Positions 1 through 64,000 of a stretch of 64,000 bases of DNA are shown piece by piece (positions within the stretch are counted from its first letter, which is position 1; every line of letters starts with the position of its first letter). Below the pieces are notes generated by a model. That model did not search any database and was not told where the DNA came from. It was given only the letters and a program-made list of their open reading frames with translations. The DNA comes from a candidate division WOR-3 bacterium (GTDB lineage Bacteria; Hydrothermota; Tepidihabitantia; Tepidihabitantales; Tepidihabitantaceae): NCBI GenBank assembly GCA_965649205.1, contig CBFGJV010000002.1, positions 68,764-132,763 on the forward strand. Reading direction: 5' to 3'. The translations under genes were made by a program, and so were the position numbers.

Positions 1-939
1 CAGCACTTCCATAGTCTTTGCCGCCACAGCAAAGGGCATATTCTCGTTGGTTTCTGCCGCAAGTTCTATGAAATTGGAATGGAAGTCATATTCCCGGGCT
101 TTCCAGGCGAGATAGTAAGGGTCAATCAGTATGCAGTGTCCGCCGATGCCCGGACCCGGATAAAAAGGCATAAAGCCGAAAGGCTTGGTGGAAGCGGCCT
201 GGATTACTTCCCAGATGTCTATGCCGCCCATGCGTTCGCACATAAGAGCCAGTTCGTTGACCAGAGCGATGTTTACCGAACGGAAAATATTCTCCAGGAG
301 TTTGGACATTTCGGCGACCTCAGGTGAGGAGACTGGGAATACTGTGTCCACAAACTGAGCGTAGAAGAGGCGAGTGAGTTCGGTGCAGGTTCGGGTCAGA
401 CCTCCAACTACCACGGGAGTGTTACGGGTGGTGAATTTCTTGTTTCCCGGATCGATGCGCTCGGGAGCAAATGATAGATAGAAATCTTTACCTGCGACAA
501 GACCGGTGGATTCCAGTATGGGCTTCAGAACTTTGGTGGTGGTTTCAGGATAGGTGGTGCTGCGCAGGATTATGAGCTGACCTTTATGTAAAGTCGGCGC
601 AATACGACGACCGGCATCCGCGATAAAGCTGACATCCGGGTCTTTGGTAGCGGTGAAGGGAGTAGGTACGCATATGTTCACAATATCGCACTCGTGGCAT
701 ACCCGATAGTCGCTTGTAGCCCGGAATTTCTTCCTTACTTCCCTGATGTCGGAGGAAGGCACGTCTTCTATGAAACTCCGACCTGCTCGTATGGCGGCAA
801 TTTTTGCAGGATCCACGTCCACGCCTATGCATTCGTACCCGGCGCGGGCAATTTCCACGGACAGCGGCAGTCCGACATAACCGATGCCTATGACTGCCAC
901 TCGGGCTTTCTTATTGAGAATTTTGTCTTTTAAGTCCAT
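1..939 (-). CDS. Nucleotide-sugar dehydrogenase (UDP-GlcNAc/UDP-ManNAc 6-dehydrogenase, WbpA/WecC family); runs off the left edge
   Basis: Not in ORF track. Manual translation from ATG 939: MDLKDKILNKKARVAVIGIGYVGLPL...GVDVD...ICVPTP. Rossmann GxGxxG motif; GGAGAAAGGA SD upstream. Confidence 0.9.
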   Translation of the reverse strand, partial: MDLKDKILNKKARVAVIGIGYVGLPLSVEIARAGYECIGVDVDPAKIAAIRAGRSFIEDVPSSDIREVRKKFRATSDYRVCHECDIVNICVPTPFTATKDPDVSFIADAGRRIAPTLHKGQLIILRSTTYPETTTKVLKPILESTGLVAGKDFYLSFAPERIDPGNKKFTTRNTPVVVGGLTRTCTELTRLFYAQFVDTVFPVSSPEVAEMSKLLENIFRSVNIALVNELALMCERMGGIDIWEVIQAASTKPFGFMPFYPGPGIGGHCILIDPYYLAWKAREYDFHSNFIELAAETNENMPFAVAAKTMEVL

Positions 940-998
940 ATCTATTCCTTTCTCCAAAGCCGTTTGGCGGTTTATCTGGTCATTTGCGGTTTCGTCTT

Positions 999-2540
999 TT
1001 ACCAGACAGAGCGGTCCAGACTGCGATACTGTACCGCCTCTGTGAGTTGTCGGGTGGCTATTGTAGCAGAATTATCTAGGTCGGCAATGGTGCGGGCCAC
1101 CTTGAGCACGCGATGATAGGCGCGGGCGGAGAGTCCCAGCCGTTCAATAGCGGTGCGCAGGAAGTTCTCGCTCTCCGGGCTGATCTGGCAGAACTGGCGT
1201 ATGTGGCGAGGAGACATCTGCGAGTTGGCATAAACCGGACGCCGGCTGCGGATGGCGGAGAAACGTTGGCGCTGTCTTTCTCTGGCCTGCTTTACCCGCA
1301 GGGAGATTTCAGCCGAGCTTTCGCCCGAGGTTCCAGTTGTCATTTCCCGGTATTTGAGGGCCGGCACTTCCACGTGCAGGTCAATTCTGTCCAGAAGAGG
1401 GCCGGAGATGCGAGAGCGATAATTGCGTACCTTCAGAGGAGTGCAGGTACAGACGTGTCCCGGGGCTCCGTAATAACCGCAGGGGCAGGGGTTCATGGCG
1501 CATACGAGCATAAAGCGGGCGGGGAAGGTAAGCGTAGATTTGGCGCGGCCGATAGTTACGGTGCCGTCTTCCAGCGGCTGACGCAGGGATTCAAGCACGT
1601 CGCGGCGGAATTCAGGCAGTTCGTCAAGGAACAATACACCGTTGTGCGCCAGGGAAACCTCCCCGGGTCGGGGAAAGGTGCCGCCGCCGATGGTCCCTGC
1701 TTCGGAGACGTTATGATGCGGAGAGCGAAAAGGCCGGACAGCCACCAAGGGCTGATCAGGAGGCAGAGTGCCAGCTACAGAATGAATTTTGGTTACTTCC
1801 AGCGCCTCTTCCAAGTCAAGAGGTGGGAGAATAGTGGCAAGTCTGCGAGCGAGCATGGTCTTACCGCTTCCGGGTGGTCCAACCAGAAGCAGGTTATGCG
1901 CACCGGCAGCAGCTATTTCCAGCGCCCGTTTGGCATGTTCCTGACCCTGCACCTCGTTCATATCTACCTGATAATTGGCGGCCTGGGCGAACAGACTTTC
2001 CCGATCAACCTGGGTGACAGGAATTTGTACTTCTCCCTTCAGGAATGAGACAGTTTCACTCAGAGACGTAAGCCCATAGACTGGCAGACCTTGGACAATT
2101 GCTGCCTCGGCCGCATTGGTTGCGGGCAGAATCAAACCTTTGAGGCCTGCCTGTCTGGCGGCCAGGGCCATAGCTATTGCGCCCTTCACCGGCCGGAGAG
2201 AGCCGTCCAGAGAAAGTTCCCCTAAGAAGAGATAGTCCCGGTACATCGCGGGCGGGAGTCCTTGAAATGCGGCCAGTATGCCTATGGCTACAGGCAGATC
2301 AAAGGCGGCCCCTTCTTTGCGGATGTCAGCCGGTGCCAGATTGACAGTCAGACGACGATTGGGAAAGCTGAAGCCAGAATTTTTTACTGCCGCTTGGACC
2401 CGGTGTTGGGATTCTTTGACCGCAGCATCGGGCAGTCCCACGATTGTGAAGTTGGGCAGGCCTAAAGCCACGTCTGTTTCCACAGAGACTATGAAGGCAT
2501 CTACACCATACACCGCAGCTGAAAGCACTTTGGCCAGCAT
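999..2540 (-). CDS. comM: YifB/ComM family Mg-chelatase-like AAA+ ATPase
   Basis: IVGLPDAAVKES, GPPGSGKT Walker A, RSPHH, LFLDELPEF, MNPCPCG, RISGPLLDRID. Confidence 0.93.
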   Translation of the reverse strand: MLAKVLSAAVYGVDAFIVSVETDVALGLPNFTIVGLPDAAVKESQHRVQAAVKNSGFSFPNRRLTVNLAPADIRKEGAAFDLPVAIGILAAFQGLPPAMYRDYLFLGELSLDGSLRPVKGAIAMALAARQAGLKGLILPATNAAEAAIVQGLPVYGLTSLSETVSFLKGEVQIPVTQVDRESLFAQAANYQVDMNEVQGQEHAKRALEIAAAGAHNLLLVGPPGSGKTMLARRLATILPPLDLEEALEVTKIHSVAGTLPPDQPLVAVRPFRSPHHNVSEAGTIGGGTFPRPGEVSLAHNGVLFLDELPEFRRDVLESLRQPLEDGTVTIGRAKSTLTFPARFMLVCAMNPCPCGYYGAPGHVCTCTPLKVRNYRSRISGPLLDRIDLHVEVPALKYREMTTGTSGESSAEISLRVKQARERQRQRFSAIRSRRPVYANSQMSPRHIRQFCQISPESENFLRTAIERLGLSARAYHRVLKVARTIADLDNSATIATRQLTEAVQYRSLDRSVW

Positions 2541-2553
2541 CAGTGGTTAGTTA

Positions 2554-2588
2554 GGGAGTAGAGAGTAGGGGGTAAAGAGTAGAGAGTA
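2554..2588 (+). repeat. Degenerate 7-bp tandem repeat (RRRRGTA x5)
   Basis: gggagta gagagta gggggta aagagta gagagta, intergenic between comM and yraN. Confidence 0.75.
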
Positions 2589-2601
2589 AGTAGAGCATGG
2601 G

Positions 2602-2958
2602 TCACGTCTGGAATGCTCCCGGAATGTGCTCAATAAAGGGCTGTCCTGCTTCCAGTTGCACAGATACTACGTCAAAGCGTACAGCTGTTGATTCAAGTTG
2701 GTGAGAGACTAGATAAGCCTGTGCCAGACGGGCGAGTCGTTTTTGTTTGCGCATTCCTACTGCTTCGCTGCCGCTGCCGTAACGATTTGAGCTGCGGGTT
2801 TTTACTTCTACAAAAACGATAGTGTTTCCCTCGCAACACACGAGGTCAATTTCACCCAGACGGGTGCGGACGTTTCGTTCCAGTATCTTCATACCCTGCG
2901 TTTGCAGGAAGTGGGCGGCCAGTTGTTCCCCGGCAGTGCCGAGGTTTTTAGAATTCAT
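2602..2958 (-). CDS. yraN: YraN family (UPF0102) protein
   Basis: LGTAGEQLA, GEIDLV, VFVEVKTR, RFDVV; typical rnhB-yraN-comM context. Confidence 0.93.
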   Translation of the reverse strand: MNSKNLGTAGEQLAAHFLQTQGMKILERNVRTRLGEIDLVCCEGNTIVFVEVKTRSSNRYGSGSEAVGMRKQKRLARLAQAYLVSHQLESTAVRFDVVSVQLEAGQPFIEHIPGAFQT

Positions 2959-3578
2959 GGGCGCAGGGCCCCTTGCTGCACGGGAGAAAAGGTTAGACGG
3001 TGAAGAGAGGAGGGGCCGAGCGTTTTCAGCCGTTGGAGGTGTTCGCGCGTAGGATAACCTTTGTGTTTTGCCAGATTATAGCCGGGCACAATGCGGTCCA
3101 GCCGTTCCATCAGCTGGTCGCGGTAAACTTTGGCCAGGATGGAGGCGCAGGCTATGCAGTAGCTGCGCTGGTCGCCCCGCACGATGCCCCGACAGGGAAG
3201 TCCAAGGTCGGGCAAGGTCCAACCGTCAGCCAATACCAGGTCGGGCCGCACTTTCAGACGTAGAACAGCCCGACGCATCGCAAGGAAGCTGGCCTGGCGA
3301 ATGTTTTCCCGGTCAATTAGCTTCTGATTGGCCAGGCCAATGGCCCAAGCTAGGGCCGTCTCTTTTATCTTCAAACTCAGGAGTTTCCGCCGAGCCGGAG
3401 AGAGCTTTTTTGAATCATCTACTCCCGGCACGCATTGGCGCGGAGGCATTATGACCGCAGCGGCAACTACCGGTCCGGCCAGAGCTCCCCGGCCGGCTTC
3501 ATCTACGCCGCAAAGTAGCTTGGCTTCTTTGTGCCGGCGTCGGTCCAGGTTCTGCCTCACAGAAAGACAGGCGGGCAA
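2955..3578 (-). CDS. rnhB: Ribonuclease HII
   Basis: GVDEAGRGALAGPV, DDSKKL, ASILAKV, HKGYPT; exact start uncertain. Confidence 0.95.
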   Translation of the reverse strand: MPACLSVRQNLDRRRHKEAKLLCGVDEAGRGALAGPVVAAAVIMPPRQCVPGVDDSKKLSPARRKLLSLKIKETALAWAIGLANQKLIDRENIRQASFLAMRRAVLRLKVRPDLVLADGWTLPDLGLPCRGIVRGDQRSYCIACASILAKVYRDQLMERLDRIVPGYNLAKHKGYPTREHLQRLKTLGPSSLHRLTFSPVQQGALRP

Positions 3579-3599
3579 GGTCTGTACCCGCCGTTTTGG

Positions 3600-3998
3600 C
3601 TAAGCCGTAGTGGTTTTGGCGTCTTCTGTGCTGGTGTTAGCCGCAGCTTTGTACTCTTTGAGCCGGGCGCTGCGGCCCTTTCTGCCTCGCAGATAATAGA
3701 GTTTGGCCCGACGTACGCGGCTGTGGTGTTTTACTTCTATCTTCACCAGAAAGGGAGAGGAGAAGGGGAAGATACGCTCCACTCCTATTCCCCGGCTTAC
3801 CTTTCTAATCGTGAAAGTCTTGTGGGCTCCTCGTCCTCTTACGCTTATGACAGTTCCTTCGAAAACCTGAATACGTTCTTTATCGCCTTCTACGATGCGC
3901 AGATGCACGGCCGCCACGTCTCCGGGTTTCAATTCCGGATGGGTAGTGGCGGGCTGGGACGGTAATGTCTTAGCCTCAGCATCCTTCTTCTTAGCCAT
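3600..3998 (-). CDS. rplS: 50S ribosomal protein L19
   Basis: [30 protein letters not shown]. Confidence 0.97.
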
Positions 3999-4728
3999 AG
4001 CTTAGCTCCTTTTCTAATTCCCGGGACAAGTAGTCCCGCTCTTCGCTGGTCAGAACTTCGTTACGCAGCAGCTCGGGGCGCCGGCGGGCCGTAATCAGCA
4101 GGGCCTGCTGTCTCCGCCAACGCTTCACGGCTGCATGGTCACCGGACAAGAGCACAGCCGGTACCCGCATACCCCGAAACTCTTCCGGCCTGGTATAGTA
4201 AGGTGCGTCCAGTATGCCGGCAGAGAAGGAGTCTGTGTTCACTGATTCCTGGTCGTTGACTACACCCGGCAGCAGGCGGGCTACCGCTTCCACGATAGCA
4301 CAGGCGGCCACTTCTCCGCCCGCCAGTATATAGTCTCCGATTGACACTTCTTCATCCGCCAAGCCGATGCGTACGCGTTCGTCCACTCCTTTGTAGCGGC
4401 CGCACATAAGGATAAGGTGCGGAAGCCGGCTGAACTCCATTGCCAGATGCTGGTCAAACAGCCGGCCCTGGGGCGATAGCAGAACGGTACGGGCTTCTGG
4501 GGTACGTACGCTCTCAACGGCGCGGAAGATGGGTTCTGGTTTCATAACCATACCCGAGCCGCCGCCGAAAGGGTAGTCGTCCACTGTGCGATAGGAATCG
4601 GTGGTGAAGTCGCGCGGGTTGGTTATGGTTATGGCAAGTATACCCTTCTGCTGCGCTATACGCGTAGGACCGCAGTCGAAGGGACCACAGAAGAATTCAG
4701 GAAAAACGGATATGATATGAATCCGCAC
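3991..4728 (-). CDS. trmD: tRNA (guanine-N1)-methyltransferase
   Basis: [44 protein letters not shown]; start moved to GTG 4728 (VRIHII). Confidence 0.96.
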
Positions 4729-4756
4729 AGGACCTGCCCCGGGTTTTTTTAGGATA

Positions 4757-4786
4757 CGGGACTCGGGTCCCGGCACCCGAGTCCCG
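4757..4786. other. Perfect 12-bp inverted repeat (hairpin) between khpA and trmD
   Basis: cgggactcgggt-cccggc-acccgagtcccg. Confidence 0.7.
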
Positions 4787-4791
4787 TTTTC

Positions 4792-5022
4792 CTATTCCAG
4801 AATCTCCAGCTGCGCCCGCTTGCCGACCTTCATTGCGGCGGCAGTGATGATGGCCCGGATTGCTTTCGCTGTCCTTCCGTCCTTGCCGATGACTTTGCCG
4901 ATGTCACCCTGACCAACACGCAGTTCATATATCAGCGTTTTTTCGCCGGCGATTTCTTTCACTTCCACCTGGTCGGGATGGTCTACAAGCGCCTGGGCGA
5001 TATACTCGATAAGTTGTTTCAT
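4792..5022 (-). CDS. khpA: KH-domain RNA-binding protein KhpA
   Basis: [29 protein letters not shown]; follows rpsP. Confidence 0.95.
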
Positions 5023-5034
5023 AGCGGTTCCTCC

Positions 5035-5391
5035 TTATAGTTGAGTTTCGTTCACTTGTGCAGATCGTTCTTGACTAGCGTCTGTTGCTGTTTCCAGACT
5101 CGCGGTTGCTGCCGAATTTTCCTCTTCAGCGGTTGCAACATCTTCTTCGGTCACAGGATGTTCTTTGCGGAAGCGGCGGATAAGACTGCGGGCAGTACTG
5201 GTAGGTTGAGCGCCGTGCGCCAACCAGTATTCCACACGCTCCAGTTTCATGGTCAGCAGCTTGCGACGGGGGTCGTAATACCCCAGAGACTCCAGATACT
5301 CGCCGTCTCGCGATCGCCGCGACTCTATGGCCACGATACGATACGAAGGCTGCTGACGCATCCCTATTCTTTTTAATCTAATCTTTACCAA
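5035..5391 (-). CDS. rpsP: 30S ribosomal protein S16 with acidic C-terminal extension
   Basis: VKIRLKRIG, YRIVA, RDG.YLE.LGYYDP, WLAHGAQPT; AGGAG SD. Confidence 0.97.
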   Translation of the reverse strand: MVKIRLKRIGMRQQPSYRIVAIESRRSRDGEYLESLGYYDPRRKLLTMKLERVEYWLAHGAQPTSTARSLIRRFRKEHPVTEEDVATAEEENSAATASLETATDASQERSAQVNETQL

Positions 5392-5416
5392 ACGAGTCTC
5401 CTTTTTATAGACTCAA

Positions 5417-5444
5417 ACGATACTCAAGACTGGTTAAATGTCAA
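5417..5444 (-). promoter_or_regulatory. sigma70-like promoter of the rpsP operon
   Basis: TTGACA-N16-TATCGT. Confidence 0.7.
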
Positions 5445-6142
5445 TAGCGACGGAGTCGATGGTGGCAGGTGTAAGACTGAGAAAGTCCGGCTTAGGTTTG
5501 GGTAGATAAGAGGGCGTTACAATCCTATATCTATTCTGCCGGATTCAAGGGAGAGAAGGGGCTAGGAATCCGGAAAATTCTCAGACTTGGAGGCAGAGGC
5601 TAACGGGCAGGAACTCGGTCGGGCAGGTGGCGTCCTTTTCGGCGAACTGCACGGTAGCGTACCTGTCATACGCGCAGAAGAATCGCTGACTAGAACGTTG
5701 TCCGGAGAACGGAAAAGAAAGCTGCGGGAAGTGCGGGGTGAGCCGACATAACAAGAACCCAGTAGTTCGCCAAGGAAGCAATCTGGAGAGCCAGTGGCCA
5801 GGTGACTGGGGGAACGGCTGGGGGAGCTGAGGAGGGGGTGGCAGGGAAAACAGTGTAACTGGCTGTACGGCAAGGGGTTAGGTCAGAAATCATATGGGCC
5901 GCGGGTAATACTTATGGGTATTATTGCTCAATGTCGATTCTGCGATTTATTGTTGCGTTACGCTGCTAAATAAGATAGAACAGGAAGGGTGCGGGTTTCT
6001 GTTGGAGATTGTGGATTCTGGTCTTGGCAGTGTGGATTGGGTCTAAAGCGAAAGTGACCCCAGGGGCAGGCGGGGTATTGAAGCGGGTGTCAGTTTTTGT
6101 TTCAGTGGCACAACAAGTTTTGGCCTCTAACTGGCCGGCTGT

Positions 6143-6400
6143 TTATTCTGTATCCGGTTCGGCTGGCGGATAAGCGGGAATAAGGTCTTGGGCAGGTTCT
6201 TCTTCTTGTTCCTGAACAGGGGGCTGCGAACAGCTCAAACGGCTAAAGGTGTACCATATACCGGCCGCAAGCAGTAGGAGAAGAAACAGAGAGACAATCG
6301 TACCTGTCCATAGATTCCGACGACGCAAGCGCTGTACGTCGGAGAATTCGGATTTGCCCAGTTCCTCGTCAAATTTTCTGGGCGGCAGCTCTGGTTTCAT
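6143..6400 (-). CDS. Small single-pass membrane protein (85 aa)
   Basis: C-terminal part of ORF 6143..7006 from MKPELPP; one TM helix and an acidic/Pro tail; promoter TTGACT(6459)-N16-TAGCAT(6437). Confidence 0.65.
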   Translation of the reverse strand: MKPELPPRKFDEELGKSEFSDVQRLRRRNLWTGTIVSLFLLLLLAAGIWYTFSRLSCSQPPVQEQEEEPAQDLIPAYPPAEPDTE

Positions 6401-6502
6401 TGGCGGTGTCGTGTTTCCTGTATTTTTGTGAATGCTATACGCGCGAGTTGGCAAGTCAATAAACGTCTTGACACCAAGGAAGGCGGGGATAATCTTGGCC
6501 CG

Positions 6503-7408
6503 GTGAGCGTGTCCCGTATCTCCAGCTTTGCCGAGCTTCTCGCCATGGCCCGCCAGCGCGGCCCCAGGCGTTGCGTAGTGGCCTGTGGGGACGACTGCGC
6601 TACTCTGGAAGCGTTGGCTGCTGCCCGGTTGCAAGGCATAGCCCAGGGTGTGGTGTATGGCCAGAGGGAAAGGGTGAGCACCATCTGTGCCAGCTTGAAG
6701 ATAGACGAGTCGCAGATTGAGGTTCATGACGTATCCGAACCGGAGCAGGCGGTTATGGCAGCGGTGGCCGATGTGGCAAGAAACGGCGATTTTCTCATGA
6801 AGGGGCAGGTTGATACCACCACTTTCTTGCGCGGAGTGCTGGATGAAAAAGCGGGTTTGCGCGGGGAGCGTATTCTGTCGCATGTGGCGTTGTTGGAACT
6901 TTCCACATATCATAAGCTTCTGGCAGTGACGGATGGCGGTATTAATGCGGAGCTGGACCTGAAGAGGAAGATTGACATAGTGCGCAATGCCATAGAGCTG
7001 GCTCACCGGCTGGGTAACGAGCGGCCCAAAGTGGCTCTATTGTCCGCCGTGGAACGTATCAAGCTCAACTTGGCCGAAACTCTGGACTGGGCCATAATTA
7101 CCAGGATGGGAGACCAGGGAGATTTTGGCCAGGCGGTAGTGGAAGGGCCGCTGGCCGCGGATGTGGCGTTGTCCCGGGAGGCGGCCCGCATAAAGCGGGT
7201 GGCAAGCGAGGTTTCCGGAGATGTAGATGTGCTCGTGGTGCCAACGATGACTTCGGGCAACATTCTGGCCAAGGGACTGCAGCATCTGGGCGGCGCCATA
7301 GCCGCAGGTATCGTGGTGGGTGCAAACAAACCGGTGGTGATGCTCTCTCGGGCAGACAATGCAGAAACGAAATTGTACTCTATTGCTCTGGGAAATGTAT
7401 CTTCGTAA
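6503..7408 (+). CDS. Phosphate butyryl/acetyltransferase (Ptb-like)
   Basis: LMKGQVDT, LSHVAL, TDGGIN, PKVALLSAVE, VEGPLAADVA, GNILAK, SRAD; GTG 6503 lies 7 nt after TTGACA-N16-TAATCT. Confidence 0.88.
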   Translation: MSVSRISSFAELLAMARQRGPRRCVVACGDDCATLEALAAARLQGIAQGVVYGQRERVSTICASLKIDESQIEVHDVSEPEQAVMAAVADVARNGDFLMKGQVDTTTFLRGVLDEKAGLRGERILSHVALLELSTYHKLLAVTDGGINAELDLKRKIDIVRNAIELAHRLGNERPKVALLSAVERIKLNLAETLDWAIITRMGDQGDFGQAVVEGPLAADVALSREAARIKRVASEVSGDVDVLVVPTMTSGNILAKGLQHLGGAIAAGIVVGANKPVVMLSRADNAETKLYSIALGNVSS

Positions 7409-7438
7409 CGTAGAGAAAATCAGAACGGAGGAAAGCAG

Positions 7439-7813
7439 ATGGAAGCGGTAAGGACAGATAGAGCACCAGCCCCAATAGGGCCTTACAGTCAGGCAGTAAA
7501 ATGCAAAGGCTTTGTTTTTACTTCTGGTCAGATTAGCCTTGACCCCGGCAGCGGCCAGCTGGTGCAAGCAACTATTGAAGCAGAGACGGAGCAGGTGTTT
7601 GCTAATCTGGCGGCAGTGCTGGAGGCTGCGGGGACGAGTCTGACCCAGGTAGTCAAGGCGACTGTATTTTTGACGGATATGGGAGATTTCACCGCCGTAA
7701 ACCAGGTTTATGCCCGTTACTTTCGTGAGCCGTTTCCGGCCCGTTCCTGTGTGCAGGTTTCAGCTTTGCCCAAGGGTGCAAGGGTGGAGATTGAAGTCGT
7801 GGCGACTGCTTAG
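7439..7813 (+). CDS. ridA: RidA/YjgF enamine deaminase
   Basis: APAPIGPYSQA, SGQI, VVKATVFL, PARSCVQVSALP, VEIE. Confidence 0.93.
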   Translation: MEAVRTDRAPAPIGPYSQAVKCKGFVFTSGQISLDPGSGQLVQATIEAETEQVFANLAAVLEAAGTSLTQVVKATVFLTDMGDFTAVNQVYARYFREPFPARSCVQVSALPKGARVEIEVVATA

Positions 7814-8786
7814 CCTGCTTTCTGCGCTGCTCGGATTCCTTTCTTTTGCCGCCGCGCGACCGAGCCACCTGTTGCAGGCGATAGAAACATGCTACCGTCA
7901 GCAATACGACAGCGCCTGGCAGTTGCTTGCGCCCTTGGCGGCAGACACTACTGATCCGGAACCGGTTTTCTGGCAGGCGAACCTGATGCAGATGCTGAGT
8001 TACGAAACAGGAGAGAAGTGGGCGCTGGATTCCTTCTACAGGCTGAATGCCCGGGCAGAGACACTCTGTCGCCGACGGCTGGCTCGGCACAGCCGCGACG
8101 CACACGGGTATCTGTATCTGGGGCTGTGTCGTTTGAGTCTGGCTAATGCCCTGGGTTGGGAAAGAAGGCGAGTGCAGGCTCTGCAGGTGCTGCTGGGAGC
8201 TGCTGCTCCGCTGGAGAAGGCGAGAGAGCTGGATAGCACGCTCAGGGGTGTATGCTATGGTCTGGGAATGGTAGAGTACTTTCGTTCTCGAGCCGACAAG
8301 TATCTTCTGAGTCTGGGCATTTTGGGAAGCAGGGACCGGGCGCTGAACCTGTTGCGCCGAGCGGCTGCAGATTCCGGTCCCTGCGCGGCGCCGGCCCGGT
8401 TTGCCCTCGCCTGGATATTAGGCCAGGAGCAGGAGTACGAGAAAGCACTGGTCTCTTGTCACGAATTACTGCGGAGTTATCCTGAGAACCGGATGGTTAT
8501 GCGCACGATGCGCGATATCAGGCTGAGAAAGGCGGATTACGATTCGGTTCTGGCGGTCGGGCGCAGGCTTCAGACCAGTATTCTGCGGGCGTTTCCGCGT
8601 AACCGTTACTATCTGGCAGAGAATTGGTTAGTGATGGCCAAAGCGTTTCGCGGCCTGGTCATGAACGACAGTTGCTTACGTTGTCTGGACAAGGTTATCG
8701 CTTGGGAACAGTACCAGGAAGAGGTGCCTTGGTTGCCGGTTTATGTGGCTGAAGCCAAAGGGCTCAAGAGGGAGTTGCAGCCTTGA
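7791..8786 (+). CDS. Secreted TPR-like helical repeat protein
   Basis: Hydrophobic N-terminus from TTG 7791; helical repeats (LEKARELD, YGLGMVEY, YEKAL...YPEN). Confidence 0.65.
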   Translation: MKSWRLLSLLSALLGFLSFAAARPSHLLQAIETCYRQQYDSAWQLLAPLAADTTDPEPVFWQANLMQMLSYETGEKWALDSFYRLNARAETLCRRRLARHSRDAHGYLYLGLCRLSLANALGWERRRVQALQVLLGAAAPLEKARELDSTLRGVCYGLGMVEYFRSRADKYLLSLGILGSRDRALNLLRRAAADSGPCAAPARFALAWILGQEQEYEKALVSCHELLRSYPENRMVMRTMRDIRLRKADYDSVLAVGRRLQTSILRAFPRNRYYLAENWLVMAKAFRGLVMNDSCLRCLDKVIAWEQYQEEVPWLPVYVAEAKGLKRELQP

Positions 8787-9286
8787 GCTCTGCAATTCCG
8801 CCTTCCGCAGGGCAAAACAAAAGATACGATTTTCAGCCTAACTCCTGCTCAGTTCTGCTGGGCGTGGGGAATCGTCTGCGGGGGGACGATGCCATCGGCA
8901 GTCTTATTACAGAGGAGCTGAAAGATATTGAGGGACTAGTAGTGTTTGATTGTGGTACCACACCGGAGAATTTCATTGAGCCGGTAGTGCGGTTACAGCC
9001 GGCTCGCATTCTGTTGGTGGATGCTTGTGCGTTTGGCGGCCAACCCGGAGAGTTTCGGCTATTTGAGCGGCAGGATTTGGAGCGACTGGCAGCGGGATTT
9101 CTGTCTACTCACACCCTGCCTCTAAGCCTGGTGGTGGCAATGTTGGAGCAGGAAGTGAGGGCAACTATTCAATTGTTGGGAATACAGCCGGAACAACTAA
9201 AACCCTGCGCGGGTCTTTCCCAAGCGGTGCAGGATGCCATACCGGCGTTGCGGCAGTTCATTAAGAAGTGGGCAGCTGGACAATAA
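8783..9286 (+). CDS. Hydrogenase maturation endopeptidase (HycI-like, A31)
   Basis: LLGVGNRLRGDDAIG, DCGTTPEN, LLVDA, STHTLPL, LLGIQP. Confidence 0.88.
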   Translation: MSSAIPPSAGQNKRYDFQPNSCSVLLGVGNRLRGDDAIGSLITEELKDIEGLVVFDCGTTPENFIEPVVRLQPARILLVDACAFGGQPGEFRLFERQDLERLAAGFLSTHTLPLSLVVAMLEQEVRATIQLLGIQPEQLKPCAGLSQAVQDAIPALRQFIKKWAAGQ

Positions 9287-9293
9287 GCCGAAT

Positions 9294-9488
9294 TTAGAAA
9301 CGGGCTGGGCCCGGTTGCTCTTCCACCTCGGATATCGTAAAGCCGATAACCCGGTCGGTGCGGAAGCGAGCAACCTCTCTGTCGGCTCGGAAGATGACCC
9401 ATTCGTTGTCTTGACGCTCTATTCTGTCTCCGTCGGCATAGGCACTGCGGGGGGGATTAGTATCTAGAAGCATGTCAAAACGTTTCAT
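9294..9488 (-). CDS. Hypothetical small protein (64 aa)
   Basis: Strong SD AAGGAGG; promoter TTGACA(9572)-N16-TATTTT(9550). Confidence 0.7.
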   Translation of the reverse strand: MKRFDMLLDTNPPRSAYADGDRIERQDNEWVIFRADREVARFRTDRVIGFTISEVEEQPGPARF

Positions 9489-9610
9489 TTTGTCCTCCTT
9501 TGCGACAGAAAAAGAGAGGGATTCTCATACTCAGGACCAGAAGGAAAATAACCCTTAGAAAGAGCTTGTCAAGCGGAGGCGAGAAGCAGGGACAGGTTTA
9601 TACGCTGATA

Positions 9611-9646
9611 AGGACAGAGGGACAGAGGGACAGAGGGACAGAGGGA
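9611..9646 (+). repeat. 8-bp tandem repeat (GGGACAGA, about 4.5 copies)
   Basis: aggacaga gggacaga gggacaga gggacaga ggga. Confidence 0.85.
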
Positions 9647-9670
9647 ACTGCCGGTTGTTGGCCAAGGAGA

Positions 9671-11101
9671 CTACCTGATCCAGCGACGACGTTCTGCCTC
9701 AAGACGGATGAGGTCCTTTCTGGTAATGCCGGTGGGATACTTGCCGATGAAACAGGCAGTGCAGAAATTTCTGTTTGAGTCGTCGCCCCGCACTGCGGTT
9801 ACCAGGCCCTCGAAGGTCTGGTATATCAGCTCGTCAACGCCTATTTTTTCCCTGATTTTGTTTAGAGGTAGCCGACGGGCGATGAACTCTCCGCGGGTCA
9901 TCATATCTATGCCGTACACGCAGGGATGGCGCAGCGGTGGAGCAGTAATCGCCAGATACACTCTTCGCGCACCTGCTTCCCGGACCATTTGCACTATCTC
10001 CCGGGAAGTGGTGCCCCGCACGATGGAATCGTCCACCAGCAACACGTCCTCGCCTTTTACCTGCGAGCGGACCGGATTCAACTTCTGGCGGACCGATTGA
10101 ATGCGCTGTTTCTGGCCGGGCATGATGAAGGTGCGGTGCACGTAGCGGTTCTTGATGAGACCTTCGCTCAGCCGCACCCCCAGACACGGAGCCAAGCAGT
10201 GGGCTGCGGCTCGGGCCGTATCCGGAACAGGTATGACCACGGTTGGTCTGATGCCTCTCCGTTTAATTTCCGCGGCGAGTTTTTCGCCTAGGCGCAGCCG
10301 CGCCTGGTATACTTCGATGCCGTCAAGGACAGAGTCGGGCCGGGCAAAATACACATACTCGAAGATACAGGGACGCGGAGTGGCGGGCGCGAGCAGACGT
10401 GTGTGTATGCGACCGGCAGAGTCGATGAAGACAGCTTCGCCGGGCAGTACATCGCGGAAGCGACGAAAGCCCAGCCGGTCCAGAGCTACGCTTTCCGAGG
10501 CAAAGCAGAATTCACTTCTGCGCCGGCCGAACACTAGGGGTTTGATCCCGTAGGGGTCGCGGAAGGCCAGCATTCCTTTCCCCTGGATGAGTCCCACTAC
10601 AGAATAGGAACCCTGCACCCGTCGGAAAACACCGCTTATGGCCTGGAAAACAGAGTCTGGTCCGAAGCAGGACAGGTCAGTTTTCTCCAGCTCCTGAGCG
10701 AAGACATTGAGGATAGGCTCTAAATCGGAGAAGCTTGTAAGCTGCCGTCTGTCTTTTAGCGTGAGCGAACGTCTGAGGTCGTAGTAGTTGGTCACATTTC
10801 CGTTGTGCACCATGGCGATACCGAAGGGATGATTCAGAAAGAAGGGCTGGGCGTCTTCGTCAGAGCCAGGGCCTACCGTGGGATAGCGTACATGGCCGAT
10901 GCCCACATGGCCGGTTAACCGGGCCAGGTTTTTCTCGTTGAAAACCATAGCCACAGTACCATTGCCTTTCTTCAGATGGAAGGTTATATCCGAGGTAACT
11001 ATGCCGGCTGAATCCTGGCCGCGATGTTGCAGGGCCACCAGTCCTTCCACCAGACTTTTGGCTACAGGCTGGTGCAGGCGAAGACCGAGTACGCCACACA
11101 T
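9671..11101 (-). CDS. purF: Amidophosphoribosyltransferase
   Basis: N-terminal MCG, LQHRGQDSAG, HNGN, CIFEYVYFARPDS, VDDSIVRGTTS, C..GIDM, CTAC. Confidence 0.97.
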   Translation of the reverse strand: MCGVLGLRLHQPVAKSLVEGLVALQHRGQDSAGIVTSDITFHLKKGNGTVAMVFNEKNLARLTGHVGIGHVRYPTVGPGSDEDAQPFFLNHPFGIAMVHNGNVTNYYDLRRSLTLKDRRQLTSFSDLEPILNVFAQELEKTDLSCFGPDSVFQAISGVFRRVQGSYSVVGLIQGKGMLAFRDPYGIKPLVFGRRRSEFCFASESVALDRLGFRRFRDVLPGEAVFIDSAGRIHTRLLAPATPRPCIFEYVYFARPDSVLDGIEVYQARLRLGEKLAAEIKRRGIRPTVVIPVPDTARAAAHCLAPCLGVRLSEGLIKNRYVHRTFIMPGQKQRIQSVRQKLNPVRSQVKGEDVLLVDDSIVRGTTSREIVQMVREAGARRVYLAITAPPLRHPCVYGIDMMTRGEFIARRLPLNKIREKIGVDELIYQTFEGLVTAVRGDDSNRNFCTACFIGKYPTGITRKDLIRLEAERRRWIR

Positions 11102-11107
11102 GGTCGG

Positions 11108-11135
11108 ATTCTAGGACGGGACGGTTACAAGTCAA
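11108..11135 (-). promoter_or_regulatory. Probable leaderless promoter of purF
   Basis: TTGACT-N16-TAGAAT-N6-ATG; no SD. Confidence 0.7.
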
Positions 11136-11176
11136 ATACAGTCCCTGTGGGGTGTTGCGGCGTCGTTGCGGCGATA

Positions 11177-12388
11177 CTAGGAGGTCTGCTTGCGCACCAG
11201 GCGCAGAAAGCGGCGCTTGCCTATTTTGAGAATGCGCGGTGCAGATTCCACCTTCACTATCAAGTTCGGGTCGGTCACACGCACCGCATCCAGATGAAAC
11301 GCTCCCTCAGCCAGTTTCCGTCGGGCTTCGCTTTTGGAAGGCAATAGACCTGATTCTACAGCTATAGCAATTATGTTACTGCCTTCGGGCGGTACCGCAT
11401 ACTCCGGCATTTCCTCGGGCAGCCCCTTTTCCCGGAACACCTGATTGAATTCCTCTTCTGCCTGCCGGGCTTCCGCGGCGGAATGGTAAATGGTCACTAT
11501 TTCCCGGGCCAGTTCTGCCTTAAGGTCGCGCGGATTCTCGGTCCGCAGCCGTTTTTCCAGTTCGGCCAGTTCTGCCTCTGTGCGGTCGGTGCACAGACGG
11601 AAATAGTCCATAATCAGCGTATCTGGTATGGACATAAGCTTACCGAACATCTCAGCGGGCGGGTCGGATATGCTTACATAGTTGCCATAGGACTTGGACA
11701 TTTTCTGTCGGCCATCAAGGCCCAAAAGCAGAGGCACAGTCATTACCACCTGTGGTTCCTGGCCGAATTCTCGTTGCAGCTCGCGGCCTACCAAAAGATT
11801 CCAGTACTGGTCTGAACCGCCTAGCTCTATGTCTGCCTGGACTGCCACCGAATCGTAGCCCTGGAACAGGGGATAAAGCAGTTCGTGCACGTGTATGGGC
11901 ACGCCCTTCTCCAGCCGCGATTTGAAATCTTCGCGTTCAATCAGACGAGCCAGGGTGTAACGCGAAGCTATATGCACCAGCTGCTTGCCCGTAAGCGGGT
12001 CGGACCATTCCGAGTTGTAGCGGAATTCACATCGGTCCGGACGCAGAATCTTGAAGGCTTGCTCCCGGTAACGTTGCAGGTTTTTCTGTATTTCTTCTTC
12101 TGTAAGCTGAGGTCTGGTCTTGGAGCGGCCGGTAGGGTCTCCGATTCTGCCAGTGAAATCGCCCACGATGAGCACGGCCGTATGTCCTGCATCCTGAAAC
12201 TGACGCAGTTTGCGCAGAGGCACAGCAAAGCCGAGATGGATGTCCGGGCCGGAAGCGTCTATGCCGAGTTTTACCCGCAGGGGTCGTCCGGTTCTCTCTG
12301 CCTTTTCCAGTTTGGCGACCAGCTCCTGCTCTGTTTCCAGGCGATCTACTCCTCGGAGAAGCAGGGCAAGGTTGGTGGCGGAATGCAT
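11177..12388 (-). CDS. tyrS: Tyrosine--tRNA ligase
   Basis: KLGID, HIGH-like HLGF, GDFTGRIGDPTG, YPLFQGYDS, ELGGSDQ, KMSKS, C-terminal S4 domain. Confidence 0.96.
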   Translation of the reverse strand: MHSATNLALLLRGVDRLETEQELVAKLEKAERTGRPLRVKLGIDASGPDIHLGFAVPLRKLRQFQDAGHTAVLIVGDFTGRIGDPTGRSKTRPQLTEEEIQKNLQRYREQAFKILRPDRCEFRYNSEWSDPLTGKQLVHIASRYTLARLIEREDFKSRLEKGVPIHVHELLYPLFQGYDSVAVQADIELGGSDQYWNLLVGRELQREFGQEPQVVMTVPLLLGLDGRQKMSKSYGNYVSISDPPAEMFGKLMSIPDTLIMDYFRLCTDRTEAELAELEKRLRTENPRDLKAELAREIVTIYHSAAEARQAEEEFNQVFREKGLPEEMPEYAVPPEGSNIIAIAVESGLLPSKSEARRKLAEGAFHLDAVRVTDPNLIVKVESAPRILKIGKRRFLRLVRKQTS

Positions 12389-12390
12389 GA

Positions 12391-12873
12391 TTACAGTTGG
12401 AAGTCGCCCAACTGTTCCGGATCAAGAGAGCGGAGCCGGGAGCGGATTTCGGCCAGTTTTTCTTCGTCTTCGGGCGAAACTAGCTGGCCAGCCTTGTCCA
12501 TTACTTCTTCGGCCACGAAGATAGGGGCCTTGGTTCGTAAAGCCAGGCCGATAGAATCGGACGGTCTTGCGTCAATGACTATTATCCTGCCCTGGGTTTC
12601 GACAACTACATCTGCGTAGTAGGTATCGTCCTCAATACGAGATACTATTACTCGTTTTAATTTGCCCTCCAGTCCTTCCACGAGCAGTTTCATCAGGTCC
12701 AGTGTAAGAGGGCGGGTAAAGGGCGTGTCCTGCAGAGCGTAGGCTATGGCGGACGCTTCGTAGGGGCCGATGTAGATGGGGAGCAGACGGTTGCCCTCCA
12801 GTTCTCGCAAGAGAACTACGGGAGAATTATTTGAGCTGTCCAAGAGCAGTCCTTCAACCCGGACTTCAATCAC
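12391..12873 (-). CDS. Bifunctional nuclease family protein (DUF151)
   Basis: LPIYIGPYEA, RPLT.DL, IDARPSDSIGLALR. Confidence 0.92.
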   Translation of the reverse strand: MIEVRVEGLLLDSSNNSPVVLLRELEGNRLLPIYIGPYEASAIAYALQDTPFTRPLTLDLMKLLVEGLEGKLKRVIVSRIEDDTYYADVVVETQGRIIVIDARPSDSIGLALRTKAPIFVAEEVMDKAGQLVSPEDEEKLAEIRSRLRSLDPEQLGDFQL

Positions 12874-12950
12874 AGAACAATCAGCAGACTGGGGAGAAAA
12901 ACCAAAACCTGATTCTGCTGTTTCGGAGAAAGATGAGGCGCGCTGGGTTT

Positions 12951-13409
12951 TCAGGCATGGGAATAAGGGGAGACTTCAGCCACCCAGACCTTGACAGTCG
13001 CTACGACTTCGTGCCCCAGCTTTACTGGTATATCGTAAGTGCCGGGATGTTTAATCGGTTCTTCCAGGACGATGGAGTGTCGGTCCACCTTGTATCCCTG
13101 CTGGGCCAGAAGTTCACAGATGTCAGCGTTGGTAATGGCGCCGAATGCCCCTTCTTCTCCCATTTTTAGCTCGGCCTTCAACACCAGTTGCCCCAGCTTC
13201 TCGGCTAGACCTGCCAGGCGTTGTCTGGTCTTTTCTTCTTTAGTGGCAAGCTGGCGTTGCAGGGCAGATAACTGTTTCATCTGTGCCGGAGTGGCGCGCA
13301 GAGCTAGGCGGCGAGGAAGCAAATAATTGCGGGCGTACCCGTCCTTCACGGTTACGACCTGGCCTCTTGTTCCCAGTCGGTCAATATTTTCCAGTAAAAT
13401 TACCTTCAT
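12951..13409 (-). CDS. rplI: 50S ribosomal protein L9
   Basis: [27 protein letters not shown]. Confidence 0.97.
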
Positions 13410-13654
13410 GATATCACGTAGGGCAGAAGCGCCAGGTTGCGGGCAATCTTGATGGCCCGGGTTAGAAGCCTCTGGTGTCGGGCACAGGTACCCGAGAGCT
13501 TGGAGGAAACAATCTTGCCTCTCTCGGTAAGAAAATTACGCAGACTCTGGTCCCGGTAATCTATGTATTTGACGTCCCGCTCGCAGAAACTGCAGGTACG
13601 GCGGTGCCTGCTTGCCGGCCGTCGCGGTCTTGTGGAATTGGTTCGCTTCATCAT
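13406..13654 (-). CDS. rpsR: 30S ribosomal protein S18 (zinc-binding C+ type)
   Basis: [34 protein letters not shown]; own promoter TTGACT-N16-TATCCT. Confidence 0.96.
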
Positions 13655-13708
13655 AAGTGGTTGAAGGATAGGAGAATCCTAGAGAAAGTCAAGATGCTAA
13701 CGTGCGGG

Positions 13709-14149
13709 TCAGCATTCTTCTTCGTCTTCTGGGGTTATTTCCAGTAATACCCCTTTGTCTTTCAGCCGGGTACGTAATGATTCGGACAAACCTTCTACGC
13801 GGCATTGGCACCAGCGCTCATATTCGGCTTTGCTGTCACGTAGAGTCTGGCGGAAGGCACGAAAGGGGTTCTGCTTGTCCAGAGCTGAAATCAGCTTGGC
13901 ACGGAGTTCCTGATTTGCTACTGTGGTGGCAAAGCGCTTCATTATGGCAAGCTCCTTTCCCGGGGTTTGGGGAGCAATGCGTACAAAGCGGTTCGGTTCT
14001 GCTTTGATCATGGCGAGAATTCGTTCGCGGTTAAAGGAGAATACGGGCATTATTTCGCCGGTGGAAGTATCAAGGTAATGAGGCGTCTCCGGCATGCGGT
14101 TGGTGAGAGCAATAAGCAGCTCGCGGCCTGAGACTTTTATGGTGCGCAC
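13709..14149 (-). CDS. UPF0158 family protein
   Basis: HYLDTSTGEI, IMKRFATTV...LRAKL..AL...PFRAFR..L....ERW; leaderless TTGACG-N16-TAGAAT-N6-GTG. Confidence 0.8.
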   Translation of the reverse strand: MRTIKVSGRELLIALTNRMPETPHYLDTSTGEIMPVFSFNRERILAMIKAEPNRFVRIAPQTPGKELAIMKRFATTVANQELRAKLISALDKQNPFRAFRQTLRDSKAEYERWCQCRVEGLSESLRTRLKDKGVLLEITPEDEEEC

Positions 14150-14190
14150 CGCAGGATTCTAGTGTGTTCCGCGTGGGCGTCAATGTGAAA

Positions 14191-15255
14191 CTAGCGCCAG
14201 TGAAAGATTTCGCCCGGATAAAAGCGAAACAAGTTTTCCCGCAGTTCCAGCCAGCCGGGTTTGCCGGCGAGCGTGAAGCGACAGACCGGTCCGGACAGTC
14301 CCCTGGCCTCCTCGATAATTCTCAACAGTCTCCATTCGCCGTCCTGCAAGGCGGCAAAGCCTCTTCCTTTTCCGGTTGTTCCCAGTCCGGGCACAAAAAA
14401 GCCGTAGGCTACCAGAGTATCCCCCACGTTGAAAAGCGAAAGTGGACCTGCAGCCAGTACCTGTTCTTTGGAAAACCAGTTTCGCCAAGGAAAAGGAGTG
14501 GTGGTGAGCAAAAGAGAGTCTTCCTGGCGGGTAAGTACGGCATAGACACTGGGCTGCAGGGTAGGATAAACGCGGGCCAGCACTGGCAATACGCCCCAGT
14601 ACTCCTCCAGCCGACAGGCGCCACAAAGGATCGGTTCTTGTTCCCAGCGCAGGCCGAGAGCATAAGCATTACGGGGAACAAAGGCGGAATCAGAAATGTC
14701 ATAAAGCCGTACAAGCCTTGCCGACAGAGAAGAATCTAACGGTGACAGCTCCAGGGTGGCAATCTCTGGTACCGAGTCGTCTTCCAAGTCACATACGACA
14801 GCCGCAACCGGCCAGGCTCCGGGCATGGGAACGGTCCTCTTCCTGATGGAATCTGAGCCGAAACTTACAACTACGCACGATTCAGCGCCGAAAAGCAGGA
14901 GCTCGCTCAAACCGTTTCGGTCCAGGTCGCAGACGGTCCAGGGAGTTGCTCCCAGGCGGGCTGCAGGCACGTTGGAAGAAAGCAACGGTTCACTTTGCCA
15001 GACTGGCACAAATTTCTGGCCGGCCAGCCGGAGCAGCACCAGGCGATAGAGCTTTGCTTCTGTTTTAGGGCGAAGAGAGCCTGCAGACAAAGTGATGGTG
15101 CCCAAAGACTGTTCGGCCAGCACGTCGTCAATGTCAGTGGAGACAAATCTGGCAGAGACGATAGATGTGATATTTTCCACTGGCGAACGGCCCAGAAGTT
15201 CAGCCCCCGGTTCGGCAAGACTCAGAAACAGACTAAGAGCCAGACCCAAGAGCAT
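14191..15255 (-). CDS. Secreted hypothetical protein with FG-GAP-like motifs
   Basis: Signal peptide; DLDRNGLSELLL and DLEDDSVPEIA; start moved to ATG 15255 because 15267 overlaps a -10 box. Confidence 0.6.
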   Translation of the reverse strand: MLLGLALSLFLSLAEPGAELLGRSPVENITSIVSARFVSTDIDDVLAEQSLGTITLSAGSLRPKTEAKLYRLVLLRLAGQKFVPVWQSEPLLSSNVPAARLGATPWTVCDLDRNGLSELLLFGAESCVVVSFGSDSIRKRTVPMPGAWPVAAVVCDLEDDSVPEIATLELSPLDSSLSARLVRLYDISDSAFVPRNAYALGLRWEQEPILCGACRLEEYWGVLPVLARVYPTLQPSVYAVLTRQEDSLLLTTTPFPWRNWFSKEQVLAAGPLSLFNVGDTLVAYGFFVPGLGTTGKGRGFAALQDGEWRLLRIIEEARGLSGPVCRFTLAGKPGWLELRENLFRFYPGEIFHWR

Positions 15256-15430
15256 TTGTTGTAACATTAGGGTGCAAAGCGCTTTCTGTCAACTCGCTTA
15301 CACACTTCTCCCCACTTTGGTAATTATGAGCCAGAAAGATGGTAACTAAAATATATTTATTTCATTGTCCAATTTCGGTTACTATAGTTAAAGCTTATAT
15401 GAAATTTATTAATATTATTGCAACCAATGC

Positions 15431-15459
15431 TTGACTTTTTCGTCTAAGGTCTATAGAAT
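15431..15459 (+). promoter_or_regulatory. Promoter of the DUF2089 operon within an AT-rich region
   Basis: TTGACT-N17-TAGAAT; AT-rich stretch 15345-15425. Confidence 0.6.
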
Positions 15460-15557
15460 AACATCAAGTCACCGAGATTAGCTCCTGACATGTAGTCAGG
15501 GATTGGGTTGGTTTTGTAAGCCAAGGTGAGATATAATGAACACTTGGGAGGTCAGTA

Positions 15558-15815
15558 ATGTGTTTGTTATTTAGATTGTTACTTGGTCTGGTGTTTATAA
15601 TTCTTCTTATGTGGAATTTACCGGGGTTGCCTACGGTTGGATCGATGCCTGAAGTGGTTGTCAGGGCTTGTCCGCCAGAATATGAATATGAGTCAATCCC
15701 GGAAGTGGTAGTTGTGGCCACAGGACCCACGGGAGAGTTGCCCGAGGTGGTGGTACGGGCAAAAGCTCCACGTCTTGTCAGTGACGCAACTCAGGGTCTT
15801 TTTCGTAGCAATTGA
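15558..15815 (+). CDS. Small exported/membrane-anchored protein with three [MIL]PEVVV[RV]A motifs
   Basis: GGAGG SD, N-terminal hydrophobic helix, internal repeats. Confidence 0.75.
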   Translation: MCLLFRLLLGLVFIILLMWNLPGLPTVGSMPEVVVRACPPEYEYESIPEVVVVATGPTGELPEVVVRAKAPRLVSDATQGLFRSN

Positions 15816-15825
15816 GGAGGTATGA

Positions 15826-16206
15826 TTGAATCAGAAGAACAGGCTAATCACTCATTGTCCTGTATGCAATTCCGGTATGACCATTACCGAGTTGAGCTGT
15901 GACGCCTGTGGTACGACGGTGCGAGGCAGATTCGGCATTCCTGAACTGTGTCGGTTGCCCCCCGCCCTCTACCAGTTTCTCATCGTGTTTGTGCGTAACC
16001 GCGGCGTGATCAGGGAAGTGGAGCGTGAGCTGGGCATCTCCTATCCTACGGTACGTTCCCGGCTGGATGCGCTGCTTTCTGCTCTCGGGTATGCCTCTCC
16101 TTCCTCTCGTGCAGAAGTGGACAGAGCTCAGGTGCTTGAACTTTTGGAAAACGGTGAGATTACGCCTGAGGTAGCGGAGAAGATGCTGAGAGGTGAGCCA
16201 GTGTAG
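15826..16206 (+). CDS. DUF2089 family zinc-ribbon/HTH regulator with C-terminal SHOCT-like helix
   Basis: CPVC...CDAC, ERELGISYPTVRSRLD, VLELLENGEIT. Confidence 0.9.
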   Translation: MNQKNRLITHCPVCNSGMTITELSCDACGTTVRGRFGIPELCRLPPALYQFLIVFVRNRGVIREVERELGISYPTVRSRLDALLSALGYASPSSRAEVDRAQVLELLENGEITPEVAEKMLRGEPV

Positions 16207-16230
16207 GGTCTGGACAAAGAGGAGGAAAAT

Positions 16231-17127
16231 TTGCATGAGGAGAGGGCTAGAATACTTAGGTTGCTGGAGGAGGGGAAGATCACTGCCGACCAAGCAGCCA
16301 GATTGATACAGGCACTGGGTGCCGGCCGTACAGAATCAGAAGAGTTTTCTAGTGGGTTTGGGCATCGGCGCTGGGGAAGGGCTATAGTTGGGGAGCTGGA
16401 CCGCATACCGGATATTGTGGCCCAGGCGGTTTCCTCGGCTCTGAGTTCCGGCTGCGGCGCGAGCGAAAAATCCCAGGTGGAGTTTTCGGACAAGAAGAAC
16501 CTGTTTCTGAAAAGCGTGAGCGGCAATGTGCAGCTGCTGGGTTGGGACCAGAAACGAATCATTCTGGAGGGAGGTGGGACCTTTATGCGAGTGCGGGAAA
16601 AGGGAGACCAGTTGATGGTGCGCTCCATCTCCGGTGATATTACCGGTAATGTACCGGCAGAAACTTGTCTGGAAGTCGCTTCTGTTTCCGGGGATATTAC
16701 CGTGAGCGGGGTGCGTGGTAAATTCGGTCTCAAGAGTGTATCCGGGAATGTGGAGCTGGCGGATTTCCAGGGAGAGGTGGAAATTGCTTCGGTCTCTGGG
16801 GATGTCAGTCTGCTGCGCGTTTCCGGCAGAATGAAGATAGAAACTCATTCGGGTGATATAGAGATTCTGCCGGTGGGCGAGTTTGAAGGAGAGGTGGTCA
16901 CCAAATCAGGAGATATTGAGTTGCGGATGGGGGATGGGGTCGATGTGTTGCTGGGGGCAGAATGCGAAGAGGCCGGGGAAGTTCACCTGGAGGAAGGACT
17001 CGCGGCCGAAGTACTAGAGCAGACCGGACGGTTGGTCAGGTTGAAGTTTGGTGCAGGCAGTCGAATAATGAAACTGAGAACCCACTGCGCTGATATCAAG
17101 GTGCGCAGGGTGGGAAAGGAACCGTGA
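16231..17127 (+). CDS. SHOCT-like plus DUF4097 beta-repeat (YvlB/LiaX-like) protein
   Basis: ERARILRLLEEGKIT; repeated SVSGD/SVSGN units. Confidence 0.85.
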   Translation: MHEERARILRLLEEGKITADQAARLIQALGAGRTESEEFSSGFGHRRWGRAIVGELDRIPDIVAQAVSSALSSGCGASEKSQVEFSDKKNLFLKSVSGNVQLLGWDQKRIILEGGGTFMRVREKGDQLMVRSISGDITGNVPAETCLEVASVSGDITVSGVRGKFGLKSVSGNVELADFQGEVEIASVSGDVSLLRVSGRMKIETHSGDIEILPVGEFEGEVVTKSGDIELRMGDGVDVLLGAECEEAGEVHLEEGLAAEVLEQTGRLVRLKFGAGSRIMKLRTHCADIKVRRVGKEP

Positions 17128-17151
17128 AAAAAAGAGAGAAAGGAGGCAGAA

Positions 17152-17337
17152 ATGATAAGAGGAATTGTATGGGGCCTGGTGGTCATAGCCATAGGACTGT
17201 GGATATGGTTGGCTAATCTGGGCGTACTTACATCAGGCATTGTATTCCGCCGGGACTGGCCGGTGATAATCATAATCATCGGCCTTTTGAGCGTAGCTGA
17301 GGCCCTGTCGTGGTACATACGGAGGAGGAAACCATGA
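17152..17337 (+). CDS. Small 2-TM LiaI/LiaF-like (DUF5668) protein
   Basis: WGLVVIAIGLWIWLANLG...RDWPVIIIIIGL; AGGAGG SD. Confidence 0.8.
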   Translation: MIRGIVWGLVVIAIGLWIWLANLGVLTSGIVFRRDWPVIIIIIGLLSVAEALSWYIRRRKP

Positions 17338-17597
17338 GGCGTTTGTGGTGGGGGCTGTTCCTGCTGATACTCGGAGTGTGGATATGGCTTTCGCAACTGG
17401 GCGTGCCCTATGTTTCTTTTTCCCGTAACTGGCCGCTCATTCTGATTGCTTTCGGCGTTTACCTTATTGTCCGGACACTAAGACGGAAACGGAGAGACGG
17501 ACGAGGCAGGGTTAGGGTCATTATTGACCGGTTGGAAGAAGGGCGCATCGGGGTGGAAGAGGCTATAACCGAAATAATGGGGGATCACGATGACTGA
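17334..17597 (+). CDS. DUF5668-like 2-TM protein with C-terminal SHOCT-like helix
   Basis: ATG 17334 overlaps the upstream stop (ATGA); WGLFLLILG..RNWPLILI; IIDRLEEGRIG. Confidence 0.8.
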   Translation: MRRLWWGLFLLILGVWIWLSQLGVPYVSFSRNWPLILIAFGVYLIVRTLRRKRRDGRGRVRVIIDRLEEGRIGVEEAITEIMGDHDD

Positions 17598-17949
17598 AGA
17601 AATGAGGAGAATCCTTAAGCTTCTGGAAGATAGAAAAATAACTGCCGTAGAGGCAGAGAAGCTGATTTCCGCTTTGGAAGCAACAGAAGCCAGTTCAGAG
17701 AAGAATCGGTTTCTGAAGGTGAAGGTGTGGGAAAAGGGAAAAGAGCGGGCGAAGGTCAACGTGACTTTGCCCCTGGCGCTGGTGAAGTGGGGACTGAAGA
17801 TGGCTCCGGCGTCGGCAAGGGCCAAGATTGCTGAGCAAGATATAGACCTGCGGATGGTATCTGATGCCTTGGAGAAGGGAATCGTGGGTAAGATTGTGGA
17901 AGTGGATGACGAGGCCAGGGGCGAGCATATAGAGGTGTGGCTGGAGTAA
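17590..17949 (+). CDS. SHOCT-like domain protein
   Basis: EMRRILKLLEDRKITAVEAEKL, KVNVTLPL, GKIVEVDD...VWLE. Confidence 0.85.
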   Translation: MTEEMRRILKLLEDRKITAVEAEKLISALEATEASSEKNRFLKVKVWEKGKERAKVNVTLPLALVKWGLKMAPASARAKIAEQDIDLRMVSDALEKGIVGKIVEVDDEARGEHIEVWLE

Positions 17950-18052
17950 CTCTGGTCCGGGGAGAAGAGGAAAACAGACCTTGCTCTGAAGAGGAAGGAG
18001 ACAGAGAATTTTGACACTGCCCTGAGAATCGCTATACTGGACGCGATTTTTC

Positions 18053-18967
18053 ATGCTCAGGGTTGTTGTTTTTTCTTTTATCTTGCTTGGCCTGGCCGCG
18101 GGTTCTAATCTGACCGATTTTGCGGTCCGAGGGGGCGTAATTCCAGCCACAGTAGATGTGAACGGACAGCCTTATTACTGGAGCCAGTTCGCCCGTTTTC
18201 TACTGCCCGGTGAGACATTGCGTTTGCGGCTTCATTCTGGCAGAGAGGGCAGCGGCTGGATAGCGGCGGCAGGAGAGCTTCTGGAAAAAGACGGTTTTAC
18301 CCTATGGGTAGCACCTTTTGTGCCTGGTCTTTATCCTTTGCTGGCGACTGTGGGCAGTACCATTATGCGTCTTAATGCGTTTGTAATGGTACCGGCAGAG
18401 CGGGTGAACAACGGCGTTCTGAACGGTTTTTCTATCGGCAAATACGAACGCACTCCGCCATTTGTCAGATTTGGAAAACCGCGGGGGTTCATCGAGGTTA
18501 CGGCTGACAATGTGCACACGCCGGTGTCACCTCGGTACACTCTGGGCGATTTTGCGCCGCATGTGGAGGGCTATCCCAAGTATATGCTGCTGCGTGAGGA
18601 GCTGCTCGTTAAGCTGGAGCTTCTTACCGATTTGGTGTGTTCCAGGATAAAGGGGCTGGACAGATTGAGCATTCTGAGCGGATACAGGACCCCGGCAGGA
18701 CACAGACCGGGCAAGAGCAGCGCTCACTATTACGGGGGCGCGGTGGACGTATTCGTCGATGTCAATCACGACGGCACTATGGACGACTTGAATGGTGATG
18801 GTCAGTCCAATGCGGCCGACGCCAAGTTGCTTGCGTCTTGGGTGGATGAACTGGAAAGTATCTACCCGGAGTTGGTGGGCGGCTGTGGCTGGTATCGCCG
18901 TACCAGGTCGCGCGGTCCCTTTGTCCACACTGATGTGCGTGGCGAACCGATACGCTGGCATCGGTGA
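18053..18967 (+). CDS. Secreted M15-family (YcbK-like) zinc peptidase with EF-hand-like loop
   Basis: SGYRTP, SAHYYGGAVD, FVHTDVRG, DVNHDGTMDDLNGDG; promoter TTGACA(18011)-N16-TATACT. Confidence 0.82.
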   Translation: MLRVVVFSFILLGLAAGSNLTDFAVRGGVIPATVDVNGQPYYWSQFARFLLPGETLRLRLHSGREGSGWIAAAGELLEKDGFTLWVAPFVPGLYPLLATVGSTIMRLNAFVMVPAERVNNGVLNGFSIGKYERTPPFVRFGKPRGFIEVTADNVHTPVSPRYTLGDFAPHVEGYPKYMLLREELLVKLELLTDLVCSRIKGLDRLSILSGYRTPAGHRPGKSSAHYYGGAVDVFVDVNHDGTMDDLNGDGQSNAADAKLLASWVDELESIYPELVGGCGWYRRTRSRGPFVHTDVRGEPIRWHR

Positions 18968-19653
18968 GGTCCTTTTCGTTTCTTCAGTCCCTCAGCTTCA
19001 TAATTTTGGCTTTACTTGTGGTTGGCTGGGCAGAATTACTGCTGCCGGTGAAGGAGAGCATCCACACGGATGTAATCCATCTGGCCGGGCGAATATACCA
19101 GCTACGCCGCATGAGGGAGAGAGAACGGCTGTTGATTCCCAAACTGGAGCAGGAAATCAGAGAGCAGGCCCGGGCGGCGAGCGAACTGGCTGACAAGTTC
19201 GCCAGCGCCTTTTCCAATGACCTGTATCTGGCCATAAACACTGCGGCTAACCGTTTGTACCTGCGTCGGGGAAGAGAGTTGAGACATGAGGCGGTTATTT
19301 CCACCGGCACCAGCGATACGTTGAGAGCCCCCGGCCGCAGATGGATATTCGATACTCCCCGAGGTATTCTTACCGTGCAGCGCAAGAAGGAGAAGCCGGT
19401 GTGGATAAAACCGGACTGGGCTTTTCTGGAGAAGGGGGAACCGGTGCCACCTCAGAACTCGCCCCTGCGCATACAGCGGGGGATGCTGGGAGAGTATCTG
19501 CTCGATCTGGGCGGAGGTATAGCCATTCACGGCACGCCTTATGAGAACCTGCTGGGTCGGAGCGTAACGCATGGCTGCATCCGGGTAGGAAAAGAGGACC
19601 TGAAGGTGCTTTATGATTCTGTGCCTGTGGGCACGAAGGTGTATATTTACTGA
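18964..19653 (+). CDS. L,D-transpeptidase (YkuD family)
   Basis: TPRG, PVWIKPDW, IAIHGT...LGRSVTHGCIR with catalytic His and Cys. Confidence 0.9.
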   Translation: MRSFSFLQSLSFIILALLVVGWAELLLPVKESIHTDVIHLAGRIYQLRRMRERERLLIPKLEQEIREQARAASELADKFASAFSNDLYLAINTAANRLYLRRGRELRHEAVISTGTSDTLRAPGRRWIFDTPRGILTVQRKKEKPVWIKPDWAFLEKGEPVPPQNSPLRIQRGMLGEYLLDLGGGIAIHGTPYENLLGRSVTHGCIRVGKEDLKVLYDSVPVGTKVYIY

Positions 19654-20309
19654 TGGCGCTACAAAAGCTGAGGCAGACTTTATCCATTCTTTCTGTGGTG
19701 TTGCTGGCTCTAGCTCTGGCTCGTCTGGCCGATGCTGTGGGTAAGAGAGAACTTTTGCGGGCGGCGCGTGAGGCGCAGGAAGAGCAGGAGCGAGTGAGGG
19801 CCGAGTTTGAGCGCCTGGTGGATGAAAAAGTCAGGTTAGAACTGGACCAGCAGTTACTTCAGCAGAGATTGCAGTTTCTGTCTCGTTCAGAGCATTATCT
19901 GGTCGTAAATAGGGCGAAAAGTCGCCTGCAGATGGGGCTGGGTGACAAGATTCTGCTGGAGGTGCCATTCCGTTTGCGCGGTACTCCGGACGGAGTAGAT
20001 GATTTCCTGTCTTTGCCCAAGGGAAAGTTTGAGATTCTGGGCAGGCGAGAGAATACAGACTGGTACATTCCTGACTGGGTATATCGCCTGCAGGGAGTGG
20101 AGCCACCGGCCGAGTCTGCTGCCAGGGTAATCAAGTATGCGTTCGGTTCTGGTGAACTGTTTTTGGGCGGGGGTATTTCCATACACGGCCCGGTGCGAGA
20201 GGAAGTTCCCGAGGGCGCCATCGACCATACTTACATCGAACTGGATAATAAATCGCTCACGGCGGTGGTGACTGCGCTCAAGGCTGGTTCGCTTGTGTTC
20301 ATAGACTGA
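19653..20309 (+). CDS. L,D-transpeptidase-like protein lacking the catalytic Cys
   Basis: LPKGKFEI, WYIPDW, ISIHG...IDHTYIEL; N-terminal TM plus coiled coil. Confidence 0.75.
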   Translation: MALQKLRQTLSILSVVLLALALARLADAVGKRELLRAAREAQEEQERVRAEFERLVDEKVRLELDQQLLQQRLQFLSRSEHYLVVNRAKSRLQMGLGDKILLEVPFRLRGTPDGVDDFLSLPKGKFEILGRRENTDWYIPDWVYRLQGVEPPAESAARVIKYAFGSGELFLGGGISIHGPVREEVPEGAIDHTYIELDNKSLTAVVTALKAGSLVFID

Positions 20310-20404
20310 CCAAGCGTTGACAGCTGCTGCAGCTTGGTTATTCTGCCTTGACCGCGGAGTTTTGTAGAGTGTTTGCGCTCTTTTTCTGATTCTTGGTCGC
20401 AACC

Positions 20405-20491
<87 letters not shown>

Positions 20492-20562
20492 TTTCCGCTG
20501 GGTAGTTGCGTACCTTCCATCTCGCATAGACGCAACATCCTATTTCTTCAATTGTGGTCTAA

Positions 20563-23067
20563 GTGCTGATGGAAGAGAAAACGCGTATTCACATTGATCC
20601 GGTATGCCGGATGAAGGTCACAGAAGGCCAGCAGGCGGCCACATCCGTGTACAAGGGCGACACCTACTATTTTTGCAATCTGAAGTGCAAATTACGTTTT
20701 GACCAAGAGCCGGAAAAGTTTCTCAAATTCCAGGAAGAAGGAAGGACGGCGGTTCAAAATGAAATCAGTCGGGAGGGTGACGTCGAGTCGGGAAGGCCAA
20801 CTGCCCAGCCGGCGGGCAGAACGCGGATTGCAACGCTTACAATCGGCGGTATGACCTGTGCGTCTTGTGTTACCACGGTTGAGAAGGCACTTTCCCGCGT
20901 GCGAGGCGTGAGGTCCGCGGTCGTAAACTTTGCGGTTGAGAAGGCGATTGTGGAGTACGACCCGAATGTGGCATCAGTAGCTGATCTGGAAAGGGCGGTA
21001 ATTGAAGCAGGGTATGAGATTCTCCGGCCACAGGCCGGGACCAAGGACGGGGCTGAGGAAGAACAGCGACGGGCAGCAAACAAACTCGTCTGGGTCTGGT
21101 TTCTGGCGGGCGTTCCCATGGCTCTGATGCTTTTGCATCATCTTCTGCATCTGCGTTTGCCGAGCAAGGTTGTGGTTGATGTTCTTTTTGGCGCTGCAGC
21201 GCTTTTTGGTCCGGGATGGAATACTCTTAAAGGTGCGTGGAGCTCAGTACGGGCTGGCTCAGCTTCTATGGATGTGCTCATTGTGTTAGGGGCGGCGGCG
21301 GCGCTGGGGTCCGGGATTGCGGTGTTAACTGGATTGCCCATAAGAAGTTTTGCAGACGCTGGGGGCATGATTCTAGCTGTGTTTCTTATCGGCCGGTATA
21401 TTGAGGCAAAATCCAAGGGACGTACGTCGCAGGCGATTCGCAAGCTTGTCGCTCTGGGCGCGAGGACCGCGCGAGTACGGCTGGCTGATGGCACAGAGAA
21501 GGAAATACCAGTCGCCCAGCTTCGTCCTGGTGATGTGATGGTGGTGAGGCCGGGTGAAAAAATACCGACAGACGGTCTGATTCTGGAGGGTTCAACAGTG
21601 GTGGACGAGTCAATGGCTACCGGTGAGCCAATGCCGGTGGAAAAAAGGCCAGGGGATGAGGTCATTGGGGCGACTGTAAATGGCAATGGGGTTATTACTG
21701 TCCAGGCCAAAAAGGTCGGTGCAGACACATTTCTTGCGCAGGTTATCAAGCTGGTTGAAGAGGCTCAGAGCGCAAAGATACCGATCCAGGCATTCGCTGA
21801 CAGGGTTACTGCCCGGTTCGTGCCGGCTGTGCTTGTAACCGCAATAGTGACTTTCCTTACCTGGTTTTTCTTTCCTTCTCTATTCCAGCCAGTTTTGAAC
21901 TGGGCCGCAGGTTTCCTGCCTTGGGTTGATCCCCAAATGCCGACGTTTTCACTTGCATTCTTTGCCAGTGTGGCGGTTCTGGTTATCGCTTGTCCTTGTG
22001 CTTTGGGTCTGGCCACTCCGACTGCGCTCATGGTTGGCTCGGGTGTGGCTGCGGAGCGGGGTATCCTTTTCTGTTCGGGTGAGGCGGTCCAGACCTTGAA
22101 AGATGTGAAGGTGGTGGCGTTCGACAAAACCGGGACCATAACTAGGGGTAGGCCCGAGGTAACAGACGTGATTACCGCAGCCGGTGTAAGCCGGGAGGAA
22201 TTACTTGCCTTTGCGGCCGCCTTGGAGCGAGAATCAGAGCATCCATTAGCTCAGGCGATTATGGCGGCAGTGGGGGAGAATTGTGGGGCGGGTCAGATAT
22301 GTCAGATTGCTCGGGTGAGTTCAAGCGGAGTTGAGGCTGTGCCGGGTCTTGGAATTAGAGGGTTGGTCAAAGGTAGGCTGGCTTTGGTTGGAAAGGAGAA
22401 GCTGCTGACCGAACACGGTATCAAGACAGATTCTTTGCAGGTTCAGGCTGCAGAGCTTGAAGCCCGGGCCAGAACCGTTCTGTTCGTCGGGCATGATGGC
22501 AGGGTACTCGGACTGATTGGCGTGGCCGATGCGGTCAAGTCGGAATCGGCTCAGGCAGTTGCGGAGTTGAAGGCCCTTGACATTGTACCGGTGATGCTCA
22601 CCGGTGACAACCGTACCACTGCTGAGGCGGTTGGCCGAGAGGTAGGTATCGAACGGGTGGTGGCTGGTCTGCTGCCAGCACAAAAGCAGGAGGTTCTGGC
22701 ATCGCTGCGGAAAGAATTTGGGCCTGTGGCGATGGTAGGAGACGGTATCAATGACGCACCAGCCCTCAGAGCGGCAGATGTCGGTATTGCCATAGGCACT
22801 GGGACAGATGTTGCCATAGAGGCGTCTGATGTAACACTGATACGAGGCGATTTGTCAGGTGTGGTTACGGCTATAAGGTTATCGCGTGCCATTTTTGCCA
22901 AGGTTAGGCAGAATCTTTTCTGGGCCTTTTTTTACAATGCAGTGGCCATACCTGTGGCAATGCTTGGTCTGTTACATCCGATAGTCGCCGAGGCGGCTAT
23001 GGCTTTATCTTCAATCAACGTCGTGTCTAACTCTCTGCGTTTGCGGGCATTTCGTGACCGCGGTTAG
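20563..23067 (+). CDS. copA: Copper-translocating P1B-1 ATPase with N-terminal YHS and HMA domains
   Basis: DPVC..YYFC..C (YHS), GMTCASC, TGE, CPC, DKTGT, SEHP, GDGIND, YN and MALSS. Confidence 0.92.
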
Positions 23068-23143
23068 CCTGATATTAGTGTTGACACTTTTGAAGAGTGT
23101 TTTAGGATAACAGTAGCTGTAAGAGCAAGCATAAAAAAGGAGG

Positions 23144-24916
23144 ATGCTTATGTACCGATTGCTGTTCGTAGGCATGATTCTGCCGGCATTGCTTCTGGCA
23201 GGTTACACTCAGCCTTTAATAGTTCTGCCAGAGGAGAAAGCGCCGGTAGTGACGGGTCCGGCTCTGAAAGAACCCGGCCAGTATTCTTTTCCTCCAGAAG
23301 GCGAGATTTGCCTTCTGGGTACGCTGGATACGGTAGGTGGTACTACTTATGACTGGCAGGCTAACGGTCCGGCCTTGCGTATGCTCGTGAATTCTCCAGG
23401 TCACGGAGTACATGTCCTTTGGATGTATTCAGCTTCTACTTCTGGTACCACATTTCCAGACCGTAACATGCGCTACAACTACTACGACTATACGACGCGT
23501 TCCTGGCTGTGGGTTGATCCGGATTTCATGCAGTCGGGTGTGAACGTGTATACCTACCGTACTGGTTTTGGTTCTCTGTCAGCTCGACCCAGCGACGGAG
23601 CGGCCGTGATTTCTGCTCACCACGCTACGAGTTCTATAGCTCCCGTGTTGGCGCGTGATGTTGAAGCTGGTGCGGGCATTTTTGACTACCTACCCGGTGA
23701 ACCCACGATTGACGGCTACCAGTGGCCGTATGTATCAGTAGGTTCTCAGGAATACTACCAGCTAGCGATGATAGAAGGAGCAACGCAGGATTCGTTGTAC
23801 TACAGCCGTTCCCCTAATTTTGTGAACTGGGTGCAGGCTCAACCCATTCCTAGTCCCAAACCGGACGCCATGTTTCCTACCCACCAGATTGCTGCCTCGC
23901 TTGTTCCTGGTTCACAAAAAGTGGTTATTACCTGGGTAGCTACAGGTAGCACACCCTATACAGGACATTATCGTTTGTCTACAGACGGTGGGGTTAATTG
24001 GCAGGCTCCTCAGGATTTGCCGCATCCCCCTGCTTATGGTGGAGATACAGTGACTTCCTATCATATTACTTCGCTTTTCCCCATGTTTGACCGAAATGAC
24101 AGGTTGCACGTAGTGGCTAACGTTATGCCTTATGTAGGCGGCAACGGTTACATCATTCCGGCGCAGTTGTGGCACTGGTGTCCAGAGAATACTCCAAACT
24201 GGTCAAGAATAGCCATTGCTACCTGTGACCCGAATAACCTGAGGGCGGCTGTGGGGTATAACGCCATGTATGCCTGTCGTCCTAGCATGGGAGTAGATGG
24301 AAACGGCAACCTGTTTGTTGCCTGGGAGCAGTTTGATTCGGCTAATGTAGAGCCGGGACCTCCGGAGCGGCTTCGGGCAGATATATTCGTAGCCAGTTCT
24401 AGTAACAATGGGCAGAGTTGGACGGCGCCGCAGAAGTTGACTAATGCTGGCACCAGTTCGTGTCGTTTTCCGTCCATATTGGATAACATCGCTGATACAG
24501 TAATGGTGGCGTATATGATTGACCTCAAGGCGGGGTTCTTCCTTTACGGTGAAAATGTGGCCACAAACAATCCTATAGTGGTACAAAAGTGGCCTAACCC
24601 TTATGTCGGAGGTGTGTCTGGCGAGAAACATTTCCGTCCCGCGCACGCCGGCATTTCAGTCAGCCCAAATCCTTTTGCCAGAGACGTACATATAACTTAT
24701 GAGGTGCCCAGACGGAGCAAGGCAACTATAGAGGTTTATGACCCTGTCGGCAGACTCGTGCGTGTTATAGTTGCTGGCCAGCAGGACCCGGGACGGTTTT
24801 CAGCGGTCTGGAACGGATGCGATGACGCTGGAAACAGAGTGTCTCCGGGGGTGTATTTCTACCGGTATTCTTTGGACAAGGAGCGTTTGACCGGCAAATT
24901 GATGCTTATAGATTGA
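23144..24916 (+). CDS. Secreted Asp-box (BNR) protein with C-terminal T9SS/FlgD-Ig-like domain
   Basis: Signal peptide, STDGGVNW, SSNNGQSW, SPNPF...YDPVGRLVR...WNGCDDAG..VSPGVYFY. Confidence 0.8.
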   Translation: MLMYRLLFVGMILPALLLAGYTQPLIVLPEEKAPVVTGPALKEPGQYSFPPEGEICLLGTLDTVGGTTYDWQANGPALRMLVNSPGHGVHVLWMYSASTSGTTFPDRNMRYNYYDYTTRSWLWVDPDFMQSGVNVYTYRTGFGSLSARPSDGAAVISAHHATSSIAPVLARDVEAGAGIFDYLPGEPTIDGYQWPYVSVGSQEYYQLAMIEGATQDSLYYSRSPNFVNWVQAQPIPSPKPDAMFPTHQIAASLVPGSQKVVITWVATGSTPYTGHYRLSTDGGVNWQAPQDLPHPPAYGGDTVTSYHITSLFPMFDRNDRLHVVANVMPYVGGNGYIIPAQLWHWCPENTPNWSRIAIATCDPNNLRAAVGYNAMYACRPSMGVDGNGNLFVAWEQFDSANVEPGPPERLRADIFVASSSNNGQSWTAPQKLTNAGTSSCRFPSILDNIADTVMVAYMIDLKAGFFLYGENVATNNPIVVQKWPNPYVGGVSGEKHFRPAHAGISVSPNPFARDVHITYEVPRRSKATIEVYDPVGRLVRVIVAGQQDPGRFSAVWNGCDDAGNRVSPGVYFYRYSLDKERLTGKLMLID

Positions 24917-24937
24917 GTGATTTGGTAGTAGGATTTC

Positions 24938-24967
24938 AAGGGCGCTTGCTTCGGCAGCGCCCTTTTT
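24938..24967 (+). terminator. Rho-independent terminator
   Basis: aagggcgcttgc-ttcg-gcagcgccc followed by ttttt. Confidence 0.85.
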
Positions 24968-25013
24968 CACTTTGCATTGACTGAGCCGGACCCAAGATTA
25001 TGATGATTATGGA

Positions 25014-26489
25014 TTGGTGAGATTGATGCTTTCAGTACTTCTGGTTCTGGTTGGAATGTCCTGCGCCGGACAGAAGGAGGTTACTATGATTAGACAGCCG
25101 GCGGTTGCCGGTCAATTCTACCCACAGGATGCAAAAATCCTTGCCAAAATGGTAGATCAAATGCTGGCCGATGCTATTCCCCCAGTTATCAGCGGTCGGA
25201 TTATAGGCGTGCAGGTTCCACATGCGGGGTATCCGTATTCCGGGCCCACTGCAGCTTATGCCTACAAGCTGTTATCCGGCATTGATTCAGTGACAGTGGT
25301 AATGCTGGGACCGAGCCATCGCGTACTCCTGCAACGGGCTGCTGTATATGCCAAAGGTTGCTGGCGTACTCCACTGGGAGACGTGCCGGTAGATGCGGAG
25401 CTGGCAAAGAAGATCCTTGCCGAAGACGACTATTTTGTGGAGCAGCCCGAAGCACAGAAAGAAGAACATTCATTAGAAGTACAACTACCTTTTCTGCAGC
25501 GCGTACTGCCTAATTTTAAGATTGTGCCGATTATGCTTCTGCAGCCTACTTGGGAACAGTGTGAGAGAATGGGTAAAGCGATTGTCCGGGCGGTAAAGGG
25601 AAGGAAGGTAATCCTTTTGGCCTCCAGTGATTTATACCACGGATATGACTATGCAGAGGCTAAAACAACCGACAGCGCTACCGTTGGCCTTCTGGCGGCA
25701 TTCAGTCCCAGAGCGCTGTATCAGTCACTGCAAGAAGGCAAGGCACAGGCCTGTGGTGGATACCCGATAGTCTGTATTATGATAGCAGCTCAGGAATTGG
25801 GCGCAGACCGGGCAATAGTTCTCCATACCACAAATTCTAATGATGTAATGGGAGAACGTGGTGGCTATTGTGTAGGATACAGCGCAACGGTTTTTGTCGC
25901 TGGGGCCTCGAATGCAGAGTTGGGTACGGATGCAGAGTACGGATTGACAGAAGCAGAAAAGAAAAATTTGTTGGAGATAGCCCGCAACACTCTGGAAAGC
26001 TACATACGTACGGGAAAGATTCCGGAAGCGAGACCGTTGACTGCGCGTCTGAGCGAAAAACGCGGGGTGTTCGTTACTCTGCACAAGAAAGGGCAACTGC
26101 GGGGGTGTATCGGCTATGTGGAGCCGGTGAAGCCTCTGTATGAAGCTGTGAGTGACATGGCTATTGCGGCTTCTACTGAAGACCCCCGTTTTCCCCAGGT
26201 GCAGGCAGCGGAGCTTTCAGAGATTGATATAGAGATAACCGTACTCAGCCCCTTGGTGCGTATCTCTGATCCGCAGTCGGTGGTGGTGGGTAAACATGGG
26301 CTCGTGATGCGTCGAGGCGGCCGGTCTGGTTTGCTTCTACCGCAGGTGCCAGTGGAGCAGGGCTGGAACCGGGAGGAATTCTTGGCTTATACCTGTCTCA
26401 AGGCCGGTCTCCCTCAGGACGCATGGAAGGATAAGGATACCGAGATATACGTTTTCACCGGCGAAGTATTCGGAGAGAAGGCGCATTAG
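25014..26489 (+). CDS. AmmeMemoRadiSam system protein B-A fusion (MEMO1 + AMMECR1)
   Basis: RQPAVAGQFYP, PHAGY.YSG, GPSH, EHSLEVQLPFLQ, then GVFVTL..LRGCIG, DPRF, GLLLPQV, CLKAGL. Confidence 0.92.
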   Translation: MVRLMLSVLLVLVGMSCAGQKEVTMIRQPAVAGQFYPQDAKILAKMVDQMLADAIPPVISGRIIGVQVPHAGYPYSGPTAAYAYKLLSGIDSVTVVMLGPSHRVLLQRAAVYAKGCWRTPLGDVPVDAELAKKILAEDDYFVEQPEAQKEEHSLEVQLPFLQRVLPNFKIVPIMLLQPTWEQCERMGKAIVRAVKGRKVILLASSDLYHGYDYAEAKTTDSATVGLLAAFSPRALYQSLQEGKAQACGGYPIVCIMIAAQELGADRAIVLHTTNSNDVMGERGGYCVGYSATVFVAGASNAELGTDAEYGLTEAEKKNLLEIARNTLESYIRTGKIPEARPLTARLSEKRGVFVTLHKKGQLRGCIGYVEPVKPLYEAVSDMAIAASTEDPRFPQVQAAELSEIDIEITVLSPLVRISDPQSVVVGKHGLVMRRGGRSGLLLPQVPVEQGWNREEFLAYTCLKAGLPQDAWKDKDTEIYVFTGEVFGEKAH

Positions 26490-26522
26490 CCGGCGATAGC
26501 TTTTGGGAAAGCAAAGAGTGCT

Positions 26523-27173
26523 CTAGCGTAGGAAGAGTAGTACGCGAACAGACAAGAAAATAAAGTAGATTCCGACGAGAACTGAGGCGAACCGGGCCGC
26601 AAAGCGTACAGAATCAAAGCGGGCTGCCAGGCCGGAGAAAAGTAACGGTAGCAGGTAGACACTGGTAGCCAGGAAGAATGCTAGAAAAAATACCATTCCC
26701 TGTATTATTCCACCTACATCTAGTACTGCCGTGACGGCCAGCAGGAAAGGCGGACAAAGGTTGATGCCGGCCAGGAGACCGAGTAGAGCTGGGTACCAGC
26801 GAGATTGAAACCGAGGGCGGAGTACCCGGCAGAGTTCCAGGCGGGGAAAACTATGGGCAAGGCCATAGAGTATCATCAGGAAGCCAAGCAGGGCATGGAG
26901 AATTGGCACCCAGATGGTGCGAAAAGACCAGAACCGAACCAAGAATCCGCCTAAAGCACCGAATACCAGTCCAAACAACAGGTAGGCAGAAAGCCGGCCG
27001 AGGAGGAATAATGCCAACGTTGCGGCGGATTCGCGTAAGTGACTTCTGTATGATAGCAACACCGGAGCGACAAGAGGAATACAGAAGCCGAGACAATAGA
27101 GGCCAGTAGACAAGCCGAGGAGGAGGGCTCTGCTGGTCAGGAGCAGAAGCGGCATAGGAGGTTGCGAGTTCAA
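26523..27173 (-). CDS. TauE/SafE- or DsbD_2-like multi-pass membrane protein
   Basis: GLSTGLYCLGFC, GRLSAY, GINLCPP, about 6 TM helices; start TTG 27173 or ATG 27155. Confidence 0.75.
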   Translation of the reverse strand: MNSQPPMPLLLLTSRALLLGLSTGLYCLGFCIPLVAPVLLSYRSHLRESAATLALFLLGRLSAYLLFGLVFGALGGFLVRFWSFRTIWVPILHALLGFLMILYGLAHSFPRLELCRVLRPRFQSRWYPALLGLLAGINLCPPFLLAVTAVLDVGGIIQGMVFFLAFFLATSVYLLPLLFSGLAARFDSVRFAARFASVLVGIYFIFLSVRVLLFLR

Positions 27174-27177
27174 TAGT

Positions 27178-27681
27178 TCACCTTCCGCCAGAATTCTGGT
27201 TCGAAAAAAGACTTTCGTATTGCTGCCGGGCTTTGTCCGTGGCGCGCGACGGGTCCCAGGAAACCAAGGGATCGAGCTGCAGTCGTATGGCCTTGACGCC
27301 TGGTACAAGTTTAAGGGCAGCCAGTGTTTGCTCGCCTATTTGTCTGGCGAAAGGGCAGGTGATGCTGGTCAGTCCGAGCGTAACCGAGATATTTCCCGCG
27401 GAGTCAAGCTGCAGCGAGTGGATGAGTCCCAGGTCACTGATGCTTATGTGCAGTTCGGGGTCCAGTACCTGGCTCAAGGCGGCTGCGACTCTGATGGGGT
27501 CGAGTCCCCAACTGTCGGCGGGTACCAGTCCGGAATCGGTCAGAGGAGAAAAAGGCGTAAGTGAGGGAGGATGCAGTCGGCGAAATGTTGCCAGATGTGG
27601 AATGTTCATGATGACTATGCCTGCCACTAGAACCAGGAGGAATACTAGCAATCTGGGCAGCAGGTTTATCAGTTTGCGCAC
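27178..27681 (-). CDS. DUF59 (SufT/PaaD-like) metal-sulfur cluster assembly domain with N-terminal TM
   Basis: VLDPELHISISDLGLI, LTSITCPF, WDP; leaderless TGGACA-N16-TAGAAT-N5-GTG. Confidence 0.82.
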   Translation of the reverse strand: MRKLINLLPRLLVFLLVLVAGIVIMNIPHLATFRRLHPPSLTPFSPLTDSGLVPADSWGLDPIRVAAALSQVLDPELHISISDLGLIHSLQLDSAGNISVTLGLTSITCPFARQIGEQTLAALKLVPGVKAIRLQLDPLVSWDPSRATDKARQQYESLFSNQNSGGR

Positions 27682-27788
27682 ATACCATTCTAGTCTGCGC
27701 TTAGTTGCTGTCCATCCAGGAATCTGTGGGTGGTATTGACAGAGATTGGTATGCTATTACTCTAGACTCTAAGTCATCATCAGTTGTT

Positions 27789-29219
27789 ATGTGGGATAAT
27801 AATAGCAGACCCTACGTTAGGAACGCACGCATAACTGGGGCGGTAGTGAGGACCGTGTTTGGGGTGGTGCTAGCGGGGCTGAGTTGTGTAGGGGAGAAGC
27901 CGCCGCACGTGCCGGTGATGGGCGGACCTCGTTCAGGACAGCCTGGAGATACACTTCGCTTCTGGGCAAGGGGTATTGACCCGAACGGGGGAAGTATCTC
28001 TTTTCTTTTCGACTTCGGCGACAGTACGGAGCAGTACTGGACAGCCGAGATTCCCAGCGGAGATACGTTCTACAGATTTCACGTATATCCTGAAACAGGA
28101 ATATATGCAGTCCGGGTGCGGAGTCGCGACCGACAGAGACAGGAGTCCGATTGGTCAGTTCCTTGGCATGTTTCTATTGTTCTTTTCGGACCTTATGTGG
28201 CAGAAAAACCTCAAGGTCCGCAGCTGGCCTATCCGGATACAACGTTGGACTTCAGCGTTCTGGTCGGACATATATTGGGAGAGAGTGTGAGCGTGCAGTT
28301 TGACTTCGGCGACACTCTGGGGCCGTGGTCAGATTACGTTGCTGCGGGCAGCAGAGTGACAGGAAACCATACCTATCGTCATACAGGTACTTTTTTGGTT
28401 CGGGCGAGGGCACGGGACAGAAAAGGTTTTCTCAGTCCCTGGTCAGCGCCAGACACTGTGAAGGTATTGTCTTGGCCTCTCGCGCCGCCACGCAGTCTCA
28501 GTATCAGGGCAGCGGGGGGGACCGGTATCCGACTGCGTTGGTTGGAGGGGCGTAATCAGGATTCTGTCGTGTATCGACTTTGGTTCCGGCCGCTGGGAGG
28601 AGAGTTTCAGGAGGTGGATTCAGTTAGGGGAACGAGTGTATTTCATGATCCCTATGGACGCACAGGCTGTTACACTGTTTCGGCCCGGTGGGGCACAGAA
28701 GAGAAGTTTGCTTCTGAGACTTTGAGTACTCTGCCAGTGTATAGTGAGACAACTGTACTGTGGGAATTGGACGCAGACAGTTTTTCCGGTTACGGATGGA
28801 ATAGTACAACAGGTGGTGCCCGGGCAGTGTCTATGTGGGATACAGCCGGTGTATCTCTGGCCGATGTGTATTTCACAGACCGGAAACCGGGCAGTGCGGG
28901 GCCGCATTTTTTTCTGGCCAGTGCACATCTCGCACCTTCTGAGTCAGGTGGGAGAGTACCACCGGGGGGCTGGCGACAGAGTGGACTTCTATTTTTCTAC
29001 GGCAATCCTCATCAGCCTGTGCCGGAGTACGATCCGGTTTTCTACAGTACTCAGGCTGAGGTTACGCTTCCGGGTGGATACATAGCTGTTTTTACACAGG
29101 ACGGTTACTACGCACTTATTGATAGAGAGGAACCAGACACAGTTGCAGGAACTATAAAGGTACGATCCTGGTTTCAGAGGATAAGAGGATTGCGTTTGAT
29201 GCAGCACGAAGAGCCATGA
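27789..29219 (+). CDS. Lipoprotein with two PKD-like and one FN3-like domain
   Basis: Lipobox-like LAGLSC; FDFGD...H.Y...G.(Y/F).VR.R.RD....S.WS.P twice; start uncertain (27789 or later GTG). Confidence 0.75.
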   Translation: MWDNNSRPYVRNARITGAVVRTVFGVVLAGLSCVGEKPPHVPVMGGPRSGQPGDTLRFWARGIDPNGGSISFLFDFGDSTEQYWTAEIPSGDTFYRFHVYPETGIYAVRVRSRDRQRQESDWSVPWHVSIVLFGPYVAEKPQGPQLAYPDTTLDFSVLVGHILGESVSVQFDFGDTLGPWSDYVAAGSRVTGNHTYRHTGTFLVRARARDRKGFLSPWSAPDTVKVLSWPLAPPRSLSIRAAGGTGIRLRWLEGRNQDSVVYRLWFRPLGGEFQEVDSVRGTSVFHDPYGRTGCYTVSARWGTEEKFASETLSTLPVYSETTVLWELDADSFSGYGWNSTTGGARAVSMWDTAGVSLADVYFTDRKPGSAGPHFFLASAHLAPSESGGRVPPGGWRQSGLLFFYGNPHQPVPEYDPVFYSTQAEVTLPGGYIAVFTQDGYYALIDREEPDTVAGTIKVRSWFQRIRGLRLMQHEEP

Positions 29220-29242
29220 GACAGCAGTTGTGTAGTGAGAAA

Positions 29243-29710
29243 ATGCGAGGCTTTGTCAGGTTTTTTTTCTGGTTATGGCTGCAGTGGTTTCGTGTGAATA
29301 CGATGGCGGGCAGCCTTGGCAAAACCGGTCTCCTCGGCCGCCGAGCATCTCTGGGCCAGATAGGGCATTTGTGGGGTTTCCGGCGCGGTTTGATGTTACA
29401 GTATATGACCCGGACGGACATAGCGTCGTAGTGTACGTAGCCTGGGGAGATGGCGATACAAGCGACTATGGCGATTTTGTTCGTTCTGGCTCCACAGTGG
29501 TTTTTGAGCATACCTGGCACCGGAATGGCACTTTTCTTGTCTGCGGTCGCTGCTATGATACGTTATGACCCGATGCAACCGTTGTTCTCTGACTGGTCCC
29601 ATCCACTGACCGTGGTTGTGGAAAATCCAGTTCCCGCGAGCGGGAATATGGTCGAGGAAGCCGTAGCCAGAGTATCGGATTTTGTCCTGGAATCAGCCGG
29701 TTCCGATTGA
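29243..29710 (+). pseudogene. Frameshifted single-PKD lipoprotein gene
   Basis: Signal start (MRGFVRFF), PKD core (VVSC...AWGDGD...HTW...G) and tail (PLFSDWSHPLTVVVE) alternate between frames; shifts at T8 29261-29268 and near 29563. Confidence 0.7.
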
Positions 29711-29744
29711 CACGCAGGGTGGACGTTCTAAGATACAGACACAG

Positions 29745-30620
29745 GTGAGATTCGGATTTCATATTTCCATCGCCGGTGGTTTTTCCCAAGTCCGTTCTCG
29801 CGCAGAGCAACTGGGTTGTGAGACCGTACAGTTGTTTACCCGTAGTCCGCGCAGTTTCCGGGCGCAACCTTTGGATCAGGAGGAGGCAGAGCAATTCAAG
29901 AAGGACATCAGAGAATCAGATATATCGCCGGTGTTCGTGCATTCACCATACTTGGTAAATCTGGCTGCTGCTGACCGGCGCCGCGCAGACATGACAAGGG
30001 AAATTGTCGTTTCTGATGCGGAGCGCTGTGCTCTTCTGGGCGTCGGTTTCCTGATTGTGCACATAGGTCGGGCCACGGGCAGTCGCGGAGCGCTCAGACG
30101 TTCGCGCGGGGAGCCAGACGAACCGGCACTGGCGGTTGTAGCGGAGAATGTGGACCGGGCACTTGCCAGTTTTCCTAAAGGCGTAATATTGCTGTTGGAA
30201 AACACCGCAGGAATGGGCTCGGAAGTGGGTTTCACTTTTGAGCAGATTGCTGCCGTCCTGGAGCGGATAAGCCATCGGGACCGCGTAGGGGTGGTTTTGG
30301 ACACAGCTCATGCCTTTGCCGCCGGATATGAGTTGAGAACTCGGGCAGGACTGGATGAAACGATTAGAAGATTTGACAAACTGGTGGGATTGAGCCGTTT
30401 GTACCTGCTCCATCTGAACGACGCGCGAGCAGGTTTGGGTTCCAGAATTGATAGACACTGGCATATCGGCAAGGGAGAAATAGGATTGGACGGGTTCAGA
30501 CAAATAGTGAATCACCCACTTTTATCACACCTGCCAGGTATTATGGAAACTCCGCGTAAGAGTCCGGATGATGATCTGGCGAATATGAAGACTATTCGTA
30601 GTGTTCAGATAGCCAGATGA
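29745..30620 (+). CDS. nfo: Endonuclease IV
   Basis: GFHISIAGG, QLFT, HSPYLVNL, LLENTAG, DTAH, HLND, DRHWHIG, ETP; start GTG 29745 after TTGACA-N16-TAAGAT. Confidence 0.95.
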   Translation: MRFGFHISIAGGFSQVRSRAEQLGCETVQLFTRSPRSFRAQPLDQEEAEQFKKDIRESDISPVFVHSPYLVNLAAADRRRADMTREIVVSDAERCALLGVGFLIVHIGRATGSRGALRRSRGEPDEPALAVVAENVDRALASFPKGVILLLENTAGMGSEVGFTFEQIAAVLERISHRDRVGVVLDTAHAFAAGYELRTRAGLDETIRRFDKLVGLSRLYLLHLNDARAGLGSRIDRHWHIGKGEIGLDGFRQIVNHPLLSHLPGIMETPRKSPDDDLANMKTIRSVQIAR

Positions 30621-30636
30621 CTTGGGCGGTAGGAAA

Positions 30637-32016
30637 ATGAAGATTCGATTTTGGGGCGGGTGCAGGACTGTCACCGGATCCAAGCATCTTCTTGTCTCAG
30701 GCAAACAGCAGTTACTTCTGGAGTGTGGACTTTATCAGGGACACCGGGACTTGGCGGAGCAGACCAATCGTTACCTTCCCTTTAAAGCCAGAGAAATCAG
30801 CAACTGCATTGTCAGTCACGCGCACATTGACCATGTGGGCAATGTGCCAAATCTGGTAAAGCAGGGTTTTCGGGGAGATATCGTGGTAACAAAGGCAACG
30901 CTGGCATTGTCTCGCCTTCTGTTGCTTGATGCAGCCAGCATTCAGGAATCAGATATTCGGTACTTGAACAAGAAACGCAAAGAAAAAGGAGAACCGGCTA
31001 AGGAACCCATTTACACCACGCAGGATGCACAGGAGGCCTTGCGTTATTTTAGAGGAGTAAATTATGCCAAGAAGGTCAAACTGGGTAATTTCTCAGTAGT
31101 GCTGCATGATGCTGGTCACATACTTGGTTCGGCTCTCGTAGATATTGAAGTGGAGGGGCGTAGACTGCTTTTTACCGGGGACTTGGGTCGGCGTAAGATG
31201 CCCATTATACGGGACCCGGTGCAGGTAGACCAGGCAGACTATCTGATCATGGAGGCAACTTATGGTGACCGATTACACGGTGATTACAACGATGTGGCCG
31301 CACGGTTGGCCGAAATCATAAACCGTGTGATAGCCCGCGGAGGGCGAATTATCATCCCGGCGTTCGCCGTGGAACGGTCCCAGGAGCTAGTCTATACTTT
31401 GAATCGGTTACGACAGAACGGCAGGGTACCAGAAATTCCTGTTTTTGTCGACAGTCCCCTTGCCACAGGTGTAACCGAGGTCTTTCGCAATAACCCCCAG
31501 TACTACGACGAAGAGGCATTACAGATGCTAAACGGCCACGACCAGCCTTTTGATTTTCCGGGACTTACCTACGTGAGTTCGGTAGAAGAATCAAAGGCGT
31601 TGAATAGTATTACCGAGCCATGCATAATAATATCGGCCTCAGGGATGTGTGAAGCCGGCAGGGTGCTACACCATCTGAAACATGCTATAGGTGATGAGCG
31701 GAATTTAGTACTGCTGGTATCATTTCAGGCCGAGGGGACACTTGGGCGCAAGTTAGCCGAGCACGCGCCGCGAGTAAAAATTTATGGTGAAGAATATGAG
31801 CGGAGATGTGAGGTGGAGATGATGGATGAATTCAGTGCCCATGCTGACCGGCAGGGACTTCTGGAGTATGTGAGCCGGATGAATCTCTCGAGGTTGAAAA
31901 AAGTGTTTCTGGTTCATGCCGAACCAGCTGCAGCAGAAGCCATGGTGGAGCCGCTGCAACGTCTGGGCGCCAAAGAGGTTTTTGTTCCTGAGGTAGGAGA
32001 TGAGTATGAACTATAG
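30637..32016 (+). CDS. MBL-fold beta-CASP metallohydrolase (RNA-processing type)
   Basis: VTGSKH, SHAHIDH, AGHILGS, FTGDLG, EATYG, SASGM, FSAHAD, LVH. Confidence 0.92.
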   Translation: MKIRFWGGCRTVTGSKHLLVSGKQQLLLECGLYQGHRDLAEQTNRYLPFKAREISNCIVSHAHIDHVGNVPNLVKQGFRGDIVVTKATLALSRLLLLDAASIQESDIRYLNKKRKEKGEPAKEPIYTTQDAQEALRYFRGVNYAKKVKLGNFSVVLHDAGHILGSALVDIEVEGRRLLFTGDLGRRKMPIIRDPVQVDQADYLIMEATYGDRLHGDYNDVAARLAEIINRVIARGGRIIIPAFAVERSQELVYTLNRLRQNGRVPEIPVFVDSPLATGVTEVFRNNPQYYDEEALQMLNGHDQPFDFPGLTYVSSVEESKALNSITEPCIIISASGMCEAGRVLHHLKHAIGDERNLVLLVSFQAEGTLGRKLAEHAPRVKIYGEEYERRCEVEMMDEFSAHADRQGLLEYVSRMNLSRLKKVFLVHAEPAAAEAMVEPLQRLGAKEVFVPEVGDEYEL

Positions 32017-32068
32017 GACAAAGAGAGTTTTCAAGTTGTGGAGTGCAATCCGCAATCACTTGCGTAGA

Positions 32069-32734
32069 ATGTCCGGGTGGCTAATAGCAGGGTTGGCGTT
32101 GATTTTGACCGGATGTTGGTGGTTTGATGATATTCCACCGGTGTGCACAATAGTGCAACCGACTGATTCTTCGGCGGTAAGCGGCGTGGTGCTGGTGCGT
32201 GCCGAGGCGACAGACAGTAGCGGCATAGCCGAAGTGGAGTTCTATGTGGATAGCGTACTTCTAGCGGTAGATGATTCCTATCCTTACGAGGCCAGCTGGA
32301 ACACAGAGGAGTTAGAAAGTGGCTCATGGCACCGGCTACAATGTAAGGCTAAGGACCTTTTCAGCAACAAGGGATATAGCAATATCGTGCATGTTCAGGT
32401 AGTTGAGGCGTCCGAAAGGAGTATATTCCATGGTCGGTTCAGGTTGCCTACCGGGTACTACTGGCCGGTAGCCTTTGCTGCTGCAGCCGGCGATACCCTA
32501 GCGGGCGAGTTTCGTATTGCCGGAGCAGGGGTATTGTCTCGTTTCATATGGCTTACTGCGGAGCAATACCGTGCCTTTGCGGAGGGTAGGTCATATTCGC
32601 CGCTTTTACAGGAAAACAACAGAACGGAGCTGACGGTAAGATCGCTGGTTGCTAGGAGCGATTCTTTCTATCTGGTGTTCTTGAATACAAGCGGCGCACA
32701 AGTTGACTGTTGGGTTCGTTTTTCTCTGGAGTGA
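32069..32734 (+). CDS. Lipoprotein with Ig-like domain
   Basis: LTGC lipobox; ATDSSGIAEVEFYVD...PYEASWNT...G.H.L.CKAKD. Confidence 0.75.
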   Translation: MSGWLIAGLALILTGCWWFDDIPPVCTIVQPTDSSAVSGVVLVRAEATDSSGIAEVEFYVDSVLLAVDDSYPYEASWNTEELESGSWHRLQCKAKDLFSNKGYSNIVHVQVVEASERSIFHGRFRLPTGYYWPVAFAAAAGDTLAGEFRIAGAGVLSRFIWLTAEQYRAFAEGRSYSPLLQENNRTELTVRSLVARSDSFYLVFLNTSGAQVDCWVRFSLE

Positions 32735-32736
32735 AA

Positions 32737-34209
32737 ATGTTTACTTTGCTTATTTTGATTTCTTTCTGGCATAGACCGGAGGCGATACCGGTTGGACAAG
32801 TTGAAAAACAGCGGTGTGGTTTGCTGGAACAGGTATTTTCGCTGGCAGGAGAGACTTCTCCCGCGAGTTTTGACTGGTATAGTCCTGACCGGATTTCTGG
32901 CCAGTTTGTGGTCGGATTTGAACCAGGGACAGAAGTTGAGGTATCCGTAGTTTTGGAGCAGGCAGGCATCCGGATAGTGCGATGCGACCGACAGGGGGCA
33001 TTTTTTGTCTGCCGTTCAGATATGGACCGGCCAGACCTGTTACTGGCAGAGAAGGAAGGAATACGTTATGTAGAACCAGACTTGGTGGTGCGGGCAACGA
33101 AGATTCCCAACGACCCAATGTTTCTGCAGCATCAGTGGGACAAGTGGGTGATGTATGCTGACAAAGCTTGGGATGTTACCGCTGGCAGCCCGGGCGTGCG
33201 GGTAGCAGTTATTGACAATGGCGTACAGTATTGGCACCCGGACCTGAGTGACAGATTTGTAGCTGGAGAGCTGGGATATGATTTTGTGGGCAGAGATGAG
33301 GACCCCAGGCCGGACAACCCTTCTTTGGCAGAGGCGTTCCATGGTACGCACGTATCCGGCATCATAGCCGGGGTGATGGACAATGCTACCGGTATTGCGG
33401 GTTGGGCCCAGGTACAGCTGATGGCTGTGCGCGTGCTGAATGATTCGGGCAGCGGCAGTCTGTCGGATTTAGCTTCGGGTATCCGGTGGGCGGTAGACCG
33501 TGGCTGCCGGATACTGAATATGAGCCTGGGTGCGAATGCCAACATTACCCCGGTTTCAGAAGCATGTGTGTACGCGGCTCAGAAGAATGCTGTTCTTCTG
33601 GCCGCAGCCGGAAACGACGGCACGTCGGTAATCCAGTACCCGGCCGCACTGCCACAGTGTATTTCTGTAGGGGCTACGGATCAGGCTTCTGAACTGGCCG
33701 ATTTTTCCAACTACGGACCGGAACAGGAACTGGTAGCTCCTGGAGTAAACATTCTGTCTACGGGCTTGAACTCTGCGTATGTACTGGCCAGCGGTACGTC
33801 TATGGCCTGTCCTCAGGTGGCGGGCGTAGCGGCACTGATTTTAGCGGCAAACAATTCTTTAACTGCTGTTAGGGTGCGTTCGATTCTGGCCGCTTCCGCC
33901 CTGGATATGGGGGAGGTAGGCCGGGATGTCATATTTGGCTATGGTTTTGTCAGTGCCTATCGGGCACTTGAACTGGCGGCAAGTATGCGGGCCGCAGAAG
34001 TCGGGCAGGAAGCAGGGGCACTCCGGGCTACAATATGCCGCGGGCCAGTGTTTTTGTCAGGTCAAAGCGGACGGATATCTGATATTCAGGGAAGGCGAGT
34101 AGGGAGGCTGAAAGCAGGAGAGTGGTTGAATGTCAAAGCCGGCACTTACTTCCTTGAGATAGATGACGCAGATGGTAAGGTCAGGCAAAAGTTGGTGGTG
34201 TTACCTTAG
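32737..34209 (+). CDS. S8 subtilisin-like serine peptidase with short T9SS-like tail
   Basis: Catalytic triad VAVIDNG, HGTHVSG, SGTSMACP; oxyanion AAGND. Confidence 0.93.
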   Translation: MFTLLILISFWHRPEAIPVGQVEKQRCGLLEQVFSLAGETSPASFDWYSPDRISGQFVVGFEPGTEVEVSVVLEQAGIRIVRCDRQGAFFVCRSDMDRPDLLLAEKEGIRYVEPDLVVRATKIPNDPMFLQHQWDKWVMYADKAWDVTAGSPGVRVAVIDNGVQYWHPDLSDRFVAGELGYDFVGRDEDPRPDNPSLAEAFHGTHVSGIIAGVMDNATGIAGWAQVQLMAVRVLNDSGSGSLSDLASGIRWAVDRGCRILNMSLGANANITPVSEACVYAAQKNAVLLAAAGNDGTSVIQYPAALPQCISVGATDQASELADFSNYGPEQELVAPGVNILSTGLNSAYVLASGTSMACPQVAGVAALILAANNSLTAVRVRSILAASALDMGEVGRDVIFGYGFVSAYRALELAASMRAAEVGQEAGALRATICRGPVFLSGQSGRISDIQGRRVGRLKAGEWLNVKAGTYFLEIDDADGKVRQKLVVLP

Positions 34210-34553
34210 TCGTTGTTAGGCGAGTAGGTGGCACAACAGCGATCATTCTCCCATACCGTCACACTGACTACCGGGAGGTGTTCGACCAGCTGGTCAAAAA
34301 AGTGGCGGGCGAGGTTTTCGGCCGTAGGGTTGAAATGATAGACTTCGTTTAGCAGTTTATGATCTGGCAAAATGTCCTGAAGATATGAGTCCACTTCTCG
34401 GAAGTCCAGCACCATCCCCGGTTTCTTGAGTTCGTTTGCACTTAGCGCCACTTCCACCCGGTAGTTGTGGCCGTGCATATCTTCGCAGCGGCCACCGATA
34501 CCGTGAATTGCGTGCGCCGCGCTGAAGGTCCGGCTCACTCTGATAGTGTACAA
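34206..34553 (-). CDS. queD: 6-carboxytetrahydropterin synthase
   Basis: FSAAH, C..MHGHNY, GMVLDF, DHKLLN, PTAENLA, VWE. Confidence 0.92.
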   Translation of the reverse strand: MYTIRVSRTFSAAHAIHGIGGRCEDMHGHNYRVEVALSANELKKPGMVLDFREVDSYLQDILPDHKLLNEVYHFNPTAENLARHFFDQLVEHLPVVSVTVWENDRCCATYSPNND

Positions 34554-34696
34554 AATAACCTCCTCGCTTTATTGTAGCCTGTCTGCTTGGGAATGCAAGC
34601 AGGGAAGATTGTTTAGTTGTCAAGTTCACACAGGGTTACCGAAGCCGAGAGGTTTTTCTGGCTTGACGGTTCCAAGACAGGGTCTATTCTATGCCT

Positions 34697-37252
34697 ATGC
34701 TGAGAGTGTCGGGCTTGCTGTCAGGACGGGGCAGCGGACGAATACTGATAATTGCCTTCTTTGTTGCCGGAGTGATAGGACTGGTGTTGGAGGTGGCATG
34801 GTTTCGCAGCCTTAGTTTAGTTCTTGGTTCTCATACACAGGCATTGACAATAGTCTTGGCTGCCTATATGGCCGGTCTGGTCCTAGGCAATATTCTGATT
34901 GGCCGTTGGATAGCAAGTGGGGAGCACAGCGTACATACACTAGTAAGAACGTATGCCATTCTGCTCGGCGTTTTGGGAATTAGTGGGCCGGCGGTGATCT
35001 TTCTTGCTCCCGGCTTGGCCGTCGTAGCTGCGCCACTACTGCGGTTGCTAGGTTGGAACTCACCAGGAGCTATTCTTCTCAGGGGATTGGTGGGGTTATT
35101 GCTGATGTCTGTGCCTACTATCGTTCTGGGCGGACTATGGCCTCTGGTGGCGCAGTTGATTGCACGACGGGTTGACAAAGCCGCCCGTAGCTTGGGGGTT
35201 CTTTATTTCTTAAACACGTTAGGCTCCGTAGCGGGAGCTTTACTTTGTGGCTTTTTTCTTTTGGAACATCTGGGAGTGAAGGGTACTGTGCTTCTAGCCG
35301 GAGCCATAAGTCTCTGTTTGAGTTTAATGGTATGGTTCTGGCCAGTGCGTCTGAGTGCAGCCAGTTCATTTTCTAGATCCCGGCTGGAGGTACGGGGGAC
35401 AGAGCGGCTTAAGTACGCTCGAGGCGCACAGATGGTTCTGTTGGTGGGTTTTGGACTGTCTGGTTTTGCCGCTTTGGGGCTAGAAGTGCTCTGGACTAGA
35501 GCCTTGGTCACCGTTATGGGGCAACCGGTTTACGGCGCTACTCTGGTGTTGACCGCTTTCCTTCTTGGTCTGGCGCTGGGCGGGTTGGCAGCAGGTACTT
35601 TTGCCGACCGGGTTAGAGACCCACTCTTGGGTTTTGGGATAGTGGAGTGCGGTATTGGTATTACGAGTATCTTGGCGCTGGTGATGTTGGCACGAGCTCC
35701 GGCCGTGCTTAGCGGTCTGACTGGTTGGGCCTGGCCGGGTCTGCTTTGGGGACTAGCCGGGTTCTGCTTTGGGGTTATGGTGTTGCCCACGATGTTGATG
35801 GGAGGTACTTTTCCTCTGGCGAGCAAGGTGTATCTGCCGCAAATGACAGTGATGGGACAGCGCGTGGGTGTGTTGTTTGCTGTCAATACGGTGGGTGCGC
35901 TGCTTGGTGCCTTGGCGACTGGTTTTTTGCTTGTACCAGCTCTAGGCACGGTGCGAGCGAATCTGTTGTTGGCTGGCGTAGGATTAGGGGTGGGAGCAGT
36001 AGCGATTGCTGCAGCGGGCGTGCGTAGTTATGCAAAGGTTTTGATTATAGTAGGAGTTACTGTTTTGAGTGCTCTGGCTGGCGCTTTTCTGGTGCCTCAT
36101 CGATTGCGCATACTGCCACTCGATCTGGTTGCGAATGAAGATGAGTATTGGCGGGTGCTTTATTATCGAGAATCTGTCGAGGGAGTCGTGACTACAGCTG
36201 AAGATCCACAGGGAATACGGCAGACCTGGGTAAACTCCAGCGTGGTATGCGGTAATGCTTTGCCGGCACTCAAGCCCGTGCGCCTGATGGGGGTGCTACC
36301 AATGGTGTTACACCCTGCACCCAGGGATGCTCTTGTTATTGGCTATGGTTTAGGCGTTACTTCTTCTCTGTTGGTCGATCTGGGTTGTGATCTAGTTGAC
36401 TGTGTAGAGATTGCCCCGGCGGTGGTAGCGGCTTCCGAGTGGTTTGCAGCTTGGAATAACCGGGTGTTTGACAATCCTGTGCTGCGGGTGATGGCGGGAG
36501 ACGGTCGTAACTATCTGCTGTGTACTACGCGTCAGTATGATATCATTTCTTGCGACCCTACTCACCCGGCTCTGGGTTCTGTCGGACTCTATACTCGGGA
36601 GTTCTATCAGCTGTGTCTGGCTCGGCTTCGGTCCGGAGGAGTGATAACCCAATATGTCCCTTTTCATAAGTTGGAGGAAAGGGACTTTTTGGCTTTAGTC
36701 AATACTTTTCGCGCAGCTTTTCCTAACTGTGCGTTATGGAGGGGTATCGCACACGGGGTACTTGTAGGCAGAAAAGACTCGGCGTTGGCGTTGGATTGGC
36801 AGCGGATTCAGAAAACGGTAGTCGGTGCACCTAGGGTAGTGAGAGAAGCTTTGACGGAGGTATTCCTAGAACGGCCGGAGGCACTTGTAGGAGGCATGGT
36901 GCTGGATTCAGCTGGAATTGCCAGACTTACCCGGGGAGTAGCAGTTCTTACGGATGATCAGCCCCGGGTAGAGTTTGTTGGCGCGCGAGCGTCAGATACC
37001 CGTACTTGGGTGGGTAATGCGCGTCTAGTGCTGGAGTGCTATACCGGGCCAGGTAATGTGGTCCTGCCGGCAAACGATACAGCGGTGGCCCAAGCCGTAA
37101 GTAAAGCCGGTGTGGCAGAGCGAGCTCGTTTTCTGGCCACTCTGGCTGCTGTGGAGGGACAATTACGACAGCAGAGGGAGTATTTTCTTCAAGCGTTGCG
37201 TGCTGACCCTGAGGATCGGGAAGCTCAGCTTTTCCTGCGTATGTCAAGATAG
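34697..37252 (+). CDS. Fused MFS-like membrane domain / spermidine synthase
   Basis: Duplicated TM blocks (LEVAW.R, LEVLWTR); LVIGYGLG, VEIAP, DGRNYL, YDIISCD; TTGACG-N16-TATTCT-N6-ATG. Confidence 0.88.
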   Translation: MLRVSGLLSGRGSGRILIIAFFVAGVIGLVLEVAWFRSLSLVLGSHTQALTIVLAAYMAGLVLGNILIGRWIASGEHSVHTLVRTYAILLGVLGISGPAVIFLAPGLAVVAAPLLRLLGWNSPGAILLRGLVGLLLMSVPTIVLGGLWPLVAQLIARRVDKAARSLGVLYFLNTLGSVAGALLCGFFLLEHLGVKGTVLLAGAISLCLSLMVWFWPVRLSAASSFSRSRLEVRGTERLKYARGAQMVLLVGFGLSGFAALGLEVLWTRALVTVMGQPVYGATLVLTAFLLGLALGGLAAGTFADRVRDPLLGFGIVECGIGITSILALVMLARAPAVLSGLTGWAWPGLLWGLAGFCFGVMVLPTMLMGGTFPLASKVYLPQMTVMGQRVGVLFAVNTVGALLGALATGFLLVPALGTVRANLLLAGVGLGVGAVAIAAAGVRSYAKVLIIVGVTVLSALAGAFLVPHRLRILPLDLVANEDEYWRVLYYRESVEGVVTTAEDPQGIRQTWVNSSVVCGNALPALKPVRLMGVLPMVLHPAPRDALVIGYGLGVTSSLLVDLGCDLVDCVEIAPAVVAASEWFAAWNNRVFDNPVLRVMAGDGRNYLLCTTRQYDIISCDPTHPALGSVGLYTREFYQLCLARLRSGGVITQYVPFHKLEERDFLALVNTFRAAFPNCALWRGIAHGVLVGRKDSALALDWQRIQKTVVGAPRVVREALTEVFLERPEALVGGMVLDSAGIARLTRGVAVLTDDQPRVEFVGARASDTRTWVGNARLVLECYTGPGNVVLPANDTAVAQAVSKAGVAERARFLATLAAVEGQLRQQREYFLQALRADPEDREAQLFLRMSR

Positions 37253-37299
37253 TTATCCTGCCTGGAGGGGTGCGTTCGAAGGTTTGCCGCTAAACGGGG

Positions 37300-38541
37300 C
37301 TATTCATAGCGGAGCGCTTGAATGGGGTTGAGTCGAGCGGCGCGGGAGGCGGGAAAAATACCGAAGAAGATGCCTACCGCGGCGGAGAAGCCAAATCCCA
37401 GCAGTATAGTCCACAAAGGTGCAGCTGCCTTGAGATGTCCTACTGTGGCGGCCAGTTGGGCTATGCCCAACCCCAGCACGATACCAAAGGTACCGCCGAC
37501 AAGGGCCATAAGTGTAGACTCAAGCAGGAATTGCCAGAGGATGACGTTGTTGGTGGCACCTAAGGCTTTGCGTAGTCCGATTTCCCGCGTGCGTTCGGCT
37601 ACGGCCACCAGCATGATGTTCATGATACCGATTCCGCCAACCAGAAGCGAGATACCGGCTACTAGAATCATGACAATGAAGGCAACGCGCGTGATGTTTC
37701 TGTATATTTCGCGCAGAGTTTCCTGCGTGTTTATGGCAAAATTGTCGGGTTTGTCATAACCCAGCCCGCGTCGTCTGCGCAGCAATTCCCGTATTTCGTC
37801 TATGGCCTGTTCCACTGGCACACCGGTCTTGGGCACTACTCCTATGGTGATACCGCCGAACAGGCGAGCCTGGCGCGAACGTGGTTCGGGAAAGGATTTT
37901 TCGTAGGTGGACAAGGGTACGATGATGATGTTGTCCTGACTCTGGCCCAGAAAGCTGCCTTTACGTTCCAAGATACCGATGATCGTAAAACGTTTGCCTT
38001 CTATGGTCAGACTTTTTCCTATAGGGTCTTCGTTGATAAAAAGATTGTCCACAATGTAAGGTCCCAGCACGCAAACAGCTCGTTTGCGTAGGCTGTCCTC
38101 AGAAGAGATGAAACGGCCGGTTTCAATACGGTAGTTAGCGGTAATAGCTATGGCCGGTGTGGAACCGAGCAGACCAATGTTGGTTGCCTTTTCACCCCGG
38201 CGGGTAATGCGGTTTACCTGCCGGGAACGTTGGGGGGCGACGCGAGCTACAGAAGGCAGTCGGCTTATGGCTTCTGCATCTCGTAACGTTAGTTCGGGAC
38301 GACGACTCAGTTCGTCAAAGTCGAGCTGTCCCATACCCCAGGCTATTTTCTGCACGTAGATTGTATTGGAACCGAGTGTACTTATCTGACGTTCTACTTC
38401 ATAGTTCATACCTTGAATCAGGGAGACAATAGCGATGACAGTCATCACGCCGATGATAACGCCGAGTACGGTCAGGAAAGAGCGCATCCGGTGAGTGCGG
38501 AATGTTTCCAACGAGAGCTTCAGTAGATCGTAAATTGGCAT
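37300..38541 (-). CDS. MacB-family ABC permease
   Basis: RSFLTVLGVIIG, ISLLVGGIGIMNIMLV, ERTREIGLRKALGA, PIQALRYE. Confidence 0.94.
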   Translation of the reverse strand: MPIYDLLKLSLETFRTHRMRSFLTVLGVIIGVMTVIAIVSLIQGMNYEVERQISTLGSNTIYVQKIAWGMGQLDFDELSRRPELTLRDAEAISRLPSVARVAPQRSRQVNRITRRGEKATNIGLLGSTPAIAITANYRIETGRFISSEDSLRKRAVCVLGPYIVDNLFINEDPIGKSLTIEGKRFTIIGILERKGSFLGQSQDNIIIVPLSTYEKSFPEPRSRQARLFGGITIGVVPKTGVPVEQAIDEIRELLRRRRGLGYDKPDNFAINTQETLREIYRNITRVAFIVMILVAGISLLVGGIGIMNIMLVAVAERTREIGLRKALGATNNVILWQFLLESTLMALVGGTFGIVLGLGIAQLAATVGHLKAAAPLWTILLGFGFSAAVGIFFGIFPASRAARLNPIQALRYE

Positions 38542-38602
38542 AACTCAGGTTCTTTTATTGACTTTTCGGTCCTTTTTTCCAGTTTGCAATTTGCGATTCC
38601 TT

Positions 38603-39316
38603 TTATGAGATGAAGTTATACCGCGAGTCTGATTCAATGTGACCATCTTTCAAGTTGATAATTCTGCGGGCGTGACCGGCAACCGTTTGATCGTGAGTAA
38701 CAACGATAATAGTATTTCCCATCGCCGCCAGCTGGTCGAACAGCTGCATGACTTCCAGACCAGTGCGAGAATCTAGATTCCCGGTTGGTTCGTCTGCGAG
38801 AAGTAGGGAAGGGCGATTGGCTAGAGCTCTAGCTAAGGCAACCCGCTGCATCTCGCCGCCAGATAGTTCGTTGGAGCGGTGGTGCATACGGTCGGCAAGA
38901 CCGACTAGAGAGAGCAGCTCACGAGCACGAGACAGTCTTTCTTTTGGTTTCATTCCGGCATAGACCAAAGGCAGCTCGACATTCGCTAGAGCGGTCAGTC
39001 GAGGTAGCAGATTAAAGTTTTGGAAGACAAAGCCTATACTGCGGTTGCGCAGATGTGCCAGTTCCAAGTCATTCAGACTGGAAACATCTTTTCCGTCCAG
39101 AAAGTAACGACCGGAAGTGGGCACGTCCAAGCAGCCAAGAAGATGCATCAGGGTTGATTTGCCCGAACCTGATGGTCCCATCAGTGCCACATATTCGCCA
39201 TGTTCTATTTTCAGACTAATGCCGGCTAGGGCCTGTATTTCTACTCTACCTGTACGATAGACCTTAGTGATATTCTCAGCATAGATCAAAGGAGGGAAGG
39301 AAGAGGAAGTTTCCAA
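38603..39316 (-). CDS. ABC transporter ATP-binding protein (LolD/MacB type)
   Basis: [33 protein letters not shown]. Confidence 0.95.
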
Positions 39317-39328
39317 CAGACCGTCACC

Positions 39329-40408
39329 CTACTTTACGCGGGTTCCTTCTTTCAGTTTGGATAACACCTTGTAGGGTCCTGTTATGACCATGTCTCCCTC
39401 CGCAAGACCTTCCAGTATCTGCACTTCTGTGTCGCTGGAACGACCGGTTTTGATCGGCCGCAGCACAGCTCTTCCGTTTTGAACGATGAATACTGTCTCC
39501 TGTTCCTTACCTTCCAACGGCCGCCGGCCTACGGCCTGCAATGGTATGACCAGCACGCTATCCAGAGAAGCAGTGGTGATGTCTGCAGAAACAGACATGC
39601 CGGGTCGCAGCACAGCCGCGGAAGAATCCAGGTTAATTACTACTTCAAATTCCGTGCCGGTAACTTCGGAGGATAGAAGCGTCTGGGTAGGCATATAGCC
39701 TATTCTGGTAACGGTGCCCGTAAAAGATGTTTCAGGGAGCGCGTCGACTTTTACGCGTGCCTTCTGTCCTGCTGCCAAGGATACGATATCTGTTTCGTCT
39801 ACGTTAACCCACGCTTCCATTCTGGACATATCAGCGAGGACCATTATTACGGTTCCGGGGTTATTCATGGTACCAAGAATGACAGTTTCCCCTTCTTTTA
39901 CATTTAGTTTGACGACGGTGCCGGAGATAGGAGCACGTAATACGGTCTTGTCCAGCTGGTCCTTAGCCTGGTCGTACTGAGCTTGGGCTGCCTCGCAGGC
40001 AGTTTTGGCTGCTTCGTACTGTTCTGCCGAGACTAGCTGTTTGGCGTATAGACTTTCTATACGGTTAAAACTGGCCAGAGCCTGTTCGAAACGGGAACGA
40101 GTTTGCAACAGTTGGGCTTGATAGCTTTTCTGATCTAGCTTTAGAAGGAGGTCACCTTTGTTTACCCAGTCTCCCTCCTGTATCAGAAGCTGATCTACCG
40201 TGCCCATTACCTGAGCCTGCAGGTTTACCTGGGTCTGAGCTCTCAGTGTGCCGGTGGCAGATACCAGGGAGACCAGAGAACCGTATTTTGCTTTTTCGGT
40301 GATGACCTGTTCTCCGGGCGGCGAACGTCGCAAATTGAGAAAAACTATGAGAAGAAACAAGACAGTGGCGGCGGCAAGCAGAAGGATAGTTCGAACACGC
40401 TGATTCAT
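39329..40408 (-). CDS. MacA-like periplasmic adaptor subunit
   Basis: Start ATG 40408 (TAATG overlap with TolC stop); RAPISGTV, VDETDI, LRPGMS. Confidence 0.92.
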   Translation of the reverse strand: MNQRVRTILLLAAATVLFLLIVFLNLRRSPPGEQVITEKAKYGSLVSLVSATGTLRAQTQVNLQAQVMGTVDQLLIQEGDWVNKGDLLLKLDQKSYQAQLLQTRSRFEQALASFNRIESLYAKQLVSAEQYEAAKTACEAAQAQYDQAKDQLDKTVLRAPISGTVVKLNVKEGETVILGTMNNPGTVIMVLADMSRMEAWVNVDETDIVSLAAGQKARVKVDALPETSFTGTVTRIGYMPTQTLLSSEVTGTEFEVVINLDSSAAVLRPGMSVSADITTASLDSVLVIPLQAVGRRPLEGKEQETVFIVQNGRAVLRPIKTGRSSDTEVQILEGLAEGDMVITGPYKVLSKLKEGTRVK

Positions 40409-41670
40409 TAATTCTCCTTTTCCGGCAGGACGGTGTGTCCCAATAAATAGTTTATGTGTGCAGCGCGGACGTAAGTGTCGCACAATGCGCTGAGATAGTT
40501 AGCGCGGGCCTGATACAGGTCCGCTTCAGCTCCCAACAGCTCAAAAAGAGAGATGCTGCCCAGACGATGTTCTTGACGGGCAAGTTCACAGAGCTGCATA
40601 TGCAGTTTTAGATTTTGCTCGGCGGAGACACACTGCTGTCGTGCTTCACGAAAGGAAAGGAGAGCTTCGGTGATGCTTACTTCCAGGTTTAAGCGGGAGG
40701 CCTGCAGGCTGGCCTGAGTCCGACGGGATTCGTTCACCGCCTCCGCAATCCCCAGCGCATAGGATTTCACGTCCAGAAGCGGAAAGGATATCTTCAGACC
40801 AAGCGAAGCGTGTTGGTGATCTTGCCATTGGCGATAACTGTTGGGAAGCAGAGTGTCCAGATAACTAGAGGTCCAGTAGACGGATACAGACGGAAGAACT
40901 CTGCCGATAGTAGTAATACAGTTTATGCGCGCCGCGATTGCATTTCCAACTGCTAATTTCAGTCCCGGGTTTTGGTGACGGATATCTGCTACCCGTTTTT
41001 CCAGTTGGTCTAGCTCTGGCCCGTAAGGCATAGGGAAAGAATCAGCGGCCAGCACTATTTTGTCTGTGTCAAGGTTAAGGAGAGCCTTGAGCTGGTCAGC
41101 CGCAAGACACAGACCAGCTTCGGCCTGGAGGCGTGTCAGTTCTGCGGAAGCGAGAGCCGTCTGGGCGCGGAGGATATCAAGGGGAGAAGCTGAACCCAGT
41201 CTACCCCGTTCTTCGACGAGACGGAGGTTTTCCTGAGAGCGGTCCCTTGCCGCTGCTGCGGCGGCAACAAGCATTTGGGCCTTTACTAGAGATAAATACT
41301 TACTGGTGACATCATAAGCCAAGAGGCTGAGTTTTTCCCTTGCTTCAGTTAGATGGTAGTTACTGTATACGATGGCTCCAACCAGCTTGCCGAAAGTTTC
41401 CGGGTCGAATACCACCTGGGACAGAGTTAGATTGCCGTTCCAACTCCAGCGGGAAAGAGGTTCGGAGTGGGAATAGTTAAGGTTTGCTGCGACTGTAGGA
41501 AGCAGTTGAGAAATACCCCGCGCAAGCGTGAGTCCAGATTGAGTGCGGCTGCACTGTGCCTGTACCACGACAGGACTTTGTCTAAAGGCAAGACGCAGTG
41601 CGTCTGTGAGGGTGACTCTCATGGTGTCTGCGGGGAGGCTTACCAGGAGCAACAGGGTAATACAGCTCAT
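40408..41670 (-). CDS. TolC family outer membrane protein
   Basis: Signal peptide; LTDALRLA, LLPTV, G.ASPLDILRAQ, duplicated OEP halves. Confidence 0.85.
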   Translation of the reverse strand: MSCITLLLLVSLPADTMRVTLTDALRLAFRQSPVVVQAQCSRTQSGLTLARGISQLLPTVAANLNYSHSEPLSRWSWNGNLTLSQVVFDPETFGKLVGAIVYSNYHLTEAREKLSLLAYDVTSKYLSLVKAQMLVAAAAAARDRSQENLRLVEERGRLGSASPLDILRAQTALASAELTRLQAEAGLCLAADQLKALLNLDTDKIVLAADSFPMPYGPELDQLEKRVADIRHQNPGLKLAVGNAIAARINCITTIGRVLPSVSVYWTSSYLDTLLPNSYRQWQDHQHASLGLKISFPLLDVKSYALGIAEAVNESRRTQASLQASRLNLEVSITEALLSFREARQQCVSAEQNLKLHMQLCELARQEHRLGSISLFELLGAEADLYQARANYLSALCDTYVRAAHINYLLGHTVLPEKEN

Positions 41671-41678
41671 ACTCGTAT

Positions 41679-42356
41679 CTAACCGTGGTTGCTGACTAGT
41701 CCCGGGATTGCCGATAATACAGTAAACAGTGCCCAGATTCCGAACGCAAAAGCCAGACCGCGGGATCTCTTCAGTCCGAATACTACGCTGAGACCGACGC
41801 CAAGCAGAAAATAGCCCCAGATGATGAAAGGGTCCAGCCTAGTCAGCAGAGCCATAGCTCCTCCTTTTGCGTCGGGGAAAGCGGCCCACAGACTGGTAGT
41901 GACGGTGCTGGAGCGGGTAAGAAGAGCCAGCAAGATGCGCAGAGCTGCAGCCGGTAGCGTTATCAGATGAGCATGGGTTACTACAGATAAAGCGTGGAGA
42001 TAACTGGTTTGAGCGTTGTGCAGATGGGCGATGAGAGATACCACAAGAGACAGCAGAAAAACGGAAAGAAGCTGATTGACTAGCACGGTCACGAGCGGTA
42101 CAACATTGCGGGCAACTGCACTGGAATAGAATCGGTCCATTCCTTCCTGGGCCTTTTCTATCTGTTCCTCGCTCATCCCCCGCTGTCGCATCTGCTCCAA
42201 GGCTGTATCTTTTTGTTCTTGCCAGTCCATATACTGGGTGGTTACTGCAGTCGCGGCCAGATTGGCAGCTACGGCGAGGAATAAAGGTAACAACCAGGCC
42301 GGCTTTTCTTTCAGTCGGGCAAGAATTGCAGACGGGGAAATGTATATCCAAAACAT
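41679..42356 (-). CDS. Yip1 family membrane protein
   Basis: ISPS...RLKEKPAWLLP, LDPFIIW; leads the TolC-MFP-ABC operon. Confidence 0.8.
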   Translation of the reverse strand: MFWIYISPSAILARLKEKPAWLLPLFLAVAANLAATAVTTQYMDWQEQKDTALEQMRQRGMSEEQIEKAQEGMDRFYSSAVARNVVPLVTVLVNQLLSVFLLSLVVSLIAHLHNAQTSYLHALSVVTHAHLITLPAAALRILLALLTRSSTVTTSLWAAFPDAKGGAMALLTRLDPFIIWGYFLLGVGLSVVFGLKRSRGLAFAFGIWALFTVLSAIPGLVSNHG

Positions 42357-42446
42357 CTTCTTCTCCGGTTAGTAATCTGCCTTCAGGATACTTTCCTCAA
42401 CCGGTAGGGTTCCTCGGGAGGCAGGGGCCTTCGTGACGTCTCCAGG

Positions 42447-43835
42447 TCATTTCTTGGCCGACCTGGTCAGGCGGCCGGTGTGTTGAGCATCACGGCGATA
42501 CTGTGGCCAGGGCGAAGGGGCTGGTAGTGTATCGCCTTCAAAGGCAAAGAGTACTCCGTCCCAGGAGCCAACGTATACTGTGCCGTCCGGACCGATAGTA
42601 GGAGAGGAAGCATAGTAGAGGCTCTTCTCAGAAGCGGCTATGTCCTGTTTCCAGACCAGTCTGCCGCTGCGGGTGCTAAAGGCATAGATGACGCCGTCGT
42701 CAGGCAAAAAATACAAAGTTCCAGCTGCGCTCAGCGCGGGTGTTGCAGCTAGTATGTCGTCTGCTTCATACAGCATACGGACGACATCCTCCGGAGCTTT
42801 ACGCAGCAAGTAGTAACCGTCCGAACCAAGAAATAAAGTATCGCCAGGGCCTATGGTGATTTCAGTTTTTATTTCGTCTTCGTCTGGTACCGGGGCGCGC
42901 CAGCGCATTCTACCGTTCGGGCCTATGCAATAGACGAAGCCGTCGTTGTTGCCCGCATAGACGTTGCCCAGCGGGTCTGGTATCGCACCACCGAAGAAGT
43001 AGTCTCCGTCCGGAGTGCCGAAGACCCAGCGCTTTCTTCCTTTTTGATCCAGACAGTACAATGAGTCAGCTGCAACATAGATAAGTCCGTTGAGGCCGAT
43101 GCTTGGAGAGGAACAGATACCGCCCTTGGCGTGAAAGCGCCAGACAATTTTGCCCCCGGGCTTTACGGCCATTACCAAGCCAGTATCTGTTCCTAGATAT
43201 AGGGTACCGTCCGCAGCTACAGCCGGTGGAGTGTATAACTCGTCACCGGTATAAAGCTTCCACCGCAGTCTGCCCTGTCTGTCCAAACAATAAAGATGAG
43301 AATCGAGGGAGGCAACGTAGATATTATCTTTGAAAGCGACAGCCGTGGCGTAGACGGCTCCTCCGGTCTGGTAAATCCAGCGCAGACGGCCCTGGGGGTC
43401 GAGAGAATATAGCCTGCCTTCTTCATCACCCACATAGATGTTGTTACTATCATCCAGTGTGGGTGAAGCTACAATGGGACTGGAATCAATCGTGGGGAAA
43501 AGCCATTTCAGCACCGGCTTTGTTACTTTGACCGATAGAGGCTTGCTCCAGGCGGAGACTTTGCCGTCTGCGTCGCGAGCCCGGACTCGCACGGTATATT
43601 CGCCGTAGCGTCGGTAGCGATGATAGCGGGTATATTCAGAGGTGGTGGGAGGGGTCCAGCGCAGGGTTTCCCCGTCTCCCCAGTCAATTTCAAAAGACAC
43701 AGGAAGTTTGACTTTCTTGGGCGGGAAAACAGTGAGTTCGGTTTCGGTTAGTGTGTCTGTCCGCATGGGCAGAACCAAGGAATCAGGCGCCGGCACTGCC
43801 GTGAGCCCATACAAAAGAAAGAGGACGAACTGCAT
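42447..43835 (-). CDS. Secreted PKD plus PQQ-like beta-propeller protein
   Basis: IDWGDG...VRVRARD...SAWS; repeated IYVG...LY.L...G..RW; WPQYRRDAQHTG. Confidence 0.85.
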   Translation of the reverse strand: MQFVLFLLYGLTAVPAPDSLVLPMRTDTLTETELTVFPPKKVKLPVSFEIDWGDGETLRWTPPTTSEYTRYHRYRRYGEYTVRVRARDADGKVSAWSKPLSVKVTKPVLKWLFPTIDSSPIVASPTLDDSNNIYVGDEEGRLYSLDPQGRLRWIYQTGGAVYATAVAFKDNIYVASLDSHLYCLDRQGRLRWKLYTGDELYTPPAVAADGTLYLGTDTGLVMAVKPGGKIVWRFHAKGGICSSPSIGLNGLIYVAADSLYCLDQKGRKRWVFGTPDGDYFFGGAIPDPLGNVYAGNNDGFVYCIGPNGRMRWRAPVPDEDEIKTEITIGPGDTLFLGSDGYYLLRKAPEDVVRMLYEADDILAATPALSAAGTLYFLPDDGVIYAFSTRSGRLVWKQDIAASEKSLYYASSPTIGPDGTVYVGSWDGVLFAFEGDTLPAPSPWPQYRRDAQHTGRLTRSAKK

Positions 43836-43915
43836 AGAGATGTGTTACGTGCTGCAGAGTTGCAAGGTCATAGCATTACCAAGGTCTGTCTATGGTGCTC
43901 GGAGTAAGTCGATTG

Positions 43916-44863
43916 TCAAGTATTTCGTGCAGCCAGTATTTTTTCTGCCCGATCCACATCTCTGGCTATTTGCTCAGCCAGAGCCGCAGCATCGGGAAAT
44001 TTTCTCTCCGGTCGTAGTCGTTGGACAAAGAGTACAGTTACCTGCGTCGGTGCTCTGGACAATTCCTGATGTAGCAGATGAACTTCGATAGAAAGTTTCT
44101 CCCCATGGAAGGTGGGACGGTGACCGATGTTCAGAACGGCGTCAAAGTTTTTACCTGCCCACTCTGCCTGTACCGCATAGACTCCGTCGGCTGGTACCAG
44201 TTTCTCTCGGTCATCTACCTGCAGGTTTAAGGTGGGAAAGCCCAGACGACGGCCGGTGCCGGTACCGGGTACCACCCGGCCTGTAAGGCTGTAGTAACGG
44301 CCCAAGAGGGCAGTGGCAAGATGCACGTGTCCGAGTAGCAGGTGTTCTCGAATGGTGGTACTTCTTACGGGTATGCCGGAAACGGAAAGCTCTGGTATTA
44401 CCTCTACTATTATGTTTGCGGGTTCGAGCAGTTGCCTGAGCAAGTCTGCATCTCCACGGCGGTATTTTCCGAACTGGTGATCATGGCCAATAACTACAGC
44501 GTGCGGTTGCAGAGTCAATAGATGACGACGAATGAACTCCCGCGGGTCCAGGGTCTGCATTTCGGTATTGAAGGGGAGAATGTGCACTATATCAACGCCC
44601 ATCTCCAGAAACAGTCTCTTTTTTTCTGGCAGGGGTGTCAGCACATAGGTGAAGTCTGGGTGGATGAGCTGCGCTGGCAGGGGATCAAACGTCAGCACTG
44701 CCGAGGGAACCCCGATTTCACTTGCTAGCTTTCGGGTGCGATTGATGATGGCCTGGTGTCCCAGATGCACTCCGTCAAAACTGCCGACCGCAATCACCAG
44801 CCCGGCTGGCGGTACGGGTTTTTGTCCACGTCCTGACGAGCCGGTTCGTTCACTTCTCTGCAT
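43916..44863 (-). CDS. ribF: Bifunctional riboflavin kinase/FAD synthetase
   Basis: GSFDGVHLGHQ, TFDP, STTIR, GRRLGFPTLN, NIGHRPTF, IEVH. Confidence 0.95.
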   Translation of the reverse strand: MQRSERTGSSGRGQKPVPPAGLVIAVGSFDGVHLGHQAIINRTRKLASEIGVPSAVLTFDPLPAQLIHPDFTYVLTPLPEKKRLFLEMGVDIVHILPFNTEMQTLDPREFIRRHLLTLQPHAVVIGHDHQFGKYRRGDADLLRQLLEPANIIVEVIPELSVSGIPVRSTTIREHLLLGHVHLATALLGRYYSLTGRVVPGTGTGRRLGFPTLNLQVDDREKLVPADGVYAVQAEWAGKNFDAVLNIGHRPTFHGEKLSIEVHLLHQELSRAPTQVTVLFVQRLRPERKFPDAAALAEQIARDVDRAEKILAARNT

Positions 44864-45719
44864 ATATCATCCGCAGCGGCTTTATCCGGTTCTGGTGGAC
44901 GGCGGCCAAACACAGAAAATTCCTACTGGCTGTGACAGCGAGTACGTTGTCAGCGTCTGCACAGCCAGTGACGTCAACCGTTTGTCCCTGTCGTAGTTTG
45001 CGGGCCTGAACTTCGGTGAGTTCTACCTGAGGCAGTTCGGGTAGAGCTTCGGTAACGGGGATTAGCCGACGGACAATAGTATCCGTGTCTGCCTGGTGTA
45101 GAGGCAAGGCGTCTGCTAGGGTGAATTGGCCCGCGCGGGTGCGTGTCAAACTTGCCAGAGTGGCGACTGTTCCGGCTGCTTTTCCCAGATCGCGGGCCAA
45201 GGCACGAATGTAGGTGCCGGACGACACGACGGCGCGTAGAGTAACAAGGGGGGGGTGCCATTTCAGAAGCTCAAGCTCCTTTATATTTACCTGCCGCGGC
45301 GGCAGCCGGAGAGGTGTTCCTCGGCGAGCCAGTCGGTAGGCAGGCTGACCTTGTTGTTTCAGAGCCGAGAAGGTGGGCGGGACTTGCGGTTGTATCCCGA
45401 GAAAACTGTTTAGCAGTTGTTGCAATTCCTCCAGAGCAAGGCGAGGCACAGGGGCCTCAGCCAGTATTCGTCCTGTGATGTCGTCCGTATCTGTTTCTTT
45501 TCCGAAGAGTACCTCGGCCTCATATTCCTTGTCCGAATGGAGGAAAAATCTGCTGAGCCTTGTCGCTGCTCCAATGAGAATTATCAGCACTCCTCTGGCC
45601 ATTGGGTCTAGGGTGCCGGCATGACCCAGCGGCAAAGACCCCAAAACTCGACGCAGGTGGCGAATGCAGTCAAAAGAACTAATGCCCGAAGGCTTGTACA
45701 GATTCAAAACCCCATGCAT
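44850..45719 (-). CDS. truB: tRNA pseudouridine(55) synthase
   Basis: KPSGISSFD, GHAGTLDP, TDTDD.TG, PP.FSALK, SSGTYIR. Confidence 0.96.
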   Translation of the reverse strand: MHGVLNLYKPSGISSFDCIRHLRRVLGSLPLGHAGTLDPMARGVLIILIGAATRLSRFFLHSDKEYEAEVLFGKETDTDDITGRILAEAPVPRLALEELQQLLNSFLGIQPQVPPTFSALKQQGQPAYRLARRGTPLRLPPRQVNIKELELLKWHPPLVTLRAVVSSGTYIRALARDLGKAAGTVATLASLTRTRAGQFTLADALPLHQADTDTIVRRLIPVTEALPELPQVELTEVQARKLRQGQTVDVTGCADADNVLAVTASRNFLCLAAVHQNRIKPLRMIYAEK

Positions 45720-45754
45720 CGGGAGTGCTCTTTTCCCTCTTGTTTCTGTTTCTT

Positions 45755-46147
45755 TCAGGTTTCGTTGTCCATGTCCTCCTTTACCTCTTTTTCTACCTCG
45801 GTTTGTTTCTCTGGAAAAAGTTCGTGCAGGATGTCGCCGACTCTCTGTTCCTGGGCCAGAATTTCGTCCAGAGCGAAGCGCAGCTGGGGCAGATAGCGCA
45901 GTCGTACCCGCTGGCTGAGTTGCCTACGGATAAAACCGACTGCGTGACGCAGGTGTGCGAGGCTGGCCTGCTTTTGTGTTTCGTTTCCCATGATGGAAAG
46001 GTAAATGGAAGCATTCTTCAAGTCGCGACTCATCCGGCAACGAGTGACGGTGACAAAACCGATGGCCGGGTCAGACATTTCATTCAAGATAATTTCGGCT
46101 ACCGCTTCCTTGATGGCGGCAGCTACTCGTTCCTCCCTATATTGCAT
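45755..46147 (-). CDS. rbfA: Ribosome-binding factor A
   Basis: FVTVT, S.DLKNA, GFIR..L...LRYLPQL.F..D; own promoter TTTACA-N16-TAAAAT. Confidence 0.93.
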   Translation of the reverse strand: MQYREERVAAAIKEAVAEIILNEMSDPAIGFVTVTRCRMSRDLKNASIYLSIMGNETQKQASLAHLRHAVGFIRRQLSQRVRLRYLPQLRFALDEILAQEQRVGDILHELFPEKQTEVEKEVKEDMDNET

Positions 46148-46379
46148 AGTTGTTTATTTTAGCGGCGTCAATCTTTGTGTAAAGACGAAAGGCAGGTTCA
46201 GTGGTTGAATTTTCTATTGACAAGAAAGTGGGCGCGTCTATTATTCGTACAAAGAGTAGTAGTTTTGGTCCTACTAAAGCAGGGGTCGGCGGGTTACATC
46301 CTGATTCCAACCTGGTAACAAGATAGATTTGGCTACTATGCCGCGTTTAGGAAGTACGTACGAACAAGGAGGTGTTATC

Positions 46380-46700
46380 ATGCGGGGGCCAATAAGGTTG
46401 AATTCTCTTGATGTCGACCTGCGCGTACCTGCAAGGTTAAAGGGGGTGTTTTGTCTGGGACAAACTCCCGCACAGGCAGTAGTAGTCGAGCGGGCAGACC
46501 AGGATTTAAAGGAAGAGATAAAAGCACACGAAGGGAAATACCACTTTTTCTGGTTTGAACCTTCGCTTACCCCTACCGAACGTTACCTGGCTCACTGTCG
46601 CTGGTTTCACAAACTGAACGATTCCGGTCATTTCGGGGCTGGCGGTCATCCTCAGCGACCAGCAGGAGTGGAAGTGCGCTGTCCGGTTTGCGGTGAGTAG
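46380..46700 (+). CDS. Small protein with C-terminal Cys/His zinc motif, degenerate GIY-YIG-like
   Basis: AAGGAGG SD; GVFCL...VVERADQDL...H...C..FH...HP.RP...CPVC; promoter TTGACA(46217)-N16-TATTAT. Confidence 0.65.
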   Translation: MRGPIRLNSLDVDLRVPARLKGVFCLGQTPAQAVVVERADQDLKEEIKAHEGKYHFFWFEPSLTPTERYLAHCRWFHKLNDSGHFGAGGHPQRPAGVEVRCPVCGE

Positions 46701-46801
46701 CGGGGCAGAGACAGGCATTCAGGTTAGGTTAGCAGCAAGGGGTAGACGGGAATAACCATCACAATCTACGGCGAGTTCTGTCTGGTACGTCTAAGTAGGC
46801 G

Positions 46802-47272
46802 TTACACGTCGAGAACCAGAGTAACGCGGTAACCGGACGGAGTCTGTTCCAGTCTGTATTCGTGGTAGGTGGGTGTTTTGACTTCTACTTTGAAGCCGTG
46901 CCGGGTAGAGTCGTAGGGTTCGCCATGAAGAGTCGCGGATAAATGCACAGCTGAGGTTAGATTGCCACTGACGGAGTGCTGGTTTGACAAATCGGCAGGA
47001 AGGATACGAACTTCGGTATGGCACACAGCAAAGCCGTGGGCGGAGAAAAGAAACAGGAGTTCCCTCAGCCAGTCCAGAAATAGTTCGGACAGGTCGGTGT
47101 TATCCAGGCGGACTTCGTAGTGTTGTTTTGGTTCTACCTTTGTCATATCAAGCATAAGGTCGAACAGGCAGAAAGCAGCATGACGGAACAGTTCTGGCAG
47201 ATCCCGGCCGTAGATTTCCACTTTGATATCCGAAGTGTGTTCCAACTGACGGTAGGGAGAAATGTTTGTCAT
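46802..47272 (-). CDS. Archease
   Basis: LEHTSDI...G..L.ELF..AA, DWLRELLF, GE, EVKTPTYH, LDV. Confidence 0.9.
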   Translation of the reverse strand: MTNISPYRQLEHTSDIKVEIYGRDLPELFRHAAFCLFDLMLDMTKVEPKQHYEVRLDNTDLSELFLDWLRELLFLFSAHGFAVCHTEVRILPADLSNQHSVSGNLTSAVHLSATLHGEPYDSTRHGFKVEVKTPTYHEYRLEQTPSGYRVTLVLDV

Positions 47273-47290
47273 GCAGCAGCGATTCTGTTA

Positions 47291-48880
47291 TCAGCGGTTG
47301 ACTACCAGGCGACCGCTGGAGTTGCCAGCGTACAAAAGATACACCCCTCTGGGGAGAGAGCTGACATTCAGAATAGCCTGGTCAGTTGCATGTATATCGT
47401 ATTCCTGCACTATACTGCCGGTTGCGTCGAAAAGCCGTATTCGGGTGGTTTTTTCAGTTCGCGGCAGTTTGACGGTGGCTTGCACGGTGGCCGGATTGGG
47501 CGATATGGCAAGTACTGGGCGGAAAGTCTGAGGCAGCGGGTCTGTCTCTTGTACCGTAACTGAGCCGTCTAAGGTAATGTCGCAGACTATAGTATCTCCT
47601 TGCAGGCGGATGTTGCTGATAGCGATGCCTGTAGTCTTACCCTGCCGGTCACGACTGGAAGGCACGGTGGTGGAATCAAAGAGCACGCGATTCCAGCTGC
47701 CTGGCAGTACGTCAGAAGCCGCACCCAGCATGGGATGATAAAAATGGGGATCAGGTCTAACTCCGGTGCCTTTGTCGAGGTGAAAAGTGGAGTCTTCTTC
47801 CATATCTACCCGGTTGTGCCAAACACTGTAGTAAGGGTCTATGTGCCAGATGGCAAGTCCAGCTCCAGGCAGGGGCGAGTCGAATCCTATTTTCTGCCGG
47901 TTTTCCAGATAGAAGCAGGTGTCGTGATTGCGTCCGTTGCGCCAGACCTTGTAGATAGTCGGGTTGGTTTGGACAGGCGGGATGCGCAGCCCATAGGTGT
48001 TCTGGGTAATCACGATTGGAGTAACAAACCCGGCTGTTACCTTGGACCACGCTTCCATATGGGCGGGGCTCCACGGTGTATTGCCGCCAGCTCCCCACGC
48101 TCCGTAGCCCATCAGGCCCCAGTAACCTACGCCCCAAGTGTTACGCGACTGGTCGTAGAGGTCGGGCAGACCGACAAGGTGGCCGAGTTCGTGGCACATC
48201 ACTGCGATGCAGCATAGCGTGGTGTCGCGTGATTCCGTCACCATGGCAAATTCAGGTACATTGGTGACGCCCCGGATGGTTACGCCGTCCGCGGTGCGGT
48301 AGTTAAAGCTGGGTATGGCGTGACTCCAGCAGCAGTTGCGGTCACCGTTGTCTGCACCGTCGGCACCGGCGTGAACCATGAACATGGCATCAATATACCC
48401 GTCCCCGTTGAGGTCGAACTGACGGAAGTCAACGTAAGGGTCAACCTGTTGAATATTTTCTCGCGCTAACTGGCTGCCGGTGGAAAGCATATAATTGCCG
48501 TCGCGGTATCTGGCATAGTTATACTGAGAAAGAAACCAGCGGCCGCCGGCAATGCCGCCGCGGACTTCATAGGTTCCGTAGGAATTTTCCAGAAAATAAT
48601 CATTCAGGCTGCCGGCACGATAAAGTCCTTGGTTGTAGACCCCGGTGGAATAGAGCATAGAGTCGAAGCGAGCCGGGGAATGGCGGATGGTGTCGGCTCG
48701 ATTATCCGGGAATTGCATCAGGATAGTAACAGTCTCGCAATAGCCGTATCCGGTAAGCAGGTTAGGACCCGGTTCTTCCACCCCGGGAGGAAAAACAGGC
48801 GCGGGGCCGCGGAAATAGGGACCTGGTGGCATCGCCGACACCGTTCCCAGCAAAGCAAATATTGTCAACACGGCACGCAT
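47291..48880 (-). CDS. M6 (immune inhibitor A-like) metalloprotease with T9SS-like C-terminal domain
   Basis: YFLENSYG, D.NGDG.ID...HAG, HELGHLVGLPDLYD, W.LMGYG, YLENRQ; start ATG 48880 after AAGGAG. Confidence 0.9.
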   Translation of the reverse strand: MRAVLTIFALLGTVSAMPPGPYFRGPAPVFPPGVEEPGPNLLTGYGYCETVTILMQFPDNRADTIRHSPARFDSMLYSTGVYNQGLYRAGSLNDYFLENSYGTYEVRGGIAGGRWFLSQYNYARYRDGNYMLSTGSQLARENIQQVDPYVDFRQFDLNGDGYIDAMFMVHAGADGADNGDRNCCWSHAIPSFNYRTADGVTIRGVTNVPEFAMVTESRDTTLCCIAVMCHELGHLVGLPDLYDQSRNTWGVGYWGLMGYGAWGAGGNTPWSPAHMEAWSKVTAGFVTPIVITQNTYGLRIPPVQTNPTIYKVWRNGRNHDTCFYLENRQKIGFDSPLPGAGLAIWHIDPYYSVWHNRVDMEEDSTFHLDKGTGVRPDPHFYHPMLGAASDVLPGSWNRVLFDSTTVPSSRDRQGKTTGIAISNIRLQGDTIVCDITLDGSVTVQETDPLPQTFRPVLAISPNPATVQATVKLPRTEKTTRIRLFDATGSIVQEYDIHATDQAILNVSSLPRGVYLLYAGNSSGRLVVNR

Positions 48881-48988
48881 ATCGACTCCTTTCATCACCT
48901 AAGGATATACCGTGCGCAGGCGGGGTCAACCTGCGTGGTGCTAATACGTTTGCTGCGGGGTTGAGCTGAGTGCTTATTTTGCATTACC

Positions 48989-49017
48989 TTGACATTATTG
49001 ATGGCGAGTTCTATAAT
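48989..49017 (+). promoter_or_regulatory. Consensus sigma70 promoter of the rpmH operon
   Basis: TTGACA-N17-TATAAT. Confidence 0.85.
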
Positions 49018-49035
49018 GCGGCACGAGGAACAATT

Positions 49036-49173
49036 ATGCCCAAGAGAACATATCAACCTTCCCGAATAAAGCGCAAAAGGACACATGGATTTCGCGCCCG
49101 TATGAAGACCCACGGCGGTCGGCTGGTGCTGAAACGACGTCGGGCCAAGGGGCGTAAGCGTCTGGCCGTATGA
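49036..49173 (+). CDS. rpmH: 50S ribosomal protein L34
   Basis: [21 protein letters not shown]....[13 protein letters not shown]. Confidence 0.98.
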
Positions 49174-49602
49174 ATGAGAGAAACTCTGAAGCGCAAAGAG
49201 ATCTTGCGATACGACAAGGACTTGGCCCGCGTTATGGCCAGAGGCATCAGGGTTACCGGCCGGACGCTTTACCTGCGTTGTGCGCAGGCGCCGGAGAAGG
49301 AGAGTAGTCAGCCTTCCTTCAGTCTTTCAGTTGATAACTCCCGTTTATTCGAGGGGCGGCGGATTGCCTTTCTGCTGGCTCGAGGCATTAAGCCGGCGGT
49401 TCGGAGAAACCGGCTGAAGCGCCGGTTACGGGAGATATACCGGAGGCATCGGGACTGGTTTCCAGAAGGATATGACTACATATTGCATGCTACGCCGGCT
49501 GCAGCCAGCATGTCCTATACACAGCTGTTACAGCAGATACAGAGCTTGACTCGCAGACTGGCTGTAGTGCTGGGTGTGGGCCACTTGGAAGGAGCTCTCT
49601 GA
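49174..49602 (+). CDS. rnpA: Ribonuclease P protein component
   Basis: [16 protein letters not shown] (RNR motif); follows rpmH. Confidence 0.92.
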
Positions 49603-49850
49603 TGTTAGTGGTGTTTGCCCGATTTCTCATCCGCACGTATCAGTACACTCTAGGAACAGTTCTGCCTGATTCCTGCCGGTTTCAGCCTACCTGTTCGCAG
49701 TATGCCCTGGAGGCGATACAGAAGCATGGTCTGCGGGGTTGCTGGCTGGCATTGCGGCGTGTTCTGCGTTGCCATCCGTGGGGAGGCTACGGCTATGACC
49801 CGGTGCCAAATGAAAGAAAGCCAGGAGCGGATACTAGAGGTGAGGCATGA
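49602..49850 (+). CDS. yidD: Membrane protein insertion efficiency factor
   Basis: [31 protein letters not shown]. Confidence 0.95.
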
Positions 49851-51469
49851 GTAACGATATGTGGCGCATGGCTGTCGGGTTTGTACTCATATTGGCTATA
49901 CTTTTGCTCTGGCAGGTGCTCTGGCGCCCCCGGGCAGTTTCAGTGCCGCACCCGCAGACAGGAGCAGAACAGGTTGAGAGTACGGAATTTGCAGTGGCGA
50001 AGGAATCCGCACCGGCAGAGGTTTTCCGACCGAAAAGCTTGGTACAGGTGTCAAGTGCAGTAGACCGCGAAACAACGTATGTGCTGGAGAATGAACACAT
50101 ACGGCTGGAGTTTACTAACCGCGGAGGCGCATTGAAGTCAGTCTGGCTCAAACGCTATCGGGCCGAGATGGTGCCAGAGGGCAGCGTACTCCTGGCTCCG
50201 GCTTTGTGGCGGGGAGCTGATACTATCGATTTGTCGGGTGTCATTCTGGAATCTGTGGCTGACGATTCTTCGGTATCTTTCTCGCTGGTGACAGATGACT
50301 TCAGTTTCCGGCGCCGGTTTGTCTTGGGTCGGGATTACATCCTGACCCTTAGGACCTGGCTTGCGGCTGCAGATGGTTTTGTCGTTTCTGCGGCGGATGG
50401 AATAGCAGTAACCGAGCCGAATGTGAAGGAAGACCTCTCGCATTTTCACTTCTTTGCGCGCACCGAGCGGAAAGTGCAGCGCATTGCCGCCCGCGGCTGC
50501 AAGACGCCGCAGAATGTGGCCAAGACAGACTGGGTAGGGTTGAAGTCAAAATACTTCTTTCTGGTAGTAGCAGCAGGGAAACAGGGGGAGGGAGAGGTAA
50601 AGCCCGGATTCAGCTCGGCCTGCGCTTGGGCGTTGCCTGATGGACGGATTGGTTTTGCAGCGGGGGTGGAGGGGACCGAATCGGAACTTATGCTTTATTT
50701 GGGGCCAGTGGAGTATGGCCGTCTGCGGGCTTTTGGACGCGGACTGGAGGAAGCAGTGAGTCTGGGTTGGGCCAAGCCTATCGCCCTGGGGATTTTGTAC
50801 CTTCTGCGTTTTCTCTACAGCGTGTTTCGCAACTGGGGCGTGGCTATTATCGTTTTCTCTATTTTGATGAAGGCGATTTTCTTCCCCCTGACCAGAACTC
50901 AGACCAGACAGATGCGGCAGATGCAGTTGCTACAGCCGAAGCTGAACGAGCTGAAGGCGAAGTACAAGAACGACCCCCAGACGCTGAATCAGGAGACGAT
51001 GCAGCTTTACAAACTTTACCGCATAAATCCGCTGGCGGGATGTCTGCCCATGCTGGTGCAGCTGCCGGTCTTCTGGGCGTTGTATTCGGTGTTACGGACT
51101 TTTGTGGACCTGCGGGGCGCAAGTTTCGTATGGTGGCTGAAAGATTTATCGGAGCCGGATACGTTATTTGGTCACCTGCCTTTTCTGGGGCATCCGGCCA
51201 TCGGGCTTCTGCCTATCCTGATGGGAGCTTCCTTCATTGCCCAGAATCTGCTTACTTCCACAGACAAGAAGAACTGGGCTATGACGGTGATATTTCCGTT
51301 GTTCATTACCGTGATGTTTCTGAACTTTCCCAGCGGTTTGCAACTTTACTGGTTTACTTATAATGTTTTGTCCATACTGGAGAGCGTGTTCGGCATGAAA
51401 GGAGGAATTAAATGGCTCAGCAAGAAGACCGCCTCGAGCCGACCGACCAATCCGGTCTCGCCCCTGTAG
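49847..51469 (+). CDS. yidC: Membrane protein insertase
   Basis: [44 protein letters not shown]. Confidence 0.96.
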
Positions 51470-52062
51470 CCGAGTCAGAGGAGAACCGGAAGTCAGGAGA
51501 TCAATCTCTGGCATCGGTAGCGGCTTCAAGCGGGGCTGCCGGGGATGTCCCGGATTCCGGCCAGAGCTTGCCGACAGAAAATGATGAGCAGCCAGTCGTG
51601 CCGGCGGACGAGCCGACAATGGTGCGGATGGTGCTGGATAAGTTGTTGAGCTTGATGGGTGTGAAAGGTAAAGTGGAAGTAGAGAAACAGGCAGACGGGA
51701 GCTACTACTGCAATATACACACGCGGCATGCCTCCGGTCTGCTTATTGGCCATCGCGGCAGTACGCTGCGTGCGTTGCAGTATCTGGTGCATACCATTGT
51801 GTCTCAGCGGTTTCCAGATTTGGCCCCTGTGACGGTAGATGTGGGCGGATACCGGATAAGGCGAGAGAATTTTTTGTGTAAGAAGGCGATAGCGGTGGCC
51901 CGTATAGTGCTTGAGACTAAACGGGAGATGGCACTGGATATGCTGACCACAAAAGAGCTGGAAGCGGTGGAGCAGGTCTTGAGGTCTATTCCCGGGGTTC
52001 GAGCCTACGCGCTGGGCACTGGTCACCGGCGGAACGTAGTGATAGCGCCGAAACAGGAGTAA
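51412..52062 (+). CDS. jag: Jag/KhpB-like KH-domain protein with degenerate R3H
   Basis: LLIGHRGSTLRALQYL, VDVGGYR.RRE; lies between yidC and mnmE. Confidence 0.82.
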   Translation: MAQQEDRLEPTDQSGLAPVAESEENRKSGDQSLASVAASSGAAGDVPDSGQSLPTENDEQPVVPADEPTMVRMVLDKLLSLMGVKGKVEVEKQADGSYYCNIHTRHASGLLIGHRGSTLRALQYLVHTIVSQRFPDLAPVTVDVGGYRIRRENFLCKKAIAVARIVLETKREMALDMLTTKELEAVEQVLRSIPGVRAYALGTGHRRNVVIAPKQE

Positions 52063-52077
52063 GCAAGCATAAGAGCG

Positions 52078-53466
52078 GTGGCCGGCAAGAGCGTGGCCAG
52101 AGACAGAAAGGGAAAGGGACGGGATACTATCTGCGGGCTGGCTTCACCGCCAGGTTTGGGTAGTATCGCCGTAATCAGATTGTCCGGTCCGGATGCGTTG
52201 GCGATTGTTGAGCGTCATTTCTCTGGTCCGGCACCTTCCCGGCAACCTTCGCATACCATCCGCCTGGGATGGTTTGTGGAAAATGGAGGGAAGGCAAAGG
52301 TTGATCAGGTGATGCTGGCAGTTTTTCGCTCGCCGCGTTCTTATACGGGTGAGGATATGGTGGAGATTTCTTGTCATGGGGGGCCTTTTATCGTAGAGAA
52401 AATTCTGCGGATTTTGGAACAGGCAGGTTGTCGGCGGGCAGAGCCGGGAGAGTTTTCTCGTCGTGCGGTTCTGGCTGGTAAATTTACCCTGTCGCAGGCG
52501 GAGGCAGTGCTGGAGCTGGTGCAGGCCCGCAGTCCGGCTGCTCTGCAGGCGGCGCTCGCCCGGTACGATGGTGGTTTGTCCCGGCTGGTCGGACAGTTGC
52601 TGGAAGATTTGCGGAGTCTGTGTGCGTTGGCGGAGTACCATTTGTCCTGCGATGAGTCAGACAGCGCATCTCCAGCCGCGCTGAACACTGGGGTGCGGAG
52701 TTTGCTGCATCGGTTGGACCGCATTATCCGCGAGGGAGAGCGGGGCAGGCTGGTAACAGAGGGAGCCAGAGTAGTTATCGTGGGCCGGCCTAATGTGGGC
52801 AAGTCCAGTTTATTTAATCAGTTGCTGGGAGCGGAGCGAGCGCTGGTTACTCCGCTACCCGGTACTACTCGTGACCGGCTGGAAGCCAGTGTTGTGTTTG
52901 GAGATGTGCCGGTACTTCTGTGCGATACGGCTGGTCTGGCGAGCGCTGGCCGCCAATCGGGCCAAATTGCCGTTTTGAGCCGCAGGCAGACTTTGGCGGT
53001 TTTGGAGCAGGCGGATTTGGTACTGGCGGTCTTTGACGGGTCTGAACCGTTGCGTGCTGCGGACCGACAGGTGCTGGCCGCAGTTTCCAACCGGCCGGTC
53101 TGGTATATCACAAATAAGCGAGATATACCGGGTTGGCGCGTGCCGGAAGAACTGGAATCAAAAAGAAAGCGCAAACAAGTTTGTCTAGGTATATCGGCTC
53201 TTACCGGGGACAATGTTGGCCGGCTCCGGCGGTTGCTGGAACGCAGATTCCGGTTTTCTGGCTCACCGGCGTTGGCCGCAGGGCGTCATCTGGAATTGTT
53301 TCGACAGGCGCGGGCTGCGTTGGCGCGGAGTCTGGAGGCGGCTGCGGCGGATGCGGCGGCGGCCGAGTTGAGGACGGCGTTAACCTTTCTGGAGGAAATT
53401 GACGGGAAAGGGACCGCCGGGGATGTGCTCGACCGGGTGTTCGCCCGTTTCTGCGTGGGGAAATGA
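52078..53466 (+). CDS. mnmE: tRNA modification GTPase
   Basis: IRLSG, PRSYTGED.VEISCHG, GRPNVGKSS, PGTTRD, DTAG, NKRD, FCVGK. Confidence 0.95.
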   Translation: MAGKSVARDRKGKGRDTICGLASPPGLGSIAVIRLSGPDALAIVERHFSGPAPSRQPSHTIRLGWFVENGGKAKVDQVMLAVFRSPRSYTGEDMVEISCHGGPFIVEKILRILEQAGCRRAEPGEFSRRAVLAGKFTLSQAEAVLELVQARSPAALQAALARYDGGLSRLVGQLLEDLRSLCALAEYHLSCDESDSASPAALNTGVRSLLHRLDRIIREGERGRLVTEGARVVIVGRPNVGKSSLFNQLLGAERALVTPLPGTTRDRLEASVVFGDVPVLLCDTAGLASAGRQSGQIAVLSRRQTLAVLEQADLVLAVFDGSEPLRAADRQVLAAVSNRPVWYITNKRDIPGWRVPEELESKRKRKQVCLGISALTGDNVGRLRRLLERRFRFSGSPALAAGRHLELFRQARAALARSLEAAAADAAAAELRTALTFLEEIDGKGTAGDVLDRVFARFCVGK

Positions 53467-53942
53467 ACGGCGGTCTGGAACGGTTGATGCTGTATGTGGA
53501 AGAGCCGGCAGAAAAAGCCATACAGCTGTCCCTGAGACTGGCCAAGGCACTGGATGCCAGACTTTTTGCCGTATATATCATAGATACCAGCCTGTTGCCA
53601 ACTGGTGCTCGGCGCCACCAACGGTTGTCGGAACTGGAGGATAGAGCCTGGCAGATGCTTTATGAGATTGAAAACGATGCCTCGGAACAAGATGTGAGAA
53701 TTTCCTTGCTGCTGGACCAGGGACCGCCCAAGGAAGTCCTGTTTCAACTTGTTCTAAGTTATGAAGTTGACCTGCTTGTCGTCTCGGCTTCCACCCGTCT
53801 CAATGTGATGGAGCTTATCAACCGGTGTCCGGCGCCGGTTGCTTTCGCCGGCGGGCGAAGAGAAAGCGACGGAGCGGATACGGGGTTACAGGGTTACGAG
53901 GAAAAGCCAAAAAGGAAAAAAATGAGAGAGAGGAAAGGATGA
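53463..53942 (+). CDS. Universal stress protein family
   Basis: A..L.ARLFAVYIID, G.P...L......VDLLVV, CPAPV. Confidence 0.8.
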   Translation: MNGGLERLMLYVEEPAEKAIQLSLRLAKALDARLFAVYIIDTSLLPTGARRHQRLSELEDRAWQMLYEIENDASEQDVRISLLLDQGPPKEVLFQLVLSYEVDLLVVSASTRLNVMELINRCPAPVAFAGGRRESDGADTGLQGYEEKPKRKKMRERKG

Positions 53943-54397
53943 TAAAGATTAGCGAGTTGCTGAAGCCTGAGTTCATTATTCTGGACTTGCGAGGGGAGGA
54001 AAAGGAGGAGGTTATTCGCGAGCTGGCCCGACCCCTGATAGAACGGGGGTTGATTGAAGATGAGGAGGCGTTTTTCCAGGCGATTTTGCGTCGGGAGAAT
54101 CTAGAGAGTACAGGCATTGGCGCCGGGGTGGCTCTGCCGCATGCCCGCACTCGCGCGGTGAAAGAGACAGCTCTGGCGCTGGGTCGTTCGCAACGGGGGG
54201 TGGATTTCAACAGTCTGGACGGAAAGCCTTGTCACATCGTTTTTCTCATCGCTGCGCCGGAAGACAGAAAAACAGAATACATCATGACACTGGCCCGGGT
54301 TTCGAAGCTGTTGCGTAAGGACGAGGTGCGGATTGCCCTGAATAAGGCAGACAGCGCAGAAGAAATAGTTGCCGCTCTGGCTTTGTACGAGTCGTGA
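53939..54397 (+). CDS. PTS EIIA (fructose/mannitol/nitrogen type)
   Basis: RRE..STGIG.GVALPHAR, GVDF.SLDG.P; start ATG 53939. Confidence 0.92.
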   Translation: MIKISELLKPEFIILDLRGEEKEEVIRELARPLIERGLIEDEEAFFQAILRRENLESTGIGAGVALPHARTRAVKETALALGRSQRGVDFNSLDGKPCHIVFLIAAPEDRKTEYIMTLARVSKLLRKDEVRIALNKADSAEEIVAALALYES

Positions 54398-56106
54398 GCT
54401 ACGCTTTCTGGCGGGCGAAAAACCGGTTGCTGACACTTTTGTCAGAACACGGGATTGTTCTTCGACCGGAGGAAGTACGGACAGGAGACCAGGGGGTAGA
54501 TGCGGACTTGGCCGTGCCGCTGTTTCGAATCGCCAAGGAAAAAAACGAGAACCCGGTGCAACTGGCGGAATCGCTGGCCGGGTTGGAGCTAGCGGGCACA
54601 GGCTTTACGAAGCTGGAGCCACTTCGGGGCTACTTGAATTTCACTCTGGACCGGCCTGCTTTCGCCCGGGAGGTACTGGAAGATCTGCGGCTGCGAGGCA
54701 AACGTTACGGAAGTACGGAAGAAGGAAGCGGCAGAACGGTGGTAGTCGACTACTCTTCGCCGAATGTGGCAAAGCCCTTTTCAGTGGGGCATTTGCGTTC
54801 CACGGTTATCGGTCAAGCGCTTTGCAATATCCTGTCCTGGGTAGGCTACCGGGTTATCGGGGACAATCATCTGGGTGATTGGGGCACTCAGTTCGGGAAG
54901 TTGCTGTGCGCCTTTTCTCTGTGGGGAAGCGAGGAACGATTGCAGGACGCGCCTACTGCTCATCTGTTGGAGTTGTATGTACGTTTTCACGAGGAGGCGG
55001 AGAAAGAGCCAGAGCTGGAAGAAAAGGCACGGGAGTGGTTCTGCCGTCTGGAACAGGGAGAGACAAGCGCGCGGACTCTCTGGCGTCGTTTTGTGGATTT
55101 GAGCCGGGCGGAGTTTGAGCGCATTTATGCACGGCTGGGGGTAAGTTTCGACTATACTCTGGGAGAGAGTTTTTATGAAGGACGTCTGGACGGAGTGGTG
55201 GAGCGGGCTGTACAGAAGGGCGTGGCCAGCAGGGATGCGGAAGGGGTGGTACTGATACCGCTGGAAGATTATGGCATCAAGACGCCGCTTCTGCTGCGCA
55301 AGTCGGATGGCACCAGTTTGTACGCCACGCGCGATATAGCCTGTTATGAGTATCGATTGGAGACTTGGCAGCCGGAGAAGATTCTGTATGTGGTGGGCGC
55401 AGAACAGGAGTTGTATTTCCAACAGTTGAATGCCGCATTACGGCGGCTGGGATACACCGTTCCGTGTGTGCATGTGAGTTTTGGGCTGATTCGTTTGCCC
55501 GAAGGCAGGATGTCTACGCGTAAGGGCCGGGTGGTGCTTTTAGACGAGGTGCTGGATGAGGCGGTGAGGCGGGCGAAGCTCGTGTTGACTGCTCGGGAGA
55601 TGAGCGAAGAAGAGAAGAATCGGGTGGCAGAGCTGGTGGGTATTGCTGCTGTCAAATACGCCGACCTGTCCCAGAGTCGGACTAAGGAAGTGGTGTTCGA
55701 CTGGGACAGAATGTTGTCTTTGGACGGTGATTCAGCTCCCTATCTTTTGTACGCACATACCAGGTGTCAGTCCATTCTGCGCAAGGCCGGTCAGAACGGA
55801 GAGAGATTTGCCGAAACTGATGCAGAGGGATGGAATCCGGGACCCGAGGAGTTTGCGGTGGTGAGGGGACTTGCCAAGTTTCCGGAGGCGGTGCGACAAG
55901 CGGCTACGACTTATGAACCGCATCGGATAGCGAATCAATTATTCCGTCTGGCGCAGGATTTTTCCGTTTTCTACAGCAAGGTGCCGGTGTTGAAGGCGGA
56001 AACGGAGCAACTGCAGCGGGTGCGTTTGGCTCTGGTATGGGCGACAGCTATGGTACTCAAGACAGGACTAGGCCTTTTGGGCATAGGAGTACCCGAGCGG
56101 ATGTGA
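54394..56106 (+). CDS. argS: Arginine--tRNA ligase
   Basis: VDYSSPNVAKPFSVGHLRST, DWGTQFG, KSDGTSLYATRD, MSTRKG, PYLLYAH.R, PERM. Confidence 0.96.
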   Translation: MSYAFWRAKNRLLTLLSEHGIVLRPEEVRTGDQGVDADLAVPLFRIAKEKNENPVQLAESLAGLELAGTGFTKLEPLRGYLNFTLDRPAFAREVLEDLRLRGKRYGSTEEGSGRTVVVDYSSPNVAKPFSVGHLRSTVIGQALCNILSWVGYRVIGDNHLGDWGTQFGKLLCAFSLWGSEERLQDAPTAHLLELYVRFHEEAEKEPELEEKAREWFCRLEQGETSARTLWRRFVDLSRAEFERIYARLGVSFDYTLGESFYEGRLDGVVERAVQKGVASRDAEGVVLIPLEDYGIKTPLLLRKSDGTSLYATRDIACYEYRLETWQPEKILYVVGAEQELYFQQLNAALRRLGYTVPCVHVSFGLIRLPEGRMSTRKGRVVLLDEVLDEAVRRAKLVLTAREMSEEEKNRVAELVGIAAVKYADLSQSRTKEVVFDWDRMLSLDGDSAPYLLYAHTRCQSILRKAGQNGERFAETDAEGWNPGPEEFAVVRGLAKFPEAVRQAATTYEPHRIANQLFRLAQDFSVFYSKVPVLKAETEQLQRVRLALVWATAMVLKTGLGLLGIGVPERM

Positions 56107-56119
56107 GGAACTGGTTGCG

Positions 56120-56160
56120 GAGTCACAAAGTTACAGAGTTACAGGGGTTACAGGGCTAAA
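56120..56160 (+). repeat. Degenerate ~8-bp tandem repeat (RRGTTACA)
   Basis: gagtcaca aagttaca gagttaca ggggttaca gggctaaa. Confidence 0.65.
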
Positions 56161-56233
56161 TGGTTGCAGGTGAAGAGGAGAGGGCGAATCCGGACGACAA
56201 CGGATATTGTCCAAGAGGAATAAGGCAAAAGCT

Positions 56234-57445
56234 ATGCGCAAGATAAACTTCGACCATGCCGCGGCCAGTCCGGTAATGCCGGAAGTGGTAGAGGCTATGC
56301 TTCCCTTTCTCACCGAACATTACGGTAACGCCCAGAGCATCCATTCGCTGGGGCAGATACCGCGACAGGCTCTGGAGAGAGCGCGAGAGCAGGTGGCAGG
56401 TCTGGTGGGTGCTTCGCCGGCAGAAATCATTTTCACCGCTACCGCTTCCGAGAGTAACAATCTGGCCTTGAAGGGGCTGGCCGCAGCCAAAGGTCGGGGT
56501 CATATTGTAGTTTCTGCCATTGAGCACCAGTCAATTCTGGGGCCGGCACGTTCTCTGGCCCAGGCCGGCTATGAGCTCACAGAAGTTTCGGTGGACCGCT
56601 ACGGTCTGGTAAGTCCGGAAAGACTCACCGAGGTTTTGCGGCCTGACACAGTTCTGGTTTCTATCCAGCATGCTAATAATGAAATAGGCACGGTGCAGGC
56701 GTTGGCGGAACTGGCGGGGATATGTCGCAGGTGGGGAGTGCTTTTCCACGCTGACGGCACAGCCGCGGTGGGGCGCATTCCGGTGGATGTGCAGGCACTA
56801 GGCGTTGACAGTTACGCCTTTTCCGCCCAGTCGTTCTATGGACCGAAAGGCGCCGCGGCTCTGTATGTGCGCACAGGTGTGAAGCTGAAGCCGCTGATTG
56901 AGGGAGGCATGCAGGAGCGCGGCCGCCGGGCCGGCACAGAGAACATCCCGGCGATTGTAGGTATGGGAAAGGCGGCGGAGCTGGCGAAACAGAATCTGCC
57001 GACCTGGGCGGAAAAGATGAAAACACTTGCTAACCATTTGCAGACAGAGTTATCCCAGAAGGTGGAACACATCGTCTTCACCGGACACCCGGAGAACAGA
57101 CTTTCCGGGCATGTGAGTTTCTGCGTGGAATACGTAGAAGGAGAGGCGCTGCTGCTGTTGCTGGACGATGCGGGTATTGCGGCCGCATCTGGCTCAGCCT
57201 GCACCGCCCGAAATCTGAAAGCTTCCCATGTGCTTTTGGCTCTGGGTTTATCTCATGCTGTGGCCCAGTCTTCGCTGGCTCTGACGTTGGGCAAGGATAC
57301 GACAGAAGAGGATGTTGCCCGTTTTCTGACAGTTTTGCCCGGGATAGTGGACAGATTACGGACAATGTCGCCGCTTTATGCCCGTTTTCTGCGGGGGGAG
57401 AATCCTTATGCGTCTGGAGGAGATCCGGACGAGGAAGGAGTGTAG
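56234..57445 (+). CDS. iscS: IscS/NifS family protein lacking the canonical PLP-binding lysine
   Basis: ASESNN, SAIEH, HANNEIGT, RAGTEN, SGSACT and SHVL present; SAHK is SAQS. Confidence 0.88.
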   Translation: MRKINFDHAAASPVMPEVVEAMLPFLTEHYGNAQSIHSLGQIPRQALERAREQVAGLVGASPAEIIFTATASESNNLALKGLAAAKGRGHIVVSAIEHQSILGPARSLAQAGYELTEVSVDRYGLVSPERLTEVLRPDTVLVSIQHANNEIGTVQALAELAGICRRWGVLFHADGTAAVGRIPVDVQALGVDSYAFSAQSFYGPKGAAALYVRTGVKLKPLIEGGMQERGRRAGTENIPAIVGMGKAAELAKQNLPTWAEKMKTLANHLQTELSQKVEHIVFTGHPENRLSGHVSFCVEYVEGEALLLLLDDAGIAAASGSACTARNLKASHVLLALGLSHAVAQSSLALTLGKDTTEEDVARFLTVLPGIVDRLRTMSPLYARFLRGENPYASGGDPDEEGV

Positions 57446-57841
57446 ATGTATTCAGAGAAGGTGATGGAACATTTCCGCAATCCCCGCAATGTGGGGGAGA
57501 TTGAGAATGCCGACGGCGTAGGTGAGGTGGGGAATCCGGTGTGCGGGGATATGATGACCTTTTATATCAAGGTGAAGGACAACGTGCTAGTGGATGTGAA
57601 GTTCAAAACCTTCGGCTGCGGCGCGGCCATCGCCGTGTCTTCCATGGTTTCGGAAATGGCAAAAGGGAAAACAATAGAAGAGGCATTACAGATAACTAAC
57701 GCTGATGTGGCCAGAGAGCTGGGTGGACTGCCGCCCAATAAGTTGCACTGTTCTAATCTGGGCGCAGATGCTCTCCACGCGGCAATAAGGGATTATCTGA
57801 AGAAGAAGGAAGAGGAAGATAAAAAAGAAACGAAGGGGTGA
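57446..57841 (+). CDS. iscU: Fe-S cluster scaffold IscU/NifU-N
   Basis: YSEKV.EHF.NPRN.G, GNPVCGD, FKTFGCG, LPPNKLHCS. Confidence 0.95.
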   Translation: MYSEKVMEHFRNPRNVGEIENADGVGEVGNPVCGDMMTFYIKVKDNVLVDVKFKTFGCGAAIAVSSMVSEMAKGKTIEEALQITNADVARELGGLPPNKLHCSNLGADALHAAIRDYLKKKEEEDKKETKG

Positions 57842-57862
57842 GAAAAAGAAAGAGAGGAAGCT

Positions 57863-58144
57863 ATGAGTATCGTGAGTGTGCCGGGTAAGAATAACAAGCA
57901 CAAGATTATGCTCTATGCGCTGTCCACGTGCGTCTGGTGCAGGAAAATGAAGGAGCTGCTCGATGCCCAAGAGGTGGCTTACGATTATGTGTACGTGGAT
58001 CAGTGTCAAGGCGAGGAGCGCACGGCGATGACCAGCAGGGTGAGAGAGTTGAATCCGCGGGGTTCCTATCCTACCTTGCAGATAGATGATGAAGTCGTGG
58101 TCGGGTTCGACGAGGACCGCGTATTGGAGTTGCTGCAGAAATGA
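57863..58144 (+). CDS. Glutaredoxin/NrdH-like protein
   Basis: YALSTCVWC, NPRGSYPT, VGFDE. Confidence 0.9.
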   Translation: MSIVSVPGKNNKHKIMLYALSTCVWCRKMKELLDAQEVAYDYVYVDQCQGEERTAMTSRVRELNPRGSYPTLQIDDEVVVGFDEDRVLELLQK

Positions 58145-58662
58145 AAACCGAATATCCGCCGGAAGTTCTTCAGCTCTATGAACGACTGGACAGGGAGGCG
58201 AAGGAAGGCGGATACATTCTGAATCCGGAACGGGATTTTGTTCTGGCTTTAGTAGAGTCGCTCGCGGTAAATACAAAACGGTACGGGTATCCGACCTGCC
58301 CCTGTCGTCTGGCTTTTGGGGAAAAGTCCAAGGACCTGGATATTATCTGTCCCTGCGATTACCGCGACGCAGACCTGGAAGAATACGGTGCCTGCTATTG
58401 TGCGCTTTATGTGACCGAGGACTGGATTGCCGGCAAGAAGCCGCACAAATCCATCCCGGAGCGCAGGCCGGCAGAGTTTATGGTTTCGGGCTATTCTGCC
58501 AAGCCTAAGAACGAAACACCGGTGGACTCGGGTCTTCCCCGGTCGCTTTCCTATCCGGTGTGGCGATGCAAGGTGTGCGGATATCTTTGTGCCCGGAATG
58601 AACCCCCGGGTGTTTGTCCGGTGTGCAAGGCGAAGAAGGAAAGGTTTGAAAGATTTTTGTAA
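58141..58662 (+). CDS. Ferredoxin:thioredoxin reductase catalytic domain fused to rubredoxin-like domain
   Basis: YG...CPCR, CPC.Y, G.CYC.LY, then WRCKVCGY...P..CPVC. Confidence 0.92.
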   Translation: MKTEYPPEVLQLYERLDREAKEGGYILNPERDFVLALVESLAVNTKRYGYPTCPCRLAFGEKSKDLDIICPCDYRDADLEEYGACYCALYVTEDWIAGKKPHKSIPERRPAEFMVSGYSAKPKNETPVDSGLPRSLSYPVWRCKVCGYLCARNEPPGVCPVCKAKKERFERFL

Positions 58663-58700
58663 AGAAGGAATAACCGGGAAGAAATAAGCAGGAGGGAAGA

Positions 58701-59003
58701 ATGAATGGAAGTCTTATTGTAGAGTTCTCGGTTGTGCCGGTAGGTACCGGTTCTACGAGCGTGAGTCATTTTGTGCGCCGAGCGCACGAAGTCATAAAAA
58801 AGAGCGGTCTGGAATGGGAGTTGAATCCCATGGGTACCTGCCTGCAGGGAGACTGGGACATAGTCTTCCGGACCATCAAGGAAGTGCACGAAGCGCTGGC
58901 CGAGATGGGGTGCGCCCGGCTGGTCACGACGATAAAGGTGGATGACCGCCGGGATAAGCCCAGGAAGATGCAGGACAAGGTGGAACGCGTGCTGGCGCCG
59001 TGA
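58701..59003 (+). CDS. MTH1187/YkoF-like thiamine-binding protein
   Basis: EFSVVPVG...SVS.FV, SGL...L.PMGT, R....IKVDDR.DK. Confidence 0.9.
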   Translation: MNGSLIVEFSVVPVGTGSTSVSHFVRRAHEVIKKSGLEWELNPMGTCLQGDWDIVFRTIKEVHEALAEMGCARLVTTIKVDDRRDKPRKMQDKVERVLAP

Positions 59004-59086
59004 GGAAAGAACAAAGGACCGGAAGAAAGTAACCAGAGAAGACAAGCGGCGGTTTGAGCTTTGTGCTGGTTGCAGTAAACTAGTTC

Positions 59087-60001
59087 GTGCGAGCTGCCTT
59101 ACGAAGTGACGCGTCCCGGTTTCTCCGCCCGGAAGTAGTAGCCAAGCTGAAGGGCATAGACCTGAAGGCCCGGCTGGTGGTAGAGGGTTTTTTAGCCGGC
59201 CTGCATCGTTCTCCGTATCGGGGTTTTTCGGTGGAGTTTGCCGAGCACCGGCCGTATATGCCCGGAGACGAGCTGAAACGTATTGACTGGAAAGTCTATG
59301 GTAAGACAGACCGTTTCTACGTCCGGGAGTTTGAAGAAGAAACGAATCTGCGCGCATACATTATCCTGGATGCCTCCGGCTCCATGTCCTACGCGGCGGG
59401 AAAAGGAGCGGTCAGCAAGTTTGAGTACGGTTGTTGCCTGGCTGCCAGCCTCTCCTATCTGCTGTTGCATCAGAAAGATTCGGCCGGCCTGGTGATTTTT
59501 ACCGACCGGATACAGACTTATGTACCGGCGCGCAGTTCTGCTTCGCATCTGAACGTGGTGCTTACCCAGCTGGAGCGGCAGAAGCCCGGCGGGGATACGA
59601 ACTTGTCGGTGACTTTTCACCAGTTGGCGGAACGCATCAAGCGCCGGGGGCTGGTGATTATCATTTCTGACCTATGGGATGACCAGGCCGCAGTGCTTTC
59701 GGCTTTGCGTCACTTTCGCCATCGGAGGCACGAGGTGCTGGTGTTTCATATAGTAGCGCCGGACGAAGAGAATCTCGGTCATAAACAGCCGGAGGTGTTG
59801 CGCGACCTGGAAACCGGGCAAGAAATGATGATTGACCCCCGGGTGGTGGGACCGGCGTACAGAGCGGCTTTTCAGGCGTATTTCCGCCGGTTTGAACAGG
59901 GATGTCGAGAGGGACTTATAGACTATCAGCGCATCAGAACAGACACGCCGTTTGACCGGGCGCTTTTTGCCTATCTGGAACGCCGGGAAAGGATGCGTTA
60001 G
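59087..60001 (+). CDS. DUF58 (MoxR-associated VWA) protein
   Basis: G.HRS...G.SVEFAEHR.Y.PGD...IDWK, LDASGSM, IISD. Confidence 0.93.
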   Translation: MRAALRSDASRFLRPEVVAKLKGIDLKARLVVEGFLAGLHRSPYRGFSVEFAEHRPYMPGDELKRIDWKVYGKTDRFYVREFEEETNLRAYIILDASGSMSYAAGKGAVSKFEYGCCLAASLSYLLLHQKDSAGLVIFTDRIQTYVPARSSASHLNVVLTQLERQKPGGDTNLSVTFHQLAERIKRRGLVIIISDLWDDQAAVLSALRHFRHRRHEVLVFHIVAPDEENLGHKQPEVLRDLETGQEMMIDPRVVGPAYRAAFQAYFRRFEQGCREGLIDYQRIRTDTPFDRALFAYLERRERMR

Positions 60002-62007
60002 TGGGGATTTCGGTTTCCGGCTGGTTTTTGCTGCCCGTGTTTCTGCTCGCATCCATACCGGTCATCATTCATCTTCTGTCCCGGTTGCGTTTGCAGCGAC
60101 GGCCGTTCCCTTCGCTGTTGTTGCTGCAAACGGTCAGGCGGGAAAAGTTTTCCTGGCTGCGCTTGCAGGAATTGATCCTGCTCGTCTTGCGTACTCTGGC
60201 CCTGCTAGCGCTTCTGCTGGCTTTTTTGCGGCCCTATCTGCGCAGCCGCATTCTCGGTCTGGAGCAGGCCCGAGACCTGGTGCTTATTCTGGACGATTCC
60301 TACAGTATGGGTTACGGTTCGCGCTGGCAGACGGCGCAAGAGAGGGTTCGGGAGTTACTGCGTCTGACCGGGAGCGGAAAGAAGCTTGCCTTTCTCAGTG
60401 CCACCGGTTATTATGTTCCGGCTGAGGTCGGCAGTCGGCAGAGAGCTCTGGTTCTTCTGGATTCGCTGGAGCCATCCGGCCCGGCTCCGGTTCTAGGGCC
60501 GGTGCTGAGTCGGGGTCTAGGCGTGGCCGAGTCATTGCGAGCGCAGGTCATAGTTATTACCGACCTGCAGGAGCGAGCCATACCTGAGGATCTGGAGCTG
60601 CCGCCAGGAGTGGAGCTGATTCTGGAGGATGTGGCGTCTCCGTTTGGAAGCGGACGAGGAACCGGGCGGGAACCGGGGGAGGATAATGCGGGCATAGCCC
60701 GCTTGTACCCGGCGGGAGGGATGGTGGTGCCGGGACGACCTAATCAGTTGTGTGCCGAAGTGGTGAATTACGCGGAAAAGAAAACGGTAAGGACGTTGAC
60801 TCTGGAAGTAGAGGGCAGACGGGAAAGCCGGATGCTGGAGTTGAATCCCGGCGGCCGCCTGACCTACACCTTTGAAACCCAACTGGTTCAGCCTGGTACC
60901 TACGTATGCCGGGCGGAGATTTCGCCGGACTCTCTGCCCGTTGACGATGTCCGCTGGCTGGTTGTCCATCTGGGAAAGGTAATTCCGGTTCTGGTCGTGG
61001 AATCAGAGGCAGGGTCGGGCAGATACCTGGTCTCGGCTCTTACTGCCGACTCGGCAGCTGGTTTTGTGGTGACGGTTACAGGTACAACTGCCTTGTCCCG
61101 GGAGAATCTTACTCAGTACCAGGTGGTCATCTGCACCGACCCGGCAGCATTGAGACCGGCGGACTGGAACCGTCTGGAGCATTTTGTGCGCGCTGGCGGA
61201 GCCTGTCTGTTTCTGGCCGGTGAGGGGTTTGGCAGTTTTGCCGGTCCGGGCAGCTGGGTGGAAGCCACAAGCACAGCAAGGCTTACCGGTTTTCTTTCTA
61301 TACAGACCCTTGACACAACTCATCCGACACTTTGGCGTTTGCAGCCGGGGATTTTTTCTTCTGTGCACATATGGAGGCGGCCGTTGCTCAAGGTGCGGGA
61401 GGGCAGAATTCTGGCTACCTTTTCAGACGGGTCTCCGGCTGTTTGCGAAAGTCCCGACGGTCGCAGCATAGTCTGGGCAATTGCTCCGGTCCCGGAGTTT
61501 TCCGATTTGGTGTATCGGGCCGTTTTTGTTCCTTTCTTACATCAGACGGTTGCTTATCTTTCGCAGAGTCTCAGGCAGACAGAGTTTGCGGCAGGAGACA
61601 CTATCCGTCTACCGGTGGGCGAAGCAGTTGCCGTCACGGTGGTCAGTCCGGGGGCACGGACGGTTGCGCAGTCGGTTCCGGAAGGCGGCCAAGCCTGGGC
61701 AGTGTGGAAGAACACGCGGGTTCCCGGCGTGTATTCCTTTATCTGGGAAGGTGCGGGGGGCGAAAAGAAGGAAATGAGCGTGGCCGTAAATCCTCTGGCG
61801 GAAGAGGGGGACTTGAGGCGGGCGCGTCCGGAGCGACTTGCCAGCAGGGGTTACAAGGTGCGACCGGTAGGACTGAGTTATGCCGCAGACTTGTCTGTGC
61901 CTCTGTTGTTTATTGCCGCAGCAGCCTTCTGTGCGGAGATGTTACTGCTGTTTGCGAGCAGGGAGAAAGCCAGATTCCGGCAACAGCAGGAAATCCGGAC
62001 TAGATAA
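60001..62007 (+). CDS. BatA N-terminal plus VWA membrane protein
   Basis: IPVIIHLL, FPSL.LL, LLVLRTL, LDDSYSM, ITDLQ, D.L..DD.R, AVN...EGDL, C-terminal TM. Confidence 0.88.
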   Translation: MGISVSGWFLLPVFLLASIPVIIHLLSRLRLQRRPFPSLLLLQTVRREKFSWLRLQELILLVLRTLALLALLLAFLRPYLRSRILGLEQARDLVLILDDSYSMGYGSRWQTAQERVRELLRLTGSGKKLAFLSATGYYVPAEVGSRQRALVLLDSLEPSGPAPVLGPVLSRGLGVAESLRAQVIVITDLQERAIPEDLELPPGVELILEDVASPFGSGRGTGREPGEDNAGIARLYPAGGMVVPGRPNQLCAEVVNYAEKKTVRTLTLEVEGRRESRMLELNPGGRLTYTFETQLVQPGTYVCRAEISPDSLPVDDVRWLVVHLGKVIPVLVVESEAGSGRYLVSALTADSAAGFVVTVTGTTALSRENLTQYQVVICTDPAALRPADWNRLEHFVRAGGACLFLAGEGFGSFAGPGSWVEATSTARLTGFLSIQTLDTTHPTLWRLQPGIFSSVHIWRRPLLKVREGRILATFSDGSPAVCESPDGRSIVWAIAPVPEFSDLVYRAVFVPFLHQTVAYLSQSLRQTEFAAGDTIRLPVGEAVAVTVVSPGARTVAQSVPEGGQAWAVWKNTRVPGVYSFIWEGAGGEKKEMSVAVNPLAEEGDLRRARPERLASRGYKVRPVGLSYAADLSVPLLFIAAAAFCAEMLLLFASREKARFRQQQEIRTR

Positions 62008-62371
62008 TCAACCCGGTACGTAGGTAGTGAACGTAGCGGGAAAAGACGCTTTCGTCTTCCAGTATGGCTACCCGGCTGATGACCGCGCACCCTTCTTCGC
62101 AGGTGACCTTGAGACCGTAAGCCTGGTGCCCGGGTTCGCGCACCGTATAGCCCAAGTCGTAAACCTCTTCCGCTTTCTGGTAGCCGCGGCCGGTGACAGT
62201 TTCCATAAATGCGGCCAGGTTGTCGGCCAGAGCCGAGAGAGCGGCCTGAGTTTGCAGAGGGTTGAGCAGCGGAATGCGGATTACCTCGCCGCCCATGGAG
62301 CGGGCGTCCACTACTTCGGCGCGGTCGGTGTCAAGATACTGGCGCAGCTGGTTCAGTTCCCCTGAATTCAT
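62000..62371 (-). CDS. Hypothetical protein
   Basis: 123-aa ORF with promoter TTGACA(62408)-N16-TAGAGT. Confidence 0.7.
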   Translation of the reverse strand: MNSGELNQLRQYLDTDRAEVVDARSMGGEVIRIPLLNPLQTQAALSALADNLAAFMETVTGRGYQKAEEVYDLGYTVREPGHQAYGLKVTCEEGCAVISRVAILEDESVFSRYVHYLRTGLII

Positions 62372-62404
62372 AGCTGACTAACTCTAGCCCGGCCGTTCTG
62401 GCTG

Positions 62405-63646
62405 TCAAGCCAGGTCAAGCATCATATGAGCGTGCACGCGAGCGTCGTCCACCATATCGGCTATGACGCAGTATTCGTCCGGCGCATGGGCTTTGCCCCG
62501 GTACTTGCCCCAGACTACTGCAGGTATTCCCCGACGGCGGAAGAAGGCTGCAACAGTGCCACCACCTATTCCCTTGAGTACGGGTTTTTTGTGATATACC
62601 GCCTCTATGGCGCGACTAAGCAAACCCACAACCGGAGCATCAGGCGAAGTGGGAGGTGCTGCCGGCGCCAGCTGTTCGGTCTGGACTGTTATCTGCAGAC
62701 CGAATTCCCGGGCGGTTTCTTCTGCCAGTCGCCGGACGTCGGCGAGTATGTCTTCCAGCCGGTATTGAGGAAGTATGCGGCAGTCGAAATAGAATACGTC
62801 CTGAGCAGGAATGGTGTTTATGTTAGGCACATTGGCTTCCTTCTTCGTGGGCTCGAAGGTAGAAAGGGGAGGGGCAAACAGTTCGTCCCGGAGCTGGTAT
62901 TTTTCGTGCAGTTCTTTGTCCAGCCGCACCAGAAGATGCGCTCCCGCCCGGTGGGCGTTGGCTTGGGGAGCAGAGGCGTGGCTTTGTCTGCCCTGGACTG
63001 TGAACTTGAGCCAGAGGATAGACTTCTCGGCTATTTCTATCATGGTGCCTTCTTCGTTGCCTGCGTCTGGCACAACCACAAGGTCGTCGGGCTGGCACAG
63101 GTCGTATTGGGAGAGCAGCCAGTCTGCGCCCAGAGCCGAGCCGGTTTCTTCGTCCGCTACCAGCATCAGACACACTTCGCGCGCCGGCTGCAGACCCAAA
63201 TCCAGAAGGGCCTTGAGCGCAAAGCAGGAAGCCACCAATTCCTGCTGGTTATCTTCGGTGCCCCGTCCGTACAGTTTTCCGTCTTCTACAGTGGCCGCAA
63301 ATGGCGGATGCGTCCATAATTCGACAGGTCCGGCCGGAACCACATCCAGATGGGTCATTATCCACAGAGCTGGTCTCTGGCTTTGCCCGGAGGGCGGTTT
63401 CCATCTGGCTACGAGACTTGGTCGGTATCCACAGGGAGCTTGTGGGTCTGGCGCCCGATATTCGGTGACTTCCAGTCCCCAGCTCTGCAAAAGGGGACGC
63501 AGGTAGTCAACCCGTTCTTTTTCTCCTGTTCCGCCTGATTTCGGACTGATGGCCGGTCGGCGCACCAGTTCTTTCTGGAGCGCTATCATTTCCGGTTCCA
63601 ACCGACCTATGTAATCGAATACGGTCTGAAATTCTGCCTGTTTCAT
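62405..63646 (-). CDS. M20 family metallopeptidase (DapE/ArgE-like)
   Basis: HLDVVP.G, YGRGTEDN, DEETGS, G.QSHAS, GGGT, AH.PDEY. Confidence 0.9.
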   Translation of the reverse strand: MKQAEFQTVFDYIGRLEPEMIALQKELVRRPAISPKSGGTGEKERVDYLRPLLQSWGLEVTEYRAPDPQAPCGYRPSLVARWKPPSGQSQRPALWIMTHLDVVPAGPVELWTHPPFAATVEDGKLYGRGTEDNQQELVASCFALKALLDLGLQPAREVCLMLVADEETGSALGADWLLSQYDLCQPDDLVVVPDAGNEEGTMIEIAEKSILWLKFTVQGRQSHASAPQANAHRAGAHLLVRLDKELHEKYQLRDELFAPPLSTFEPTKKEANVPNINTIPAQDVFYFDCRILPQYRLEDILADVRRLAEETAREFGLQITVQTEQLAPAAPPTSPDAPVVGLLSRAIEAVYHKKPVLKGIGGGTVAAFFRRRGIPAVVWGKYRGKAHAPDEYCVIADMVDDARVHAHMMLDLA

Positions 63647-63696
63647 TTTTTACCTCGGTCGAAACGATACGAGTAAGCCCGACTGCCTAGCGTTTC

Positions 63697-63858
63697 TCAG
63701 GGCCGACGCGCCGGCTGGCGGCGCGGGGGCTTTTCTTCTTCTTCCGGGTCTTCTTCCATGCAGGATGCGAAGTAGGGGCATTTAGGGCAGCAGTCATCCT
63801 GCAGGAGACTGCCGCGCGCTTTGCATACTTCGTATCCGGCGCAGGCATGACAACACAT
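63697..63858 (-). CDS. Small Cys-rich protein (53 aa) with two CCxxC-x5-C motifs
   Basis: Not in ORF track. AGGAGG SD; MCCHACAGYEVCKARGSLLQDDCCPKCPYFASCMEEDPEEEEKPPRRQPARRP. Confidence 0.75.
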   Translation of the reverse strand: MCCHACAGYEVCKARGSLLQDDCCPKCPYFASCMEEDPEEEEKPPRRQPARRP

Positions 63859-63872
63859 GGACGGATTACCTC

Positions 63873-64000
63873 CTATTCTGTTTGAGCAAGAATGATTGCT
63901 ATTTCCCGTACCAGTTCGGCCACGACCGCCGCACTGGGAGTGGGGAAGGGGCCGCGGGGGCCAAATTTCACTAAGTGGCCAGCCCCCACCCGCCCACAGG
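63873..64000 (-). CDS. Possible 3' end of an upstream gene (partial, unknown product)
   Basis: Open frame ...FPTPSAAVVAELVREIAIILAQTE* whose TAG overlaps the SD of the Cys-rich gene. Confidence 0.4.
   Translation of the reverse strand, partial: CGRVGAGHLVKFGPRGPFPTPSAAVVAELVREIAIILAQTE

Follow-up and report, generated by a model that had tools for sequence, protein, structure and literature searches.

A 64,000-nucleotide stretch of DNA from a candidate division WOR-3 bacterium (the window) carries a type I cysteine desulfurase paralogue, here IscS*, that is likely dead as a desulfurase, because the alignment leaves it neither the Schiff-base lysine nor the substrate-binding arginine. Its gene abuts that of an IscU scaffold, and the two products probably form a working Fe–S system. 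Lysine-less IscS proteins with IscU as a neighbour have been described before, in A. fulgidus and, as IscS1, in M. acetivorans; in the present family, tusA is absent from the locus and a glutaredoxin–FDR pair follows iscU. The features of the locus are the following:

56234..57445, forward strand: iscS*, type I cysteine desulfurase paralogue, 403 amino acids, predicted catalytically dead
56753..56764, forward strand: DGTA, with D174 retained and A177 for E. coli Q183 (Ala in 21/21 family loci)
56828..56833, forward strand: CAG TCG, encoding Q199 and S200 (E. coli H205 and K206) in the motif SAQSFYGPKG; Schiff-base lysine lost
57200..57202, forward strand: C323, the mobile-loop cysteine (E. coli C328) in SGSACT, retained
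57218..57220, forward strand: K329, clade-specific catalytic-loop lysine (E. coli E334)
57278..57280, forward strand: A349 for E. coli R354, by alignment
57446..57841, forward strand: iscU, MisU-type single-domain scaffold (TIGR03419, 208 bits, cut-off 187.9)
57863..58144, forward strand: glutaredoxin-like protein of methanoredoxin type, CVWC (C23, C26); PF00462; PDB 3nzn (5.8e-20) and 5cax (1.5e-17)
58141..58662, forward strand: FTR catalytic chain fused to rubredoxin, FDR type; PF02943 and PF21349; PDB 4tpu (1.2e-57, residues 8-173)
58701..59003, forward strand: MTH1187/thiamine-binding family protein (TIGR00106, above cut-off)

The catalytic pocket of IscS* and its gene neighbours

The iscS* gene, for which a TTG at 56207 is a possible alternative start, encodes a protein that matches PF00266 (1.6e-77) and falls under every NCBIfam equivalog cut-off, the best being TIGR03402 (452.5 versus 530.75). 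Its predicted model (pLDDT 90.5) superimposes on A. fulgidus IscS 4eb7 with a Z score of 52.9 and an rmsd of 1.4 Å; the loop holding C323 has a pLDDT <50. The original prediction, which read a lysine-less motif, DGTA and an intact loop cysteine, is borne out on these points by alignment to E. coli IscS, and Ser stands at the K206 position in all 21 family loci. It erred in taking the remainder of the protein to be intact: besides R354, T12 and T76 are replaced (A11, S72). The equivalents of E. coli H104, N155, D180 and T243 are conserved in IscS*. E. coli R354 binds the substrate carboxylate. At this position the family has Val (16), Leu (4) or Ala (1), as against Arg in 44 of the 47 Lys-bearing controls, the remaining three being gapped. 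The Q183 to Ala change alone is no mark of inactivity, since the Lys-bearing IscS of the same genome also has Ala there. Of the hallmarks of an active desulfurase, the type I fold and the loop cysteine are present, while K206 and R354 are replaced (S200, A349). The loop cysteine occurs in 21/21 family loci and in all 36 aligned bacterial Lys-less loci from the motif matches listed. IscU-contact residues are retained, and C-terminal and E309/E311-region residues are better conserved in the family than in Lys-bearing controls: P385 (21/21 versus 31/47 Lys-bearing controls), L386 (21/21 versus 18/47) and R379 (21/21 versus 20/47), some controls being gapped.

Several pieces of evidence indicate that the loss is genuine. 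Among the best 120 of 7,954 homologues listed, the 119 others all lack both the Lys and the Arg; the serine codon varies among relatives (TCG 12, TCA 4, TCT 2, TCC 2); and dN/dS is 0.11-0.34 over 13 unsaturated pairs, which points to purifying selection. Together these rule out a sequencing error or a pseudogene. The GPKG lysine, suggested as a replacement Schiff base, is discarded because only 15/21 family members retain it. Among 150 cluster representatives the pocket losses are coordinated: 20 of the 23 Lys-less proteins lack both Q183 and R354, and 122 of the 127 Lys-bearing ones have the Gln, the Arg and the loop Cys.

The neighbouring genes were correctly recognized from the sequence, down to the three-Cys IscU, the CVWC glutaredoxin, the FTR–rubredoxin fusion and MTH1187, as residues and profile matches confirm. 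No base separates the end of iscS* (57445) from the start of iscU (57446), whose ligands are complete (C33, C58, C102, with D35, K99 and H101); iscU adjoins iscS* in 21/21 family loci. The grx gene lies 21 bases past iscU and is overlapped by 4 bases by the FTR–rubredoxin gene. The best matches of the two proteins include PDB 5cax, which we take to be methanoredoxin, and 4tpu, presumably M. acetivorans FDR (ferredoxin:disulfide reductase). All the features of an FDR–methanoredoxin pair are found: FTR CPC, CPC and CYC motifs, a C-terminal rubredoxin and an upstream CxxC glutaredoxin, whose motif is CGWC in 9/10 aligned family members. The grx-FDR pair follows iscU in 20/21 family loci, from which tusA is absent; the remaining member has iscS*-iscU-MTH1187 without it. 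This link within the family is one evolutionary event. The MTH1187 gene trails iscU across the order, even when iscU is separate from iscS*. A scan for promoters and terminators remained at chance level. A relative of ~91% identity spans the locus on a hot-spring metagenome contig.

Fe–S genes of the order and lysine-less IscS elsewhere

In this genome (98% complete), the locus iscU is the sole IscU match, and no match was found to SufB/SmsB (PF01458, with 14/14 controls positive), to TusA (PF01206), to TusA/DsrE2 with 67 queries, or to IscA, HscB and IscR with E. coli queries. The genome encodes 12 radical SAM matches and MnmA. Across the order, SufBD is found in 3/41 genomes and IscU in 40/41; these counts, together with the radical SAM matches, are the reason to consider the IscS*–IscU pair as probably functional. 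The search for another canonical desulfurase yielded one unlinked IscS with both Lys and Arg, 45% identical to IscS*. The proposal of a non-catalytic IscS dedicated to IscU, similar to that of A. fulgidus, is supported, while that of a "desulfurase-independent" assembly is not, a Lys- and Arg-bearing IscS being encoded elsewhere in the genome.

A Lys-bearing copy exists in nearly all relatives; it is unlinked from iscS* in the order, and in the WOR-3 loci inspected no iscU adjoins it. G026 (96% complete) and G033 (94%) encode IscS*–IscU, MnmA and 19 radical SAM matches each, but yielded neither a Lys-bearing desulfurase nor SufBD, TusA or FDR. A gene that we name lspA-like from its motif, and which precedes the Lys-bearing iscS in 5/6 loci, was not found in them either. 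With this usual upstream neighbour also missing, the absence of the Lys-bearing iscS is probably an assembly gap, and the two genomes are rejected as desulfurase-free proof of independence. Another WOR-3 genus has three 93-94% complete genomes with only Lys-less IscS, but with SufB.

Lys-less IscS proteins occur in many anaerobic phyla, mostly next to tusA. The motif scan returned at least 119 stretches, of which 80 are listed, and is blind to Lys replaced by A-initial codons, so that it provides no frequency. TusA is encoded within 1.5 kb at 54/70 Lys-less loci versus 0/48 separately fetched Lys-bearing copies, and the carrier Cys-Pro is invariant in 26/26 aligned TusAs. Residues W45, E49 and D52, described as the E. 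coli IscS contacts of TusA in the accessible part of PMC2854127, are conserved no better among the Lys-less proteins linked to TusA than among the controls. At two archaeal loci among the motif loci listed, iscS*, tusA and a Lys-bearing iscS lie in a row, with iscU too in one of them. A second IscS-like match, mostly Lys-bearing, is present in 44/50 Lys-less genomes; of the single-match genomes, 4/5 checked have a SufS type. In free trees, IscS* groups with largely bacterial sequences that are separate from the archaeal SSND clade (Archaeoglobus type); a single origin of Lys-less IscS is not rejected (AU p = 0.145; 26 rows, 22/48 dropped, simpler model). The literature covered, in which subscription journals are thinly represented and the supplements of 10.1101/2024.03.20.586028 fall outside, holds nothing on bacterial Lys-less IscS clades or on a TusA relay into them.

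Sulfur source and reductant

We favor, at roughly even chances, a role of IscS* as a dead desulfurase that takes over persulfide from an external donor and relays it to IscU, the reducing electrons coming from Grx/FDR. IscS* would perform no cysteine turnover; it would bind IscU and, by analogy with the A. fulgidus complex, transiently ligate the nascent [2Fe-2S] cluster, while Cys323 would accept persulfide sulfur from the donor and pass it on to IscU. In most lineages the sulfane sulfur would arrive via TusA/DsrE; in this TusA-less genome it would most likely come from a pool of small-molecule persulfides or from the unlinked IscS. Against this relay count the absence from the genome of the usual carrier (TusA/DsrE2) and the three genomes of another WOR-3 genus with only Lys-less IscS, though these encode SufB; no precedent was found for direct persulfide transfer from IscS to IscS*. 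Co-occurrence with a Lys-bearing IscS is weak evidence, since MnmA is present and such desulfurases are, to our knowledge, near-universal for tRNA thiolation. In the last step, ferredoxin would reduce the persulfide through FDR and then Grx. In E. coli, the ISC ferredoxin reduces the persulfide. This step is the weakest, and taken on its own we would put it slightly below even.

The same probability, just short of one half, attaches to the view that grx-FDR is a general ferredoxin-driven disulfide-reducing module, co-transcribed with other redox genes and not acting directly on the scaffold; it fits any reading of IscS*. The predicted grx/FTR linkage is kept in the family, and two further lineages also have the pair close to a Lys-less iscS. 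It is not general: with Grx near 1/80 and FTR near 0/80 of the motif loci listed, Grx/FDR is not the general partner of Lys-less IscS. Among 80 FDR loci chosen by likeness to that of the locus, 14 have an IscS neighbour, and all 11 with a readable motif, from three lineages, are Lys-less; a Lys-bearing iscS lies beside FDR at none of the 80. This association, like the tight spacing of the pair and its retention in the family, speaks against a merely general module. For it speak the FDR loci with at least 2 kb upstream, 24/36 of which lack IscS; the unlinked position of grx-FDR in families f2, f4 and f5 of the order; its absence from one family member; locus L424, where the pair sits inside a wider stress cluster; and the fact that FDR is itself a [4Fe-4S] client.

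Alternatively, IscS* may lend Cys323 as a ligand only, free sulfide being the source without any desulfurase, as in the Pagnier model put forward for A. fulgidus IscS (PMC8918507, accessible in part). This is unlikely, though the strongest of the other readings of IscS* itself. It agrees with hosts that are mainly anaerobes among the motif matches listed, with the hot-spring relative, and with a few draft genomes showing Lys-less copies only (G042, G064, G109, G125, G142). Yet free sulfide needs no carrier or reductant, while TusA/DsrE or Grx/FDR have been recruited as neighbours, and in G026 and G033, the best apparent desulfurase-free cases, the gene that normally precedes the Lys-bearing iscS is missing as well. 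Moreover, in the accessible part of 10.1101/2024.03.20.586028, E. coli UT109, grown anaerobically with Na2S, was not complemented by A. fulgidus iscS2U2, a weak test as M. thermoacetophila iscSU failed too. The suggestion of direct sulfide use is thereby weakened, the wider partner being the persulfide carrier TusA. An improbable option is a heterodimer in which the unlinked Lys-bearing IscS makes the persulfide and IscS* serves as the IscU dock and completes the PLP site of its partner. T243 reaches into the PLP site of the partner subunit. It is conserved in 19/21 family loci, and the general presence of a Lys-bearing copy lacking its own adjacent iscU, along with the archaeal loci holding both IscS types, would fit. 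T243 is equally explained by non-covalent PMP/PLP in a homodimer, as described for A. fulgidus IscS (PMC8918507, in its accessible part), and a heterodimer sits poorly with the low identity of the two proteins and their unlinked genes. We consider it very improbable that IscS* is still an enzyme, with K329 standing in for K206 and sulfur released from a carboxylate-less substrate. K329 is present in 64/65 members of the bacterial Lys-less clade, 0/29 archaeal Lys-less proteins and 4/47 Lys-bearing ones, and the equivalents of E. coli H104, D180 and T243 are retained in the alignment; against this, the H205, S203 and N155 positions drift within the clade, and archaeal Lys-less proteins do without the loop lysine. 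The top PDB sequence matches of IscS* are 9WEP, 9WER, 9WEW, 9WF8, 9WFB, 9WFE and 9WFY ("cysteine desulfurase", 406 amino acids), which have the loop Lys and stepwise pocket changes; in 9WFY the Lys, Arg and Gln positions hold Leu, Val and Pro, respectively. To judge from these entries' sequences, the series would read as an attempted reactivation of an inactive protein, which also weighs against an active IscS*.

Relation to known systems

A close parallel is A. fulgidus IscS, inactive as a desulfurase according to the accessible part of PMC8918507, and known from IscS2–IscU structures (PDB 4EB5, 4EB7, 4HVK) and a D199K variant (4R5F). Both proteins share the type I fold (46% identity, rmsd 1.4 Å), the loss of the K206, Q183 and R354 positions, the loop Cys and an adjacent single-domain IscU. 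They differ at the Lys site, Ser here and Asp there, and grx-FDR follows here; A. fulgidus has SufBC* (10.1101/2024.03.20.586028, accessible in part), whereas SufBD was not found in this genome. In M. acetivorans isc1, a Lys-less IscS1 lies beside IscU1 and the sulfur-carrier genes MA0809 (DsrE-type) and MA0810 (SirA-like) (PMC7585200, accessible in part); M. acetivorans also has two further complete IscSU pairs and SMS. Here, neither the locus nor the rest of the genome yielded TusA/DsrE, and a single scaffold was found. The MIS system (MisS-MisU, minimal iron-sulfur machinery) is also a two-gene unit, desulfurase-like and IscU-like, devoid of carriers and chaperones (PMC13066941, accessible in part), which resembles the pair of S and single-domain U here, where IscA, HscB and IscR were not found. 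By definition MisS is a cysteine desulfurase, whereas IscS* has lost the catalytic residues. Finally, the FTR–rubredoxin fusion and CVWC glutaredoxin resemble Methanosarcina FDR and methanoredoxin (best PDB 4tpu, 7pwe, 3nzn, 5cax), described in the accessible part of PMC7278568 as a [4Fe-4S] ferredoxin-driven disulfide relay. A role in Fe–S assembly is not among the functions of FDR found in the literature within reach, in which subscription journals are thinly covered.

The sulfur source of inactive IscS–IscU pairs is a question raised by the A. fulgidus work (PMC8918507, in the part accessible). The inactive pairs known so far belong to organisms that have other systems as back-up, and they did not work in a complementation test, as far as the accessible part of 10.1101/2024.03.20.586028 goes. 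The pair described here is probably essential rather than vestigial, because no second scaffold system turned up in most genomes of this bacterial order. Many anaerobe genes annotated as "cysteine desulfurase" probably do not encode enzymes. A small set of proteins (IscS*, IscU, the unlinked IscS, Grx, FDR and ferredoxin) would separate the sulfide, persulfide-relay and heterodimer models. A broader view, which we regard as speculative and rather doubtful, is that Lys-less IscS–IscU would constitute a distinct and widespread Fe–S route of anaerobes, arisen several times, in which IscS* would be a persulfide-importing adaptor served by interchangeable modules. Most lineages would use TusA/DsrE, and the present family a ferredoxin-driven FDR/glutaredoxin relay that draws on environmental polysulfide or small-molecule persulfides and reduces the sulfur on the scaffold; all clusters would be made without cysteine desulfurase chemistry. 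In this WOR-3 family, TusA no longer lies at the locus as it usually does, and a candidate reductant has been gained.

Active site and conservation of the IscS* family

IscS*, an IscS paralogue without the Lys206 of E. coli IscS (Lys-less), is encoded between ordinary-looking flanks.

Genes of the IscS* locus (window coordinates)
49847-56106, upstream flank: presumably yidC-, jag- and mnmE-like genes, PTS IIA, argS
56234-57445, iscS*: ORF of 403 aa, class V aminotransferase fold (profile search)
57446-57841, iscU: zero gap to iscS*, all cluster ligands present
57863-58144, CVWC glutaredoxin (Grx)
58141-58662, FTR-rubredoxin fusion (FDR), overlapping the glutaredoxin gene by 4 bases
58701-59003, MTH1187
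59087-63646, downstream flank: DUF58, BatA-domain and M20 peptidase genes

The predicted IscS* model (pLDDT 90.5) resembles type I desulfurases, with a Z of 52.9 and an rmsd of 1.4 Å against A. fulgidus IscS. In the alignment with E. coli IscS, Ser200 takes the place of Lys206, Gln199 that of His205, Ala177 that of Gln183 and Ala349 that of Arg354; the loop Cys, His104, Asp180, Asn155 and Thr243 are retained. The functions of these residues are well established. The original prediction of a lost Lys in an otherwise intact protein was right about the first three substitutions and overlooked the fourth. The loss of both the Schiff-base Lys (the Lys206 aldimine of E. coli IscS is described in available text of PMC2854127) and the carboxylate-binding Arg argues, at the level of sequence, for an absence of cysteine chemistry. 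The retained loop Cys and the stronger conservation, in the family alignment, of the C-terminus facing IscU argue for a putative role as dedicated partner of IscU, whose interface includes IscS segment 374-404 (same source, in part).

A homologue search, one of the checks set out with the original prediction, shows that the loss is shared: of the 120 top-ranking proteins out of 7,954 matches, the 119 apart from IscS* lack both Lys and Arg. The named homologues come from candidate division WOR-3, and the 29 best loci from 40 relatives are all Lys-less. A hot-spring metagenome contig covers 55807-59009 with 296 differences. The Ser codon differs between relatives and dN/dS is 0.11-0.34 (13 pairs below saturation), which, with the conservation of the family, rules out sequence damage; comparative data thus identify Lys-less IscS* as a conserved family. 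Among 150 representatives (50% identity), 23 are Lys-less, 20 of them also without Gln183 and Arg354.

Trees place IscS* in a mainly bacterial Lys-less clade (SH-aLRT 99-100); the archaeal SSND, SAHT (both named after their motifs) and Rokubacteria Lys-less clades sit among Lys-bearing proteins. A single origin of the mainly bacterial and SSND clades is not rejected (AU test, p = 0.145). SSND is also the motif of A. fulgidus IscS, in which Gln183 and Arg354 are lost as well. SAHT-type IscS, with motifs similar to those of M. acetivorans IscS1, occurs with a 211-aa extended IscU (L372-L375, L402, L403, L438), usually with tusA and dsrE2, both missing from L438; three such genomes have SufB and no other desulfurase. 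The ISC-type Rokubacteria/Methylomirabilota proteins (L069, L090, L092, L096, L098, L108, L131, L146, L147) adjoin iscU without tusA, have Leu at K206 and Gln at H104, and retain R354 and Q183, on sequence a separate kind of degeneration; two genomes encode a Lys-bearing iscS-iscU pair 6 kb downstream. In Bathyarchaeia L226, L233, L235 and L248, iscS reads SSYKI.GPRG, keeping Lys with no Arg aligned at R354; the next genes are iscU and one of SufS type.

Neighbours of Lys-less iscS

The grx-FDR pair lies 3' of iscU in 20 of 21 family loci, plus one later-fetched genome, and recurs in the SAHT and SSND lineages, so that the predicted conservation of this linkage is borne out. An IscS neighbours FDR in 14 of the 80 best metagenomic FDR loci; all 11 with a readable motif are Lys-less (7 IscS* family, 3 SAHT, 1 SSND). 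The link is real and recurrent across three Lys-less lineages, yet not obligatory, since IscS is absent from 24 of the 36 FDR loci with at least 2 kb upstream. Co-regulation in redox clusters and a direct role explain it roughly equally well.

Other families of the order also carry the grx-FDR pair, there unlinked; their iscS* has ferritin-like genes or dsrE2-tusA on its flanks. Two to four ferritin-like (PF02915) genes directly precede iscS* in families f2-f4 (L042:4028-6104, L043, L045, L046, L049, L051, L053, L054), and two precede iscU in f5; they may form an iron-supply module. MTH1187 accompanies iscU even in f5, where iscU sits apart from iscS*, which suggests a link to the scaffold. 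The 7.6-kb metagenome contig L388 carries the iscS*-iscU-grx-fdr-MTH1187 unit twice, the inverted copy being probably an assembly artefact.

A GTDB motif scan returned at least 80 Lys-less loci. Among the 80 listed, bacterial hosts are Nitrospirota, Thermodesulfobacteriota, Aminicenantes, Chloroflexota, Actinomycetota, Elusimicrobiota and Omnitrophota; archaeal hosts are Bathyarchaeia, Asgard archaea, Hadarchaea, Methanosarcinales and Thermoplasmata. Within 5 kb of these listed loci, IscU occurs at 59/80, TusA at 55/80, DsrE2 at 12/80, Grx at 1/80 and FTR at 0/80. TusA lies within 1.5 kb at 54 of 70 Lys-less loci (omitting nine Rokubacteria-type loci and one in which no 250-aa ORF could be read) versus none of 48 Lys-bearing copies, a separate set taken from the same genomes and from WOR-3 relatives. 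Beyond these controls, two Lys-bearing copies do adjoin tusA, the reason being a common operon with a Lys-less copy. Few members of the IscS* family have a standalone TusA, and the residues contacting TusA in E. coli give no signal in the IscS* alignment.

Sulfur supply and Fe-S genes elsewhere

The source genome (97.95% complete) encodes a single IscU, that of the IscS* locus, along with 12 radical SAM matches and MnmA; its search found no SufBD, TusA, DsrE2, IscA, HscB or IscR. Of 41 genomes from the order, 40 have IscU and 3 have SufBD; IscS*-IscU thus probably serves as the cell's working Fe-S machinery. A second type I desulfurase, of the kind that the original prediction asked to be looked for, is on contig C28 (SGHKLHAPKG, Arg and loop Cys present, Ala at Gln183), with no iscU beside it; given its Lys and Arg, an active desulfurase is probably supplied in trans. 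Lys-bearing IscS of the order (L001:1492-2655, L269, L271, L272, L274-L276) has Ala at Q183 throughout and keeps K206 and R354; its gene usually lies 3' of an lspA-like gene, with a tandem pair in f5. Two apparently desulfurase-free relatives (G026, G033) were discounted, since the gene normally preceding Lys-bearing iscS is missing too, a warning that such draft genomes can reflect assembly gaps. In 50 of the 80 scan genomes, searched whatever their completeness, SufBD occurs in 13 and a second IscS-like match in 44; four of five single-match genomes checked have the SufS type.

A candidate persulfide relay

The favoured reading, with about an even chance of being correct, is a persulfide relay through IscS* to IscU: sulfane sulfur from outside would pass to Cys323 of IscS*, which may double as a transient ligand, and on to IscU. 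That ferredoxin-FDR-Grx would reduce the persulfide is a tentative step, only a little short of even. The relay is preferred as the neighbours attracted are persulfide carriers and thiol reductants, neither of which free sulfide needs. Direct sulfide use, a hypothesis reported for A. fulgidus (PMC8918507, in part), is unlikely also in view of a failed complementation with Na2S (10.1101/2024.03.20.586028, available text), a weak test given that M. thermoacetophila iscSU failed in it too. Of the sulfide-fed, desulfurase-independent assembly originally proposed, the Lys-less IscS with its IscU thus stands; sulfide use is weakened, and a predicted desulfurase is probably available in trans. A heterodimer of IscS* with Lys-bearing IscS appears improbable, and an enzyme with a migrated lysine highly so. 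K329 (catalytic loop, 57218-57220) occurs in 64 of the 65 proteins in the bacterial Lys-less clade and is nearly invariant in that clade only; the GPKG Lys, which the original prediction named as a possible alternative, persists in just 15 of the 21 proteins of the family and does not qualify as a substitute.

A. fulgidus IscS and M. acetivorans IscS1 are also Lys-less and beside IscU, the latter in a cluster with DsrE- and SirA-type genes (PMC7585200, in part). MIS is described as desulfurase plus scaffold in available text of PMC13066941. A protein of this kind is already under study, as PDB 9WFY, a 406-aa protein of a recent series, carries the same losses. In the literature searched, which covered few subscription journals, no paper dealt with the bacterial Lys-less clade, with a relay from TusA or with a part for FDR in making Fe-S clusters. 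Two operons (L124:4353-7400, L143:4389-6776) combine Lys-less iscS, tusA and Lys-bearing iscS, followed in L124 by iscU twice, a natural arrangement that would suit a possible desulfurase-TusA-IscS* relay. The present study contributes a matched control for the association with TusA, and the IscS* locus an example that lacks TusA and SUF and has a candidate reductant.
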